From: an uncultured Spirochaetota bacterium
GTDB lineage: Bacteria > Spirochaetota > UBA4802 > UBA5550
NCBI GenBank assembly: GCA_963827275.1
Contig: CAWHAA010000004.1
Coordinates: 486,847-550,846, forward strand
DNA: 64,000 nucleotides
Reading direction: 5' to 3'
Shown: positions 1 through 64,000 of the stretch, piece by piece
Layout: the number at the start of each line of letters is the position of its first letter
Numbering within the stretch: position 1 is the first letter of the stretch
Notes under the pieces: generated by a model
What the model was told of the DNA's origin: nothing
Database searches by the model: none
What the model saw: only the letters and a program-made list of their open reading frames with translations
Made by a program: the position numbers and the translations under genes

Positions 1-884
1 CCATCGGGGACGGCGCGCTCACTTCTTTTGAAATTGCGGAACGGATCAACGCGAAGCCCCGGTCCACCGAGCGGCTGCTGAACGCGCTATGCGCGCTGGG
101 ATTTATTGAAAAAAAAGAGGGCCGCTATTCCAATTCAATGGTCTCTGCGCGTTACCTTGTGAAAGGATCAAAAGAGTATCTGTCACGGATAGGCCATATG
201 ATCGGCCTCTATGCCTCCTGGGGGACGCTCACCGGCGCGGTGAAGGCGGGAGCTTCCGTACACGTGCGTGAACATGACCCGGTTACCCTCTCGCATTTCA
301 TCGAAGCGATGCACTATCGGGCTAAAAAGACCGCCGGAGAACTCGTGTCGCATATCGACCTGTCGGGCGTGAAAACGGTGCTTGACGTGGGCGGGGGATC
401 AGGCGTGTATTCCATGGCCTTCGTGAAGGCGAAGCCCGGCCTGAAGGCAGTGGTTTTCGACCTGGCGGATGTGACGGCGCTCGCTCGGACCTACATCGCG
501 GAGAGTGGCCTCTCCGGCAGCATCTCGACTATGGACGGTGATTACAACAGCGACAGCTTCGGCGCAGGATATGACCTCGTCTTCATGTCTGCAATCGTGC
601 ATATTAACTCGTATGATGAGAATGTCGCCCTCATGAAACGGGCCCGTCAATCACTGGCGAAGGGGGGCAGGATCGTGATACAGGACCACATCATGGACGA
701 GGACCGTACCTCGCCGGCGCGGGGCGCTATCTTCGCGCTTAACATGCTGGTCAATACGCGCGGGGGGGATACCTATACGGAACGGGAAATGCGGGAATGG
801 CTGGAAAAGGCCGGATGCACCTCGATTGAGCGCATCCCCACCGGCATGGAAAACGACCTCATGGTCGGCAGGGTCCCCGCCTGA
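1..884 (+). CDS. SAM-dependent O-methyltransferase (class I, COMT/family-2 type), 5'-partial (continues upstream of window)
   Basis: Frame is open from nt 3; translation upstream of the listed ATG (138) reads ...IGDGALTSFEIAERINAKPRSTERLLNALCALGFIEKKEGRYS..., the winged-helix dimerisation domain of plant-type OMTs; SAM-binding glycine motif LDVGGGSGVYS; stop at 882-884. Confidence 0.8.
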   Translation, partial: IGDGALTSFEIAERINAKPRSTERLLNALCALGFIEKKEGRYSNSMVSARYLVKGSKEYLSRIGHMIGLYASWGTLTGAVKAGASVHVREHDPVTLSHFIEAMHYRAKKTAGELVSHIDLSGVKTVLDVGGGSGVYSMAFVKAKPGLKAVVFDLADVTALARTYIAESGLSGSISTMDGDYNSDSFGAGYDLVFMSAIVHINSYDENVALMKRARQSLAKGGRIVIQDHIMDEDRTSPARGAIFALNMLVNTRGGDTYTEREMREWLEKAGCTSIERIPTGMENDLMVGRVPA

Positions 885-888
885 CCGG

Positions 889-2235
889 TCACGCCGTCGC
901 GGGCTGGATCCGGGCGGGGAAGGTGATTTCCCAGGAGGTACCGCTCTCCCTGTCGATACGGTAGGTGCCATGGATCTGCTTGATCAGGACGCTCACCAGC
1001 TGCAGGCCGAGCGTCGCAGTCGTGCCGACATCAACGTGCGCCGGCAGCCCGATGCCGTTATCGCTGATGGTGAGAATGATGGCGTCGGTCCCGGCCCGCC
1101 GCATTGCCACCCTGATCTTATACCCGCCGCCGCCCGACGGGAATGCGTATTTAAGCGAGTTCGTCACCAGCTCATTCAGAATAAGCCCGCAGGGTATGGC
1201 CTGGTCGATGCCGAGAAAGATGTCCTGGCTGTCAATGATCAGCTCCGGCTTGTTCGGGCCTGATGCGTAGCTGGCGTACAGCTCTTCGGAAATCCTGCTG
1301 ATGTAGGCGCTGAAATCAATGTCCGATATGCTGCTGGACTGATAGAGCTCTTCATGAACGAGAGCCATCGCCCTGATCCGGTTTATCGATTCATTGAAGA
1401 GACGGAGCAGGTTGTCGTCCGCGATGCCGCTTGACTGCAGGTTGAGCAGGCTGATGATGATCTGGAAATTATTTTTAACCCGGTGGTGGATCTCTTTGAG
1501 CAGTACTTCTTTTTCGCTGAGAGAGATGGTGAGTTGTTGCTCCGCCCTTTTCTTCTCGGCGATTTCGGTTTCAAGGTTCAGGTTGGTCTCGCTCAATTCG
1601 GAAGCGATCTCCTCAAGTTCTCTCGTCATTGACCGGGCCTGTACAAGCGCGGTCCGGTATTGCGCGGTAATGAACCAGATAAGCATTGTTATGCCGGTAA
1701 AGCTCGCGGTAACGATGATTACCCGGTTAAGAAACGCAGTGTCAGGGAAACGGAGCTGGGGTATGATCCCCATGACATGCCCGGTGCCGATCACCGCATA
1801 TGTTGCCACGCACACTGCGAACATGATCCACTGGGCCCTCAGTCCCTGCAGGATGGCGGTCATGATGGTTGCCAGGGCGTATATCAGCATGGCGGGCGCG
1901 CCGGGCCCTCCTATATAACTGCCGTAGACGGCGGTGGCGTAGATGATCGCGGGAGGCAGAAATCCGGCAGGGCGCCAGTACCCCTTGTAGGTCAGCCACA
2001 TGCCGATTGACATGATTAATGTTATGGCGCTCACTATGATGAATGAATCAAGTGGCAGGTAATCCAGAAGCCAGCCGAATAAGAAAATGATGCTGAATAA
2101 TAGCGCGATGATGCCGGTGATAAGAATTATGACCCTCGTCATATATTCCCGGCGCGCTATGTCGGGATTATCCGCATGCGGAGCGGTTAGTTTTTTCCAT
2201 AATTTGATAAGGCGGTAATCTTTCATCGGGATCAC
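889..2235 (-). CDS. membrane sensor histidine kinase (HisKA_2/HWE-type H-box + HATPase_c)
   Basis: N-terminal ~6 predicted TM helices, coiled coil, H-box EIHHRVKNNFQIIISLL, ATPase boxes ILNELVTNSLKYAF / DNGIGLP / GLQLV; convergent with the OMT gene, 4-nt gap. Confidence 0.8.
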   Translation of the reverse strand: MIPMKDYRLIKLWKKLTAPHADNPDIARREYMTRVIILITGIIALLFSIIFLFGWLLDYLPLDSFIIVSAITLIMSIGMWLTYKGYWRPAGFLPPAIIYATAVYGSYIGGPGAPAMLIYALATIMTAILQGLRAQWIMFAVCVATYAVIGTGHVMGIIPQLRFPDTAFLNRVIIVTASFTGITMLIWFITAQYRTALVQARSMTRELEEIASELSETNLNLETEIAEKKRAEQQLTISLSEKEVLLKEIHHRVKNNFQIIISLLNLQSSGIADDNLLRLFNESINRIRAMALVHEELYQSSSISDIDFSAYISRISEELYASYASGPNKPELIIDSQDIFLGIDQAIPCGLILNELVTNSLKYAFPSGGGGYKIRVAMRRAGTDAIILTISDNGIGLPAHVDVGTTATLGLQLVSVLIKQIHGTYRIDRESGTSWEITFPARIQPATA

Positions 2236-2320
2236 GTAATGGAAAAGTATTTGAATTATTTATTTTGTTCAAAATTATGGGGACAAGTCAAGTAAATAAA
2301 AGATTAATATGCGGGATCAT

Positions 2321-2347
2321 AATAAAAGACCCCGGGAGCACCCGGGG
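2321..2347 (-). terminator. rho-independent terminator downstream of the rod-protein gene
   Basis: minus strand reads CCCCGGG-tgct-CCCGGGG followed by TCTTTTATT; a copy of the TTACTCTGACCCC repeat (2344-2357) overlaps the 5' arm of the stem. Confidence 0.5.
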
Positions 2348-2373
2348 TCAGAGTAAGATTCATTTTATGATTG

Positions 2374-3204
2374 TTATCGTGCAACTTCATTGATGAGCCT
2401 GCCGAGCTCGGTGTCATGGGTCTGTACCGCTTTCTGGTTGGCTTCATAGCTGCGCTGGACTTCGATCATGTCCACCATCTCGCGGATCATGTTGACATTC
2501 GACTTTTCCAGGAATCCCTGGACTACCTTGACATTTTGCGGAGGCAATGGCGGCCCGGAGTATTCCGTTTCCTTCCAGAGGGAATCCCCTTCTTTTTTGA
2601 GCTCGCGGATCTTTTCGAAATCCACAAGCTTCAGCCGATCAAGGACCACCGGCTGGCTCCAATCGTTGTTTGCCATGCCCACGACGGTATTGGGATCGAC
2701 GGCGCTGTTAACCAGGATTTCGCCGCGCTCGTTCACGATGAAGTTGTTATGCTGGACCCGGACAATCCCGTTCTCGCCCATGACCGGATACCCGTTGTGG
2801 TTCATGAGGATGCCGTCCTGGTTGATGGTAAAGGACCCGTTCCGGGTATAGCGCTCGCCCCGCTCGGTCATAACGGTTAGGAAGCCGCGTCCATCCAGGG
2901 CCAGATCAAAGTTGTTCTCCGTGCGCTGGAGTGCGCCCTGATCGAAATCGGTGTAGACCTCGTTCACTTCCACGCCGGTTCCGAGCTTGCCCACGTTGGG
3001 CATGGTGTCATACGAGCCGGCAGGGGTCACGCCAAGCCCGTTGTCGCTGATCCGGCGGATCAGCATGTCGGGGAAGGCCTTGAATATGGCCAGGTCCTTC
3101 TTGAACCCGGTCTTGTCGACGTTGGCCAGGTTGTTGGCCACCACGTCCAGTCTCGCCTGTTGCGCTATCATGCCGCTTGCGCCGGTGTATATTCCTCGAA
3201 GCAT
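2374..3204 (-). CDS. flagellar basal-body rod protein, FlgF/FlgG family
   Basis: N-terminus MLRGIYTGASGMIAQQARLDVVANNLANVDKTGFK and C-terminus SNVNMIREMVDMIEVQRSYEANQKAVQT are the conserved rod/hook family termini; 276 aa. Confidence 0.85.
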   Translation of the reverse strand: MLRGIYTGASGMIAQQARLDVVANNLANVDKTGFKKDLAIFKAFPDMLIRRISDNGLGVTPAGSYDTMPNVGKLGTGVEVNEVYTDFDQGALQRTENNFDLALDGRGFLTVMTERGERYTRNGSFTINQDGILMNHNGYPVMGENGIVRVQHNNFIVNERGEILVNSAVDPNTVVGMANNDWSQPVVLDRLKLVDFEKIRELKKEGDSLWKETEYSGPPLPPQNVKVVQGFLEKSNVNMIREMVDMIEVQRSYEANQKAVQTHDTELGRLINEVAR

Positions 3205-3274
3205 ACCGTGCCCCCTTGTACTATGTCGCTTTTATTATCGGCAGGGATGAATGAGGGGTATAATGAAAAATTTA

Positions 3275-3727
3275 TTATACGATACGGGATTCGGGTAGAA
3301 TGCGTGCTATATTGGGTGGATAGCCCCAGATGAATTTCCAGTATGTGATATTATCTATCATATCTTTTATTATAACATAATTTTTATAACGATAGTTATC
3401 GGTATTAGCCTCTTTTAGAATGCTATTTAAGTATTTCGATACAGCATATGAAAGAATCAATGAAACCGACATTTTAAGCAGTTTCCTCAAATCCAGCATG
3501 TACTCATAATCATCAACCCGCAGCTGGATATGAAAAATGCGCCAGTCCTCCGGGTTGCTTCGTTCCTGGTATCTAACCATAGAGCCGAATCGTCCCGGAT
3601 CGGGAATATCATCCATAACCAGTTTTATGAGCGTAACAATTACATCCGACCGTGAAACACCCTTTAATTGTGCCGCCAGAGTGATCCTTTGTAAAGTCTC
3701 AGCATGAATATTAAGGGTTGTTTCCAT
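3275..3727 (-). CDS. hypothetical protein in AT-rich island (no recognisable motif)
   Basis: 150-aa ORF with I/K/N/Y-rich composition in a ~640-bp AT-rich segment that contrasts with the ~60% GC flanks. Confidence 0.4.
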   Translation of the reverse strand: METTLNIHAETLQRITLAAQLKGVSRSDVIVTLIKLVMDDIPDPGRFGSMVRYQERSNPEDWRIFHIQLRVDDYEYMLDLRKLLKMSVSLILSYAVSKYLNSILKEANTDNYRYKNYVIIKDMIDNITYWKFIWGYPPNIARILPESRIV

Positions 3728-3808
3728 GTCGTTTACATCCTCGATAATGGTTTTATGAGGATTAACGAATTATGCAGCAAGGCTGATAAAATTTTTTATC
3801 CGGTCTGT

Positions 3809-3844
3809 GATAAAAAACAAGAAAGCGGGATGTTGCCATCCCGC
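3809..3844 (-). terminator. bidirectional hairpin terminator downstream of murA
   Basis: GCGGGATG-ttgc-CATCCCGC perfect 8-bp stem with T-runs on both strands (TTTCTTGTTTTTT on minus). Confidence 0.5.
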
Positions 3845-3882
3845 CTTCTTGTTTTTACTGGGATAAAATAGGTAAGGATGAA

Positions 3883-5151
3883 TTACAGTCCGCCGCCTTT
3901 CACGCGCGATATGGAAGCGCCAAGGGACGTAAGCTTTTCGTCGAGCCGCTCGTAGCCGCGGTCGCAGTGATAGATGCGCCGGATCTCGGTCTCGCCCTGC
4001 GCGGCAAGGGCGGCCACCACCAGTGCCGCGCCGGCCCTGAGGTCGGACATCATAACAGGGGCCGACATGAGTTTTTTTACGCCTTTTACTATGACGACGC
4101 TCCCTTCGATTGTTATATCGGCTCCCATGCGGCGAAGTTCCGCCACGTGGGTGAAGCGCCGCTCAAATATGGTCTCTACAATAACATTGATGCCGGGCAG
4201 TATCGTCGCGAGCGCCATGATGGGCGCCTGGAGGTCGGTAGGGAATCCAGGGTATGGCATGGTGCGCACCATCGCGCCTTTGAGCGCTTTTGATGGTTTT
4301 ACAGAGACCCAGTCCCTGCCAGACTCGATGATGAACCCCATCTCGGAGAGGGTGGTCATGCACGCACCCACGTGTTCGGGCACGGCGCCGGTTATGGTGA
4401 CCGCCCCCCCGGTGGCGGCACCGGCGATGAGATACGTGCCGGCCTCGATCCGGTCGGGGATGATCGAATAGGCGACGGGCTGGAGCTTCTTCACGCCGTC
4501 TATTTCGATGCGCTCGGTGCCGAGTCCCGAGATTTTCGCGCCCATCTTCATCAGGAAGTTCCCGAGATCGACCACGTCCGGTTCCATGGCGCAGTTGTCA
4601 AGAACGGTCTTTCCCTTCGTGAGGACTGCCGCCATCATGAGGTTCGCAGTGGCCCCGACGGATACCGCCCTCATTTTGAATTCGTTTCCCTTCAGCGAGG
4701 ATGCCCTGGCCTTGATATACCCATGGTCAAGGGTGATTTCCGTGCCCAGCGCCTCGAAGCCGGAGAGGTGTATGTCCATCGGCCGTTCGCCGATCGCACA
4801 TCCGCCGGGGAGAGAGACGTCGGCCTCGCCGATGCGGGCAAGGAGCGGACCCATGACGTAGTATGACGCCCGCATGGTCTTGACCAGTTCATAGGGGACT
4901 TCCGCGTTTTTGATGGAATTGACCCTGATGCGGAGGGTGTTCTTGTCGGTATTGAATTCGTATTCCGCGCCGAGGCACTGAATGACCTCGAGCATCGTGC
5001 GTATATCCTTCAGATCGGGGACGTTCTTCAGGGTGGTCTCGCCGTCGGCCAGCAGGCTGGCGACGATAATGGGGAGGGCGGCATTTTTTGCCCCGGATAT
5101 TCTAACTTCTCCCGACAGCGCCCTGCCGCCTTTTATCCTGTACATGTCCAT
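3883..5151 (-). CDS. murA: UDP-N-acetylglucosamine 1-carboxyvinyltransferase
   Basis: Full-length (422 aa) match by eye to MurA: KNAALPIIVASLLA, active-site Cys region LPGGCAIGERPMDIHL, C-terminal RGYERLDEKLTSLGA. Confidence 0.95.
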   Translation of the reverse strand: MDMYRIKGGRALSGEVRISGAKNAALPIIVASLLADGETTLKNVPDLKDIRTMLEVIQCLGAEYEFNTDKNTLRIRVNSIKNAEVPYELVKTMRASYYVMGPLLARIGEADVSLPGGCAIGERPMDIHLSGFEALGTEITLDHGYIKARASSLKGNEFKMRAVSVGATANLMMAAVLTKGKTVLDNCAMEPDVVDLGNFLMKMGAKISGLGTERIEIDGVKKLQPVAYSIIPDRIEAGTYLIAGAATGGAVTITGAVPEHVGACMTTLSEMGFIIESGRDWVSVKPSKALKGAMVRTMPYPGFPTDLQAPIMALATILPGINVIVETIFERRFTHVAELRRMGADITIEGSVVIVKGVKKLMSAPVMMSDLRAGAALVVAALAAQGETEIRRIYHCDRGYERLDEKLTSLGASISRVKGGGL

Positions 5152-5255
5152 GGACGTTCAGTCTCCCGCATTTGTTGTCACAGGTGTAACAGCGATGGCT
5201 TTGTTGACAAGATATTTTTTATATTTTTTGAATGCTTCCCCGGGGAGGAAGGCTT

Positions 5256-6455
5256 TCAATTCGGGATATAGAGTATCCGACCGGTTTTGAGGGTTCGAGC
5301 GTTTTTGATCCCGTTCAGCCGCAGTATCGGGCCTGTTTTTTTATTGTAGCGACGTGCGATTTTTGAAATTGTATCGCCTTTTTTAACCCGGTGCTCGATG
5401 ACGCCGCCGAGCCCGTTTTTGTACAGGTCCTCCGCGTTTTCATCGATCTTGTCCCTGGCATCGGCGGGCACCCTGAGCCTGTATGGCTTCATGAATGGCG
5501 GGGTCTTCGCGGTGGCAAGTTCGGGATTCAGCTCCCGCAGTTTCTGTACCGGTATGCCTGAAAACCGCGCAACATCGTGGAGGTCCGCCGGGCGCCGGAG
5601 CTCAACGGTCGTTGTCGCACAGGTGTCCGGCCGAATGATATCATCCTGTATGCCGAAGAGGCGCTGGTTTTTGTAGATCAGCATGAGGGCGATGAATTTC
5701 GGGACATAGTCACCCGTCTCTTCCCTTATGAGCTTCTGCTCCGCCAGTTTCCAGTAATCAGAGACGCCGGTGCGGTTCATGGTGCGCTGCATGTATCCGG
5801 CACCGCCGTTGTAGGCGGCCAGCGCCAGGTCCCACCGGGGGAAGATTGTGCGCATCGTTCGCAGGTGCCGGAGCGCCGCCTCGGTCGATTTCTCCACGCT
5901 GCGCCGCTCGTCGATCCACCGGTCACACTTCAGCCCCAGGGGCCGGGAGGTGTTTTCCAAAAACTGCCACAGGCCGACGGCTCTGCTTACCGATACCGCA
6001 TGGGGGTTGAAGCAGCTTTCCAGGAGCGGGAGGAGCCACAGCTCCTCCGGCAGGTCGCTATTATTTTTTATGATTTCGGCGATTGCGGCCTCATAGCGGT
6101 ATGATCGGTTGATGGCGCGCAGCAGGTATTCACGCTTGGTTGTCAGGTAGAGGTAGAGATGTTTCCTGACCGCGCTGTTTCTGCAGATCGACAGGTCGCG
6201 TGAGGCCTCAAAAATGTCTCTGCCTGAAATTTCGGGAAGATAAAGGATATCGCGTCCGGGATCAAACGTGCCGGCCGTGTCCGGTCCCCCGGCGGGATGA
6301 GCCGCATCGGTGAATATATCGACGAGGCCCCAGGAGAGGAGCCTCGTGGCGGCGCCTGTTACCATCGACATTGACAGCAGGGCGATGATTATACAGCGTG
6401 ATAGGGCGGTGGTATGTTTCATCTGCATAATGGAATTTTGGATAGCTGAACGCAC
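5256..6455 (-). CDS. membrane-bound lytic murein transglycosylase D-like (SLT domain + LysM repeats)
   Basis: SLT catalytic region LLPLLESCFNPHAVSVSRAVGLWQF...AYNGGAGY; C-terminal LysM motifs (HRVKKGDTISKIARRY..., DLHDVARFSGIPVQKLRELNP); signal peptide. Confidence 0.85.
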   Translation of the reverse strand: MRSAIQNSIMQMKHTTALSRCIIIALLSMSMVTGAATRLLSWGLVDIFTDAAHPAGGPDTAGTFDPGRDILYLPEISGRDIFEASRDLSICRNSAVRKHLYLYLTTKREYLLRAINRSYRYEAAIAEIIKNNSDLPEELWLLPLLESCFNPHAVSVSRAVGLWQFLENTSRPLGLKCDRWIDERRSVEKSTEAALRHLRTMRTIFPRWDLALAAYNGGAGYMQRTMNRTGVSDYWKLAEQKLIREETGDYVPKFIALMLIYKNQRLFGIQDDIIRPDTCATTTVELRRPADLHDVARFSGIPVQKLRELNPELATAKTPPFMKPYRLRVPADARDKIDENAEDLYKNGLGGVIEHRVKKGDTISKIARRYNKKTGPILRLNGIKNARTLKTGRILYIPN

Positions 6456-6595
6456 GGAATACGTAAAAGCAAGTAAATTTTAATTTTCACCGGATCATGC
6501 CCGCTTCCGCGGTGAAGCGGGTTGAAATTTAATTATTGAAAAAAATCAATTTGATTTCTATCGTTGTCATTATTATGGAATGAAAGGGACGTGGC

Positions 6596-6862
6596 ATGAA
6601 TATCGCGGTCAAACTCCATATCAAGAATCACTGTATTGAGGCGGAGGCCCGGAAGGAGTATTCACGCCTGATGGATACCTATTTCAGCACTGACGATGTT
6701 GAGGGAGAACTTGATGAGAGGATCGTGCTGCTGAGGGATTTCCTTGAAAAAAGCGATTTCCGAAAACTGAGGTCATCGGACCAACGGCTTTCAGGGGAAC
6801 GGGAATCCGAAGTCGTGATAACAAGGAACGCCGGGGGTTCAATCAATCTCGAGGTCTATTGA
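6596..6862 (+). CDS. hypothetical small protein
   Basis: 88-aa ORF only; moderate-GC region; no motif. Confidence 0.3.
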   Translation: MNIAVKLHIKNHCIEAEARKEYSRLMDTYFSTDDVEGELDERIVLLRDFLEKSDFRKLRSSDQRLSGERESEVVITRNAGGSINLEVY

Positions 6863-7011
6863 TCGGCTGTGACGATCAACGGAGCAGCGTCTATTGCAGG
6901 CAAGGGCGGCAGTGCAGGCAAATATCGGCAGTCAATCCAATTATTCCAAAAAAGTAGTTGTAATTTTAATTGCCGTGAATGTATATTTCATATAAGTCAA
7001 GCGGTGGGGAT

Positions 7012-7893
7012 ATGGAAATGGAAAAAGTTACCATATGGTACCTTAAGGACAATGATACCGGTGCGAAGCTCTTAACTGCCATTACGGGACTCGGCCTGAC
7101 GGTCAATGTCGTCGCCGGCCACAAACTGACCCACGCCAATATCATAGAAGAAGAGATTAATATCTTCATCTATGATATCGCCTCCACTGACCCGGAACTG
7201 CTGGTGGACGAAATTACGAAAGACGAGCGCCTCCGCAGCTGCCTGAAGTTCCTGATGGTGAAGAAAAGCCAGGTCAAGGGAATTACGCGTCTGAATTACA
7301 ACCTGATGCACCTCGAGTTCCTTAACAGGCCCGTTGACAAGAGGGAATTCATGCTGCTTCTTGAAAAATCTATAATCGTCGAGCGGTATCGCGAAATAAT
7401 GAAGTTCATATCACGAGAGGCTGAGTCGAGGATCGAGGCGTATGAAGGCCTGATGGATATTAACCGCAAAAATGTGTTTGAATCTGAAAAAGAGAAAGAA
7501 GCATTTGAAAAGATACTCGACTTTGAAAAAAACCTGATACGGCAGCAGTCCAACCTGAGTACGGCCATCCGGGACTTCACGCTCCTGAGGCAGATGAACC
7601 TTTTCGATATGCGCGATCGCATCAAGGCAGAGGAGATGCTCGCCGATCTGAGGCGCAAGGAGCTGATGGACGCCCGTGATGTCATTAAGGCCCAGGAATC
7701 GGTCATAGATTATTCCGCGCGCGAGCTCGACGATGCGAAGAAAATCATCGACGCGCGCGAGAAGGTGGAAGAATTATCGCGCAGCGAGCTTATTGAGCTG
7801 CATAAGGAGATTGATCGCCAGAAGGATCTCAACAAGCAACTGGCTGAACAGGTCAACCGCCTTCTTGCAGATGTCCGGAAGGACAAGGAGTAA
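7012..7893 (+). CDS. atypical receiver-like domain protein with long C-terminal coiled coil
   Basis: ORF 6979-7893; GGTGGGGA RBS favours ATG 7012; N-terminus KVTIWYLKDNDTGAKLL...IFIYDIASTDPELLVDEI...KFLMVKKS follows the receiver-domain pattern (DD pair, phospho-acceptor D, K); remainder is E/K/R-rich heptad coiled coil. Confidence 0.5.
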   Translation: MEMEKVTIWYLKDNDTGAKLLTAITGLGLTVNVVAGHKLTHANIIEEEINIFIYDIASTDPELLVDEITKDERLRSCLKFLMVKKSQVKGITRLNYNLMHLEFLNRPVDKREFMLLLEKSIIVERYREIMKFISREAESRIEAYEGLMDINRKNVFESEKEKEAFEKILDFEKNLIRQQSNLSTAIRDFTLLRQMNLFDMRDRIKAEEMLADLRRKELMDARDVIKAQESVIDYSARELDDAKKIIDAREKVEELSRSELIELHKEIDRQKDLNKQLAEQVNRLLADVRKDKE

Positions 7894-7982
7894 TACGGCG
7901 TCATCGGGTGAAATACCGGCATTGCGTTGACATACGCGGCGCCGTCCACGATCAAAATTTTTTCCGGAGTCTTCTCGCTATG

Positions 7983-8258
7983 CCGATGGAATGGGAAACG
8001 ATATTAGCTGATTCCGTGCAGAACGGCAAGATCCGGGAATTGCATCTGAGCAAGATCCCGCTGCTCAAAACCACGACCAACTGGAAGAAAGTGGAGCTCC
8101 TCGGCTGGATCGACCACCAGTTGAAATATACACACTACCGGGGCGCGCTGGTAAAACTGAACGGCAAGCTGTTTTTCGTTAGGGAGAACACCATTAAGGC
8201 GCTTCAGGAGTTCATCAACTGGAAGGCCAAGAATGTCATACAGGTGATTAAGGATTAA
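7983..8258 (+). CDS. hypothetical protein
   Basis: ORF 7908-8258, likely start MPMEWETIL; no motif recognised. Confidence 0.3.
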   Translation, partial: PMEWETILADSVQNGKIRELHLSKIPLLKTTTNWKKVELLGWIDHQLKYTHYRGALVKLNGKLFFVRENTIKALQEFINWKAKNVIQVIKD

Positions 8259-8295
8259 AAACGAAACATGGCCGGCTTGACCGTTCGGACCGGCG

Positions 8296-10158
8296 TCAAT
8301 CTTCTTCTTCAAGCTCGTTAAACAACGAAATGACCGCGTCTTTTTTCCTGCCGATTTTTATAATTTCATCAATATAGTCTTTGCGTACCAGGGCGTGCGT
8401 CTCGCCAATGCGCTCCACGATCCCTTCTTTTGCGATGCCCAGCAGCAATTCGTCGATGAATTCCGGGTGGCTCGTCGTAAGGAGAATTCGCTGAGAAATG
8501 TTTATGTTGATGGTCTGGCTCGACCATTCGCGGAGCAGAAAGTCGAGGTTCTGCGGCAGGTCGTTTTTCGAAAATAATTCCAGGGCGTTAAGGAACTTGG
8601 TGAGCGACATGCCGCGTTTTTGCGCCCTCACGATTGCGGATTTGCTTATGACCGCGTTGATAATGACGTCGTGCTTCGTGATATCCGTATGGGTGAGCAG
8701 GTGATAGAGCGTCTCCGATGCCAGCTCGTGCGCCGGAATGATCAGGCTGAAGTCCGGATTGATGTATATGTTTTTTTTCGGGGTGACCGACTCTTCTGCC
8801 GGGTATGTCTTCAGCATGTGGTTCGCGAGGTCCCTGCCGATGTCTGATAGCGAGATCCTGTCTCCGTCGATGTCGACAATGCCCATGATGCAGAGTAAAT
8901 TCATAACGGTGCCGAAGCGCTCCATCTCCTCTTCCATGTCGATAAGGCTGTCGGCGAAGGACCGCTCGTCCGATTCGGAGAGAGTCCTGGTCAGTATGGT
9001 TATCTTCAGGTATGCGTGCGTGACCGACTTGAGCTTGTGCAGGAGCTTGATGATCGATTTGCTGAACTCGTAGGATGGTATTTCGAAGGGCGGTTTGAAA
9101 TATGTTTCGTACGCGCCTGACCCGCCCACGCTTTTCAATACCCGTTTCAGCAGCATGAGCGGCTGTTCGATTTCATTCCTTATTTCAAAAAGAGATATGC
9201 CGGCGATGTCCTTGTTCAGTTTGAGGCACCCCAGCCGGTTTAAAATGAACATTGACAGCTGGGCCGATTCCTCGGGCGGCAGGTCGGCCCCGTTGATGTC
9301 CTTCAGGGGGAGCATTGCCTCGGAGATCCGCCTGATGTCGATTTTCCTGAATTCCTGCTGCTTGGTCAGGAAAAGCCCGAATGTTGAAATGATGTCAAAG
9401 GTGTTCAGGAGGTTCAAAACCTGGAAAAACCGGTTGCGGACCCGTGATTTTTTATGCGTGTCATCCTGCCCGGCCATCATTGCCACGGACGGGCTGATTT
9501 TTTCCTGTAAAACGAGGTATGAATTGAACTCCGGCCGGTAGCAGTGATACAACTGCACCAGGTTCTGCGCTATGATGCCATGCACTGTTTTTTCAGCGGA
9601 TTTCTGCGGCAGCCGGTCACGCGCCGCGTCCAGGGTCACAATGCAGCCGGACGCTGCCATGAATTTCAGCAGGGTCTGCACGTCACGGTCGCGTACCGTT
9701 TTTTCCACCTCCTGGTTCTGCTTTTGCATCTCGAGGTGGATAAAATTTTTATGGAGCCGGTCTGTCAGGGTTTTCGGCTCGACGATGCGGAGAAGGTGGG
9801 CGATCTCCGATATCCCATGGGCCTTGTCCATCTTGGTGTTCAGCATCTGCCGGTTTTTTATCGTGTAGATGAGCAGGTTGCGGGTAAGGGTATCCGCCGT
9901 TTTTTCAATGACGGGAATATCAAGTTTCAGCTCCTTCTGTATTTCGACGAAGGTCGCCCCGTCCGGCGCGGCGTAGACCGCCATAAGGACCCGGTGACAG
10001 TTGGCATCCAGGCTCTTGAGAAGCACATGCAGGCCCGTCACCGTCGTGAGGGCGGCCAGCAGGTCCCTTTTTGATTTGTTCTTAAGATTGAGCCTTGCTG
10101 TCAGCTCACGGATGTCATCCGGAGTAAGTTTTTTAAACGCTTCGGTTATTTCTTTCAT
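8296..10158 (-). CDS. large conserved hypothetical protein (620 aa) with winged-helix-like N-terminal repeats
   Basis: Long uninterrupted ORF with coding-like composition; no catalytic motif recognised by eye. Confidence 0.55.
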   Translation of the reverse strand: MKEITEAFKKLTPDDIRELTARLNLKNKSKRDLLAALTTVTGLHVLLKSLDANCHRVLMAVYAAPDGATFVEIQKELKLDIPVIEKTADTLTRNLLIYTIKNRQMLNTKMDKAHGISEIAHLLRIVEPKTLTDRLHKNFIHLEMQKQNQEVEKTVRDRDVQTLLKFMAASGCIVTLDAARDRLPQKSAEKTVHGIIAQNLVQLYHCYRPEFNSYLVLQEKISPSVAMMAGQDDTHKKSRVRNRFFQVLNLLNTFDIISTFGLFLTKQQEFRKIDIRRISEAMLPLKDINGADLPPEESAQLSMFILNRLGCLKLNKDIAGISLFEIRNEIEQPLMLLKRVLKSVGGSGAYETYFKPPFEIPSYEFSKSIIKLLHKLKSVTHAYLKITILTRTLSESDERSFADSLIDMEEEMERFGTVMNLLCIMGIVDIDGDRISLSDIGRDLANHMLKTYPAEESVTPKKNIYINPDFSLIIPAHELASETLYHLLTHTDITKHDVIINAVISKSAIVRAQKRGMSLTKFLNALELFSKNDLPQNLDFLLREWSSQTININISQRILLTTSHPEFIDELLLGIAKEGIVERIGETHALVRKDYIDEIIKIGRKKDAVISLFNELEEED

Positions 10159-10452
10159 TGGTATAAAAAAATTGTAGACACTAAAATTAATCTATTTTAT
10201 ATAGACGCAGTAATTTTAGCAATACATTTTATTGTAAAATAGGGCCCGGGGCGAAATATCGTAAAAAAATCGTCTTTACCGCCCTGCCGGCTCATACTGA
10301 CAGTGCAGAACGGGCTTTTGCACAGACCTGAAATCGGTTGAGACGTATCAGGCCATCTGACGTCCTTTTTTTTATATGCCGGTTAAAATTGAGGGCGAAT
10401 AGCCGGATATCCTTCACCCCTTATCCCGAGATACTTTGCAAGGAGTTTCCCC

Positions 10453-11547
10453 ATGATACAGTTTTTGCGTTTCGACGGTTCATCTATAGAAGACTCGCGG
10501 TTCAATATTATTACCGGCAAAGACGTGGCGCTCTTTTTCCTGAAACAGGCGGTGTATTTCGTGCTGTTCATCTATTCCACCCTGTTTCTTGCCGCTGCGA
10601 TCCCCTTCGTCAAGACGCCGTTTGTCCCGATCTACTTCATCGGCGGTTTTGCGACGATGGTGCTGGTTATCCGGCTTGCCAATCACGCCATCAAGTACTT
10701 CCGTTATCGTAACGGATCGATCGCGGTCAGCCAGGCAGGACTGGAGCTTGCGGAGAAGGACGTGAGGATAAAGATACCCGGGTCCGAAATTACCTATATG
10801 GAGCGGAATTTTCTCGGGAACCTTCTCATCCGCCAGAAGTACGACAAGTTCTCGTTTCCCCTGATGCTCCTTTCGGGCGATGACCGCGAAAAGCTCGTTT
10901 CCCTCTTCCAGGACCTGGCGCCGCGCCGGAGTTACATTTTCGCCAAGACATGGGACTTCATCGATGCCATCGTCGTCGCGCTGGTGCTCGCGGTCCATAT
11001 CATCCAGTTCATTATCCAGGCCTACTATATCCCTACCGGCTCCATGGAGGATACGCTGAAGGTGGGCGATCATCTCTTCGTGGAAAAGATCACCTACGGG
11101 CCGATGATACCCCGGATGATCTGCATGGATAAGCCGGTCCACCTCTCCTTCCTCGGCCTGCGGGGCATTGAGAGGGGGGATATCGTGATTTTCAGGCCAC
11201 CCCATGACGAGGACAAGGACTATATCAAGCGCTGCATCGCGGTGCCGGGCGACCGGTTCGAGATGAAAAACGGCGCGGTCTATATCAACGACAAACCCGT
11301 CGAGGAACCCTATGTCAAGGGCATCACCAGGCCGTTCAATTTCGGCCCCACGCGGCAGAACGAGATCCAGGGCGTCGTCCCGCCGGGCAAGGTGGTGGTG
11401 CTCGGGGACAACCGCGAGAACTCACAGGACAGCCGCTTCTTCGGGTACCTTGAAATCGAGCGGATCAAGGGAAAGGCCTTTGTCCTCTACTGGAATACGG
11501 CGCAGGTTTTCAAGCTTGACTTTTCGAGGTTCGGCCTGATACGGTAA
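10453..11547 (+). CDS. lepB: signal peptidase I (S26) with ~190-aa N-terminal membrane/PH-like extension
   Basis: Catalytic Ser box YYIPTGSMEDTL, Lys box KRCIAVPGDRFE, box E VVLGDNRENSQDSRFFG; preceding region has 2-3 TM helices and a bPH-like segment. Confidence 0.85.
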   Translation: MIQFLRFDGSSIEDSRFNIITGKDVALFFLKQAVYFVLFIYSTLFLAAAIPFVKTPFVPIYFIGGFATMVLVIRLANHAIKYFRYRNGSIAVSQAGLELAEKDVRIKIPGSEITYMERNFLGNLLIRQKYDKFSFPLMLLSGDDREKLVSLFQDLAPRRSYIFAKTWDFIDAIVVALVLAVHIIQFIIQAYYIPTGSMEDTLKVGDHLFVEKITYGPMIPRMICMDKPVHLSFLGLRGIERGDIVIFRPPHDEDKDYIKRCIAVPGDRFEMKNGAVYINDKPVEEPYVKGITRPFNFGPTRQNEIQGVVPPGKVVVLGDNRENSQDSRFFGYLEIERIKGKAFVLYWNTAQVFKLDFSRFGLIR

Positions 11548-11643
11548 GGAGGGGCCCGTATGCCTTGTCGCCGGGACGGAACTGCCCGCCGCCCGCTTTC
11601 GCGGCGCCGTCGGCCCGGGTACCCCGCATAAACATACTCCGGG

Positions 11644-13491
11644 TTGTATATGAACCAGAAGGTATTCAAGCGGCGGGTTATAATCGCCGGTCTGCTTTTT
11701 GCCGCGCTCTCCCTCGTTTTCATCGTGAGGCTTTTTAATCTTCATTTTTCAGGCAGGATCACGGTGTCGGACGGTGACGGCAACCCGGCGCGCCGCGGGA
11801 TCATCAGGGACCGCGGCGGGTACATCCTGGCCATTTCCCTTGAAAAGAACTCCCTCTTTGCCAATCCCGAGGAGATCACCAATCCGGAGGGGACCGCGCG
11901 CGCGCTGTCCGGGCCGCTGCAGCTTACGCCTGAAGCGATCCTGAAAAAAATTAAAAAGAAAAAGCGTTTTGTCTGGATCAAGCGGAAGATAGACGATGCT
12001 GCCGCGGAGCAGATCGGGAAACTGGACATGCCGGGCATCTATTTTAAAAAAGAGTACCGGCGCATGTATCCCCATGAGGAGCTCGCGGCGAACATCATCG
12101 GGTTCACGGGTATCGACAACGACGGCCTTGCCGGAATAGAATACGGCTTTGACCGTATCCTGGCGTCGCGGCCCGAGAGGGAGGCGGCCGGGCCGGGCGC
12201 GGGGAACTTCGGCGGGAACATCACCCTCACCATCGACCGGTTCATACAGCACGAGGCGGAACAGGAGATCGGACGCGCGGTCGCGCTTTACCGCGCCAAG
12301 CAGGGCGCCGTGCTGGTCATGGAAGTGAAAACCGGCCGGATACTCGCCCTTGCGAAGGCGCCGGGATTCAACCCGAACCGGTACTACGAATATTCTTCAT
12401 TCGATCTCAGAAATTTTTCCTTCATCGATTCGTTCGAGCCGGGCTCGACGCTGAAGATACTGTCCCTGGCGTCCATGCTCGAGCACAATCCCCCGGTAGC
12501 GGACCGCCGCTATGATTGCAAAGGCGCGATCGACATCGCCGACGTGCGGATCAACTGCACCGGGGTCCATGGCTCCGTCTCGATGAAGGACATCATCCGT
12601 CATTCCTGCAACGTCGGGGTCATCGAGGCGATGCGCGGCGTAAAAAAGAAAAACCTCTATGACACGCTCGCACGGTTCAGGTTCGGCCGCAAGACCGGCA
12701 TCGAGCTGCCGGGCGAATCGGAGGGAATTTTCCGTCACTGGAGCAGGTGGTCCGGGCTGTCAAAATACTCGATGGCTATAGGGCACGAAATCTCGGTGAC
12801 GTCGGTACAGCTTGCGGCCGCCTTCTGCGCGGTCGCCAACGGAGGGGTGTACATCTCTCCCTCGATCATTGAGTCGATTGAGGACGGCAACGGCACGGTG
12901 CTGAAAAAGTTCAGCCCCGCGGTCAGGGGGCGGGTCATCAGCAGGGATATCAGCAGGAAGCTGATGGCAATGATGCGGGGCGTGGTCGAGGGAGGGACCG
13001 GGCAGCGCGCCGGGTCGCTCTACTACTGCGTTGCGGGAAAGACCGGCACATCGCAGAAGTTCGTGCGGGCGCGTGGATATTCCGACCGCGTGCTCGCTTC
13101 ATTCGTCGGCATCGCGCCCTGCGAGGACCCCGAGGTGTGCATGCTCGTCATCATCGACGACCCGGCCGACAGGCTTTCTGGCGGCCAGATCGCTACCCCG
13201 GTCTTTGCAAATTTAATCGACAAGGTCCTGGTACGGCAGGGCGTGGTGAAAAAACGCCTCACACCGGCAGACCCGCTCCGCAGAGCCAATCCGAAGGTCG
13301 AATTCGACGGCGGCGCCATGCCCGATTTCAGGGGGCGGGGGCTGGCTGAATCGCTCTCCGCCCTTGTGGAGATGAAGAAACAAAATGATATCGTCTACTC
13401 GCTGCAGGGATCCGGCAAGGTGTATGCCCAGCAGCCGGCCCCCGGGGCACGGCTTGAAAAAGCGGGTGAGATAAAATTATTTCTGAAATAA
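11644..13491 (+). CDS. penicillin-binding protein (class B transpeptidase, FtsI/SpoVD-like) with C-terminal PASTA domain
   Basis: N-terminal TM anchor, dimerisation domain, SxxK (FEPGSTLK), SxN (SCN), KTG (KTGTSQK) motifs; C-terminal PASTA-like segment MPDFRGRGLAESLSALVEM...GEIKLFL. Confidence 0.9.
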   Translation: MYMNQKVFKRRVIIAGLLFAALSLVFIVRLFNLHFSGRITVSDGDGNPARRGIIRDRGGYILAISLEKNSLFANPEEITNPEGTARALSGPLQLTPEAILKKIKKKKRFVWIKRKIDDAAAEQIGKLDMPGIYFKKEYRRMYPHEELAANIIGFTGIDNDGLAGIEYGFDRILASRPEREAAGPGAGNFGGNITLTIDRFIQHEAEQEIGRAVALYRAKQGAVLVMEVKTGRILALAKAPGFNPNRYYEYSSFDLRNFSFIDSFEPGSTLKILSLASMLEHNPPVADRRYDCKGAIDIADVRINCTGVHGSVSMKDIIRHSCNVGVIEAMRGVKKKNLYDTLARFRFGRKTGIELPGESEGIFRHWSRWSGLSKYSMAIGHEISVTSVQLAAAFCAVANGGVYISPSIIESIEDGNGTVLKKFSPAVRGRVISRDISRKLMAMMRGVVEGGTGQRAGSLYYCVAGKTGTSQKFVRARGYSDRVLASFVGIAPCEDPEVCMLVIIDDPADRLSGGQIATPVFANLIDKVLVRQGVVKKRLTPADPLRRANPKVEFDGGAMPDFRGRGLAESLSALVEMKKQNDIVYSLQGSGKVYAQQPAPGARLEKAGEIKLFLK

Positions 13492-13567
13492 TTGCCCGGA
13501 CCCGCTCCCCGGTGTCCTCTGCGGCCCTGGCGCTTTAAAATATTAAAATGTATGAAAGGAGCAGCCA

Positions 13568-14140
13568 ATGCGCACCATGAGATCGGCCCGGATTTTCCTG
13601 CTCGCCCTGCCGGGGGCGGCCATTGCCACGGTGTGCGACGGGATCCATGTTCATACCCGGACGCTGTCATATCCCGATCCGCTCCTGTTTGGCCAGGCCT
13701 GGTGGGTTTTCCCCGGGTTTCTTCTGGTGTTCCTCTTCATGGGACATGCCTATCAGTTCATCGCCCGGCGTCTTCCTGACGGTATCCCCGTGCGGCAAAG
13801 CACTTCGAAAGGGAACCCGCGCGAAGTGGTTGAAGCCGCGGCGGCCTTTGCTTTTGTGTACCTGCTCAGCGGGTACGGTAATTTTGATCCGGTGCTGCTG
13901 TCGGTGGTTTTCTACTGTGCGTTCGCGGTGCGCTGGCTGTTCAGCTATGACCGTGGCTGGCTGTTCCTCCTCGCGGTCCTGATGGCATTCGGCGGGATGG
14001 CCGCGGAAGGCGCCATGTCGGCCGCAGGGCTGGTGACGTATCGCCATGTCGATCTGTTTTACGTGCCGTTCTGGCTGGGGGGCCTGTACCTGCACGGCGC
14101 GTTCGCGCTGCGTGAAGGGATGCGCTATTTTGCTTATTGA
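13568..14140 (+). CDS. hypothetical integral membrane protein
   Basis: 190 aa, ~5 hydrophobic helices, aromatic-rich; no catalytic motif. Confidence 0.45.
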   Translation: MRTMRSARIFLLALPGAAIATVCDGIHVHTRTLSYPDPLLFGQAWWVFPGFLLVFLFMGHAYQFIARRLPDGIPVRQSTSKGNPREVVEAAAAFAFVYLLSGYGNFDPVLLSVVFYCAFAVRWLFSYDRGWLFLLAVLMAFGGMAAEGAMSAAGLVTYRHVDLFYVPFWLGGLYLHGAFALREGMRYFAY

Positions 14141-14183
14141 TATTTTCATTGAAATTTCACGCCACTCATACGATAGGTAATCC

Positions 14184-16061
14184 ATGGGGCATTTTGAAAA
14201 AAACATCTCCATCATCAAATCCCGCTTTCCCGCGGTGCATGAACTGATTTCCGCCTGCGCCGATGACGCTTCCATCGAAGCGGTCGAGACAAAACAGGGG
14301 GATTTCGTGCCGGCAGTGACGAAAGAGGGGAAGCGAATATTCGTCCACAGCAGGTTTGACCCGGTGAAAGAAGCGGCGCGTTTCCTCGGCGAGGTCGATA
14401 CCGCAGCCCATGACCTGTTCATCGTGTTCGGCTTCGGTTTCGGCTACCACGTGGAGGGGATACTCGCGGGGATGGGAGCGGGTTCTCTTCTCCTGGTGAT
14501 CGAGAAAAGCCCCCTCATGCTGAAGCGCGCTGCGGAGAGCAGGGACCTTGCCCGGGTCTTCGGTGACGAGCGCCTTCTGCTCCTTGTCGCACCCGGCGAA
14601 GATGCCATGGCCGGGGTGCTGAAGGGAAAGTCATCCCGGCGCACCAGCCTTGTCCTGCACCGCGGCTCGTTCCAGGCGGAGCCCGACTACTACGGCAACA
14701 TGCAGGAGATCGCGCGCTCCTACCTCTCCACCAAAGAGGTGAACATCGCCACCCTGGCAAAGTTCGAAAGGATATGGGCGGCGAACATAGCCCGGAACAT
14801 CGGCGCGTTCATTGACGCGCCGGGGGCGAACAGCTTCTTCGGCAGGTTCGAGCATATCCCGGCGATCGTCGTGGCCGCAGGGCCGTCACTCACGCATAGC
14901 CTTGGTTTTATCCGCGCGAACCGCGGCCGCGCGGTCATCGTCGCGGTTGACACCTCCTACCGCATCCTGATGAAACAGGGGATCGAGCCGCATTTTTGCG
15001 TCGTGGTGGACCCCCAGCTGATCAATGCCCGGTATTTCGAGGGAGCGGGTCAGAGCAGCACGGTACTGATCGCTGACCCGACCGTGCACCCCTCCGTCTT
15101 CCGCCTGTTCCGGGGCCGCGTGGCGATGACCGGCGTTGCGTTCGAACTCATGAAGTGGATCGAGCGGCAGTGCGGTGAAAAGGGAGAGATCACGCACGGC
15201 GGGTCCGTATCGACCAACGCCTATGATTTCGCCAAGCGTCTTGGCGCTTCGCCCGTGATCTTGGTGGGGCAGGACCTTGCCTTCACCGACGGCCTCGCGC
15301 ACGCCAGGGGATCATACCTTGATGAGCAGGTGTTCCTGCGGACCGGGAGGCTCTATACGCCGGAGATGCTGAACCGGTTCCAGCTCACTGCTCTGCCGAA
15401 AATTATGGTAAAGGGGATCCGGCAGCCGGCCGTGCATACCAACCAGAAGATGATGATATTCCACTCCTGGTTCCAGAAGCGCCAGGACCGGGAGCTGGTT
15501 AACGCGACCCATGACGGCGCGTATATCGCGGGGATCACGCATGTCCCTGCGGGCGAGATCACCCTCCCGGCGCACGATACCGGCATCGACCGCCTTGTCG
15601 ATGACATCTTCCGGGATGCGGCAGGCCATACCGCGCAGGACGCGCGGGAGCGCCTGAAGAGCAGGGTTGGCCTCATCCTGGGGGAAATCGATGCGCTTCT
15701 TCCGGTCCTGGGCAGGGCGGTGGGACTGGCCGGGGACCTCCAGACACTCATGCGGACCAGGGGCAGGGGGACGGGGGATGCCGGGGGTCAGAGCAAGCTT
15801 GACTATGTGCTGAAAAAACTCGCCGAAACCGACCGCATCGTGGAATCCCGGAAAAACGCGAAAGACATGATCAGCTTCACCATGCAGCGGGTGGTGCATA
15901 CCATAACCGAGGGACACGCGATTGACGAGGACGACGGCGCCTGCAGCGAGGATGAGCTTGTCGCAAAGCGGTCCCGCTACCTGTACCAGGGCCTGCTTGA
16001 CGGCGCCCGGTTCAACGCAAAGATCCTCAAAAAGATGGCGCGCCTTCTCAATGGACGCTGA
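14184..16061 (+). CDS. motility-accessory-factor-like protein (DUF115/MptE-like domain), putative flagellin glycosylation factor
   Basis: N-terminal FVHSRFDPVKEAARFL and central VVAAGPSL...AVDTSYRIL resemble the Campylobacter Maf/PseE family architecture; assignment by eye only. Confidence 0.55.
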   Translation: MGHFEKNISIIKSRFPAVHELISACADDASIEAVETKQGDFVPAVTKEGKRIFVHSRFDPVKEAARFLGEVDTAAHDLFIVFGFGFGYHVEGILAGMGAGSLLLVIEKSPLMLKRAAESRDLARVFGDERLLLLVAPGEDAMAGVLKGKSSRRTSLVLHRGSFQAEPDYYGNMQEIARSYLSTKEVNIATLAKFERIWAANIARNIGAFIDAPGANSFFGRFEHIPAIVVAAGPSLTHSLGFIRANRGRAVIVAVDTSYRILMKQGIEPHFCVVVDPQLINARYFEGAGQSSTVLIADPTVHPSVFRLFRGRVAMTGVAFELMKWIERQCGEKGEITHGGSVSTNAYDFAKRLGASPVILVGQDLAFTDGLAHARGSYLDEQVFLRTGRLYTPEMLNRFQLTALPKIMVKGIRQPAVHTNQKMMIFHSWFQKRQDRELVNATHDGAYIAGITHVPAGEITLPAHDTGIDRLVDDIFRDAAGHTAQDARERLKSRVGLILGEIDALLPVLGRAVGLAGDLQTLMRTRGRGTGDAGGQSKLDYVLKKLAETDRIVESRKNAKDMISFTMQRVVHTITEGHAIDEDDGACSEDELVAKRSRYLYQGLLDGARFNAKILKKMARLLNGR

Positions 16062-16201
16062 TTCATTTTTTTTCTTGCTTTTTCAAATGAAAATATTTTT
16101 ATACATGTATCAATACACCATGTGACTTGAACAAAAACGCACAAAAAGCAGTTTTTTTTGTCACATGGGCGTCATGCGTGACGCTAATCCAGTAGAACGG
16201 G

Positions 16202-16732
16202 TTGCCCGATACCATGTTTGCGAAAAACAGGGACTTTGCCGAGACATACAGCGACCTGTACCCGGTTGTCTTCAGTGCGGTATACCGCAAGGTGAGGAGC
16301 CGCGAAGACGCGGAAGACATCAGCCAGGAGCTTTTCATCAAGCTGTATGATAAGCTTGGCGAGGTCGAAAACAGGAGGAAATGGCTCTACGGCGCCCTGA
16401 AGCTGGAGGTGATGGCCTATTACCGGAAAAAGAAGCCGGGTGCCGTCGATATTGACGAGGTCTTTGACGATGTTGCCCTCACGTTCGTTAACGGCTTCCG
16501 CGACACGCGGATCATGATCAGCGATGCCCTCGAAGACCTGGATAATTTCAGCGACAGGACGGACCAGGCCCTCTTTGACCTTGTTGCGGTGCGCAGTTTT
16601 TCTTACGAGGAGGCGGGGGCGCAGCTCGGCCTGTCAAAGCGGCAAGTACGGTACCGGTATGGCCTGATCGTAGACCGGCTGGTTGATTATTTTAAGAAGA
16701 AGGGGATCAATAGCCTGGAGGAACTCTTATGA
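16202..16732 (+). CDS. ECF-type RNA polymerase sigma factor (sigma-70 regions 2 and 4)
   Basis: Region 2 ...DAEDISQELFIKLY...; region 4 HTH SYEEAGAQLGLSKRQVRYRY; true start may be ATG 16214. Confidence 0.8.
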   Translation: MPDTMFAKNRDFAETYSDLYPVVFSAVYRKVRSREDAEDISQELFIKLYDKLGEVENRRKWLYGALKLEVMAYYRKKKPGAVDIDEVFDDVALTFVNGFRDTRIMISDALEDLDNFSDRTDQALFDLVAVRSFSYEEAGAQLGLSKRQVRYRYGLIVDRLVDYFKKKGINSLEELL

Positions 16733-17472
16733 ATGAAAGCCCGAACATTTTGCTGTTCGGCGAGGTCCTGCACAAGTACCGTTTTACGGAACCTGCGCCG
16801 GCGGACATACAGCACTTCATCAGGGAGAACAAGCGGAAGCAGTTTCAAAAGATCATGAAACGCACAGCCGGCTATTCTGTCCTGTTCGCGCTTATATCGC
16901 ACATGTTTTTTACAATCAGGAAATACGGCATTGCGATTACGATCGTCAAGAGCGCGATACTTCTCGGGGTCCTCTCGCTCATCACGGCCGCCGCGGTTAC
17001 GACAGGCGTCTACCTCTTTGTCGTGCGCGGCGCGCAGGACGCGGTCATGGCGCCCGCGATGGAATTTATCAGGGGCGCCGTCCGGGAAGGCAATGCCGGG
17101 GACCATGACGACTACCTGAAGGAGCCCCCGGCGGTCATCGAAGACCGGCTGGGCATACAGCCCTTTGCCGGCGTACATATGCCCGATGCGCGGGCAGCGC
17201 GCCTGTCCGACCGGATGGCGAAGACGCTCTCCTCCCTGCGCGGCAACGACCGCGTGGTGAACCTGCGGCTCGGCCGCGGCGGCAGGAAATCAGGCATGAT
17301 GCTTTTCGGGAGCGTTGAATCGTCCGCCGGGACCTGGATTGTGTCCGCACGCGTTGCGAGCGTGAAGGATTCCAGGATACTGTTTTATGACACCGAGACG
17401 GCAGGCTCGGAGCCGGATCTGGAGGGTGCCTGCGACCGGCTGGCGCGCAGGATATATGATGCCATCAGGTAG
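16729..17472 (+). CDS. putative membrane-anchored anti-sigma factor
   Basis: Start overlaps the sigma stop (ATGA); single TM; Ala/Arg-rich periplasmic tail; context-based call. Confidence 0.45.
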   Translation: MNESPNILLFGEVLHKYRFTEPAPADIQHFIRENKRKQFQKIMKRTAGYSVLFALISHMFFTIRKYGIAITIVKSAILLGVLSLITAAAVTTGVYLFVVRGAQDAVMAPAMEFIRGAVREGNAGDHDDYLKEPPAVIEDRLGIQPFAGVHMPDARAARLSDRMAKTLSSLRGNDRVVNLRLGRGGRKSGMMLFGSVESSAGTWIVSARVASVKDSRILFYDTETAGSEPDLEGACDRLARRIYDAIR

Positions 17473-18463
17473 AATCGCCGCATGCCTGGCGCTGGCCTTC
17501 CTGGCCGCGGGCCCCGCCGCAGCGCCTTCCGGCGCCGGGGAATCCGGCGCTGCCAGGCCCAGGATTGCCGTCGTCAGTTTCGCGGAGAATAACACGGACG
17601 CCGGCACGGGACGTGCGGTCAGGAACAGCGTCGAGATGAATTTTTTCAAAGACGGCTCATTCGTGATCCTGGAACAGAGCCAGATGGAAAGCATTATCCG
17701 GGAGCGCAAGCTCCAGACATCGGAATGCAGGGACGCACAATGCGCCGCGCGGCTGGGGCTGCTGATGAAGGCCGATTACGTCATCATCGGGAGCGTTGAT
17801 AAACTCAATACCTATACCGTGACCATGAAGGTGGTGAACGTAAGGGAGGGGAGCATTGTCATCTCCGAATCGGGCGAAGCGCGGGAAATTGCGGACCTGC
17901 GTCCGGCATCCGAAGAGCTGACCCGCAGGGTCGCGGAGAGGATCAAGGGGATCGGCGGCAAACGGCGCAGGTTCGAGTATCCCGTGTACATTACCGCCAA
18001 CTTCCAGTACGCGTTTCCCGTCGGCTACCTGCGGCGGCTCGCCGCTGCCGGGTATGGGGCTTCGGTGAGCGCCCGCCTCGAGGACATCTTCGTTAAAAAC
18101 GTGCTCGCCGGCGTCGAGGTCCAGTTTCTTTATTTTACCGGCAGAAAAACCATGCACCATGCCATGATGGTCCCGGTGACGGCTCAGTTCGGGTATGCCC
18201 TGGACGTGTGGCGGTTCTCTTTCGTTCCCCTGGTCTCGCTGGGGACCGTGTACTCAATGAACTATTATTACGCGGACATGCTGCGGCTCAGGAAGACCCA
18301 GCGGAGGGGCTTCCAGTTTATGCTTAAGGCCGGGATGACCGTTGATTGCATGGTGTATAAGAATTTCCACGTAAGGATCGGTGCGGAGTACGGGAGTTTG
18401 TTTGAGAAGGGCGGTGACGCCCCCTTTATCTCATGCGGCGCCGGCGTGGGGGTACAATTTTAA
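17456..18463 (+). CDS. secreted protein with CsgG/LpoB-like N-terminal domain and C-terminal beta-rich region
   Basis: Signal peptide MMPSGRIAACLALAFLAAGPAAA; RIAVVSFAENNTDAG...FVILEQSQMESIIRERKLQ...LGLLMKADYVIIGSV matches the CsgG-family pattern; 3rd gene of the ECF operon. Confidence 0.5.
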   Translation: MMPSGRIAACLALAFLAAGPAAAPSGAGESGAARPRIAVVSFAENNTDAGTGRAVRNSVEMNFFKDGSFVILEQSQMESIIRERKLQTSECRDAQCAARLGLLMKADYVIIGSVDKLNTYTVTMKVVNVREGSIVISESGEAREIADLRPASEELTRRVAERIKGIGGKRRRFEYPVYITANFQYAFPVGYLRRLAAAGYGASVSARLEDIFVKNVLAGVEVQFLYFTGRKTMHHAMMVPVTAQFGYALDVWRFSFVPLVSLGTVYSMNYYYADMLRLRKTQRRGFQFMLKAGMTVDCMVYKNFHVRIGAEYGSLFEKGGDAPFISCGAGVGVQF

Positions 18464-18498
18464 TGATGCCTGGTTCGCATGAAGAGCCCCGCGGCAGA

Positions 18499-19134
18499 TT
18501 ATGCGCCTGACGGGAAGAAGTCCCATGCCCTGAAGATAAGCTTCAGGGCGGCGATCGGCTCGAGCTTCGCTCTGGTGATGGTTGAGTCCGGCGAGCGGGT
18601 CAGATCAATGCCGAAACCCGACCTGAATCCGAATTCCACGCTTATCGTCATATTCTCTATGGTGTGTATGTTGGCTCCCACGACCGCGCCGAATTTGGTG
18701 TATAGTATCGGATCGTATATCCTGTTATTTTTGTTGATAAACTCATATGCGAGCGAAATCTGCGGTCCGGCCCAGAGCCTCAGGAAATGTGAGCGCATGA
18801 AACCAAAACCGAAAGTATTGGAAAATACAATAGTATTGGTGTCCCGGGAGCTATTCTCGTACAGGGTATTCAATCGTCTTGTAGTGGTATAGCATTCGAG
18901 ATTTGCGCGATAATTGAAGAGCTGGTCCTTCGCCACCGCGGTATCAAACACGAGATCGATCCCCTGCATCTTCCCAATGAGTCTGTCCATGAGCGTGGGA
19001 TGGGACGGCTGGAGCGGCCGGGCAGGCAAGGCCGCGACGGTCCTGTTCAGGCCCAGTCCGGCCGACGAGAGGGGCTGTCCCCCCAGGACCAGCAGCGCCA
19101 GCGCAAGAGTGCCATATGCCAATATCCTTTTCAT
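18499..19134 (-). CDS. outer-membrane beta-barrel protein (porin/OmpA-like family)
   Basis: ORF 18499-19176, start MKRILAYGTLALALLVLGG; alternating amphipathic beta-strands; C-terminal aromatic residue pattern. Confidence 0.5.
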   Translation of the reverse strand: MKRILAYGTLALALLVLGGQPLSSAGLGLNRTVAALPARPLQPSHPTLMDRLIGKMQGIDLVFDTAVAKDQLFNYRANLECYTTTRRLNTLYENSSRDTNTIVFSNTFGFGFMRSHFLRLWAGPQISLAYEFINKNNRIYDPILYTKFGAVVGANIHTIENMTISVEFGFRSGFGIDLTRSPDSTITRAKLEPIAALKLIFRAWDFFPSGA

Positions 19135-19437
19135 AACCGCCCTGTTCAAGATCACGCCACAAAAATAATAGTGCATTTCCCATCGTCAAGTATTTTAGTG
19201 ATTTTTGATAAAACGATTCCCGTGATTTCAGCCTGACCGGGTTGCTTTTCCGGTAGCGGAAGGGCTCGTAACAGTTGCTGCTGGACCCCTCATGAAATTT
19301 TTTTACAAAAATTTTGTCACTCCCGGCATGGTCCCGACGCGTCTCTATCAGGAAGCGATGCTTCATGCGGGCCGCGCCGGTGTTTTGCACTGACACGGTT
19401 CCGGGTATAATCTAAATCATTTTTCGGAGGAAATTTT

Positions 19438-21690
19438 ATGAAACGGATTTTTTGTATTATTCTGTCCGTTCTCTTTCTGGCGGGCATGATGGGATGTAAC
19501 GGCGACGGCGGGAGCATGCTGCCGTTGCTGGGATTGGGGGGGGCAGGAGAGTCGCCCGAACCAGATGCGTTGAAATACATGGAGTACATGTATGACAATC
19601 AAAACGGGAAACGGCTCAATGACCAGGCCGTGAGCGGCATGCCGGACTCGGATGAGTTCAAGGCTGAGCTGGGCGAATACATGAGCGCCCCCTTTATTGA
19701 AGAGCTTGGCAACAGCGGAGAAAATGCCGAGTCCGCCAACTGGTGGGAACGGCTCGATGTCAACGCCGATGAGGTCACTAATTACCTTGGTACAGCGGCA
19801 GGCCGGCAGGCGCTGCAAAATTACATGTCGCCTGATGGCGATATGAAAGCGAACATCATGCCCGGGGTTTCCATGGAAGGTCCCATGAAAAGCAGTGATG
19901 TCATGCTTGAGTGGGACACGTACAAATCGACCATCAGGCTTCTTAATGATATGCACGGGATATTGACGATGAACAATATCATCGGTGTGGGTTTGTGGGT
20001 ATTCAGCCAGATAAATGCCATAAATCAGAAACTTGATACAATACAGGCGACCATTGAGCTTGGTTTTGAGCAGACCCTCTATAAGCTGGACACGATAGAG
20101 GCGTGGCTGAAGGAGCAGGACCTCGTTGAAGCCAAAAACACCGTCAATGCCAAGATAAAATCATTCGCGAATCTCGAGGGTTATGATGATTCCTACAGGC
20201 GTTCAGTGGTCAAGGAATACTTTGCCACCGAGCATCAGGTCCTGTTTGAGCAGGCATATAAATCGGCCAAGGAGATAACCGCCCACCTGAATGCGAGGGA
20301 ATTCAGCGTTGATTATACAACGGTCCCGGGCAGCATGCTCTATTCTCACATGGTGTTCATGCGGCAGATGAGCGAACTCCGGCTCGCCTTCGCACCGGTG
20401 TTTTATTCGCGCCGCGATCTTCTCAGCTTCAGGGCCAACTGGGCCGAGTCGGACCTGGTGTGGCTGAAGGAGATAAAAGACGCCTTCCTGAGCGATCCTG
20501 ATTGCACTGCGGACGCGACGTATTATTCCCAGGTGTGCATCCTGCTCGCTTCGTGGGAGATCGAGCTCAGGGCCCATATCGGGCTTATGGGCGGAAACGA
20601 TATACGCGGCATCGACCTCGAAAACGCGAGCAACATCAGGAATGACGAGGCATTCGGGACCTTCGGTGATCTGGACGACATCGCGGACAGCGGTTCCTGC
20701 GGCGAGGCCCTTACCGGCAATGCAGGCGATTTCCTCTCGAAAATGTTTGCTCCGGGCGTATCACTTGAAGGCGTGTTCGATACCGGCAGGTCGGGGGAGC
20801 TGGCGGACGGCGCGTATCTCCGTATCGTGCACAGCGGCAGGAACCTCCTTTCTGATCTCAGGCTGGTGCCGGTCGTGAAGTCGCTGCTCAGGCCGATCGA
20901 CCAGGTCGCACCGGCAAAGGGCCAGTTTTTCATCGATCCGGCGCTGGGGCGGTTTGTGCTTCCCCGGCCCGATTACTGGTGCAAGATGGAAACGGCGGCG
21001 AGCATGACCGAACCTGAGCTTCGCGGGGATGTGAAGCCGGAGGTGACCCTGACAAGCGGCGCACTGGCGGCAGTGGCGGGAAAGTTCGGCAACTGCATTG
21101 AGCTTAATGGCAACGCCGCAAGCATATGGGACCTCTATGCCTTCGGCAGGTCCGGGGTTGCTCCCGAGGGCACGCTTTCCGCCTGGTGGAATCCCGACGG
21201 CTCGCTTGATTACTATTTCAGAGTTTTTATCGGCGGGGCCAACAGTTACGTGGATATTAAAAATAATTATGCAAGGATCGTCATCGACGGATCTGAGCGG
21301 ACAATAAAAACGGGCCTCGACCTGGACCGGAAGTGGAACCACATTTACGTGGTCTGGGACATCGCCCAATCGCTGTCAAACAACATCAAGACTGTCCGTG
21401 TGTTCATAAATGGTGTCGAACAGGCGTCGTGCTCTGATGTATTTACCCGCGGCGTGTTTTCTTGCAGGGCCGAGTCGCACATGGGGATTTTTGGCAGCAA
21501 TAACAAGGTGGACAATATAAAGATATGGAAACATGTTGTTTCAGAGGACCCGAACTGGGAATATAGAAACGGGATCGGCCGTGAGAAGGCGCTTCATGTT
21601 ATCTACGGCCCCGATGCCAATGCCGAATATGATTACCGCCCGAAGCTGACAGGGTCAGGAAATGGGGTCGGGTATTATTATATTCCGTAG
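19438..21690 (+). CDS. secreted lipoprotein, N-terminal all-helical domain + C-terminal concanavalin-A-like lectin/LamG domain
   Basis: Lipobox LFLAGMMGC; C-terminus LSAWWNPDGS...WNHIYVVWD...VRVFINGVEQA...DNIKIWKHVV is classic LamG/pentraxin-like; N-terminal half helical with weak Cry-toxin domain-I-like patterning. Confidence 0.7.
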   Translation: MKRIFCIILSVLFLAGMMGCNGDGGSMLPLLGLGGAGESPEPDALKYMEYMYDNQNGKRLNDQAVSGMPDSDEFKAELGEYMSAPFIEELGNSGENAESANWWERLDVNADEVTNYLGTAAGRQALQNYMSPDGDMKANIMPGVSMEGPMKSSDVMLEWDTYKSTIRLLNDMHGILTMNNIIGVGLWVFSQINAINQKLDTIQATIELGFEQTLYKLDTIEAWLKEQDLVEAKNTVNAKIKSFANLEGYDDSYRRSVVKEYFATEHQVLFEQAYKSAKEITAHLNAREFSVDYTTVPGSMLYSHMVFMRQMSELRLAFAPVFYSRRDLLSFRANWAESDLVWLKEIKDAFLSDPDCTADATYYSQVCILLASWEIELRAHIGLMGGNDIRGIDLENASNIRNDEAFGTFGDLDDIADSGSCGEALTGNAGDFLSKMFAPGVSLEGVFDTGRSGELADGAYLRIVHSGRNLLSDLRLVPVVKSLLRPIDQVAPAKGQFFIDPALGRFVLPRPDYWCKMETAASMTEPELRGDVKPEVTLTSGALAAVAGKFGNCIELNGNAASIWDLYAFGRSGVAPEGTLSAWWNPDGSLDYYFRVFIGGANSYVDIKNNYARIVIDGSERTIKTGLDLDRKWNHIYVVWDIAQSLSNNIKTVRVFINGVEQASCSDVFTRGVFSCRAESHMGIFGSNNKVDNIKIWKHVVSEDPNWEYRNGIGREKALHVIYGPDANAEYDYRPKLTGSGNGVGYYYIP

Positions 21691-21719
21691 CACTGATTGA
21701 AATCGATGGTTTTTTACAT

Positions 21720-21756
21720 GATGGGTGGGGTGAATTGCCCCATCCATCTTTATTAT
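21720..21756 (+). terminator. rho-independent terminator of the LamG lipoprotein gene
   Basis: GATGGGTGGGG-tgaattg-CCCCATCCATC (11-bp stem, 1 mismatch) followed by TTTATTAT. Confidence 0.55.
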
Positions 21757-21767
21757 ATGCAGTCACG

Positions 21768-24488
<2,721 letters not shown>

Positions 24489-24755
24489 GGATAGTATCCC
24501 TGTACAAAATATCTATCTTGTAATAAAAACGCGCTGTCCTTTTGTCAATAGTTAATTTGACCGCGGCGCACCGATCACGCCAGGATTACTTTCACACTGG
24601 CGGTTTTTTCAAAACGTACTGTCCACTTTGCGGCCATATGTCAGTTGCACCAACTATGTATAATCAGCAGGGCTGTTATTTATTCTTGACTTTTTCATGC
24701 AAGGGGGTATCTGTACATGCACGCCATACTTTACCATCTGCAAGGGGAGGAATTT

Positions 24756-25679
24756 ATGAAACGATTTTCATATGCAGCACTTATACCGTTGATCGTCATC
24801 AGCCTCTATTGTAAGAAAGAAACAAAGGTACAGCGGGAAGGCGTTGTGAACCTCCTGACAGGCGCTGTCACTGTCATCGACGGCGAAAAAAAGAGCACCG
24901 CCAGGGTCGGTGATGTTGTCAGGCAGGGGATGATAATCGAAACCGCGGACAACTCGTTCGCTGACATCTATTTTGATGATAGTGCGGTCAAGATCCTGGA
25001 AAACAGCGTGGTGGAAATCAGCGAGCTTGAATTAAACATACGTGAAGAATCAGAGAAGACGAGGTTCCATGTTACAAAAGGCAAGGTTTTCGCCAAGGTG
25101 GCGCGAAAGCTTTCCAAGAAGGACCGGTTTGTGGTAACCACACCGACCGCCACCGCCGGGGTCCGGGGCACGGAATTTCTTGTGGCGGAGGAGTTGAACA
25201 AAGGTCTGGTCGCCACTCTCAATGGAACGGTCGCGGTTACGAACGAAGTCTCCGCTGACAAGCAGGTTATAGACGTGACCGGTGGGAAAGAGGTAGTCAT
25301 CGAGATGGATAAATTGATGACTCTGCAGGACCTGTCCGCGGAGAACAGGAGGCTCCTCGAGGGTATAACACGGAATTTCCAGGACGCGAAGAAAGAGATC
25401 CGGGAACGGTTTGAAAAAAAGCGGGAAGAGATCCGCAAGGCGGTGGAGGACCAGCGCCAGAAGAACCTCGATTCGATTGAAAAACAAAAATCCATTGACC
25501 TGCAGAATGTGGAGGAACAGAAGGCGCTTGATAAGGCCAATGTCGAAAAATTGAAGATCAATGCCGAGAAAACCGCCGACCAAGCAAAGGAAAGTGTCTC
25601 CAGACAGCAGGAAGAAGCAGAGCAGAAACTTGAAAGCGTGAAGCCGGATATAAAGAAGTTCAAAGGGACTCTGGAATAG
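24756..25679 (+). CDS. FecR-domain protein with K/E-rich C-terminal coiled coil (lipoprotein)
   Basis: ORF from 24717; RBS AGGGGAGG before ATG 24756; lipobox ISLYC; FecR-like ...DVVRQGMIIETADNSFADIYFDDSAVKILENSVVEI...TATAGVRGTEFLV. Confidence 0.7.
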   Translation: MKRFSYAALIPLIVISLYCKKETKVQREGVVNLLTGAVTVIDGEKKSTARVGDVVRQGMIIETADNSFADIYFDDSAVKILENSVVEISELELNIREESEKTRFHVTKGKVFAKVARKLSKKDRFVVTTPTATAGVRGTEFLVAEELNKGLVATLNGTVAVTNEVSADKQVIDVTGGKEVVIEMDKLMTLQDLSAENRRLLEGITRNFQDAKKEIRERFEKKREEIRKAVEDQRQKNLDSIEKQKSIDLQNVEEQKALDKANVEKLKINAEKTADQAKESVSRQQEEAEQKLESVKPDIKKFKGTLE

Positions 25680-25737
25680 GTTCTCTTTTCATCAGGCGCG
25701 GCTGAATGGCCGCATTGTTAATGCGATTTGTACGGTT

Positions 25738-25790
25738 TTTACTCTGACCCCTCCCGGGGATATTGAAAAGTAGAATTTTACTCTGACCCC
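25738..25790 (+). repeat. two direct copies of TTT(T)ACTCTGACCCC
   Basis: tttACTCTGACCCC 25738-25751 and ttttACTCTGACCCC 25777-25790, 30 bp upstream of the GT4 gene. Confidence 0.75.
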
Positions 25791-25820
25791 CTTTGCGGGA
25801 ATATTTAACAGGCAAAGTGT

Positions 25821-27083
25821 ATGAAGAACGTTGGATTCATATCGACAAGAATATCTGGCACTGACGGAGTAAGCCATGAGATCGAAAAATGGGCCGCCGT
25901 GCTTGAGAAGAATGGCCTGTCCTGCTCCTATTGCGCCGGGGAAGTCGATCGGCCACGGGAACGCTGTCATGTTATCGATGAAGCCCATTTCAGGCACCCG
26001 GACATCGACACTATTAACCGGAGCGTATTTGGAAAAACAATCAGGCCGGAGAAGATAACCGACCTTATCCATGTGTTATCCGCACACTTGAAAAGCGAAC
26101 TATCAAACTATATTCGGCGTTTTGATGTCGATTGTATAATAGCCGAAAATGCGCTTGCCATTCCAATGAATATCCCTTTAGGGATAGCGTTGACAGAGCT
26201 GGTTGCAGAGACCGGTATTCCGGTTATAGCCCATCACCATGACTTTGCGTGGGAGCGTGAACGATTCCTGGTCAATGCCGCTGGTGACTACTTGCAGATG
26301 TGCTTTCCGCCTGTACTGCCCTCCGTGCTCCATGTGGTAATAAATTCGCTCGCGCGGAGGTCTCTTGCGCATCGTCGGGGCGTGACAAGCACCGTTATTC
26401 CCAATACCATTGATTACGCCAATCCACCCAAACCGGCTGATCCCGGGGCAATTAAAGGGGTCAGAGTAAATGCGGGAGTGTCCGATGGTGAAATTTTTGT
26501 TCTCCAGCCCACACGCGTGGTGCCGCGCAAATGCATTGAGCGCTCAATTGACCTTGTGAGTGGACTTGCCGGCGCGGGCAAAAGGCTTGTAATCTCACAT
26601 CCCTCCGGCGATGAGGGTGATGAGTACTATACACAATTGAAGGAATACGCGAATATGCGCCAGGTAAGTCTGGTCAGCATAGAATCGGTGGTATCGCCGG
26701 GCCGGTCGGTGTCAGAGCAACGGCCGTATACCATCGGTGAGGTATATCAGGCCGCTGATCTTGTTACATATCCTTCGGCGTATGAGGGATTCGGGAACGC
26801 CTTCCTTGAGGCAATTTATTTCAGGAAGCCAATTTTAATGAATCGCTACCCGATTTTCATAGCTGACATTGAGCCAAAAGGTTTTGAGTTATGTCTTATA
26901 AATGGGTTTGTTACCGTTGATGTGATCAGGTATGTAGAGCGAATTCTTTCAGATCCGGATGCTCGTAAGAAGATGGTAGATAAAAATTATAGTATAGCGA
27001 GCGAGTGTTTTTCTTATCAAAGGCTTGAAGATCTTTTAATGGGTGTGGTGGGCTGCCTCAGACCTCGATCTCCTTGCAGATGA
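25821..27083 (+). CDS. glycosyltransferase family 4 (GT-B, Glycos_transf_1)
   Basis: C-terminal GT4 signature ...VTYPSAYEGFGNAFLEAIYFRKPIL...; 420 aa; contains an intragenic copy of GGGGTCAGAGTAAAT at 26457-26471. Confidence 0.75.
   Translation: MKNVGFISTRISGTDGVSHEIEKWAAVLEKNGLSCSYCAGEVDRPRERCHVIDEAHFRHPDIDTINRSVFGKTIRPEKITDLIHVLSAHLKSELSNYIRRFDVDCIIAENALAIPMNIPLGIALTELVAETGIPVIAHHHDFAWERERFLVNAAGDYLQMCFPPVLPSVLHVVINSLARRSLAHRRGVTSTVIPNTIDYANPPKPADPGAIKGVRVNAGVSDGEIFVLQPTRVVPRKCIERSIDLVSGLAGAGKRLVISHPSGDEGDEYYTQLKEYANMRQVSLVSIESVVSPGRSVSEQRPYTIGEVYQAADLVTYPSAYEGFGNAFLEAIYFRKPILMNRYPIFIADIEPKGFELCLINGFVTVDVIRYVERILSDPDARKKMVDKNYSIASECFSYQRLEDLLMGVVGCLRPRSPCR
26457..26471 (-). repeat. intragenic copy of the repeat core (GGGGTCAGAGTAAAT)
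   Basis: exact 15-mer shared with 34591-34605; encodes K-G-V-R-V-N in the GT4 gene. Confidence 0.7.
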
Positions 27084-27771
27084 TCATTTCCGAGTCTTCT
27101 TCCTCCGGTCGAACTCGGTAGAGTATGCCATTTCTATCTGCTATTAAACTACGCGCTTGCAAGAAATTGCGAAATTCAGATTTGACACCGCAAACCTTGA
27201 CGATGACCGCATTCGCCATCGCTGCACCCCGGACATAAATATCAAGATCACGCTTGAATTTTTCATCCGCAGATTCCTCTCTCCTTGGTGAAAAAGTAGG
27301 GGCAAATATTAGGTGAGTTCCCTGCTCGCGCATGAAATGAAAAGCATCGTCTTCAAATACATCGGCGCAGATAATCACTCCAAAAGTAATTCCATGTGCA
27401 CTGAATACCTGATATAAGTCTCCTGGTGTTATCTTGCCCACTTCAGCAAAAAAGAGTCGTTTTTTACGATAACTACCCAATAGGATGCCATTATGAAACA
27501 CAAAACAGGTATTGTAAGTTACCCCATTTGCAAGTTCTGGCATTGTCCCACCGATAACAACGGTTGACAGTTCCTTGGATAATTTTGATATTCGCTGCAA
27601 TTGACGTTTTTGGTTGTGGGGCGTTTGGTTCTGTGTGCCCAGAGCAGTGTTTACGAAAAAATATTCGGGGAAACATATAAAGTGTGGCTTGAAACTTCGA
27701 AACAGGCTGGTGTCAGAGTGAGTTATAGGGACTCCAAGCGGTTTTTGAGATATTATAATTCGAAGTTTCAT
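27058..27771 (-). CDS. carbon-nitrogen hydrolase family protein (nitrilase/amidase superfamily)
   Basis: ORF 27058-27786, probable start MKLRIIISQ; catalytic Cys context GVIICADVFED; low-GC; 3' end overlaps the convergent GT4 gene by ~26 nt. Confidence 0.7.
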   Translation of the reverse strand: MKLRIIISQKPLGVPITHSDTSLFRSFKPHFICFPEYFFVNTALGTQNQTPHNQKRQLQRISKLSKELSTVVIGGTMPELANGVTYNTCFVFHNGILLGSYRKKRLFFAEVGKITPGDLYQVFSAHGITFGVIICADVFEDDAFHFMREQGTHLIFAPTFSPRREESADEKFKRDLDIYVRGAAMANAVIVKVCGVKSEFRNFLQARSLIADRNGILYRVRPEEEDSEMIICKEIEV

Positions 27772-27839
27772 GACTACGTTTCCCATGCAACTAGTAATCT
27801 TTTATTTAATAATATCAAGAGATTTTAGTGTCAGAGTAA
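27712..27839 (-). repeat. two copies of the repeat core (GTCAGAGT / GTCAGAGTAA) downstream of the transposase gene
   Basis: GTCAGAGTg at 27712-27719 and GTCAGAGTAA at 27830-27839. Confidence 0.5.
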
Positions 27840-28002
27840 CATTATTTTAGTACTGGAATAGCATAGTAGCAAAAATATCTAGTAATCTGGGATCTATGGA
27901 CTTTAAAGATAATCAGAACTGATTTGAATTTTAAGGAGAGAAGGCTTAATAAAATAAGCTAAATATTTGTACTTCTGGAATTCCAACTGTTGCGATAACC
28001 AA

Positions 28003-28602
28003 TTACCCAAACAGGCTTTCCGGGAAGATTCGCTTTCTATACCTTTCTTCGTATTCAAGAAATTTTCCGACCCGTTCCTCGAAGGTAGCCCCCAGCTTTA
28101 CAAAATATTCATGCAGGGTGATGGTTACCGGCGGAATGAATTCCTTGCTCAAATAGCAGCGGATAGACCCATACTTGTAATCTCGGGGATCTGCGACAGT
28201 TTTGCTTTTTACCGGATTATAGGCCATATAAAGCAATATTACGAAAAACGTCGAAACCGGGTCGTCAGTAAGTTCAATAATGGTATCGCTGAAGCGCTCA
28301 TTCCAGAAGGGGCCAATCCTGCCCATGATCCGGTTATATCGCCGTGCAAATTGTGACTTGATGAACTGCATGATACGAGAAATGGACTCGCCGCCATCAA
28401 GCGTACGGATAAGAAAATGGAAATGATTGGCCATGAGGGTATAGTTGATCAGCTCAAAATGGTATTTTTCAAGCGCCAGGTCTAAGACAAAAAGCATCAA
28501 GTCTTTCATCTCATCAGAATGCATGAGGTGTTTTTTCTCGATGCAGCGTGACATGGTGTGATAGGTATGTTCCGGCAGGCAGTTCCGTTGTTTTCGCGGC
28601 AT
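28003..28602 (-). CDS. REP-associated tyrosine transposase (RAYT; IS200/IS605-like Y1 HUH transposase, TnpA_REP)
   Basis: Aligns by eye with E. coli YafM/RAYT: HuH motif YTLMANHFHFLIRT (cf. LPEHMHCIWTL), GPFWNERFSD (cf. QPRFWEHAIRN), catalytic Tyr block FVILLYMAYNPVKSK (cf. YIYINPVKHG); single gene, low GC. Confidence 0.85.
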   Translation of the reverse strand: MPRKQRNCLPEHTYHTMSRCIEKKHLMHSDEMKDLMLFVLDLALEKYHFELINYTLMANHFHFLIRTLDGGESISRIMQFIKSQFARRYNRIMGRIGPFWNERFSDTIIELTDDPVSTFFVILLYMAYNPVKSKTVADPRDYKYGSIRCYLSKEFIPPVTITLHEYFVKLGATFEERVGKFLEYEERYRKRIFPESLFG

Positions 28603-28685
28603 GGCGTCCTCCTTTGCTTGTGGGATGTCTTGCTTGCGTTTGCTGTATATACGAATGGGAGGCCGCCTTCTGGTAATAATTTTAT

Positions 28686-28700
28686 GGGGTCAGAGTAAAA
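28686..28700 (-). repeat. copy of repeat core (GGGGTCAGAGTAAAA) just upstream of the RAYT gene
   Basis: exact core match. Confidence 0.6.
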
Positions 28701-28756
28701 AAGTTAAATATAAAAATAAATTTCATTCCAAGACTCTTTGCCGTTTATTCCCTCCC

Positions 28757-28793
28757 ACGTAGCTTTCATTCCACAAAACGTAGCATTCATTCC
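28757..28793 (+). promoter_or_regulatory. tandem direct repeat ACGTAGCwTTCATTCC x2 (21-bp period) upstream of the ECF sigma gene
   Basis: acgtagctttcattcc (28757-28772) and acgtagcattcattcc (28778-28793); third TTCATTCC at 28722-28729; candidate transcription-factor binding sites. Confidence 0.4.
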
Positions 28794-28920
28794 TCTTGGC
28801 TTGCGTATTTTTAAAAGATTCGGTATTAATTATTACAACAATATGCTTCCTTTGTTCTGGTCCCGGGATGGCCGGCATGGAAGGCGTATTGTGATTTTAT
28901 TGTTATGGTGAGGAGGGAAT

Positions 28921-29475
28921 ATGTCAGAATTAAATTATGCCGATGCCGGATTTGATGAGCAATTTTCCATTAATTATCGAAAGTTTTCTCTGGCGGTAGT
29001 GAGGTTCCTGAAAAAAATCATCTATGACAGAGACATCTGCGAGGAACTGTGTCAGGATGTATTTCTCAAAGTATACGAAAGAAAAGTTCGGCTTGATCCG
29101 GATGCGCCTCAGACGCTGAATTATTTATTTACCATGGCAAAGAATATGGCCATAGATTATCTGCGGCGCAGAAGGTCCGAAGAAGACAAATTGAAGTATT
29201 TGCGCCTTGATGAAGCGCACATGGACCGCCAATTTTATGAAAATATTGAAAACATATGTCTGCGCGGGGAGATTATCTCTACTTTAAGGGATACGATTGA
29301 TTCTTTTCCTCAAAAACAACGGACTCTATTTATCGCTAAGAATTTATTCAATATATCAAAAGCCACACTATCCAAAGACAGCGGCATTTCTTTGTATCTA
29401 TTGAGGCAGATGGAGGGTGAAATCGTTCGTAAGATAAAAAGCAATCTCGGGCATTTCTTTGGATATAATGATTAA
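28921..29475 (+). CDS. ECF-type sigma-70 family sigma factor (orphan, low GC)
   Basis: Region 2 CQDVFLKVYER..., region 4 QKQRTLFIAKNLFNISKATLSKDSGISLYLLRQ; no adjacent anti-sigma. Confidence 0.75.
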   Translation: MSELNYADAGFDEQFSINYRKFSLAVVRFLKKIIYDRDICEELCQDVFLKVYERKVRLDPDAPQTLNYLFTMAKNMAIDYLRRRRSEEDKLKYLRLDEAHMDRQFYENIENICLRGEIISTLRDTIDSFPQKQRTLFIAKNLFNISKATLSKDSGISLYLLRQMEGEIVRKIKSNLGHFFGYND

Positions 29476-29672
29476 CAGAATAATCTTGACAGGAAAAACA
29501 TAAAAAAGATAAAGAAAAAATTCGAGAACCGGGACTCCGCGTCCGTGGCGCGCGACGGCGGTACGTCCGTCTATCTATTTAAGAAGATAGAGCGTGAGTT
29601 CAACCGGCGGGTATGGGACTCCCTATGGCACTATTTTTCCGGCGCAGAATAATGTATTGACAAAAAAAGAGA

Positions 29673-29702
29673 CCGGGATATGTTGACCGAGCGCTCGTTC
29701 GG
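29673..29702 (+). promoter_or_regulatory. putative sigma-70 promoter with embedded palindromic operator (ACCGAGCGCTCGTTCGGT) for the tetR-icmF unit
   Basis: TTGACC (29673-29678), 18-nt spacer, TATATT (29697-29702); perfect 10-bp palindrome CGAGCGCTCG (29678-29687) inside the spacer. Confidence 0.45.
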
Positions 29703-29729
29703 TATTATATTATAATCATAAGGGGGGTC

Positions 29730-30410
29730 ATGGCGCCCGCGCAAGGGGCTCCGGAAGCCATGGAAACAAAAAAAAGGGGGAAAAACGTACCGACACAGAT
29801 CAAGAACCAGGACCTGGTCGCGAAGCGACGGCGGCAGATTATAGACGCGGCCGTGCGTCTGTTCATAGAAAAAGGTTTTCACAAAACGACCACCCGTCAG
29901 ATCGCCGCCGCGGCCGGTCTGCCGATCGGCTCCATGTATGAATACGTGGCCTCAAAGGAGGACATCCTCTACCTTGTCTGCGACGCGATACACGCCGAGG
30001 TCGAGAAGGGCGTGATCGAAGCCATGGCCCGGGCCAGCAAGGGGAAGAACATCCTGGCCGGGGCTATCCGGGAATACTTCCTGGTGAGCGACCGTATGAG
30101 CGACCACATCCTGCTTATCTATCAGGAGACGCAGTCACTCCCCCGCCAGTGGCGCCGCAAGGTGCTGGAGAACGAGGTACGCATTACCGGGATCTTCATT
30201 ACCCTGATCAAGCTCCTGATATCCTCCGGCGATCTGCCGCCGCGCGGTGACCGCGCAGTAGAAGTGGCGGCACACAATATCGCTGTGCTGGGACACATGT
30301 GGACCTTCAGGCGATGGTTCTTCACCCGGCACTACAGCATCGAGGAATATATCAAACTCCAGACCGAGTTCATCCTTGGATCGTATAAAATGAAGGAAAA
30401 GAAACAATAA
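29730..30410 (+). CDS. TetR/AcrR family transcriptional regulator
   Basis: N-terminal HTH RRRQIIDAAVRLFIEKGFHKTTTRQIAAAAGLPIGSMYEYVASKEDIL. Confidence 0.85.
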   Translation: MAPAQGAPEAMETKKRGKNVPTQIKNQDLVAKRRRQIIDAAVRLFIEKGFHKTTTRQIAAAAGLPIGSMYEYVASKEDILYLVCDAIHAEVEKGVIEAMARASKGKNILAGAIREYFLVSDRMSDHILLIYQETQSLPRQWRRKVLENEVRITGIFITLIKLLISSGDLPPRGDRAVEVAAHNIAVLGHMWTFRRWFFTRHYSIEEYIKLQTEFILGSYKMKEKKQ

Positions 30411-30476
30411 AAAGACTTGATAAAAAATGGAGCGCTTCATTAATCAACGGGATTACGCAGGGAGAATATTCAGGCC

Positions 30477-33400
30477 ATGAAACAAACGACCGCAACCAAA
30501 ACTGAAAAAAGCCCTTCGGGGGCATCATCACATGTGCACGGGATATACAGGCCGAAGAACAGGGTCCGGGTCGTAACCGCGACGTCTCTCTTTGATGGCC
30601 ATGACGTGGCCATCAATATGTTCAGGAGGATCCTTCAGGAAACAGGCGTTGAGGTGATTCATCTGGGTCACAACCGATCCGTCGATGAGATCGTAAGCGC
30701 AGCAATAGAAGAGGATGTGCAGGGGATTGCCGTTTCCTGTTATCAGGGCGGGCACGTCGAATTTTTCAAATATATAATCGATCTCCTGAAAGAGCGGGGG
30801 GGCCCGCATATCCGGGTCTTCGGCGGCGGGGGCGGCGTGATCGTACCGGAGGAAGCGAGCGAGCTCGAGGAATACGGCGTGGCAAAAATCTATACGCCTG
30901 AACATGGCGCGCAGATGGGCCTTCAGGGCATTATCAACCACCTTGTAAGTGAAATTGATTTTCCGATTCCGGACGCTGTCGCGACTGATATCTCTCTACT
31001 TTCATATGATAATAAAGCTGCGATCGCCCGGCTCATCACCATGGCGGAGACGGTTGATCCCCGTGGTTCTGATAATTACGCGTCGATTCGCCAGCTTGTC
31101 CGCAAGGCTGCCGGTGAAAGAAAGATGCCGGTCATCGGGATCTCCGGCACCGGTGGCGCAGGCAAGTCGTCAATAATCGACGAGATCATTGTGCGCTTTC
31201 TGCATGATTTTAGTGATCTGCGCGCGGCGGTGCTCTGCAGCGATCCTGCAAAACGCAGGAGCGGTGGTGCGCTGCTGGGCGATCGTATCCGGATGAACGC
31301 GATCACGAATCCCCGTGTATATATGCGCTCGTTTGCCGCCGGCCAATCCAATATTGATTTTTCTGAATCGCTGTCCGATGCGCTCGCCGTTGTAAGGGCG
31401 GCCGGCTTTGATCTCGCGATAGCGGAGACGGCGGGCGTGGGCCAGGGAAGCGCCGGTCTTACCGATCTCGCCGATGTGTCGGTCTACGTGATGACCAGCG
31501 AGTACGGCGCGGCATCGCAGCTCGAAAAAATCACCATGCTCGATTATGCCGATGTGGTTATCGTGAATAAATTCGAAAAAGAGGGCGCGGATGATGCCCT
31601 CCGCGACGTACGGAAACAGGTCCAGAGGAACCACAAGGCATTCGACAGGTCGCCTGATGAGATGCCGGTATTCGGTACCATCGCTTCCCGGTTTAACGAC
31701 GACGGCCTTACCGCCCTCTATCATTTTCTGCTCGATTGTATCAATGAGAAAACAGGGAGCAACCTGGTTTCGGGCCTGCCGCGACCGGATCGGCGGACAT
31801 CGTCATCCAAGACAATAATAATTCCGTCCCGTCGCACCCGCTACCTGTCAGAGATAGCCGATACGGTGCGTGACTACCATAAACGCACCGTGGAGCAGGC
31901 GGATATCGTGCGCGCCATATGGCACCTGCGGGAATCTGCGACGCGGCTGGCGGAACGGGGCGATGCCGCTGGTGCGGTTGAACGGCTTACCGAGGAAGCG
32001 GCGCGCATGGAACCGCTGATCGAAAGCGAGACAACGTATCTCCTGTACCAGTGGGACGTCATCAGGGAGGATTACCGGAAGGATGAGCTCGTGTATCTCG
32101 TGCGCGACCAGGAGGTCAGGACGCCCCTGTATTACGAGTCCCTTTCCGGCAAGAAGATCCCCAAAATCGCCCTCCCGCGTTTCACCGACCCTGGCGAGGT
32201 GTATCGCTGGATGCGCGAGGAAAATATCCCCGGCTGGTTTCCCTATACGGCGGGCGTATTCCCGTTGAAGCGGATGAACGAGGACCCCACCCGCATGTTC
32301 GCGGGCGAGGGAAACCCGGAGCGGACCAACGCGCGCTTCAAGCTCCTGTCCGCCAATTTCGCAGCGAAGCGCCTCAGCACCGCATTTGACTCGGTCACGC
32401 TCTATGGCCGTGATCCTGAGACAAGGCCGGATGTCTACGGCAAGGTGGGGACTTCCGGCGTGAGCGTGTGTACGCTTGACGATGTGAAGGTCCTCTACGG
32501 CGGGTTCGACCTTACAGCGCCCGCGACCTCGGTTTCAATGACCGTAAACGGCCCGGCGCCGATGATGCTCGCAATGTTCCTGAACGCGGCGATTGACCAG
32601 CAGGAAGAACGGTTCGCGTCTCAGACGGGGCGGCAGCCGAATGCGGAAGAGCATGCAAGGATACGCACCGATGTGCTTTCGAACGTACGTGGAACGGTGC
32701 AGGCCGATATATTAAAAGAAGACCAGGGCCAGAATACCTGTATTTTTTCTATCGACTTTGCCCTCAAGATGATGGGAGATATACAGCAGTTTTTTATTGA
32801 TAATAACGTGCGCAATCTTTACTCCGTGTCGATATCCGGCTATCATATCGCAGAGGCGGGAGCAAACCCGATCACACAGCTGGCCTTCACGCTGGCCAAC
32901 GGATTCACCTATGTGGAATACTATCTCTCGCGCGGCATGCCCATTGACAGCTTTGCGCCGAACCTCTCCTTTTTCTTCTCAAACGGCATGGACCCGGAAT
33001 ACACGGTCATCGGTCGGGTGGCGCGTCGTATATGGGCAGTTGCCATGAGGGAGAAATACCGTGCCGCGCCGCGGTCGCAGATGCTCAAATATCACATCCA
33101 GACATCAGGCCGGTCGCTTCACAGCCAGGAGATACAGTTTAACGATATCCGTACCACGCTGCAGGCACTCTGCGCGGTGTACGATAACTGCAATAGCCTC
33201 CATACCAATGCCTATGACGAGGCCATCACGACACCCAGCCGCGAATCGGTACGCCGTGCTCTGGCGATACAGCAGATCATCAACAGGGAATGGGGTCTGG
33301 CGCGGAACGAAAACCCGGAGCAGGGGAGCTTTATCGTTGAAGAGCTCACCAGTCTTGTCGAGGAAGCGGTGCTCGCGGAATTCGACCGCATCACGGAGCG

Positions 33401-33794
33401 GGGCGGGGTGCTCGGCGCGATGGAAAAGGGCTACCAGCGGAGCCAGATACAGGAAGAATCGATGCACTATGAACACCTGAAGCACTCCGGGGGGCTCCCC
33501 ATCGTGGGGGTGAACGCGTTCCTTGACGGCGAGACGTCTCATGGCGGCGAGATAGCCACCGTTGAGCTCGCTCGCGCCACCGAGGAAGAGAAGCGCTCAC
33601 AGCTCCGGCGCCTGGACGAATTTCACCGCCGCAATGCACATGAAGCGCCGCGTGCGCTGAAAAAACTTATGGAGACGGCATTGTCGGGAGGAAACGTTTT
33701 TGCAGAAATGATGAACACCGTCCGCTACTGCTCCATAGGCCAGATCACGAATGCGCTTTACTCTGTGGGCGGCCAGTACCGGAGAAGCATGTAG
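30477..33794 (+). CDS. icmF: fused isobutyryl-CoA mutase (B12-binding domain + MeaB-like GTPase + acyl-CoA mutase catalytic domain)
   Basis: 1105 aa; N-terminal cobalamin-binding DxHxxG (SLFDGHDVAINM...); P-loop GISGTGGAGKSS and MeaB/ArgK G-domain; C-terminal methylmalonyl-CoA-mutase-like TIM barrel; domain order as in IcmF. Confidence 0.9.
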   Translation: MKQTTATKTEKSPSGASSHVHGIYRPKNRVRVVTATSLFDGHDVAINMFRRILQETGVEVIHLGHNRSVDEIVSAAIEEDVQGIAVSCYQGGHVEFFKYIIDLLKERGGPHIRVFGGGGGVIVPEEASELEEYGVAKIYTPEHGAQMGLQGIINHLVSEIDFPIPDAVATDISLLSYDNKAAIARLITMAETVDPRGSDNYASIRQLVRKAAGERKMPVIGISGTGGAGKSSIIDEIIVRFLHDFSDLRAAVLCSDPAKRRSGGALLGDRIRMNAITNPRVYMRSFAAGQSNIDFSESLSDALAVVRAAGFDLAIAETAGVGQGSAGLTDLADVSVYVMTSEYGAASQLEKITMLDYADVVIVNKFEKEGADDALRDVRKQVQRNHKAFDRSPDEMPVFGTIASRFNDDGLTALYHFLLDCINEKTGSNLVSGLPRPDRRTSSSKTIIIPSRRTRYLSEIADTVRDYHKRTVEQADIVRAIWHLRESATRLAERGDAAGAVERLTEEAARMEPLIESETTYLLYQWDVIREDYRKDELVYLVRDQEVRTPLYYESLSGKKIPKIALPRFTDPGEVYRWMREENIPGWFPYTAGVFPLKRMNEDPTRMFAGEGNPERTNARFKLLSANFAAKRLSTAFDSVTLYGRDPETRPDVYGKVGTSGVSVCTLDDVKVLYGGFDLTAPATSVSMTVNGPAPMMLAMFLNAAIDQQEERFASQTGRQPNAEEHARIRTDVLSNVRGTVQADILKEDQGQNTCIFSIDFALKMMGDIQQFFIDNNVRNLYSVSISGYHIAEAGANPITQLAFTLANGFTYVEYYLSRGMPIDSFAPNLSFFFSNGMDPEYTVIGRVARRIWAVAMREKYRAAPRSQMLKYHIQTSGRSLHSQEIQFNDIRTTLQALCAVYDNCNSLHTNAYDEAITTPSRESVRRALAIQQIINREWGLARNENPEQGSFIVEELTSLVEEAVLAEFDRITERGGVLGAMEKGYQRSQIQEESMHYEHLKHSGGLPIVGVNAFLDGETSHGGEIATVELARATEEEKRSQLRRLDEFHRRNAHEAPRALKKLMETALSGGNVFAEMMNTVRYCSIGQITNALYSVGGQYRRSM

Positions 33795-33878
33795 TCATAT
33801 CCCTCTGTTTTTATGGTAAAATTCTCTTCCTGCTGTGAATTAAACTGAAGCTGGCCAGCCTGATTTGATAATAAGACT

Positions 33879-33967
33879 GCTCTGACACCTCGTTTTCAGA
33901 ATATTTTACTCTGACCCCGGTTTCCCATTTTCAATTTACTCTGACACCAAATATTTACTCTGACCCC
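33879..33967 (+). repeat. tandem array of four ACTCTGAC(C/A)CC repeat cores
   Basis: gCTCTGACACC 33879-33889; ttttACTCTGACCCC 33904-33918; tttACTCTGACACC 33935-33948; tttACTCTGACCCC 33954-33967; lies between icmF and the convergent sulfatase gene (last copy overlaps its 3' end). Confidence 0.75.
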
Positions 33968-35892
33968 AGGCCTTTCCTTCGTGGCGGTTCAGATGTAGGC
34001 CAGAGTCTGTTTGAATTCAGTATTTTCTGATTAATGTAAATATCCATGAGCCTTTTTCGCAGACGCTTCATCACTGCGGGCTTCCCTCTCCCGGCAAGAT
34101 TGTGCTCCTCCCGGGGATCGGTCGTGAGGTTAAAGAGATATTCTTTGCCGGTTTCGGAATGATGAATGTATTTCAATGGATATTCCACAATGCCAAGGAA
34201 CAGGCCATTATACGGTTGTATCAAGTATACCGGTCCTGTTTTTACGCCAGGTGACACCAAAGATTGCCCGAGAAAATGCGTTTTCACGCCTGATATGCCC
34301 GCAATGTCGAGTATGGTGGGTGCGATATCGAGCTGGGAATAGGCCTCGTTGAGGATGCGTGGCCCAATTCTGCTGTTCCATAGTATCAGCAGGGGGGTCC
34401 GGAAGACCTCATCGTAGAACCCGACTTCATTGTGCGAGATTCCATGTTCATTAATTGGAAAACTGTGATCGCCGGTGATAATTACAGCTGTGTTGGCGTG
34501 TTGCGGTCGTTTGGCTATTCCTTTCAACAGGTCTCGAAGACCCTGATCGGATAAATGGATGGAATTGGCGTAGCGCTGATCGATCGTAGTGGGGTCAGAG
34601 TAAATCAAACACTTATCTTTCGGTACGTAATCGAACCACATATGGTTCGATGTCGTTGCCAGGAGAGCGAAGACCGGCCTGCCGCCGTTCCGCTGCCTGA
34701 TGCGTTCCATCTGGCGGAGGCATAGTTTATAGAAGAGGCCGTCCTCGGGGCCCCAGCCCCATACCTGCGGGGCGTCCGCATCAGTCAAAAATTCGTAGGC
34801 GGAATGGATATGCCGGAAGCCGGCCTTTTTCATAAAGGCCCTGGTGTTATCGAAATCGAGCTCGCGGGCGGCCTGCATGAACAGTGTGTCATATCCGGCA
34901 TCGTGCAGTAGCTCCGGGAGCGCCCTGAAGGAAAGCTCGGGGAATGACGTGAAGATTTTTCCGCGAATGCTCGGTAGCACGGACAGCAAGACCGCGGCCT
35001 GTCCCTTGCATGTCTGGACGGAATTGCCGTAGAAGCGCTCGACGTAGAGGCCGCGGGGGATGAGTGAATTGAATACCGGCGTTATCTCCTTTCCCTCCGG
35101 GGACTTCTTCCTGACTACATTGGCGTTATATGATTCAACCATTACCAGGACAATATCCGGCCTGGATGATCCCCTCGGAAGGGCCGGCGACGCGTTGAAT
35201 GTTGTCAGGTACGGGTATCCGCTAACGCTGATGCCGGCCATGGGGTCCTGGAAGGGATAGCGGAGGATTCCCCGCAGGAGGCCGGTGAATTCATCATGGG
35301 TCTTGACCGGCAGCAGCAGTATCACCGCATAGAGCAGAGCGGCCACGACTGTTTTTTTCGCCGCATGCGGGTATTCTGGCGGGGATACCAGAATTTTTTT
35401 CCGCCAGTGAAGCATGAGCAGGAGTACGAGAGATATCCCGATTATGATGAAGAACCAACGGGGAAAAATTCCGATGATGGTGTACCAGGATTCCTTGTAA
35501 AAGCCGAGGGTGAAATTATCGATAATGATGGAACAGTTGAGCGGGATGTGTGTTATGAGATAGTAGGTGTGTATCATTGTAAACAGCGTTAAAAAGAGCA
35601 TGTTGATGACAAGCCGTACCGCCCGCACCCTGCTGGCCGCAAGGTTGATAAGCTGGACCGCGACAGTGGCCGTGAATATGCTGTAACAGATATACAGTGC
35701 CGATGTTATGGAGAGATCGAAAGGCCGTATGCCGTAACGCCGCTGGAATCCGTATAAAAAAAATATCATGAGGATGACTGTCAGGGTATTCATGCAGCCA
35801 AGATCCAGGGGGAGCCACTCACGTACCAGCTCGCGATATCTGCGGGCTCTCTTTGTGATTATGTCTAACGTGGTGGTATCGCTCCTTGTCAT
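33955..35892 (-). CDS. LTA-synthase/sulfatase family membrane protein (alkaline-phosphatase superfamily)
   Basis: 5 N-terminal TM helices; extracytoplasmic sulfatase domain (DIVLVMVESYNAN..., ITGDHSFPINEHG); contains intragenic repeat copy 34591-34605. Confidence 0.8.
   Translation of the reverse strand: MTRSDTTTLDIITKRARRYRELVREWLPLDLGCMNTLTVILMIFFLYGFQRRYGIRPFDLSITSALYICYSIFTATVAVQLINLAASRVRAVRLVINMLFLTLFTMIHTYYLITHIPLNCSIIIDNFTLGFYKESWYTIIGIFPRWFFIIIGISLVLLLMLHWRKKILVSPPEYPHAAKKTVVAALLYAVILLLPVKTHDEFTGLLRGILRYPFQDPMAGISVSGYPYLTTFNASPALPRGSSRPDIVLVMVESYNANVVRKKSPEGKEITPVFNSLIPRGLYVERFYGNSVQTCKGQAAVLLSVLPSIRGKIFTSFPELSFRALPELLHDAGYDTLFMQAARELDFDNTRAFMKKAGFRHIHSAYEFLTDADAPQVWGWGPEDGLFYKLCLRQMERIRQRNGGRPVFALLATTSNHMWFDYVPKDKCLIYSDPTTIDQRYANSIHLSDQGLRDLLKGIAKRPQHANTAVIITGDHSFPINEHGISHNEVGFYDEVFRTPLLILWNSRIGPRILNEAYSQLDIAPTILDIAGISGVKTHFLGQSLVSPGVKTGPVYLIQPYNGLFLGIVEYPLKYIHHSETGKEYLFNLTTDPREEHNLAGRGKPAVMKRLRKRLMDIYINQKILNSNRLWPTSEPPRRKGLGSE
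34591..34605 (-). repeat. intragenic copy of the repeat core (GGGGTCAGAGTAAAT)
   Basis: identical 15-mer to 26457-26471; encodes L-I-Y-S-D-P on the sulfatase coding strand. Confidence 0.7.
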
Positions 35893-36011
35893 GCGTATAA
35901 GTTAACATGGAATCATTGTGTCCTGTCAATAGTTTATCATGGATGCCGGTGGTTCCCGCGGGCTTAAAATTATCATTGACGGATAATGGGATGTTTTAAG
36001 ATGATCATTGA

Positions 36012-38240
36012 GTGATGGACGTGATCCGCAAAATCCGCTGTTTGAGAGGGCTTATGAAACGATTGATTTCTGCTGCTCTTCCGACCCTCCTGCTTGTTCT
36101 CTTTTTTGCGATTTTATCTGCGAATCCTGCGAGTGCCGGGCCGGTCACGCTGGATCCATCTATCGATCAGTATGTTTTTACAAAACAGGTTGAATATATC
36201 GAAGACCCGGACAGGACACTGACCATTGAAGATGTATCGCAGGCGACAGGGCAGTGGACCCGTCAAACAGAAAACGCGTTTAACTTCGGATTTACAAAAT
36301 CGGCATACTGGTTTAAATTTTCGGTGAAGAACCCCCTGGATTCCGCCATCAGCTGGTTCCTTGAAATAAATTATCCGATGCTGGATTCGATAAAGCTCTA
36401 CATCCCCCTCGAGAAAGGCGGCTTTACCCTGAAGGAAACCGGCGACCACCTGCCTTTTTCACACCGGGATGTCGCTGATAAAAATTTCATATTCCTGCTC
36501 AACGAGGAACCGGGCACCCATACGTATTACATGCACGTCGATACTACCAGTTCTGCAAATTTTTCCATGATCATGTGGTCCACGAAAGGGGACCGCAACC
36601 GGCTTACCGCCGAGCTGCCCGTCATATGGATCTATTACGGCCTTATGATGATCATGGTCTTTTATAACCTGTTTATCTTTTTTTCTGTCCGGGATATCAG
36701 TTATGTGTTTTACGTGCTCTTTATCTCGTCGTGGATACTTATGCAGCTGACCCTGAATGGTTTCGCGTTTCAGTATCTCTGGCCGAACTGGATCTGGTGG
36801 GCCAACAACTGTCTTCCATTTTTTACTTCAAACATCAATCTCTGGTCCGCTTTTTACCTGCGTTCGTACCTGCAGACCAGGGATAATCATAAAATAATCG
36901 ATAAAATAGCGCTCTATGGCATCGCGCTTCCCTCTGCTGCGATGATTCTCATATCACTCGTCGCGCCGTACCGTATAGCAATGATGGCGGCCACGATGTC
37001 ATCTCTGGTCATAACTATCTTTTATTTTACTGTGGGGACCATACTGGTGCTGCGAAAAAACCGTGCCGCGCGGTTTTATCTGATAGGTTTTTTGGCGTTA
37101 ATGATCGGCATCGTAGCATTTACCCTGAAGACCTTCGGGGTGGTGCCTTCTGTCTTTATCACCAACTGGGGCATGCAGATCGGATCGGCGGCCATGGTCT
37201 TCTTCCTGTCTCTGGGATTGGCCGACAGGATCAGCTCCATGCGTAAAAACCTGGAGGTGCTCTTCAAGGAGCAGCAGGAAAATGAAAGGCTGGCGCTCGA
37301 ACGGGCGAAGTTCCTCGAGGGTGTTGTGCGTACGGCGAACTCCATTTCCGATGAATTCACGAGGATGAGCCGGGAGCTGGACTCGGTTAGCGGGACCCTT
37401 GCCATGCTTTCTTCCGAGCAGGCGTCAAGCAGCGAGGAATTCTCGGCAACCTTCGAGGAGCTGACGGCGGCGACGGAGCATATCCATAAATCATCGGTCC
37501 GGCAGAAGGATGAGGGCGACAAGTCCAGGCACATGATTGATGAATTGAGCGGCGCCCAGAAAAACATGGTTGACGAGAGCATGAAGGTCGCGGAGAGCGT
37601 CAGCGAGATTTCGAAGTCCGCCACCAGCACCGAGGCGAGCCTCAAGCGGATGAATGAAAAGATGACGATGATCAACGCCGGGGGCAATGAAATCAGCGAA
37701 TTCGTCACGATCATCGATGACATCTCCGACAGGATCAACCTCCTCAGCCTGAACGCGGCGATAGAGGCGGCCCGTGCCGGCGAATACGGGCGGGGGTTTG
37801 CGGTGGTCGCGGACGAGATCGGGAAGCTCGCCCAGGCGACGTCCGATAACTCAAAGCAGATCGCGGAGAAGATCAGGAAGATCATCGGGGACATCGAAGA
37901 GGGTGCCACAATAGTCGGCAGCACGAAGCAATCGACCGATGTCATTTTCAGCATGCTCGGCGATATCCAGCAGCGTATCGACCAGGTCAAAAAAATCATG
38001 GAGGTTCAGTCAAGGGGAGTGCATATGGTTGTCAAGCAGACCGCCGTCACCGACGAGGTGTCCCGCGGTATTGCGGCCGCAACGACCGAGCAGATGACCT
38101 CAATGAACCAGTCCCTCAAGACGATTGAACGGCTTTCAGAAATGGCGGTTGAAGTGTCCAGGGTGAACGACAGGATAATACAGATGACCAGGACGATTAT
38201 GCAGAAATCGGACGAGCTTTCTCGCGTTGTAAACGCATAA
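36012..38240 (+). CDS. methyl-accepting chemotaxis protein with 7TMR-DISM extracellular and 7TM domains
   Basis: Signal peptide, periplasmic domain, 7 TM helices, C-terminal MCP signalling domain ...[31 protein letters not shown]... Confidence 0.85.
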
Positions 38241-38301
38241 CGAAATCCGCTCCTCCCGGCGCCGGGGTTCGGATCGATGTCAGCAGTATGCTCCGCGGTT
38301 G

Positions 38302-38685
38302 CTATTTATGGCATCCGGCGCACTGCGCCTGCTTCGGCGCCGCTGCAGCGGTCAGGTGACATTCGCCATAGCATTTCTTGTGCACGAGCTTTTCCGCCCC
38401 GGGCCCGAAGTGGCATCCCTGGTTGGAGCACTTGTCGTTGATTTTTCCTTTATGATGGCAGGTCTTGCAGGCCTTCCCCTGTGACGCGGCCTTTTTTTTA
38501 TGCGCGGAATGGTCGAATGCCACGGCCTTCTGCTGCGGGGCGGCGGATAGTTTTGTAATTACAAGGGGGGCGTTAGTTGTTACGGCCTGCTGCTCCGGTT
38601 CCTTCGGGGCCTCCTCCTTCTTGCAGGCGACCGTGAGGGCAATACACGCGGTGATGACGAAAAAAATCGGAACATACTTTTTCAT
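38302..38685 (-). CDS. cytochrome c3 family multihaem lipoprotein
   Basis: ORF 38302-38724, start MKKYVPIFF with lipobox LTVAC; haem motifs CKTCH, CSNQGCH, CYGECH, CAGCH (four, class-III spacing). Confidence 0.7.
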   Translation of the reverse strand: MKKYVPIFFVITACIALTVACKKEEAPKEPEQQAVTTNAPLVITKLSAAPQQKAVAFDHSAHKKKAASQGKACKTCHHKGKINDKCSNQGCHFGPGAEKLVHKKCYGECHLTAAAAPKQAQCAGCHK

Positions 38686-38811
38686 GGTCCTTCTCCTGGC
38701 GGCGCTTATATTGTAAACAATCATGCAGCCGTTTATTGATAAAAAGCAAGAGTTTTTTCGATCGGGCCGGATAGCGTGTGATCGTCTGTCGTGTGCGCGC
38801 GGCGGGTCCTT

Positions 38812-39975
38812 CTATCTCACCGGCAGGGTGAGACGCGCCTTCCATTCGTCCAGGACCGGCCGGGCAATGCCGTCCTGGTCATAGAAGCCGGTGTCCCGCC
38901 AGGCCTTGAGGATGTCTTCCGGGGACCCCAGGCCCCCCGGGACCGGAGTGGACCAGAGCACGTCATAGTCGCGTACGAGAAAATTTACCACGAAGAGCAG
39001 GTCGTGCTCCTGCGCCTCGTCCAGGAGGAGGTTGAAATAATAGCGCTGTTTCTCCGCTGTTCCGGCGAGAGTAATGTCGGGCTCGTAGGCGGTCATGGTG
39101 AGCTCCTCCGCCGGAAAGCTTGTCTCGGTGATGCACGCCGGTTTGGCGCTCAGGGCGAATATCCTGTCAAACATGTCCGCCGGCAGTGTCCCGCCGGAGA
39201 CCTCGGCAAAAAATGGGTGGAGCGAAATGGCGTAGTAATCGGTGTAATCGATGATATCGGACAGGGCGTTCATCTGCTCCGTGTGGTCCGCGCCAGAGTA
39301 ACCCTCAACGAGGTCAATCCCGGTAAGGGTGACGAAGATGGGGAGGGACGGGTATTCGGCTTTGAGAGTGGCATAGACATCCTGCTGGAGACTGACGTAC
39401 GCGTTCCAATCATCCGCTCCCATTTTTTCCATGACCAGGTTCACCTCGACGCCTACCGCGATGTAATCGGGATTGAAATATTCGATAACGCGTCTGCAGT
39501 AATTGAGATACGCGGTTTTTACCTCAGCATTGTCGAAGGCGTATCCGCTCCAGGGAGCGGTGAGGGGCTGGTTGTCGCCGGTGGCATTCCAGATCGGCGC
39601 GAGCCCGTCGCGCATGCTGTTGATGGGGGTGATGGCGACGTAGAGCTTATGGCCGGCCGGCGTGCGGCTTTTGCGGATATCCCAGTCATCCATGATTTTC
39701 GTCGTGTAGGGATATGTATCAGTCAGGGCGTCGTCCCATGGAATGCCGTTGTCAAAGTGGTGGGCCATCAGGTCCGCGTCGGTCCGGATCTTGCTGTACA
39801 CGTACTCAATTTTATCCATGCCCGATATATCATAGGGGAAGGGCGTCAGGCCCATGTAGTAGCTCCGGGACGCGAGGAGGAAGGGCAGGGCCCCTGAATC
39901 ACCGGCGCCTGTTTTGCCGGCACATGATAGTGAGAAAAATATCCCGCAAAGAATAACGATGCATGATTTGCGCAT
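38812..39975 (-). CDS. lipoprotein, putative TIM-barrel glycoside-hydrolase-like
   Basis: Lipobox FSLSCAG; alternating beta-alpha pattern and acidic residues (ITETSF, VGVEVN) suggest a GH-like TIM barrel; family not assigned. Confidence 0.5.
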   Translation of the reverse strand: MRKSCIVILCGIFFSLSCAGKTGAGDSGALPFLLASRSYYMGLTPFPYDISGMDKIEYVYSKIRTDADLMAHHFDNGIPWDDALTDTYPYTTKIMDDWDIRKSRTPAGHKLYVAITPINSMRDGLAPIWNATGDNQPLTAPWSGYAFDNAEVKTAYLNYCRRVIEYFNPDYIAVGVEVNLVMEKMGADDWNAYVSLQQDVYATLKAEYPSLPIFVTLTGIDLVEGYSGADHTEQMNALSDIIDYTDYYAISLHPFFAEVSGGTLPADMFDRIFALSAKPACITETSFPAEELTMTAYEPDITLAGTAEKQRYYFNLLLDEAQEHDLLFVVNFLVRDYDVLWSTPVPGGLGSPEDILKAWRDTGFYDQDGIARPVLDEWKARLTLPVR

Positions 39976-40203
39976 ACCGGCATCTCCCTTGATAATCCTG
40001 ATAATAATACAGGAAATTTTATGTCAGGGCAAATATTTTTTGTCAAAATACCTCTTTTGCTCAGGTAATTCGCAGATTGACGTGGGCCGGGGTGCTTTTT
40101 TAAAAATACAATGCCCCCGTAACCGGATCCTGATCGGACATAAGGTGCCAGCGGGAAGTCGCATGGCGACATTCAGGTCTGAAAATTTCTTATTGAAAAA
40201 AAT

Positions 40204-40243
40204 AGGGCATTTTATAAGGTGTGCCCTAACTTTAAAAAGGGCA
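40204..40243 (+). promoter_or_regulatory. nested inverted repeats AGGGCA-N12-TGCCCT-N10-AGGGCA immediately upstream of korD
   Basis: seen directly; ends 13 nt before the ATG; alternative-hairpin or operator candidate. Confidence 0.3.
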
Positions 40244-40256
40244 CAAACAAGAAAAC

Positions 40257-40481
40257 ATGACCAAAACAGCGGTAAAGCATTCTGTTAAGATAAATTATGA
40301 AATGTGCAAGGGGTGCGGCCTCTGCATCGCCTATTGCACGAAAAAAGTCCTCAGAGAGTCGGAGCACCTGAACAAGTCGGGCTATCATTATGCCGAGCCG
40401 GACGATGCGGCCCAGTGCTCCGGGTGCATGATCTGCACGATGGTCTGCCCGGAGGTCGTGATAGAGGTATATGATGAGTAA
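40257..40481 (+). CDS. korD: 2-oxoacid:ferredoxin oxidoreductase delta subunit (2 x [4Fe-4S] ferredoxin)
   Basis: CKGCGLCIAYC and CSGCMICTMVCP cluster motifs; 74 aa; overlaps the alpha start. Confidence 0.85.
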   Translation: MTKTAVKHSVKINYEMCKGCGLCIAYCTKKVLRESEHLNKSGYHYAEPDDAAQCSGCMICTMVCPEVVIEVYDE

Positions 40482-41541
40482 AGTATTCATGAGCGGGAAC
40501 CACACCTTCGCCGAGTCCGCCATCCGGGCCGGCTGCAGGTGCTATTTCGGCTATCCCATTACCCCGCAGAACGAGCTTGGCGAGTACATGGCCGACCACA
40601 TGCGGAAGGCCGGCGGCGTGTTCATCCAATCCGAAAGCGAGACCGCGGCCATCAACATGGTGATCGGCGCGGCGGCGACCGGGACCAGGGCAATGACCTC
40701 CTCCTCGAGCCCGGGCATCAGCCTGAAGCAGGAGGGCATCTCCTTCCTCGCCGGGTTTGAGCTCCCCGCGGTCATCGTGAACGTGATGCGCGGCGGCCCG
40801 GGACTGGGCAACATCGCGCCGGCCCAGGGCGACTACTTCCAGGCGACCCGCGGCGGCGGGCACGGCGACTACCGGACGCCGGTGTTCGCGCCGGCCTCGG
40901 TGCAGGAGATCGCCGACCTCACGCTGCATGCCTTCAACGTCGCTGACAAATATCGCACGCCGGTCATGCTCCTTTCCGACGGCATGATGGGCCAGATGAA
41001 GGAGCCGGTCGTGTTCCCCGAGCCGGTCAAAGAACTGCCGGCAAAGGAGTGGGCGCTGAAAGGAAGGGGCGAGGGCCCCAGCCGGTACCTCTGCTCCCTC
41101 ATCCTTGACGCGCTGGAGATGGAGCGCCACAACTGGAAGCTGGTGCGCAAGTATAACGAGATCGAAAAGAATGAAGTGAAGTTCGAAGAATACATGATCG
41201 ATGACGCCGAAATTGTCGTCATAGCGTACGGCACCACCGCGCGCATCGCCAAGGGCGCGATCAAGCGGGTGCGCAAGGACGGCGTCCGCGCGGGTATGAT
41301 ACGGCCCATCTCCCTCTGGCCCTTTCCCAAGAAGGTGCTGAACGATCTTGCGGGCCGGATCAGGCAGTTCATCGTGTTCGAGATGAGCACCGGCCAGATG
41401 CTGGAGGATGTCCAGATCGCCCTCGAGGGAAAGGCGGACATCACGTTCCACGGCCGGCCCGGGGGCACGGTGCCCACACCGGTTGAGTTCGCGCGGATAA
41501 TATACCGTGAATACCAGAAAACAGCGAAGAAAGAAAAATGA
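40471..41541 (+). CDS. korA: 2-oxoacid:ferredoxin oxidoreductase alpha subunit
   Basis: GNHTFAESAIRAGCRCYFGYPITPQNE...ETAAINMVIGAAATGTRAMTSSS typical KorA/VorA N-terminus. Confidence 0.9.
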   Translation: MMSKVFMSGNHTFAESAIRAGCRCYFGYPITPQNELGEYMADHMRKAGGVFIQSESETAAINMVIGAAATGTRAMTSSSSPGISLKQEGISFLAGFELPAVIVNVMRGGPGLGNIAPAQGDYFQATRGGGHGDYRTPVFAPASVQEIADLTLHAFNVADKYRTPVMLLSDGMMGQMKEPVVFPEPVKELPAKEWALKGRGEGPSRYLCSLILDALEMERHNWKLVRKYNEIEKNEVKFEEYMIDDAEIVVIAYGTTARIAKGAIKRVRKDGVRAGMIRPISLWPFPKKVLNDLAGRIRQFIVFEMSTGQMLEDVQIALEGKADITFHGRPGGTVPTPVEFARIIYREYQKTAKKEK

Positions 41542-42290
41542 AACTGAAAAACGCATGGCCCCGGTATTATAAAAAGGACGTGGTCACCCACTACTGCCCC
41601 GGGTGCGGCCACGGCATCGTGCACCGCATCGTCGCCGAGGTGCTGGAGGAGATGGACCTTGGCAAGCGCGCCATCTGCGTGAACCCTGCCGGGTGCGCGG
41701 TGCTCGCTTATCTCTATTTTGATTTCGACGTGATCGAATCCGCCCACGGCCGGGGCACGGCCATCGCCACCGGCGTCAAGCGCTCGCGGCCCGACCTGTT
41801 CGTGTTCACCTACCAGGGCGACGGGGACCTCTCCGCCATCGGCACCGCCGAGACCATACACTCTGCCAACCGGGGCGAGAACATCTGCGTTATTTTCATC
41901 AACAACGCGGTGTACGGCATGACCGGCGGGCAGCTCGCCCCCACCTCGCTCATCAATATGAAGACGACCACCACGCCCGCGGGGCGTGACCCGAAATATG
42001 ACGGCTATCCCCTTCACATAACTGACGTTGTGGCGCAGTTCCCCGGCGTTGTCTACGCCGAACGGGTGGCCGTGGACGGCCCTGCCGGCATCAGGAAGAC
42101 GAAGAAAGCGATCGCCAACGCCTTTCAAACGCAGGTTGACGGGCTCGGGTATTCGATCATCGAAGTCCTGTCACCCTGCCCGACGAACTGGAAGCTTTCC
42201 CCGGTGGATTCCTTCAAGTGGATCACCGAGGTGATGGCGAAGGAATATCCTACGGGCGTGCTGACCGACAAGAGGAGCAAGAAGGAATAA
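41538..42290 (+). CDS. korB: 2-oxoacid:ferredoxin oxidoreductase beta subunit (TPP-binding)
   Basis: HYCPGCGHG Cys motif, TPP fold GDGD...NN (QGDGDLSAIG...FINNAVYGMTGGQ). Confidence 0.9.
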   Translation: MKLKNAWPRYYKKDVVTHYCPGCGHGIVHRIVAEVLEEMDLGKRAICVNPAGCAVLAYLYFDFDVIESAHGRGTAIATGVKRSRPDLFVFTYQGDGDLSAIGTAETIHSANRGENICVIFINNAVYGMTGGQLAPTSLINMKTTTTPAGRDPKYDGYPLHITDVVAQFPGVVYAERVAVDGPAGIRKTKKAIANAFQTQVDGLGYSIIEVLSPCPTNWKLSPVDSFKWITEVMAKEYPTGVLTDKRSKKE

Positions 42291-42291
42291 T

Positions 42292-42831
42292 ATGCTGGTA
42301 AGAATATTAGCGGCCGGTTCCGGGGGGCAGGGGGTCCTGACCATCGGCAATACCCTCGGTAACGCGGCGATGATGGATGACTACTTCGTGACCTACCTCC
42401 CATCGTACGGCGCGGCCATGCGGGGCGGAACGGCCAACTGCACGCTCTGCATTTCGGACGAGGAGGTGGCGTCGCCCGTTGCGTCTGCGCCGGACATCCT
42501 CGTGGCAATGAACCAGCCGTCTCTCATGGCCTTCATCACCAGGCTCGAGGCGGGCGGCCAGCTCCTCTATAACGCTGATCTTGTCGATTTTGTGCCCGAG
42601 CGGGGCGACATTGACATGTTCGCGGCGCCGGTGAACCGCCTGGGCCGCGAGCTGGGGAGCGAGCGTTCGGCCAACATGGTCATGCTCGGGGCCCTGGTAA
42701 AGATGACGGATATAATCAAGATCGATACGATATTCAAGAGCGTCGAGATGATGATGGGGTCTAAAAAGAAGCTTGCCGAATCGAGCATCCATGCTATAAA
42801 GGCCGGATACGACGGGTTTCCGTTTAAATGA
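42292..42831 (+). CDS. korC: 2-oxoacid:ferredoxin oxidoreductase gamma subunit
   Basis: ILAAGSGGQGVLTIGNTLGNAAM...SYGAAMRGG typical gamma-subunit N-terminus. Confidence 0.85.
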   Translation: MLVRILAAGSGGQGVLTIGNTLGNAAMMDDYFVTYLPSYGAAMRGGTANCTLCISDEEVASPVASAPDILVAMNQPSLMAFITRLEAGGQLLYNADLVDFVPERGDIDMFAAPVNRLGRELGSERSANMVMLGALVKMTDIIKIDTIFKSVEMMMGSKKKLAESSIHAIKAGYDGFPFK

Positions 42832-42869
42832 CCTCCGGCGATTAAAGCATTATTAAAAGGATACACACC

Positions 42870-43298
42870 ATGTCAATAACCCAGGTCTCAATCGCGGTTG
42901 ACAACGCACCCGGCAGCCTCTACCGGGCGAGCTCGATCCTCGAGAAAGAGCAGATAAACATTAAGGCCATCATGGCGGCCACTGATCTGAGCCCCGTGCA
43001 GGTGCATATGGTCGTTGACGATCCGGACAGGGCGGTGAAAGTGCTGGAGATGAACCGTTTCACGGTTACCACCAAAGAGGTCATCGCCGTGGCCGCTCCC
43101 GATCATCCCGGCGGGCTCAACGCCATCCTCAGGCCGCTCATCGAGGCGAAGGTCAACATCGACGCCATGTATCCCTTTATCTATCTCAAGGGCGATGAGG
43201 CGGTCCTGATCCTTGATGTTGATAAGATAAAGGAAGCCAGGGAGGTGCTGAAAAAGCACTGGGTGAAGACTTACGGCGGCGAGATATACAAGTCATAG
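42870..43298 (+). CDS. tandem ACT-domain protein
   Basis: two beta-alpha-beta-beta-alpha-beta ACT-like units (VSIAVDNAPGSLYRASSIL...; IAVAAPDHPGGLNAILRPL...). Confidence 0.75.
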   Translation: MSITQVSIAVDNAPGSLYRASSILEKEQINIKAIMAATDLSPVQVHMVVDDPDRAVKVLEMNRFTVTTKEVIAVAAPDHPGGLNAILRPLIEAKVNIDAMYPFIYLKGDEAVLILDVDKIKEAREVLKKHWVKTYGGEIYKS

Positions 43299-43307
43299 GG
43301 CGGGTTG

Positions 43308-43439
43308 CCGATAGTTATCGGTACTGTTTAAGTATTAATTTACTCTGACCCTGCGACGTCACACATTAATTCCGATAGTTATCGGTAATAAAGTTACTCT
43401 GACCCCGCAATCACATGCAAGAATCCCGATAGTTATCGG
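43308..43439 (+). repeat. composite repeat array: 3 x CCGATAGTTATCGG(TA) palindrome interleaved with 2 x TT(T)ACTCTGACCC(C)
   Basis: palindromes at 43308-43321, 43372-43385, 43426-43439; cores at 43339-43351, 43394-43406; spacer 43407-43425 (gcaatcacatgcaag...) recurs at 48698-48715. Confidence 0.8.
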
Positions 43440-43499
43440 TAAAAAGGCAGAAAACGCTGGTTCTATCTTCCCGGTCTGTCCCGCTCCACCGACCGCAAT

Positions 43500-45350
43500 T
43501 CAGCGTATTATTTCGTTTCTGTTCCGCAGGGATTCAATCTCTCGGTTGATCATGGCCTTGATTTCCCGGTCCTTTCCCCCGCGCATGTATCCGAGCATCT
43601 CGATGATGTTCCTGGCGGACAGGACCCGCGGGACAAACACGTAATCGGCCCCTTCCGCGTACATCTTCAGGGCCCGCTCTATGCTCTCGGCGGTAACGAT
43701 TATTTTCGCCTCCGGGCAGATTTCTTTCATATGCCTGATGATCCTCAGGTTATCGGTCCCAACGAGTATCGTGTCAGGTATGGTTGATATGACGATTTTC
43801 GCGTCATGGATGCCCGCGTGATGCAATGTGTCAGGGTGGCTGATGTCCCCGTACACGACCTTGATCCCCATGCTCTGGAGTGACTCGTGTATCTCCGGAT
43901 TGAAATCCACGACTATTATCTTGTTCTTCAGCGGGATCCCGTCTGCGTCGTTGCCGGTTTCAATTATATCATGCAGCAGGGAGCTTGCGGTGCGGAAGAA
44001 TCCGAGTATGGCGATCTCCCTGCTGTGTGCCGCTCCATCCTTCTCTTCCGCGGATTTGATCTCCCTGAATCCGATTTTTTTCAGCAGGGACGCCCCGCCT
44101 TTCTGGATGGCGTCGCTGTATTTAATCATGTAGGTCGATACGATCGAGGTGATGACGAAGACGAATATTATTATCGACATCGTGTCGCGTGAAATATGGC
44201 CGGCCGTCACGCCGAGGGCGGCGATGACCAGCGAGAATTCGCTGATCTGGGCGAGGTTGATGGGCGTCAGGAGGCTTACGCGAAGGCCGTTTTTCAATGA
44301 ATAGAGTACGGGGAAGACGGCCAGGAACCGGGACGCTATTAAAAACAGCGATACAACCGCGGCCGTTGCGAGTATCGCGGTATTATCGAGCGGGTTGGGT
44401 ATCTGCATGCCCAGCGACACGAAAAAGAGCGTGACGAAAAAATCCCTGATATTGACCACCTTCGCAATAACGTCGAGGTTGTAGGGAAAGGTTGATATCG
44501 AAACGCCCGCGATCAGCGCCCCCATTTCGAGGGAGAGGTTCAGGAAATTCGCCGCGCCGCAGACCAGGAAGCACCATCCAAGCGAGGAAACAAGCACAAG
44601 CTCCGGGACCTTTGCGACCGACTTGAATACCCGGGGTAATATATATTTGCTGATCAGCATGCTGACTGCGACGAGGAGCAATCCCCTGCCGAAGGAGAGC
44701 AGAATCTGGACAATGTCGGGGTTTGCCAGGTTCGGCTGTATGCCCAGAAGAAGTATTGCCCAGAGGTCCTGGAACACGAGGATCCCCAGCGTAAGCCTGC
44801 CGGCCAGCGTGTCCAGCTCGAATTTTCCATACAGAAGCTTGACGACTATCGCGGTACTGCTGAGGCCGCAGCACGTGGCCAGGTAAAGGAGGTCATAGGT
44901 GCCCGTGCCCAGAGTGTAACCCATCAGGAGGAAAAATCCAATGCCGAGGGCCAGCGTTAAAGGGAATTGGGTGAGTCCACCGATGATGAGTGATTTTCCC
45001 GATTCTTTCAGCTTCTTAATGTCTATCTCGAGTCCGATCAGGAAAAGGAGCAGTATGAGGCCGAAATGGGATATTGTTTCGATGTCATGAGCGTTCTGTA
45101 TGAGCCCCAACCCCATGGCGGGCCCGATCACTATTCCGGCTGCCAGGTATGCCAGGAGGAGCGGCTGCTTGAGAAGGTGGCCGAGGTACGCCATGACAGT
45201 AGCCGCAAGTATTGCTATGCCGACGCCGCTGATCATGGTGTCGCCCCTGCCGCCCTCCGATTCGGCTGCGGTCAGTGATGCAGCCAGGGTCAGTAGCATT
45301 ATTATTGTATATAAAAGGCAATAACGGATCGGTTCTGATGTTGTCCTCAT
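43500..45350 (-). CDS. monovalent cation:proton antiporter-2 (CPA2, Kef-type) with C-terminal TrkA-N/TrkA-C regulatory domains
   Basis: 12-13 TM Na_H_Exchanger-like core; Rossmann-like gate IIVVDFNPEIHESL... Confidence 0.85.
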   Translation of the reverse strand: MRTTSEPIRYCLLYTIIMLLTLAASLTAAESEGGRGDTMISGVGIAILAATVMAYLGHLLKQPLLLAYLAAGIVIGPAMGLGLIQNAHDIETISHFGLILLLFLIGLEIDIKKLKESGKSLIIGGLTQFPLTLALGIGFFLLMGYTLGTGTYDLLYLATCCGLSSTAIVVKLLYGKFELDTLAGRLTLGILVFQDLWAILLLGIQPNLANPDIVQILLSFGRGLLLVAVSMLISKYILPRVFKSVAKVPELVLVSSLGWCFLVCGAANFLNLSLEMGALIAGVSISTFPYNLDVIAKVVNIRDFFVTLFFVSLGMQIPNPLDNTAILATAAVVSLFLIASRFLAVFPVLYSLKNGLRVSLLTPINLAQISEFSLVIAALGVTAGHISRDTMSIIIFVFVITSIVSTYMIKYSDAIQKGGASLLKKIGFREIKSAEEKDGAAHSREIAILGFFRTASSLLHDIIETGNDADGIPLKNKIIVVDFNPEIHESLQSMGIKVVYGDISHPDTLHHAGIHDAKIVISTIPDTILVGTDNLRIIRHMKEICPEAKIIVTAESIERALKMYAEGADYVFVPRVLSARNIIEMLGYMRGGKDREIKAMINREIESLRNRNEIIR

Positions 45351-45359
45351 GGTGCCTCC

Positions 45360-45770
45360 TCAATGCAGGTTCGGGTTTTCTTTTTGCTTCATCAGAAATG
45401 ACTTGAATCGTTCAGATTGCACTATGGCCCTGCAGGTAAAGAGCGAAATGGTAAAGGCCAGGTAGAAATACCCGAAAAAAACCTGTGTTGCTGCGATGAT
45501 CTTGCCGCCCATGGTCGCCGGTATTATATCACCGTATCCCACGGTCGTCTGGGATGTTATGCTGAAGTAAAAATGGTCCAGGTAGGAGGTCGTGTGGCTT
45601 AGTGCCGGCTCGCAGGTGTTGTATTTCAGCGATGGGGCCCCCTCAAAAAAGGGGAGCATCAGGTAATAGCAGAGTGAATAGATCACCGCTGTGCCGAGAT
45701 ACAAACAGATTACCAGGTATGTGCTCCGGGGATTATTGATGATATTCCACGCATTGATCTTCATGGTCAT
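45360..45770 (-). CDS. two-TM potassium channel (pore-loop, TVGYGD selectivity filter)
   Basis: FYFSITSQTTVGYGDIIPAT selectivity-filter signature between two TM helices; 136 aa; low GC. Confidence 0.75.
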   Translation of the reverse strand: MTMKINAWNIINNPRSTYLVICLYLGTAVIYSLCYYLMLPFFEGAPSLKYNTCEPALSHTTSYLDHFYFSITSQTTVGYGDIIPATMGGKIIAATQVFFGYFYLAFTISLFTCRAIVQSERFKSFLMKQKENPNLH

Positions 45771-45990
45771 GCTTCCTGTTTTGTGGATTGTTTTCTATAG
45801 TATCTATCGTCAGGCGGTGAAAAGTGATTAATATACAAAAATAAAATAATAGACATTAATGTCCTGATATATTAATTTGTTTGTATGGCTTCCTTGTGTT
45901 AATGAGGAAGGCCATCTTGTCGCAATGTTCTCTTGGTTTTTCATGCAGCCGGTTCAGGTAATGATTAAAATCAATTACAAAGGAGCAAGC

Positions 45991-46857
45991 ATGCTGCTGC
46001 CTCCGCGAAGAATCCTGCTCGCAACAGACCTGAGCGCTCGAAGCGATCGGGCACAGGACCGGGCCGTATCGCTCATGAAGATGTGGAATTCCGAGCTTGT
46101 GGCCCTCCATGTCCTGGAGGCGCCGAATGAAATCGGCGGAATCGCCCACATCCCTTTTTTCCCCTATCACAGGCCCAATGACCGGCGCATATTTAAGGCG
46201 CGGAATCAATTGCTTGAATCCATTGGCGATATCGGTCCGCGCATAACCGTGCGCATCGAGGAAGGCGTGCCGCATGAGGCTATCATCCGGATTTCAGAGG
46301 AGGAGGGGTGTGATCTCATCGTCTGCGGCGTCGCGCGCAACGAGGTCCTCGGGCGCTTCACGCTGGGGAAAACGGCCGATCGTCTCATGCGCAAATCGGA
46401 CAGGTCTATGCTGGTGGTGACCGAGCGTGTTCTGGCGCCCTACCGGAAAATCGTGGCAATAACCGACTTGTCGGAAGAATCGAAAAGGGCGATCGAGGTC
46501 GCTTCGAACTGGTTTCCCGAGCAGATGCTATCGGTATTGTACGCGTATTCCGCTCCCCGCTCGTCCTCGGTTGATAATATCGACGACTATCGAGAAAAGA
46601 TGCGTCAGGTGGCGCAGCGCGATCTCATAAAATTTCTTGATTCGGCTGACGTGGCCGTTGAACGGCGCGCGCGCATCACTATGCTGGTCGAATTCGGGAA
46701 GGCAACAACCCTCATCAATGGCCTGCTTCAATTTTCCGATGTGGGGCTGGTTGTCGCGGGTCTGCACAGACGCGGTTTTTTATTCGATGCCGTTTTCGAC
46801 AGTGAGGCAAAGCGCATCATATCCTCCCTTTCCTGTGATGCCTTGATCGTCCGATGA
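45991..46857 (+). CDS. universal stress protein (tandem UspA domains)
   Basis: ORF from 45877; RBS AAAGGAG before ATG 45991; two Usp-like halves (ILLATDLSARSD... and KIVAITDLSEES...). Confidence 0.75.
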   Translation: MLLPPRRILLATDLSARSDRAQDRAVSLMKMWNSELVALHVLEAPNEIGGIAHIPFFPYHRPNDRRIFKARNQLLESIGDIGPRITVRIEEGVPHEAIIRISEEEGCDLIVCGVARNEVLGRFTLGKTADRLMRKSDRSMLVVTERVLAPYRKIVAITDLSEESKRAIEVASNWFPEQMLSVLYAYSAPRSSSVDNIDDYREKMRQVAQRDLIKFLDSADVAVERRARITMLVEFGKATTLINGLLQFSDVGLVVAGLHRRGFLFDAVFDSEAKRIISSLSCDALIVR

Positions 46858-46983
46858 AACTGCATGTGGAGTGCTGCTATACGGCCCATGCGTGGGTCTG
46901 TGCGCCAGCTGCCGATTGTAACGGTCGTCGGTCCAGGAAGCAATAATACGTTTTGCCTTTTTGCTGTCACGGATATAATCGGA

Positions 46984-48678
46984 ATGACTATGAACGAATA
47001 CAATGTATTGATGACATTCGTCGGAAGCCTGGCGGCCGCACTGGTTCTCGGATATTTGGCCCAGTGGCTGAAAATATCACCCATCGTCGGCTACCTCCTG
47101 GCCGGCATAGCCGTTGGCCCGTTTACTCCCGGCTTCACGGCACAGCAGGCGATTGCCCATCAGTTCGCGGAAATCGGCGTGATCCTTCTGCTTTTCGGCA
47201 TAGGGCTGAGGTTCCATCTCCGCGAGCTGGCCGCCGTATGGCGGATCGCGGTGCCGGGCGCAATAATCCAGAGCGCTTTTTCAACTGCGGTGATGGCGGG
47301 CTTGTTGCACCTGCTTGGCTGGAGCTGGAGCTCCGGGGTCGTCCTCGGCCTCGCGATTTCTGTCGCGAGCACTGTCGTCATGGCCCTTGTGCTTGCGGAG
47401 CGGCACGACCTGCACGCGCCCATAGGACACATCGCCATTGGGTGGACGGTCGTTGAGGACATCCTCACCGTTGCATACCTTCTTCTCCTTCCGATTGTTT
47501 TTTCCGGCGATGGCGCTGGCGGCAGGGAGGCGGGATGGGCGCTCGCGATAACCGCGCTAAAAATTATCGGTTTGGCCGGCTCTGTTGTTGTCCTCGGCCG
47601 CTGGGTTATTCCATGGGCGCTGGAACGAATAGCGGTTACCCGTTCGCGTGAATTGTTTACTCTGTCAGTCCTGGTCATTGCCATGGGCATTGCTGTCGGG
47701 TCCTCGAAACTTTTCGGTGTTTCCATGGCCCTAGGGGCTTTTCTTGCGGGACTCGCGGTCGGCCGATCGGAATTCGCCGCCCGGGCCGGCGGTGATGCCC
47801 TGCCGATGCGCGACGCTTTCGCCGTGCTCTTCTTTGTTTCCATCGGTATGATGTTTGATCCCCGAAGTCTCGTAAACGAGGCGTTGGTCATTGTCGTTGT
47901 TCTATCGGTAGTGCTCGTCGGCAAGCCGCTTTCCACCTTGCTTACGGTACGCATCCTTGGCAGACCGCTGTCAACAGCAATTCCCGTCGGCGCGGCCCTT
48001 TCGCAGGTGGGGGAATTCAGCTTCATTCTCGGGGTCGTCGCCAGGGATCTCAACCTGTTGAGTGAAGCCGGCTGGAATGCAATGATAGCCGCGTCAATTA
48101 TATCAATTGCTCTTAATCCATCAATTTACCGGTTTGCGCGGCGTATCTCTTCACGGGCGGCAAAAAGCGTGCCTCCCGCCGGTGAGCGGCCGGCGGTCGA
48201 TCCCCGGAAGTGCATTCTGGTCGGCTACGGGCCGGTCGGCAAAACCGTGCACCGCCTCCTGGCCGAACGCGGCGCGGTACTAACGGTAATAGAATTGAAT
48301 CTTGATACGGTCCGCCGCCTGAAGGCCGAAGGATGCAATGCTCTCTATGGCGACGTATTAAGACAGGGGACGCTGGAAGAGGCGGGCATAGCCGAGTCAG
48401 GAAGTCTCATTATTTCAGCCGATGTCGATGATGCGGCGGAGATCGTCAGACGGGCGTGCATTCTGAACAAGGACCTGCGTATTCTCGTGCGGTGCGCGCA
48501 TCTCCGCGATGTCCCGGCTATCCGGAAAGCGGGGGCGACGGTTGTGGCTGCGGGTGAAGTTGAAGTGGCGGTTGCGCTTGCCGAAGCGGTTATCGAGGAG
48601 CATGGTTTGGATAACGGTGTTATGGCCGTGCGGCGTAAGGACATTCGCAGGGGCCTGTATGAGCCCTCTTCTGACTGA
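46984..48678 (+). CDS. CPA2 cation:proton antiporter (KefB/KefC-like) with C-terminal TrkA-N (KTN) domain
   Basis: ORF from 46864, likely start MTMNEYNV; 12-13 TM; KTN NAD-binding KCILVGYGPVGKTVHRLLAERG. Confidence 0.85.
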   Translation: MTMNEYNVLMTFVGSLAAALVLGYLAQWLKISPIVGYLLAGIAVGPFTPGFTAQQAIAHQFAEIGVILLLFGIGLRFHLRELAAVWRIAVPGAIIQSAFSTAVMAGLLHLLGWSWSSGVVLGLAISVASTVVMALVLAERHDLHAPIGHIAIGWTVVEDILTVAYLLLLPIVFSGDGAGGREAGWALAITALKIIGLAGSVVVLGRWVIPWALERIAVTRSRELFTLSVLVIAMGIAVGSSKLFGVSMALGAFLAGLAVGRSEFAARAGGDALPMRDAFAVLFFVSIGMMFDPRSLVNEALVIVVVLSVVLVGKPLSTLLTVRILGRPLSTAIPVGAALSQVGEFSFILGVVARDLNLLSEAGWNAMIAASIISIALNPSIYRFARRISSRAAKSVPPAGERPAVDPRKCILVGYGPVGKTVHRLLAERGAVLTVIELNLDTVRRLKAEGCNALYGDVLRQGTLEEAGIAESGSLIISADVDDAAEIVRRACILNKDLRILVRCAHLRDVPAIRKAGATVVAAGEVEVAVALAEAVIEEHGLDNGVMAVRRKDIRRGLYEPSSD

Positions 48679-48682
48679 TTAT

Positions 48683-48729
48683 TTACTCTGACTCCCGCAA
48701 TCACCTGCAATGATACCGATAGTTATCGG
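48683..48729 (+). repeat. composite repeat unit TTTACTCTGACTCCC-N18-CCGATAGTTATCGG
   Basis: 5 nt after the antiporter stop; near-identical to the unit at 43394-43439. Confidence 0.75.
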
Positions 48730-48886
48730 TAAGAAAAGCAGCAGTACTGTCATAAACCTGATTGTTTCGAATAAAATGTCGGTTATTTGGGACAGTTATA
48801 AAATACTTCTTGAAAATTCACCTTATACGCTGACCATCACCCCTGTCATTAAGAATCCATCAGACGGCCACGGCCGCGGAGAAAGC

Positions 48887-49654
48887 ATGATCACACTCGG
48901 CATCGACATCGGTTCAATCACCACCAAGGCGGCGGTCGTAAAGGACGGGAAGCTCCTCGGGACGCGGGTGGGCTTTACCGGCTACAATATCGAAAAGGCC
49001 TGGCGGCACGTCACGGAAGAGCTCCTCGGCGGGCTGGGGCTTGAATTTTCCTCACTGGAGAAGATCGTCTCCACCGGTTACGGCAGGGCAAGTGTCGAGC
49101 CGGCCCACAAGTCTGTCACCGAGATCACCTGTCATGCCGCGGGGGCGCATTTCTGCGCGCCGCACATCCGTTCCATCATTGATATCGGCGGCCAGGACTC
49201 GAAATCGATCGTCCTCGACGAGAATGGGAAAGTAAAGGATTTCGTCATGAATGACAAGTGCGCGGCCGGCACCGGTCGCTTCCTCGAGGTCATGGCGCGG
49301 GCGCTGCAGATTGATCTTGAGGATTTCGGCGATATCTCCCTCATGGCGGAAAAGCCGGGGAAGATATCGAGCCTCTGCACGGTGTTTGCCGAGTCGGAGG
49401 TCATCTCCCTCATCTCCCGGGGGGAGTCGCGTGAAAATATCGTTGCCGGCATCCACGAGTCGATCGCGATGCGGATCTCGGCCATGGCCAACCGTGTGGG
49501 CGTGCGGCCGCCGCTCATGATGACCGGCGGCGTGGCCAAGAATGTCGGCGTGGTGAGGGCGCTGGAGAAGAAGCTCGGCATGCCGATTGAAGTGTCGGAG
49601 CACGCGCAGGTGATGGGCGCCATCGGCGCGGCGGTGCTGGCCAGGGATGTGTGA
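48887..49654 (+). CDS. acyl-CoA dehydratase activase-type ATPase (BadF/BadG/BcrA/BcrD / HgdC-like, CoA-substrate-specific enzyme activase)
   Basis: ORF from 48710; start ATG 48887 (MITLGIDIGSITTKAAV); actin-like ATPase phosphate-1 motif; bridging Cys pair context ...KCAAGTGRFLE...; 255 aa. Confidence 0.8.
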   Translation: MITLGIDIGSITTKAAVVKDGKLLGTRVGFTGYNIEKAWRHVTEELLGGLGLEFSSLEKIVSTGYGRASVEPAHKSVTEITCHAAGAHFCAPHIRSIIDIGGQDSKSIVLDENGKVKDFVMNDKCAAGTGRFLEVMARALQIDLEDFGDISLMAEKPGKISSLCTVFAESEVISLISRGESRENIVAGIHESIAMRISAMANRVGVRPPLMMTGGVAKNVGVVRALEKKLGMPIEVSEHAQVMGAIGAAVLARDV

Positions 49655-51226
49655 TTACTCCGGGTACCCGGTGATTTCGTGGATCCTCCTGAAGAGCGGC
49701 TTCAACCGCGGGTATATGTCCCGGTACACCTTCCGGTAGAGCTCGTCGTAGAGGCGGTGGTTTTCCGGTATCGGATCGAACACGTCCCGGAGACGCGTCA
49801 TGGCCCTCACCGCTTCCGGGAAGCCGGGATAGAGACGGAGCCCCACGGCCGCGTTGATGGCCGCACCCAGCGCCGATGTCTCGTAGGTGTGGGGGCGCTC
49901 CGCCGGGAGGCCGAATACATCGGCCGTTATGCGCATCGCCATGTCGCTCTGCGACCCGCCGCCCGAAACCCGGAGGCGTGAGATGGGCGTCTTCGTTTTC
50001 TTTACCGTGAACTCCGATCCTTCGCGCAGGGCGTACACCAGTCCCTCGAGTATAGAACGGTAGAGGTACGCGCGGTTGTGCACGTCGCCGAAGCCTATGA
50101 TCGAACCTTTCGCGTAGGGGTCCATGTTCGACCCGGGCGACCAGTAGGGCTGGAGCATAAGCCCCATTGACCCGGCCGGCGTGTTCCGTATCAATTCGTC
50201 GAAGAGCTTTTCCGGCGCGACGCGCTTCTTCTCCGCGATCTCCTTTTCCCTGAGGCCGAATTCCTCCCTGAACCAGCTCACCATCCAGAACCCGCGGTAT
50301 ACCATAACCTCCGTGTAATACGCGCCCGGCATCGCCGCAGGGTAAGGCGGCACCATGGGAACAAGCTCGATATACCGGTTTGACACCGTGTTGAAGGTCG
50401 CGGTGGTGCCGAAGCTCATGCAGCCGATATCCGGCGTGAGGCTTCCTCCGCCGAGGATCTCGCATCCTTTGTCAGTCCCCGCGGCGAAGACGGGAAGGCC
50501 TGCCGGGATGCCGGTCTCGTGCGACGCGCGCCGGGTGATGCGCCCCATTTTCTCCGACGGCTTCACAAGGCAGGGCAGCTTTTCCCGCTCCACCTGGAAG
50601 AGCCGCCACTTGATGTCGTGCGGTCCGGCCCAATTGTATGTTTTACTGTTGAACGGCAGGTAGCCGACGTTGTTGCTGGTAGAATCGGTGTACTCGCCCG
50701 TCAGCATGTAGGTGAAGAAGCCGGAGAGGTAAAGGTACTTGTGCGTCTTCTCCCATATGTCCGGCTGGTGCTGGCGGATCCAGTTCGCCTCGCAGATTTC
50801 AGCAACGCCCTGGACAAGGTCAAGCTTGTTCACCGCGCGGAGCAGGGGCCGTGCGGCCGCGGGTATGATCCCGCTTGCGTCCGCCTTTCTCTGGTCCAGC
50901 CAGGTGATGGCCGGGCGGAGAGGCCTGCCGTCCGCGCCGAGATTAATCATCGTGGCGCGCTGGGTGGTAAGAGTGACGCCCGCTATCCGCTCTTTTGCCC
51001 GTCCGGCCTTTTTGAGGAGGCCGCGGCATGATGCGCAGAGCATGCGCCAGTAATAGTCAGGGTCCTGTTCCGCCCATCCCGGATGTTCGGCGTAATAAGG
51101 CACGATAGTAGTCTTTACAATATTTACGATGTTCCCGCCGGTATCGATCAGAGCCGCCCGTATCGACTGGGTCCCGGCGTCGATGGCGAGTATCAGTTCT
51201 CCGCTCGTGGTCTTTTGTCCCTTCAT
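49655..51226 (-). CDS. FGGY-family carbohydrate kinase
   Basis: ORF to 51301; RBS AAGGAGA before ATG 51226; N-terminal LILAIDAGTQSIRAAL; C-terminal VSGGGSQSDMAMRITADVFGLP. Confidence 0.8.
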   Translation of the reverse strand: MKGQKTTSGELILAIDAGTQSIRAALIDTGGNIVNIVKTTIVPYYAEHPGWAEQDPDYYWRMLCASCRGLLKKAGRAKERIAGVTLTTQRATMINLGADGRPLRPAITWLDQRKADASGIIPAAARPLLRAVNKLDLVQGVAEICEANWIRQHQPDIWEKTHKYLYLSGFFTYMLTGEYTDSTSNNVGYLPFNSKTYNWAGPHDIKWRLFQVEREKLPCLVKPSEKMGRITRRASHETGIPAGLPVFAAGTDKGCEILGGGSLTPDIGCMSFGTTATFNTVSNRYIELVPMVPPYPAAMPGAYYTEVMVYRGFWMVSWFREEFGLREKEIAEKKRVAPEKLFDELIRNTPAGSMGLMLQPYWSPGSNMDPYAKGSIIGFGDVHNRAYLYRSILEGLVYALREGSEFTVKKTKTPISRLRVSGGGSQSDMAMRITADVFGLPAERPHTYETSALGAAINAAVGLRLYPGFPEAVRAMTRLRDVFDPIPENHRLYDELYRKVYRDIYPRLKPLFRRIHEITGYPE

Positions 51227-51348
51227 GGCATTCTCCTTATAATCCCTCCCCCTTGAAGAGGGAGGGCAGGGTGGGGGCGGGTCCACCTCGCTTTTTTTCA
51301 CCCTCTCCCGGCCCCTCCCGTCAAGGGAGGGGAAACGGCGGCTTTAGC

Positions 51349-53040
51349 TTAATCGAGTCCGAGCGTGCCGCCCGGGTTCATGATTTTATTCGGGTCAAAG
51401 TGCTTCTTAAGTGTGCGGATCACGGCCATCTGATTCTTCCCGATGTGGGACTCAAGCCAGGGAGCGATCATCCTCCCCATGCCATGGTGGTGGCTCGGGG
51501 AACCGCCGTGCCTGGTGATGGCTTCTATCACGTTGCGCTGGAAGTCAATGTATGATTTCACGCTGTCCATCTTCATGATGAATATGAAATAGAGGTTCGT
51601 GCCCTGGGGATAGAAATGGGACGCGTGGGTCATGCAGATGGTGCCGGGCCGCTTCTTGATGAAGGCCCGCACCCCCTGGTGCAGCCGGTGCAGGTTGTCC
51701 CAGGTCACGGCTGTTTCAAGGGTATCGGTTACGATGCCGAAATCGCTTAAATCCTCCCGCATGTAGGGCTTGTGGAAGCGGGTCTTTTCCCATTTCTTTG
51801 TCGCGAAACCGGTAAGGGACATGGCGCCGTGCCTTGAACAGATTTTTCCTATCATTTTTTTCACATGGCGCGCATATCCTTTCTCGCCTTCTGCCGTGGC
51901 GATCAGCATGCACCGCTGCATCGGCTTATAGCCGCGCAGGCGCATGAAGTGGTCGATGGCAGTGCCGTGGATGCCGAAGAGCTTTAGTCCCACGTCGGTC
52001 TCTTCCGGGTCGGATATGCGGTACACGGCGGGCATGCCGAACTCGCCCTGCATCACTTCGCGGCTCGCATCGACCGCCGCCTCCCAGGTCGGGAACATGT
52101 AGGAGAGGCGCTGACGGTTCGCCGGCATGTACCGGAATATCTTCATGGTTACTTCCACCAGGATGCCGAAGGTCCCCTCGCTTCCTTTCATGACGTCGTT
52201 TACCTTGGGGCCCGTGGCAGTGCCGGGGTAGTCGAGGGTCCTGATATCGCCGACCGGCGTCACGTATTCGCCGCTCAGCATGATGTCGCAGGCATCACCG
52301 TAGTAGGTCGATGCCTGGCCTGAACCCAGGGTCACGACCCATCCTCCGACCGAGGAGTATTCAAAGGACTCGGGGAAGTGTCCGCAGGTGTAGGCGTGCT
52401 TCGTGCCGTACTGCTCGCGCGCCCGGTTCAGCGCCTCTTCGTATGCGGGCCCGAACATGCCGGCCTGGACAACGGCGGTGTGGTTCGTTTCGTTGATGCT
52501 GATGAGCTTGTTCATGTGGGTCCCCGTCACCAGGGTCACGCCGCCGCGCCTGGGCCTGAGGCCCAGTGTCACGGATGACCCGCCGCCGTAGACATAGACG
52601 GGGATCTTCCTTTTATTGCAATGGGCCACGATCGCGCGAACGTCATCCTTGGAGCGGGGATGGAGCACCACGTCGGTCACGGTGCCGATCTTTTTGCTGC
52701 GGAGTTCCAGGGCCTCCTCCATGGTCTTGCCCCGGCTGTAGCGGAGGCGGCTGTAGGCATCGAGGGCCACGTTTTCCTTTCCGACGATCCTCTCGAAGGC
52801 CCTGATGTCCGTCAGGGCGATCCGCATCTTCTGCGTGACCGATACCTGCTCCAGGCCCTCCTGCTTTTTTTTTCTGAACTCGTCGTCGGTCATGCCGAAC
52901 TCTTCTTTCATCATGCTGTACCAGGCGTTGCTCGGGTGTTCGAAGCCGTCCGGCGCGCCCCATTTGAATATCGAGCGGTAGGACCCTTTCGGCGGCGCGG
53001 TCTCGGTCCAGTCCGGGATAAATCCATTATGCTTTGACAT
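51349..53040 (-). CDS. FAD-linked oxidase (FAD_binding_4 + FAD-oxidase_C; alkyl-DHAP-synthase/GlcD-like)
   Basis: FAD-binding ...VYGGGSSVTLGL...; conserved C-terminal HHHGMG histidine block (SPSHHHGMGRM). Confidence 0.8.
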   Translation of the reverse strand: MSKHNGFIPDWTETAPPKGSYRSIFKWGAPDGFEHPSNAWYSMMKEEFGMTDDEFRKKKQEGLEQVSVTQKMRIALTDIRAFERIVGKENVALDAYSRLRYSRGKTMEEALELRSKKIGTVTDVVLHPRSKDDVRAIVAHCNKRKIPVYVYGGGSSVTLGLRPRRGGVTLVTGTHMNKLISINETNHTAVVQAGMFGPAYEEALNRAREQYGTKHAYTCGHFPESFEYSSVGGWVVTLGSGQASTYYGDACDIMLSGEYVTPVGDIRTLDYPGTATGPKVNDVMKGSEGTFGILVEVTMKIFRYMPANRQRLSYMFPTWEAAVDASREVMQGEFGMPAVYRISDPEETDVGLKLFGIHGTAIDHFMRLRGYKPMQRCMLIATAEGEKGYARHVKKMIGKICSRHGAMSLTGFATKKWEKTRFHKPYMREDLSDFGIVTDTLETAVTWDNLHRLHQGVRAFIKKRPGTICMTHASHFYPQGTNLYFIFIMKMDSVKSYIDFQRNVIEAITRHGGSPSHHHGMGRMIAPWLESHIGKNQMAVIRTLKKHFDPNKIMNPGGTLGLD

Positions 53041-53053
53041 GGTTTGTTCTCCC

Positions 53054-54496
53054 CTATGTTAGTTTTATCAGGTGTGACAGCGGGTTGACCAGCTTCCCGT
53101 GTGTTTTATTCATGAAAGCCCTCGTCAAAAGGTAGAGCGATCGTAACGGATTGATGGGCGCGAGCTTCATGGGGTTCACTTTCATGAGATGGCACATCGA
53201 TTCCGTGGTGGCGCGCAGGTCGTTGCAGACGCCGCTCCGGTACACGCGCCGCGCGCCGAGCCGCCGCTCCAGGCCTTCGGCCAGCTCCTCGATGGCGCAG
53301 TGGCCGGCAATCAGGACCGGCCCGCTGATCGAGTCGATCTCCCCGCGGTCGAATCCCTTGCCCATCACCAGCGTCCATCCCCCCCTGCCGTTAAAGTCTT
53401 TCACGAGGGACTGCAGCACGGCGAGGGGATTGTTGACGCACCCCTCGCGGCAGGCCATCTCCCTGCCGCGAATGATCCTGACGCTTTCCGGAAATTCCGG
53501 ATAGAGATCGAAGGGGTATTTGCCGCCGAATTTTTTCAGGTCCCCGATGATGTCGATGTTCTTCATGTCCCGGTAATCGCCGCGCAGCGTTATATCGCCG
53601 GGCTTTTCCACGCCGTCACCCAGGCCGCGCTCGATGGCCAGCCTGAGGTGCGGCACGTCGGCGACGTCGTAGCCGAATACCTGCGCCCCGACGATATCCG
53701 CCGCGACCACGTTGGGGCTCCCGATGAGGATGCGGAATGGCTTGACGCAGGTATCGGCGAGCGCGAGGGCGTTGTAGTGGCCGTAGATGCTCCCCTCGAC
53801 CCCCTCAATCAGGGTGAAGTCGGGCCGCACGCGCGCGAGCACGTCGACGAGCTTGCTGTGGAGATTGTAGTTGTGGTCGTAGCCCCGGTCTTCGTGGCGC
53901 GGGAAAGCCCACTGGTTCTTGATGCCCAGGGTCACGACGCCCATGGAGTGGGTCTTCAGCTTGGGGAGGTTGATGTAGAGGTTCTCATCGCGCTTCGCGA
54001 TGAGCTTGTCGGCCACGGTTTTCGATATGCGGAGGGTGTTCCAGTCGTATCCGCGGGGCCGGTCCGTGAAGGTGGTCTCTGTCGTTTTTTCCTCGTCGAG
54101 GTAGACCGGCACCGCTCCGAGTTTCCTGCATATCTTCGCATAGCCCGTAATCGCGAAGACGAGCCGGGTGATGTTGCACTGGGTGGAATTTTCGAAGACG
54201 TAGATATTCCTGGCTCCCGCTTCCTTCCAGTAGCGAATCACCGCCTCCAGCGCTTCGGGACGTGTATGCGCATACGGCTTCGAATCGACCGCGTTTGGCT
54301 TGATGTACACGTCTCCGCTCGATTTCAGCATTTTCTTTCCGCCGTACGCGTCGAAGATCTCCTTCACGCCGGCGGTAAGCTCCTTTTTCATTAATTCGCC
54401 GAGGGGCCGGTATGCCTTGAAGGTGCCGTCACCGTGCGGGGCGGCGAGTTTTTTTATGTACACGCTTGTTCTGTCTTCCGGTGTCGTGCCGCTCAT
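53054..54496 (-). CDS. DUF362-like domain protein (uncharacterised, Cys-rich)
   Basis: 480 aa; motifs GDVYIKPN, LKTHSMGVVTLGIKN and Cys cluster MACREGCVNNP resemble DUF362 proteins; by eye only. Confidence 0.5.
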   Translation of the reverse strand: MSGTTPEDRTSVYIKKLAAPHGDGTFKAYRPLGELMKKELTAGVKEIFDAYGGKKMLKSSGDVYIKPNAVDSKPYAHTRPEALEAVIRYWKEAGARNIYVFENSTQCNITRLVFAITGYAKICRKLGAVPVYLDEEKTTETTFTDRPRGYDWNTLRISKTVADKLIAKRDENLYINLPKLKTHSMGVVTLGIKNQWAFPRHEDRGYDHNYNLHSKLVDVLARVRPDFTLIEGVEGSIYGHYNALALADTCVKPFRILIGSPNVVAADIVGAQVFGYDVADVPHLRLAIERGLGDGVEKPGDITLRGDYRDMKNIDIIGDLKKFGGKYPFDLYPEFPESVRIIRGREMACREGCVNNPLAVLQSLVKDFNGRGGWTLVMGKGFDRGEIDSISGPVLIAGHCAIEELAEGLERRLGARRVYRSGVCNDLRATTESMCHLMKVNPMKLAPINPLRSLYLLTRAFMNKTHGKLVNPLSHLIKLT

Positions 54497-54557
54497 CGCG
54501 ATCCTCCCTGCAAAAAGTGCGCGCCGCTCCCGGCGCGTTCCGTGTCCGCATTCCGCT

Positions 54558-56192
54558 TCATATAACGGGCAGCGTCAGCAGCGCGGACAGTTTCTCAATC
54601 TCCGCGGCTGTTTTCGCGCCGTCCCAGTTCAGTTCGCGCGCGGCCGCCTCCGCGGTCTTCCGTATAACGTCGACGCCGGGATGCCCGAGCGTGCCGAGCC
54701 CTGTCCTCCGGAGCATGATGTCCGGAAGAGTACGGGCCATTTCATGGCGTACCGCGTATACAACCTCCGCCAGTATCTCTCCGTCGTTGTTAAGGGGCCG
54801 GGCGAGGGTGGCGTCGTCCCTGGCGATATCGCAGACCAGGCGGTAGTCGCTTCCGTAGGCCATGCCGAGATAGTTCATCGTATTGCCGGGGAGTATGTTC
54901 TCCGTTCCGAGCGCCGAGGCGAAGGCCTGCAGGTCGGGGATTTCGCATCCTTTTAAAAATTCATCCGCCGTTGTGCAGTGTTTCATCTTTCGTCCCGATT
55001 TTTTCCGGACCTCCGCCATCACCTTCTCCGCGAGATTCCTGCTGGTGGTGTATTTGCCGCCTTCGACCGTGATCAGGCCGTCGAGTCCGTCAGCCGCGTT
55101 GTCGTATATCTCGTAGCGGCGCGACGAGCCGTAGGTGCCGGCGGTCTGTGTCTCAACGAGGGGGCGGAGGCCGCCGTAGGCATGGCGCACGTCGCCGTAC
55201 CCGAGCGTGCCGCTTCCGAACGACTCGTTCACCTCGTCGATCAGCTCCTGTATGCTCTGTCGCGACACGCGGTAGCCGTCGGGCCCGCCGGTGTATTCCT
55301 TGTCGGTGGTGCCGACGAGGGTGTGCCCCCGCCAGGGAACGAAGAAGATGTGCCTGCCCCGCGTGGTCCTGAGTCCCACCATGTGGCTGTTGACCGTTTT
55401 GTCGGTAATGATGTGAATTCCCTCTGAGCGGGTAATATGACGCGCGGTGTCGCGGTGAAGGGCCTTTGCCAGGAGGATGTCGGCCCAGGGCCCGGCGCAG
55501 TTTATGACCAGCGACGCCCTGATCTTCAGCGTGGAGCCGCCCAGCTCATCGGTTACCACGACGCCCCGGACTGATTTGCCCTCGACGATGAAATCGTCAA
55601 CACGGGCGTAGTTCGCGACCCTGGCGCCATGGTGCGCCGCGGACCGGATAAAGGCGAGGGTGAGGCGCTCCGGGAAGGAGCTCAGGCAATCGTAATACAC
55701 AAACCCGCCGTTCAGCCTGGCGGGCCGCACGCCCCCCTCCGCCGCGAGCACCTCCTTGCCCGACATCGAGCGGTGGCCCGGAAGCCGCTTGGCATGGTCC
55801 CGCGTCCTCCCTTTATCGAAGGAGAGGATGTCGTAGAGGATCATGCCGGCCCTCATTACCTCTCTGCTGTTCATGAGGCCCTGGCCCGTGTAGGTCGCGA
55901 TCAGGCAGGGAAGGGGGAGCACCAGGTTCGGCGCTATATTTTCCAGGATCCGCCGCTCGCGCAGCGACTCCCGGACCAGGGCCACCTCGCCGTTCGCGAG
56001 GTAGCGCAGGCCGCCGTGTATCAGCTTTGATGTCGCGGATGACGTGGCCGCGCCGAAATCGCCTTTTTCAACGAGGGCCACTGAAAAGCCCCTGCTCGCC
56101 GCGTCATAGGCAACGGCGGCGCCGGTGATGCCGCCGCCGATAATCACCATGTCGAATGTTTCTCCGTTGTACTGTTCGATAAATCGTTTCAT
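54558..56192 (-). CDS. FAD-dependent glycerol-3-phosphate dehydrogenase (GlpD/GlpA family)
   Basis: N-terminal FDMVIIGGGITGAAVAYDAASRGFSVALVEKGDFGAATSSATSKLIHGGLRY; 544 aa with DAO_C-like C-terminus. Confidence 0.85.
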   Translation of the reverse strand: MKRFIEQYNGETFDMVIIGGGITGAAVAYDAASRGFSVALVEKGDFGAATSSATSKLIHGGLRYLANGEVALVRESLRERRILENIAPNLVLPLPCLIATYTGQGLMNSREVMRAGMILYDILSFDKGRTRDHAKRLPGHRSMSGKEVLAAEGGVRPARLNGGFVYYDCLSSFPERLTLAFIRSAAHHGARVANYARVDDFIVEGKSVRGVVVTDELGGSTLKIRASLVINCAGPWADILLAKALHRDTARHITRSEGIHIITDKTVNSHMVGLRTTRGRHIFFVPWRGHTLVGTTDKEYTGGPDGYRVSRQSIQELIDEVNESFGSGTLGYGDVRHAYGGLRPLVETQTAGTYGSSRRYEIYDNAADGLDGLITVEGGKYTTSRNLAEKVMAEVRKKSGRKMKHCTTADEFLKGCEIPDLQAFASALGTENILPGNTMNYLGMAYGSDYRLVCDIARDDATLARPLNNDGEILAEVVYAVRHEMARTLPDIMLRRTGLGTLGHPGVDVIRKTAEAAARELNWDGAKTAAEIEKLSALLTLPVI

Positions 56193-56193
56193 T

Positions 56194-56913
56194 TTATTTT
56201 TCCCCTGTACGGTGTTCTGTCAGGTAGTGTATCGTTTTACGCTCGGCGTATACGAGGAGGTCATACATGATCCTCCTGGATTTTTCCGGTTCCTGGCCTT
56301 TTATCGACTCGTATATGTCCCTGTAGAAGTTCATGGTGCGCCTGACGTTGGCCTGCTCCTCGAAATAGTAGGTCAGCAGCTGTGCGACCATGCCGCTGTT
56401 GTTGAAGAAGTTCAGCACGATAAGAAAGGGGATGTTCCTGCTCGCCCGGGCGATGAGCCGGTACAGCATCATGTCCCTGTCATTCAGGGGAATGTCGTTG
56501 TCTTGTATGATGCGGTCCATCTCAACGAGGTCCTCCTCCGTCCTGTTCAGGGCCGCCTGATAGGCCACATCCGGCAGGATGAGCCTGCGGAGGTCAAGAA
56601 GGCCCTTCAGTATTTCGATATTGATGCCGCCGCCCGCGGTTGCCAGGGCCCGCAGGAGGTCCATGTTCCCGCTGTCAAGGTAGTCCTTGACATAGACGCC
56701 GTCGCCATGGCGGATTTCAACAAGGTCGAGCATCTCGAGTTTTTTGAATGCTTCACGCACAGTCGCTCTGTTGACGTTCAGCCTTTCGGCGAGGTCGCGC
56801 TCCGGCGGGAGCTTGTCCCCTTCCCTGAATTCTCCGGATAGTATCTGTTCCTGGAGCTGGGTAACGATCCCTTCGTGCAGCCTGGTTTTCTGAAGCGGGT
56901 TGAGTATTGCCAT
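56194..56913 (-). CDS. GntR-family (FadR/FCD subfamily) transcriptional regulator
   Basis: wHTH LPPERDLAERLNVNRATVREAFKKLEMLDLVEIRHGDGVYV plus all-helical FCD ligand domain. Confidence 0.85.
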   Translation of the reverse strand: MAILNPLQKTRLHEGIVTQLQEQILSGEFREGDKLPPERDLAERLNVNRATVREAFKKLEMLDLVEIRHGDGVYVKDYLDSGNMDLLRALATAGGGINIEILKGLLDLRRLILPDVAYQAALNRTEEDLVEMDRIIQDNDIPLNDRDMMLYRLIARASRNIPFLIVLNFFNNSGMVAQLLTYYFEEQANVRRTMNFYRDIYESIKGQEPEKSRRIMYDLLVYAERKTIHYLTEHRTGEK

Positions 56914-57164
56914 GATCTATTCACCTTTTGTGGTCGGGTGGTCCGACCAATTTTAATATACTCAATCCCGTCCAGTCAGTCAAGGCGGGAGGCAAAAAAA
57001 ATCAACAACAGGGGAATTTTGTAAGGTGTCTGTTGATCGGGGGGAGATGGGTATGCCGGGATAATAATAAAAAAATTATATCAAAAAGTGGTTGAAATTT
57101 TTTATGTCTCATATATTATGTCTCTTAGGCTATAATTCAATACCTCCTTTTGATAACGTATATT

Positions 57165-57196
57165 TATCCCCCCCAGGGGCACGGGGGGATTTTTTA
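57165..57196 (+). terminator. strong hairpin + T-run in the gntR/SNF2 divergent region (terminator of a short transcript or leader attenuator)
   Basis: ATCCCCCC-aggggcac-GGGGGGAT followed by TTTTTT; preceded by TTGAAA(57092)-16 nt-TATTAT(57114). Confidence 0.45.
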
Positions 57197-57229
57197 CCGC
57201 TTATCCAAAAAAAAATCCGGTGACAGACG

Positions 57230-60067
57230 GTGGCTCCAGAAACGGATTCTTCGACAGGTGATTTTTTTTCCGATGAGACCGGGGAAGGGCCCGATCTTTT
57301 TGCGACGCCGGCGGCGGAGCCGCGCAGAGGGCCCCGTGATGCCGTCAGCGGCGCCGGCCATATCCTGGGGCTCATCAAATCGGCGATACCGGAATACAAT
57401 CCCCGCTTCCCGCTCCGCGTGGAGGCGTACGCGCTCCAGCTCGCCTATTCCCACAACAAGATTCTCTCCCTGTCAAATTCGCGCACGAGGATACTCGCGC
57501 ACCAGGTCGCGTGCGCCCACCGGGTCATGAGCGCGCTGAACCACCGGTTCCTCATCGCCGACGAGGTGGGCCTCGGAAAGACGATAGAGGCAGGCCTGAT
57601 CGTCAAGGAGCTCGAGTACCGGCACCGCTACCGCCGCATGCTCATCATATGCCCCGCCTCCCTCATGTACCAGTGGCAGAACGAGATGCGGAGCAAGTTC
57701 AACGACCGCTATGTCATCATGGACCGGAGGGAGATGAACCGTGTCCAGGCCGCGCGCCCTGGCGCCAACCCGTGGGAGGCGCACGAAAAGATGATCTGCT
57801 CCCTCGATTTTATCAAGAACCGCCGCTACCTGAAGCTCCTCCAGAGCTCCTCGTGGGACGCGGTCATTTTCGACGAGGCGCACCGCCTGCGGCGGGATTC
57901 CCGCAGGGCAACGCTCGCCTACGAGGCGGCGCAGGTCATAGCGGAGCGGGCACGGGCGCTCCTTCTCCTCACGGCCACCCCGTTCAGGGGGAACCTCGAC
58001 GAGCTCTATTTCCTCATCGCGCTCCTCGACCGCAACGTCCTGGGGCCCTTCCAGTCCTATTATAACGATTTCTGCGTCGACAACGCCGATCTTTCGCACC
58101 TTCGTAAAAAAATCGCGCCGGTGCTGATACGCCGCACCAAGCGCGAGGTGGGCGGGTTCACCAGGCGATGCGCGCGGACCGTACGGTTCGATCTCTACCC
58201 GGATGAGCGCGCGCTCTACGACGAGACCACGCGGTACGTGGCCGAGGAATTCAACCGCGCCATGCAGAGCGAGAACCGTGCCGTCGGCTTCGTCATGACC
58301 ATATTCCAGAAGCTCCTCGATTCCTCGACCCGCGCCCTGGGGCGGGCGCTTGAGCGGCGGATGCGCCGGCTCGAGGAGCTTGCTGACCGCGCCGATATCG
58401 AGCGCCGGGTCGACCGTGAGGCCGCCATCGACGAGCCTGACATGATCGACGACGTCGATGACGTCGATGACCTGGTCTGCATTGCCGCAAGGAAAACGGT
58501 CGCCGAGATGAGGAAGGAGGTCGAGACCCTGCGCCGCCTTGTCGGCATGTCGGAGGCGATCAGGGTCAACAAGAAGGCGGAGAAGCTCGTCCGCCTTATA
58601 GGCGAGTTGAAGAAGAAAGGCCGCCGCAAGTTCCTCATCTTCACGCAGTTCAGGACGACGCTGGAATACCTGTCCGAGGCCCTGTGCGGGTATGACGTCG
58701 AGGTGTTCCACGGCTCCCTGAACCGCGATGAGAAGGAGCGCGCCATGGCCCGCTTTAAAAACGAAGCCGAGATCCTCATCTCCACCGAGGCGGGCGGCGA
58801 GGGGCGCAACATGCAGTTCTGCAATATCATCGTGAACTACGACCTGCCGTGGTCGCCCCTCAAGATCGAGCAGCGGATCGGCAGGCTCCACCGCTTCGGC
58901 CAGGCGGAAGATGTCTTCATCTATAATTTTTCCACCAGGGACACCGTGGCGGAGCGGGTCCTGGAGATCCTCAATAACAAGCTCCGGCTCTTTGAAGAAT
59001 CGATCGGCGCGCCTGACGTGCTCCTCGGAAAGATGGAGGACGAGCTGAAGCTCGGATCGCTTTTCATGGAGATGGCGGCCGGCCTCAGGACCGGACCCGC
59101 GCTCGACGACGAGGTGGAGCGCCGGATCGAGACCGCCAGGCATGAATATGAAAAGATCTCGGAGCTCGAGGTGGCGGACCACATCGATTTCAACTACGAC
59201 GAGTACTACCGGATCACCATGAAGGAGCGGACGTTCTCGAACATGCGGATTGAGCGGTTCGCGGCAGCCCTCATGCGGGAAGACGGCTCCGCGTTGCAGG
59301 TCTGCGCCCCGGAGGGGGGCGGGCTGTACCGCGTCCCCCGCGATGAAGGCGGGACCGCAGCCATGCGGCTCGGTACCTTCGACAGCGGCATGGCGCTGGA
59401 GAACGAGCAGCTCGAATTCCTCGCATTCGGCCACCCGGCGATCGACCGGCTGGCGGCGTCCTGCCGGGAAGGCTCCTTCGGCGGTTTCACCGGCATCCGG
59501 TATGTCCGGTCTGACCTTCCCGTGGAGGGCATGGTGTTCTACTTCATGACGACCTACAGTACGGTGACCGAGACCCGTGAGCTCGTCACGGTGGCTGTTA
59601 TGCGCGACGGCGATCCGGACGGGGATTCCCTCGAATCGCTTGAATCGGAGCTCTGCTGCCAGGATTTCAGCGTGCCGCCGCGCGGGCCGGACCCGCGCGC
59701 AGCGGCAATCGCCGCGGACGCCGATCATTATTTCGACCGCGCCCTGGAGCGGCTCAACCGGAAGATCGCCGCGCGGAAGGAGTCCATGAGCGAGAACCTG
59801 GATATCGGCATTGACCCGGAGATGGACAGGGTCAGGGAGTCTTACGACAGCAGGATCGCGGAGCTCGAGGAGAAGCTCGGGCTCCTCGAGGCGCAATTCA
59901 AGTGGTACGGGAGAAACATGAAGGGCGTCATCACGCGCACGAAGAACCAGATCGATAAAGCGCGTTCCGAGCGCGAATCGCTCCTCAGAAAATACCGGGG
60001 CTACCTGGGTATCAGGCACGAGACGGGGCTCCTCTGCGCCGGCATATTCCTGTCGCGGCCCGTCTGA
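57230..60067 (+). CDS. SNF2-family helicase, RapA/HepA-like (RNA-polymerase-associated ATPase)
   Basis: Motif I LIADEVGLGKTIEAG, motif II FDEAHRLR, C-terminal helicase motifs LIFTQF..., QRIGRLHRFGQ; 945 aa; start codon uncertain (GTG 57230). Confidence 0.8.
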   Translation: MAPETDSSTGDFFSDETGEGPDLFATPAAEPRRGPRDAVSGAGHILGLIKSAIPEYNPRFPLRVEAYALQLAYSHNKILSLSNSRTRILAHQVACAHRVMSALNHRFLIADEVGLGKTIEAGLIVKELEYRHRYRRMLIICPASLMYQWQNEMRSKFNDRYVIMDRREMNRVQAARPGANPWEAHEKMICSLDFIKNRRYLKLLQSSSWDAVIFDEAHRLRRDSRRATLAYEAAQVIAERARALLLLTATPFRGNLDELYFLIALLDRNVLGPFQSYYNDFCVDNADLSHLRKKIAPVLIRRTKREVGGFTRRCARTVRFDLYPDERALYDETTRYVAEEFNRAMQSENRAVGFVMTIFQKLLDSSTRALGRALERRMRRLEELADRADIERRVDREAAIDEPDMIDDVDDVDDLVCIAARKTVAEMRKEVETLRRLVGMSEAIRVNKKAEKLVRLIGELKKKGRRKFLIFTQFRTTLEYLSEALCGYDVEVFHGSLNRDEKERAMARFKNEAEILISTEAGGEGRNMQFCNIIVNYDLPWSPLKIEQRIGRLHRFGQAEDVFIYNFSTRDTVAERVLEILNNKLRLFEESIGAPDVLLGKMEDELKLGSLFMEMAAGLRTGPALDDEVERRIETARHEYEKISELEVADHIDFNYDEYYRITMKERTFSNMRIERFAAALMREDGSALQVCAPEGGGLYRVPRDEGGTAAMRLGTFDSGMALENEQLEFLAFGHPAIDRLAASCREGSFGGFTGIRYVRSDLPVEGMVFYFMTTYSTVTETRELVTVAVMRDGDPDGDSLESLESELCCQDFSVPPRGPDPRAAAIAADADHYFDRALERLNRKIAARKESMSENLDIGIDPEMDRVRESYDSRIAELEEKLGLLEAQFKWYGRNMKGVITRTKNQIDKARSERESLLRKYRGYLGIRHETGLLCAGIFLSRPV

Positions 60068-60091
60068 GCCCATGACGGCATCTTTTTTTTT
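60058..60091 (+). terminator. rho-independent terminator of the SNF2 gene
   Basis: CCGTC-tgagcccat-GACGG followed by nine T; overlaps the stop codon. Confidence 0.5.
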
Positions 60092-60149
60092 ATTGACATT
60101 ATTCCTGACGGATATGTATTGCTTGTAATATTTTTTATGCAGGGGCGCC

Positions 60150-61781
60150 ATGCATTTCGTATCCCTAAAATACCTGTTATTTTTCATCGCGGTCGTTTCG
60201 GTCTTCTTCGCGATCCCTCAGCGGTTCCGGTGGATGTTCCTCCTTGCCACGAGCTATTTTTTCTACATGACATGGGACCCGAAGTATGCCCTCCTCCTCC
60301 TTACGACGACCACCATCGTGTACGGCACCGGCCTGCTGATGCAGGACCGCCCGCAAAATCAGAAGAAAACGCTGGCCGCCTTCAGCCTGGTTGCGAACCT
60401 GGGCGTCCTTTTTGCATTCAAGTATTATAACTTTTTCAATAACAGCATCAAAGACCTGTTCGGCCTCTTCGGCACGACCTATGATGTGCCGGCCATGACG
60501 CTGCTCATGCCGGTGGGGATATCCTTTTACACCTTCCAGGCCCTCAGCTATACCATCGACGTGTACCGGGGCACGCGGAAGGCGGAGCGTAATTTCGGGA
60601 TGTTCGCCCTGTACGTGAGCTTTTTTCCCGTGATCCTTTCAGGACCTATCGAGCGCTCGACAACGCTCCTTCCCCAGTTCTACGAAAAGACGGAATTCAA
60701 CTACGACCGTGTCGTCAACGGACTTCTGCTCATGGCGTGGGGCTTCTTCCAGAAGCTGGTCATTGCCGACCGGCTGAACGCATACACCAGCCTGGTGTAC
60801 GGGAGTATCGGCGTTTCGTACGGCGAGTTCGGCGCGCTCAAGGGTCTGCCCCTTCTGGCGGCAGCGTACCTCTACCCGATACAGATCTTCTGCGATTTCT
60901 CGGGATATACCGATATCGCCATCGGCACCGCGCAGGTGATGGGGTACAAGCTCCTCCCCAATTTCCGCCGGCCTTTTCTCTCGGTCTCCATCGGGGAGCT
61001 GTGGCGGCGATGGCACATGTCGCTCATCTCCTGGATACGGGACTACCTGTACATTCCGCTGGGAGGCAGCCGGGTCTCGCGGCTGCGGTGGTATTTTAAC
61101 CTCGTTTTTGTTTTCACGATGAGCGGCCTCTGGCACGGCGCGCAGTGGACCTTCGTGACCTGGGGCGCAATGAACGGCGCCATGATAGCGGTAAGCCGGC
61201 GCACCCAGACGATACGGGAGCGGGTGCGCGACGGGATTTTCGGCGCCATGGGTGCGGTGCCTGCCGGCGCGTTTTTTGCCCTCTGCGCGGCCATGGCGCT
61301 CATCGCGGCGCTGGGCGGCAGGGCGGGGATAGCCGGCATCGGCGGCAGGGCGGCGGCCGGGGCCGGGGTGCTCCTGTTCCTTGCGCTGGGCATCATGAAG
61401 AAGCGGGGAGCGCCGTACCTGGCGTTTATTCTGAAGCTCAAGCGTTTCTGGCTGATGTTCGCCACCTTCAACCTTTTTGCATTCGGCGGCGTGTTCTTCA
61501 GGGCAAAGAGCATGTCGGACGCCTGGTATATCCTGACCCATTTCCTCGGGACGAATGTCCTGCACCTCTTCATTGCGGTCAAACCCCTGGATTTTTTAAT
61601 CATGCTCCTGCTGATCGTCTTTCTTCTCGTTATCCACAACATACAGGAAAAGCGCGGGAGCATACGCGCGATTATACGCTCAAAACCCTTTCCGGTGCGC
61701 TGGGCGTTCTATTATCTCCTGGTCATGTCGATATTCGCCGGGATGCGCCAGACAGGCGGATTCGAGTATTTCAGGTTTTGA
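60150..61781 (+). CDS. MBOAT-family membrane-bound O-acyltransferase (AlgI/DltB-like)
   Basis: ~11 TM; conserved His region WRRWHMSL...YLYIPLGG; Ala/Gly-rich insertion 61250-61400. Confidence 0.85.
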   Translation: MHFVSLKYLLFFIAVVSVFFAIPQRFRWMFLLATSYFFYMTWDPKYALLLLTTTTIVYGTGLLMQDRPQNQKKTLAAFSLVANLGVLFAFKYYNFFNNSIKDLFGLFGTTYDVPAMTLLMPVGISFYTFQALSYTIDVYRGTRKAERNFGMFALYVSFFPVILSGPIERSTTLLPQFYEKTEFNYDRVVNGLLLMAWGFFQKLVIADRLNAYTSLVYGSIGVSYGEFGALKGLPLLAAAYLYPIQIFCDFSGYTDIAIGTAQVMGYKLLPNFRRPFLSVSIGELWRRWHMSLISWIRDYLYIPLGGSRVSRLRWYFNLVFVFTMSGLWHGAQWTFVTWGAMNGAMIAVSRRTQTIRERVRDGIFGAMGAVPAGAFFALCAAMALIAALGGRAGIAGIGGRAAAGAGVLLFLALGIMKKRGAPYLAFILKLKRFWLMFATFNLFAFGGVFFRAKSMSDAWYILTHFLGTNVLHLFIAVKPLDFLIMLLLIVFLLVIHNIQEKRGSIRAIIRSKPFPVRWAFYYLLVMSIFAGMRQTGGFEYFRF

Positions 61782-61798
61782 AAACGTGAGGACGGGAA

Positions 61799-62728
61799 AT
61801 GATAAAATTAATATATAAATCCGCCATCCTCGCAGGGCTCGCGTTTGTTACGATTTTCGCCGTCATATACCTGCAGCCGGTTGACCAGAACAAGTATCTT
61901 GCGGCGACCATCGACAAGCACCGCCTCCTTGAAACGACGCCGCAGCCGCGGATCATATTCGCCGGCGATTCGAACCTCGCGTTCGGCCTCAACAGCGAAA
62001 TGGTGAAAGCGGCGACCGGCTGCAATGTCATCAACATGGGGCTCCATGGCGGGCTCGGGCTCAACTACTACATGGACGAGCTGAAGCCGCACCTGAAAAA
62101 AGGCGATATCGTAATCATCGTCATCGACTACCAGAATTATTTCTTCGACGGCAGCGGCGCCAACACCCTGGTGGAGATCACCATCTTCAATCCCGGCATC
62201 ATCCGCTATTATTCAACGGATTCGCTCTATAACTTCATCGTCGCGGTGCCGCTTGCGTTCCAGCGGCGTCTCCAGGGCGCCTTTTCCTCCGTGGGCGACG
62301 ATATGGCGTTCATGCGCTCGGCCTTCAATGAATACGGGGACAACGTCGCGCACCTGAAGCTTCCGCAGCCGAAGCTCCTGGCGCCCGAGCGGCCGATGCC
62401 GGAGAAGGTGAGTGACGGAGTGCTCCGCCTCTATAACGGGTTCTATGATGAATGGCACCCCCGGGGCGTCCGCATATACCTTTCCTTTTCGCCCCTCCTG
62501 ATACAGGACCGGGCCAAACAGGTGAAGGCCCTGGGCCTGCTCTATAAAGACATGGTAAACAGGGTGAAGATACCCCTGATAGGCCTGCCGACGGATTTCA
62601 TGTATCCGGCGGATATGTTTTATGATAATATTTTCCACCTCAACGGCAGGGGACGCGAGCTCCGCACCAGGGCGCTGATCCGGCAGATGAAAAAGATCCC
62701 CGAGCTTGCCGCCGCACCCAGGAAGTAG
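61799..62728 (+). CDS. AlgJ/DltD-like SGNH-hydrolase partner of the MBOAT (periplasmic, N-terminal anchor)
   Basis: N-terminal TM; RIIFAGDSNLAFGL (GDS-type Ser block); gene pairing MBOAT + SGNH as in AlgI-AlgJ / DltB-DltD / PatA-PatB. Confidence 0.55.
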   Translation: MIKLIYKSAILAGLAFVTIFAVIYLQPVDQNKYLAATIDKHRLLETTPQPRIIFAGDSNLAFGLNSEMVKAATGCNVINMGLHGGLGLNYYMDELKPHLKKGDIVIIVIDYQNYFFDGSGANTLVEITIFNPGIIRYYSTDSLYNFIVAVPLAFQRRLQGAFSSVGDDMAFMRSAFNEYGDNVAHLKLPQPKLLAPERPMPEKVSDGVLRLYNGFYDEWHPRGVRIYLSFSPLLIQDRAKQVKALGLLYKDMVNRVKIPLIGLPTDFMYPADMFYDNIFHLNGRGRELRTRALIRQMKKIPELAAAPRK

Positions 62729-63002
62729 CCGGTCACGAAGCGTCTGCTTCTGCCGGTCTGGCCCCCCCATCAGGGCGGCAGCAGGGCCCTGAAAATTAAA
62801 AATGAGAACTATATATGCTTTTGCGCGGTCAAAACCGGAGGATACGGCTCGCATGCCGCATGGAAGAAAAAATCACGCTCATGAAAAAAAAGTTTGCCTT
62901 GCCCTGTTCTTATTGTACAAGGAACAAACGGCTCTGCAAGCATGCCGGCAGGGGCCGGGTTCATGAAAAAATTGACGTACTGGTGTTGAAAGGGGAACGG
63001 TG

Positions 63003-64000
63003 ATGAAGGGAAAAGCTGCCTCGAAATATCGCGTGCTGTATGTCTGCGCCGCCGTGCTGGCCCTGGCGATGTTGCCGGGCGGTATGGTTCGGCCCGGCGG
63101 GCCGTTTGCGGCTTCAGCGGAGGTGCCGTCGGTGCAGGCCGATGTCCGGCAGAAGAAGGACGAAATAGTAAAGAGGTACAGGGATAAAAAGGAAGAGCTT
63201 GTTCGCAGTCCGGATGAGATGAAGCAGATGCTCGCGGACATCCAGAAAAACATAAAAGAAAAGAACCTGCATTTCGTCGTCGGGATCAATGATATGATGA
63301 AGTACAAGATCTCCCGGATCACCGGAGCACAGGTGCCCGGGAACCTCGAACAGGACGCCAGGGTGCAGTCTGAGCTGGGCAGCAGGCTGTGGAATGATTT
63401 CATGAAAAAATACCGTGACCATCTCGGAAAAAAAGGCGATGACGGGGAACGCGGCCGGAACGGGACAAAGGGCGAAAGCGAATATTATGAAGATATCGAC
63501 ATGGACCGGCAGACAGAAGAGGACCGGAAAGAGGAATATCAAAAAGAGAAGGAAGAATCCGCTTTCAAAGAAGAAAAAAAGATAGAAGAGGAGAAAAAAG
63601 AAGGAAAACCGGAAGAAGTGCGGACTGACATAGAAAACGCGCCTTCCCCCGATTCCTCGGCGTTTAACTGGGTCAGCAGAAACGTGGTCTCGCCTGCCAA
63701 ATTACAGGGCGTATGCGGAAGCTGCTGGGCGTTCTCCCCGGCGGCCGCCCTTGAGGCGAATTTCATGATCAGGAAAAACTGGAACCTTGACCTTTCCGAG
63801 CAGCACATGCTTGACTGCGCGGAGGTGGAGCAGCCGGCATACCGGGGCGGCAGGGTGGTGGCCATAAAGAGCAAAGCGGGGACCTGCGGGGGGGGATGGT
63901 ACGGGCCGGTGTTCGAGTATTACCGGACGCACAGCGTGCCCCTGGAGAGCCAGGTGCCCTACCGGTTCAAGGAGTCGACCTGCGTCGCTTCCGGGACGTC
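63003..64000 (+). CDS. papain-like (C1 family) cysteine peptidase precursor, 3'-partial (runs off window)
   Basis: Signal peptide; catalytic Cys signature QGVCGSCWAFS; E/K-rich low-complexity linker; frame open to nt 64000. Confidence 0.75.
   Translation, partial: MKGKAASKYRVLYVCAAVLALAMLPGGMVRPGGPFAASAEVPSVQADVRQKKDEIVKRYRDKKEELVRSPDEMKQMLADIQKNIKEKNLHFVVGINDMMKYKISRITGAQVPGNLEQDARVQSELGSRLWNDFMKKYRDHLGKKGDDGERGRNGTKGESEYYEDIDMDRQTEEDRKEEYQKEKEESAFKEEKKIEEEKKEGKPEEVRTDIENAPSPDSSAFNWVSRNVVSPAKLQGVCGSCWAFSPAAALEANFMIRKNWNLDLSEQHMLDCAEVEQPAYRGGRVVAIKSKAGTCGGGWYGPVFEYYRTHSVPLESQVPYRFKESTCVASGT

Follow-up and report, generated by a model that had tools for sequence, protein, structure and literature searches.

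A lineage-confined, REP/BIME-like repeat family with a putative RAYT-cognate 13-mer in uncultured Spirochaetota, and a strain-variable K+ gene block in one of its arrays

The repeat array at positions 43308-43441 of the window (the whole 64,000-nt stretch that was analysed) is real and is built from two sharply bounded motifs: a linear 13-nt A-box (TTACTCTGACCCC), present in ~15 copies in the window, and a 16-nt near-palindromic B-box (TACCGATAACTATCGG), present in 7. It is probably one locus of a lineage-confined, extragenic repeat family of the REP/BIME type that comprises two independent modules, an A-box cognate to a REP-associated tyrosine transposase (RAYT) and a B-box that travels with it, a K+ gene block having been inserted by recombination anchored on the motifs. 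The A/B-RAYT system is a REP/BIME-RAYT-like variant that separates two properties: the motif linked to the RAYT is no palindrome, and the palindromic motif has no RAYT link of its own. To our knowledge, nearly all work on REP-RAYT systems concerns Proteobacteria, in which the repeats are hairpins. A RAYT homologue tied to a non-palindromic 13-mer would widen the range of RAYT-recognised sequences, and the A/B system allows the dependence of RAYTs on hairpin substrates to be tested in a natural setting.

Both motifs exceed chance expectation. At up to two mismatches, the palindrome has 12 matches on the two strands of the window against 0.41 expected, a number that none of 100 shuffled sequences reached, and the A-box has 18 matches against 0.9 expected. 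Pooled over the window and 38 other loci (342 kb; loci are designated by L numbers), 117 A-boxes give the logo tTT[A/g]CTCTGAC[C/a]CC in position-frequency tables and ~91 B-boxes give the consensus (T)ACCGATAACTATCGG(t), both between random flanks. A 10-mer with 7 copies, CGGCAGGGCG, was considered as a further motif and rejected, as its copies share no flanks and the recurrence is thus compositional.

The original prediction described a 14-bp palindrome alternating with a conserved core, and the copies that it listed are present. The palindrome, CCGATAGTTATCGG(TA), occurs exactly at 43308, 43372 and 43426 (spacings of 64 and 54) and again at 48716; its flipped form is exact at 21833-21846 and carries one mismatch at 21790-21803, with a further one-mismatch copy at 3389. 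The core, TTACTCTGACCC(C/T), is found at 43340 and 43394, and as TTACTCTGACTCC at 48683. Several parts of that description need revision. The unit at 48683-48731, said to recur almost exactly, is only ~88% identical to the unit at 43394-43441 and differs by one indel. What was read as a 14-bp palindrome with a 2-nt centre is an oriented 16-mer. Of 93 copies, 91 have AC/GT at the centre, which is hence not free, and a TA is conserved on the 5' side (A in 95%, T in 62%), whereas the matching 3' T is found in only 45%. Furthermore, the palindrome had been taken as the key element, but the link to the RAYT and the greater abundance belong to the 13-mer. The 13-mer is also far commoner than had been noted (Table 1); the palindrome follows only five of its copies in the window.

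Table 1. Positions of repeats, genes and the variable segment in the window
Feature	Position	Strand	Remarks
All good A-box copies	2344-, 21768+, 21811+, 25739+, 25778+, 26457-, 27827-, 28686-, 33906+, 33936+, 33955+, 34591-, 43340+, 43394+, 48683+		Start positions with strand
Solo A-box	2344-2356	-	18 nt past the stop of a flagellar rod gene; GACCCC overlaps a terminator-like hairpin, followed by a T-run
Solo B-box	3389-3403	-	One mismatch
Compact array	21768-21846	+	A (21768-21780), B' (21788-21803, TATCGATAACTATCGG), A' (21811-21823), B (21831-21846); B orientation relative to A opposite to that in the 43.3-kb array
A-A pair	25739-25751, 25778-25790	+	Between a FecR-domain gene and a glycosyltransferase gene; no counterpart in the orthologous L029 spacer
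A-box in glycosyltransferase ORF	26457-26469	-	Antisense, in an inter-domain linker
Degenerate A-box, TTACTCTGACACT	27827-27839	-	On the RAYT gene strand, 164 nt downstream of the stop; L029 has an A-box at the equivalent place
RAYT-type Y1/HUH transposase gene	28003-28602	-	199 aa; HUH motif NHFHFLI, Tyr motif YMAYNPVK
A-box upstream of RAYT gene	28686-28698	-	On the gene strand, 84 nt upstream of the start codon and ~34 nt upstream of the conserved -10-like box CGTATATA
Three tandem A-boxes (33906, 33936, 33955)	33906-33967	+	After a methylmalonyl-CoA mutase fusion gene
A-box in sulfatase ORF	34591-34603	-	Sense
ACT-domain gene	42870-43298	+	Left neighbour of the 43.3-kb array
B-box copy 1	43308-43323	-	CCGATAGTTATCGGTA on the + strand, TACCGATAACTATCGG on the - strand; 10 nt past the ACT gene stop
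A-box variant, TTACTCTGACCCT	43340-43352	+	
B-box copy 2	43372-43387	-	
A-box, TTACTCTGACCCC	43394-43406	+	Opens the left A-spacer-B unit (43394-43441) beside the K+ module
B-box copy 3	43426-43441	-	Left boundary of the inserted segment
K+ homeostasis module	43442-48682		Strain-variable; absent from same-species L043/L045 and from the orthologous ACT-BcrAD spacer of related species
Kef-like antiporter	43500-45350	-	
K+ channel	45360-45770	-	
Tandem Usp	45877-46857	+	
Second Kef-like antiporter	46864-48678	+	
A-box variant, TTACTCTGACTCC	48683-48695	+	Opens the right A-spacer-B unit
B-box copy 4	48716-48731	-	From 48732 on, sequence common to the empty-site alleles

The two motifs differ in structure. 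Folded as single-stranded DNA, the A-box gives 0 kcal/mol and no structure, and a hidden hairpin formed with flanking sequence was rejected, pairing being no higher than in shuffled controls. As the A-box is neither palindromic nor shows excess pairing with its flanks, it fails the structural definition of a REP. The B-box with its TA flanks, 16-18 nt in length, has a predicted single-stranded DNA fold of -4.8 kcal/mol in which a 7-bp stem carries a 4-nt loop, and on the strength of this fold it may have a hairpin role.

The RAYT-type gene in the window encodes a protein that matches the Pfam Y1_Tnp domain (PF01797, E = 3e-10) and, best among NCBIfam models, the REP-associated tyrosine transposase NF047646 (E = 2e-20, model positions 2-145 of 146). 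Its score of 73.2 bits falls just under the equivalog cut-off of 80, so it is taken as a divergent member. The best PDB sequence match of a family profile built from 21 homologues is E. coli TnpA_REP (4ER8), in which EHMHC aligns with NHFHF and YIYINPV with YIAYNPV. Similarly, an AF2 model of the protein (pLDDT 90) has 4ER8_A as its top Foldseek match, with a TM-score of 0.76 on the target, followed by the IS200, ISDra2 and IS608 transposases. The protein therefore has the Y1/HUH fold expected of a RAYT, with the HUH motif and a catalytic Tyr in Y-x-x-NPV. The protein collection contains 149 family members; their named source organisms are Spirochaetota, and a few are labelled RayT by JGI. Searching ~420 kb with the family HMM yielded no second Y1 paralogue, each locus having one RAYT copy.

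Several lines of evidence connect the A-box to this gene. A-boxes flank the RAYT gene, on the gene strand, in the window and in L008, L029 and L050. The L008 homologue (66% identical) is preceded by <A, A> and followed by A>, <A. The L050 homologue (62% identity) lies in a different neighbourhood, with an exact A-box 68 nt before the gene and two more A-boxes after it. In L029 the A-box is downstream and the neighbouring gene is the same as in the window, the RAYT-CN_hydrolase neighbourhoods of the two being syntenic. At 54-60% identity, the flanks of RAYT homologues carry variants of the A-box instead: TTACTCTGAGCAA in L052, inverted pairs included, TTACTCTGAGT in L054 and the palindromic GGCTCTGAGCC in L056. 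Each variant is the commonest 10-mer of its 20-kb locus and is also found kilobases away from the gene. Only ~18% of intergenic regions in the window contain an A-box, so its presence on both flanks in three non-syntenic contexts, together with the co-variation of motif and protein, is strong evidence, drawn from sequence comparison, for the A-box as a REP-like sequence cognate to the RAYT. The suggestion in the original prediction of a REP/BIME-like arrangement with a distinct architecture is borne out here, given a RAYT-type gene within the window that is flanked by the 13-mer and a flanking motif that co-varies with the protein elsewhere.

It is unlikely that both motifs are instead sites for a host DNA-binding protein (a nucleoid-associated protein, an insulator or a global regulator), with the RAYT gene a mere neighbour or autoregulated through its A-box. 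Such a protein would account for motifs that stay exact across species at 45-66% local GC while the spacers are free, for a compact-array period of ~42-43 bp, roughly four helical turns, for the fixed B-46-B spacing in several genomes and for the constant ~34 nt between the A-box and the RAYT -10-like box. However, A-boxes on both sides of RAYT genes in non-syntenic contexts, combined with co-variation, are the signature of a REP-RAYT pair, and strong gain and loss between species, together with changes of unit number between strains, fit selfish or semi-selfish repeats. The B-box alone may still be a host-protein site. It is extremely improbable that the A-box serves as a signal of the DNA-uptake type, read by a competence protein: its conservation as a 13-mer across species and its density of ~1 per 4 kb, comparable to DUS/USS, would suit that role, but it is almost exclusively extragenic, forms tandem direct arrays and flanks and co-varies with a RAYT gene, and no link to competence was found.

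Comparison with the known REP/BIME-RAYT systems (E. coli TnpA_REP/YafM, 4ER8; Pseudomonas REPIN-RAYT) reveals both likenesses and differences. As in those systems, the A- and B-boxes are short, extragenic and in high copy number (~15 A and 7 B in the 64-kb window; 117 A and ~91 B in 342 kb), they form mosaic arrays, which as mosaics of two motif types resemble BIMEs, and the arrays coincide with rearrangement junctions. One RAYT-type Y1/HUH gene is found per locus examined, syntenic in two species and flanked by its cognate motif, and the motif co-varies with the RAYT lineage; this flanking applies to the A-box (window, L008, L029, L050) and its variants (L052, L054, L056) and not to the B-box. 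On the other hand, the RAYT-linked A-box is a linear 13-mer with neither a stem-loop nor a GTAG/CGTC head. Neither motif is a 20-40-nt imperfect palindrome forming a stem-loop, as REPs are, and the B-box has TA in place of a GTAG/CGTC head. Copies within arrays are direct, whereas those of BIMEs and REPINs alternate or are inverted, and there are no REPIN doublets. The palindromic element is separate from the RAYT-linked one and does not flank the gene. Moreover, many species have an identical A-box, in contrast to the rapid turnover of classical REPs, and the host phylum is Spirochaetota.

The RAYT also shares its Y1/HUH fold with the TnpA proteins of the IS200/IS605 family (IS608, ISDra2). 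Motifs on both sides of the gene and on one strand recall the LE and RE of these elements, and the A-box starts with TTAC, the tetranucleotide that IS608 targets and cleaves. Unlike IS200/IS605 elements, however, the RAYT gene has no adjoining subterminal hairpins and no tnpB, is found once per locus examined and has a neighbour conserved between the window and L029. Its flanking motif is dispersed over many intergenic sites (hundreds, by extrapolation) rather than confined to the ends of an element.

The B-box is harder to assign. None adjoins any RAYT gene examined, and neither a B-box variant nor a B-like palindrome was found in the three diverged RAYT loci; the B-box is therefore linked to the RAYT only via its association with the A-box. 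A search for a partner of its own, in which the ORFs of the 38 repeat loci were clustered all against all, returned no recurring neighbour gene. The B-box may supply the hairpin of a split REP, represent a second REP-like family or be bound by an unrelated dimeric protein. It resembles the GTAG/CGTC palindromic repeats (PMC3733652) in being an abundant, extragenic, short stem-loop with a conserved head (TA) on one side and, like the CGTC repeats, in having no dedicated transposase identified. It differs from them in the TA head itself, in a stem of only 6-7 bp and in being always interleaved with a second, non-palindromic motif.

Arrays alternate A- and B-boxes with free spacers. The distances between motifs vary, mostly from 6 to 30 nt with a peak at 6-9 nt, the spacing found in compact arrays with a period of ~42-43 bp. 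Within arrays, adjacent motifs of one kind are mainly direct repeats (16 direct and 3 inverted A-A pairs; 16 direct and 4 inverted B-B pairs), whereas the orientation of A relative to B differs between arrays (60 versus 53). Several genomes share a larger composite, A-B-46 nt-B-A, whose AT-rich centre is fixed in length, variable in sequence and terminated by TGTTT. Whole units such as A-spacer-B and B-A-B are found on different contigs of one genome (L016/L031, L025/L026), so that what is copied exceeds the bare motifs. Architecture also separates the arrays from CRISPR, which was rejected. In a CRISPR array a single repeat of 28-37 nt alternates with unique spacers of about that length, and cas genes are present. 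The arrays here have two repeats, of 13 and 16 nt, with spacers of mostly 6-30 nt, and no cas domain was found among the window ORFs scanned with Pfam.

On a rough ORF map, ~88% of A and B copies lie between ORFs, although ORFs make up 87% of the DNA. A function in RNA 3'-UTRs, as mRNA stabilisers, processing sites or aids to termination, has been proposed for many REPs. That the A/B elements act in this way is very unlikely. Of 10 A-box loci in the window, 9 read in the sense direction of the upstream or containing gene, often 5-20 nt from the stop codon, and one A-box overlaps a terminator-like hairpin. However, tandem intergenic regions of the pooled loci have 21 sense and 15 antisense orientations, a bias that is not significant, so a transcription-linked orientation was rejected despite the sense bias of the window. 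The motifs also occur in divergent promoter regions, Rfam gives no match, the B hairpin is weak and the B-box is found in both orientations relative to A. Arrays carry no terminator-like structures, and a role as intrinsic terminators was likewise rejected.

Strains, and likewise species, differ by the gain and loss of whole array units. L039, from a strain encoding an identical ACT protein, differs from the window in the 43.3-kb array by the absence of exactly one 54-bp unit. L029, which belongs to another species, is syntenic with positions 19.4-28.1 kb of the window at 74-84% nucleotide identity, and in its orthologue of the 21768-21846 array the B, A and B motifs are letter-perfect while the spacers have diverged. 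Hypermutation of spacers was rejected in favour of the simpler explanation of differential loss and gain of units from longer ancestral arrays, for which L058, L066 and L068 are examples.

The family appears to be confined to one lineage. A scan of 185,579 species-representative genomes for the composite A-N(5-35)-B returned 38 loci, all of them in ~10 uncultured Spirochaetota/'Leptospirales' species-level MAGs, and none elsewhere among these genomes. Local GC at the 38 loci ranges from 45 to 66%. Viral contigs gave no match to the composite. Rfam gave none at the gathering threshold for the whole window or by E-value for the array, and neither tRNA nor tmRNA was found. Exact-protein look-ups of the window Kef, the K+ channel, P0001 and P0004 returned no record. 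Literature searches by motif string retrieved only unrelated primers for the A-box and nothing for the B-box, and no published description of the motifs was found in the literature searched. For Spirochaetes, one repeat survey lists CGTC repeats only (PMC3733652; Di Nocera et al. 2013), and another reports abundant flanking 16-mers for just two RAYT groups, 2 and 3, with Spirochaetes unmentioned (PMC5581495); neither reports RAYT-linked abundant repeats in Spirochaetota.

A mechanism for the preferred REP/BIME-type reading can be proposed. The RAYT would bind or cut the A-box on single-stranded DNA, and its activity would copy A-containing units to new intergenic sites and keep the motif uniform. 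The B-box would be a second near-palindromic module that travels with A, either as a small hairpin needed by the system or as the site of a separate dimeric protein. Because motifs keep one orientation per array, arrays probably change by duplication or loss of units. The short identical motifs (13 and 16 bp) may also make arrays hot spots for recombination.

The 43.3-kb array provides a candidate for such recombination. It adjoins the K+ homeostasis module, to the right of which a BcrAD/BadFG ATPase gene lies beyond an A-spacer-B unit. In L043/L045, contigs of the same species with ~97% identical flanks, the order is ACT, B, A, a 19-nt spacer and B, followed by the window sequence from 48732 onward; the 5.2-kb block is missing. 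Filled and empty alleles have common sequence up to the A-box on the left and from the B-box on the right. Among 50 loci recovered by a metagenome scan with the ACT protein, 8 related loci (seven with ACT at 82-92% identity, plus L105, with the ACT C-terminus only) have BcrAD directly after ACT, then FGGY where covered, and no Kef gene there. L070 (ACT 82%) has ~2 kb of other sequence without A/B boxes between ACT and BcrAD, and other genes occupy this spacer in L060, L062 and L064. A/B arrays are present in the spacer of several relatives and absent in others. The adjacency of ACT and BcrAD in related species identifies the K+ module as a derived, strain-specific insertion into a pre-existing array between the two genes. 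It is a concrete case in which repeat arrays coincide with the strain-level gain of an adaptive K+/H+ homeostasis gene block, of relevance to how repeats shape the pangenomes of uncultured bacteria.

The original prediction that the repeats may mark a mobile or recombination-defined cassette can thus be divided. The module is indeed variably present between same-species contigs, and its definition by recombination is supported by its absence from L043/L045, by a junction within an A-spacer-B unit and by the ancestral ACT-BcrAD order. Its mobility is not: similar Kef-Usp-Kef modules of other lineages (L046-L049, L108/L109) have no A/B boxes, so the module is not generally tied to the repeats.

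How the module entered is less clear. Dedicated cassette exchange of the integron or pdif kind, in which A-spacer-B is a recombination site, the K+ module plus one unit is a mobile cassette and the recombinase is the RAYT or another enzyme, is quite unlikely. As with integron attC sites and Acinetobacter pdif sites, a gene block that is variably present between strains is bracketed by short repeats, here directly repeated A-spacer-B-TA units, and the difference between empty and filled alleles is bounded exactly by an A-box and a B-box. L039 has a left unit that is one mismatch away from the right unit of the window, resembling a duplicated site; the asymmetric 2-bp centre of the B-box (AC/GT, 91/93) would suit a serine-recombinase crossover; and the content of the ACT-BcrAD spacer varies in relatives (an extra 2 kb in L070, other genes in L060/L062/L064). 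However, only a single cassette-like case is seen, the homologous K+ modules elsewhere lack A/B boxes at their ends, and the flanking units are only ~88% identical. Neither of these units is related to the empty-allele spacer, so that one simple event fails to explain the alleles. Most arrays are tandem units with spacers of 6-9 nt, too short for cassettes. No integrase or serine-recombinase domain was found (Pfam scan of 40 of the 52 ORFs of a rough window map, ~12 lying outside the scan), there is no Xer-type site architecture, and sites are scattered genome-wide, whereas integron sites form one array beside an integrase.

A second proposal, equally doubtful, is that A and B form a split REP, a linear 13-nt tag plus a mini-hairpin, and that the RAYT or a B-recognising partner uses A...B pairs as exchange points, the DNA between them being swappable among arrays. 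If so, the K+ module would represent gene capture linked to a RAYT, and the first cargo of such a system to be observed. Under the preferred REP/BIME-type reading, by comparison, the insertion most likely occurred through recombination anchored on the motifs, not through dedicated cassette machinery. The GC content of the K+ block is only slightly below that of its flanks. The repeats also break metagenome assemblies, three contigs ending inside the 43.3-kb array.

The intergenic site after the ACT gene, which in the window holds the 43.3-kb array, is a general hot spot of gene-content change. Gene content at this position differs among other relatives: locus L070 carries an additional 2 kb ahead of BcrAD (5766-7750) that lacks A and B boxes, and unrelated genes occupy the site in L060 (534 onward) and, downstream of ACT, in L062 and L064. 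Three independent short-read contigs (L040, L041 and L044) end within the array, immediately ahead of its second B-box, at the equivalent of window position 43354. Either assembly breaks down at the repeats, or the samples concerned are heterogeneous at this site.

A related K+ module occurs elsewhere, in locus L046 (5189-11857), where it consists of Kup, Kef, Usp and Kef without the small K+ channel. This module has 71-78% nucleotide identity and lies in an unrelated context in which no A or B boxes are found; the Kef-Usp-Kef cluster thus forms a functional unit of older origin.

A -10-like box, CGTATAT(A/C), is conserved upstream of all RAYT homologues examined. The A-box lies upstream of it, with about 32-34 nt between the A-box end and the -10-like box, and is followed by a T-run, an arrangement that suggests control of the RAYT promoter by the A-box.

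Two A-boxes of the window lie within coding sequence (see table). Downstream of the flagellar rod gene, on the minus strand of window 2330-2356, a solo A-box and a GC-rich hairpin of 9 bp overlap, and TTTTATT follows the hairpin (GACCCCGGGtgctCCCGGGGTCtttt); at this place the motif contributes its 3' half to a terminator-like structure. A weaker match at window 27709-27721 is not a repeat copy; it belongs to the coding sequence of the CN-hydrolase gene, in a segment that is conserved.

A and B boxes also combine into a bigger composite, A-B-[46 nt]-B-A, found repeatedly across different genomes with every motif direct. Its AT-rich centre of 43-46 nt is fixed in length and variable in sequence, and ends with TGTTT immediately 5' of the second B. 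This stretch may represent a small gene, a promoter or two sites whose spacing is set by a protein.

Coordinates of the sequence features
Feature	Locus	Position	Remarks
A-B-[46 nt]-B-A composite	L008	6628-6784	
A-B-[46 nt]-B-A composite	L010	6719-6850	
A-B-[46 nt]-B-A composite	L027	4812-4993; 1448-1597	
A-B-[46 nt]-B-A composite	L024	483-700	
A-box and -10-like box	window	28640-28698	upstream of RAYT
A-box and -10-like box	L008	1910-1960	upstream of RAYT homologue
A-box and -10-like box	L050	9921-9975	upstream of RAYT homologue
A-box in coding sequence	window	34591-34603	sense, within sulfatase domain ORF
A-box in coding sequence	window	26457-26469	antisense, linker of glycosyltransferase ORF
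Third motif (about GTCGGGATTTCGGCATCCRTGCCTCAATC)	L021	625-690	
Third motif (about GTCGGGATTTCGGCATCCRTGCCTCAATC)	L024	609-675; 3901-3962	
10-mer CGGCAGGGCG	window	1965, 5119, 10280, 13234, 13603, 61316, 61343	

In MAG JTS-AC436, a third intergenic repeat motif with hairpin potential (consensus about GTCGGGATTTCGGCATCCRTGCCTCAATC) lies between A and B boxes; these genomes therefore contain more mosaic components. A palindromic local A variant, GCTCTGAGC, occurs in six tandem copies with a 34-bp period (L056 12613-12784); GCA_942491575.1 has its RAYT homologue 2 kb away. This variant, too, thus forms tandem arrays. The 10-mer CGGCAGGGCG is present in seven window copies against 0.34 expected and is probably compositional, because the copies have no flanking sequence in common and are mostly in coding regions.
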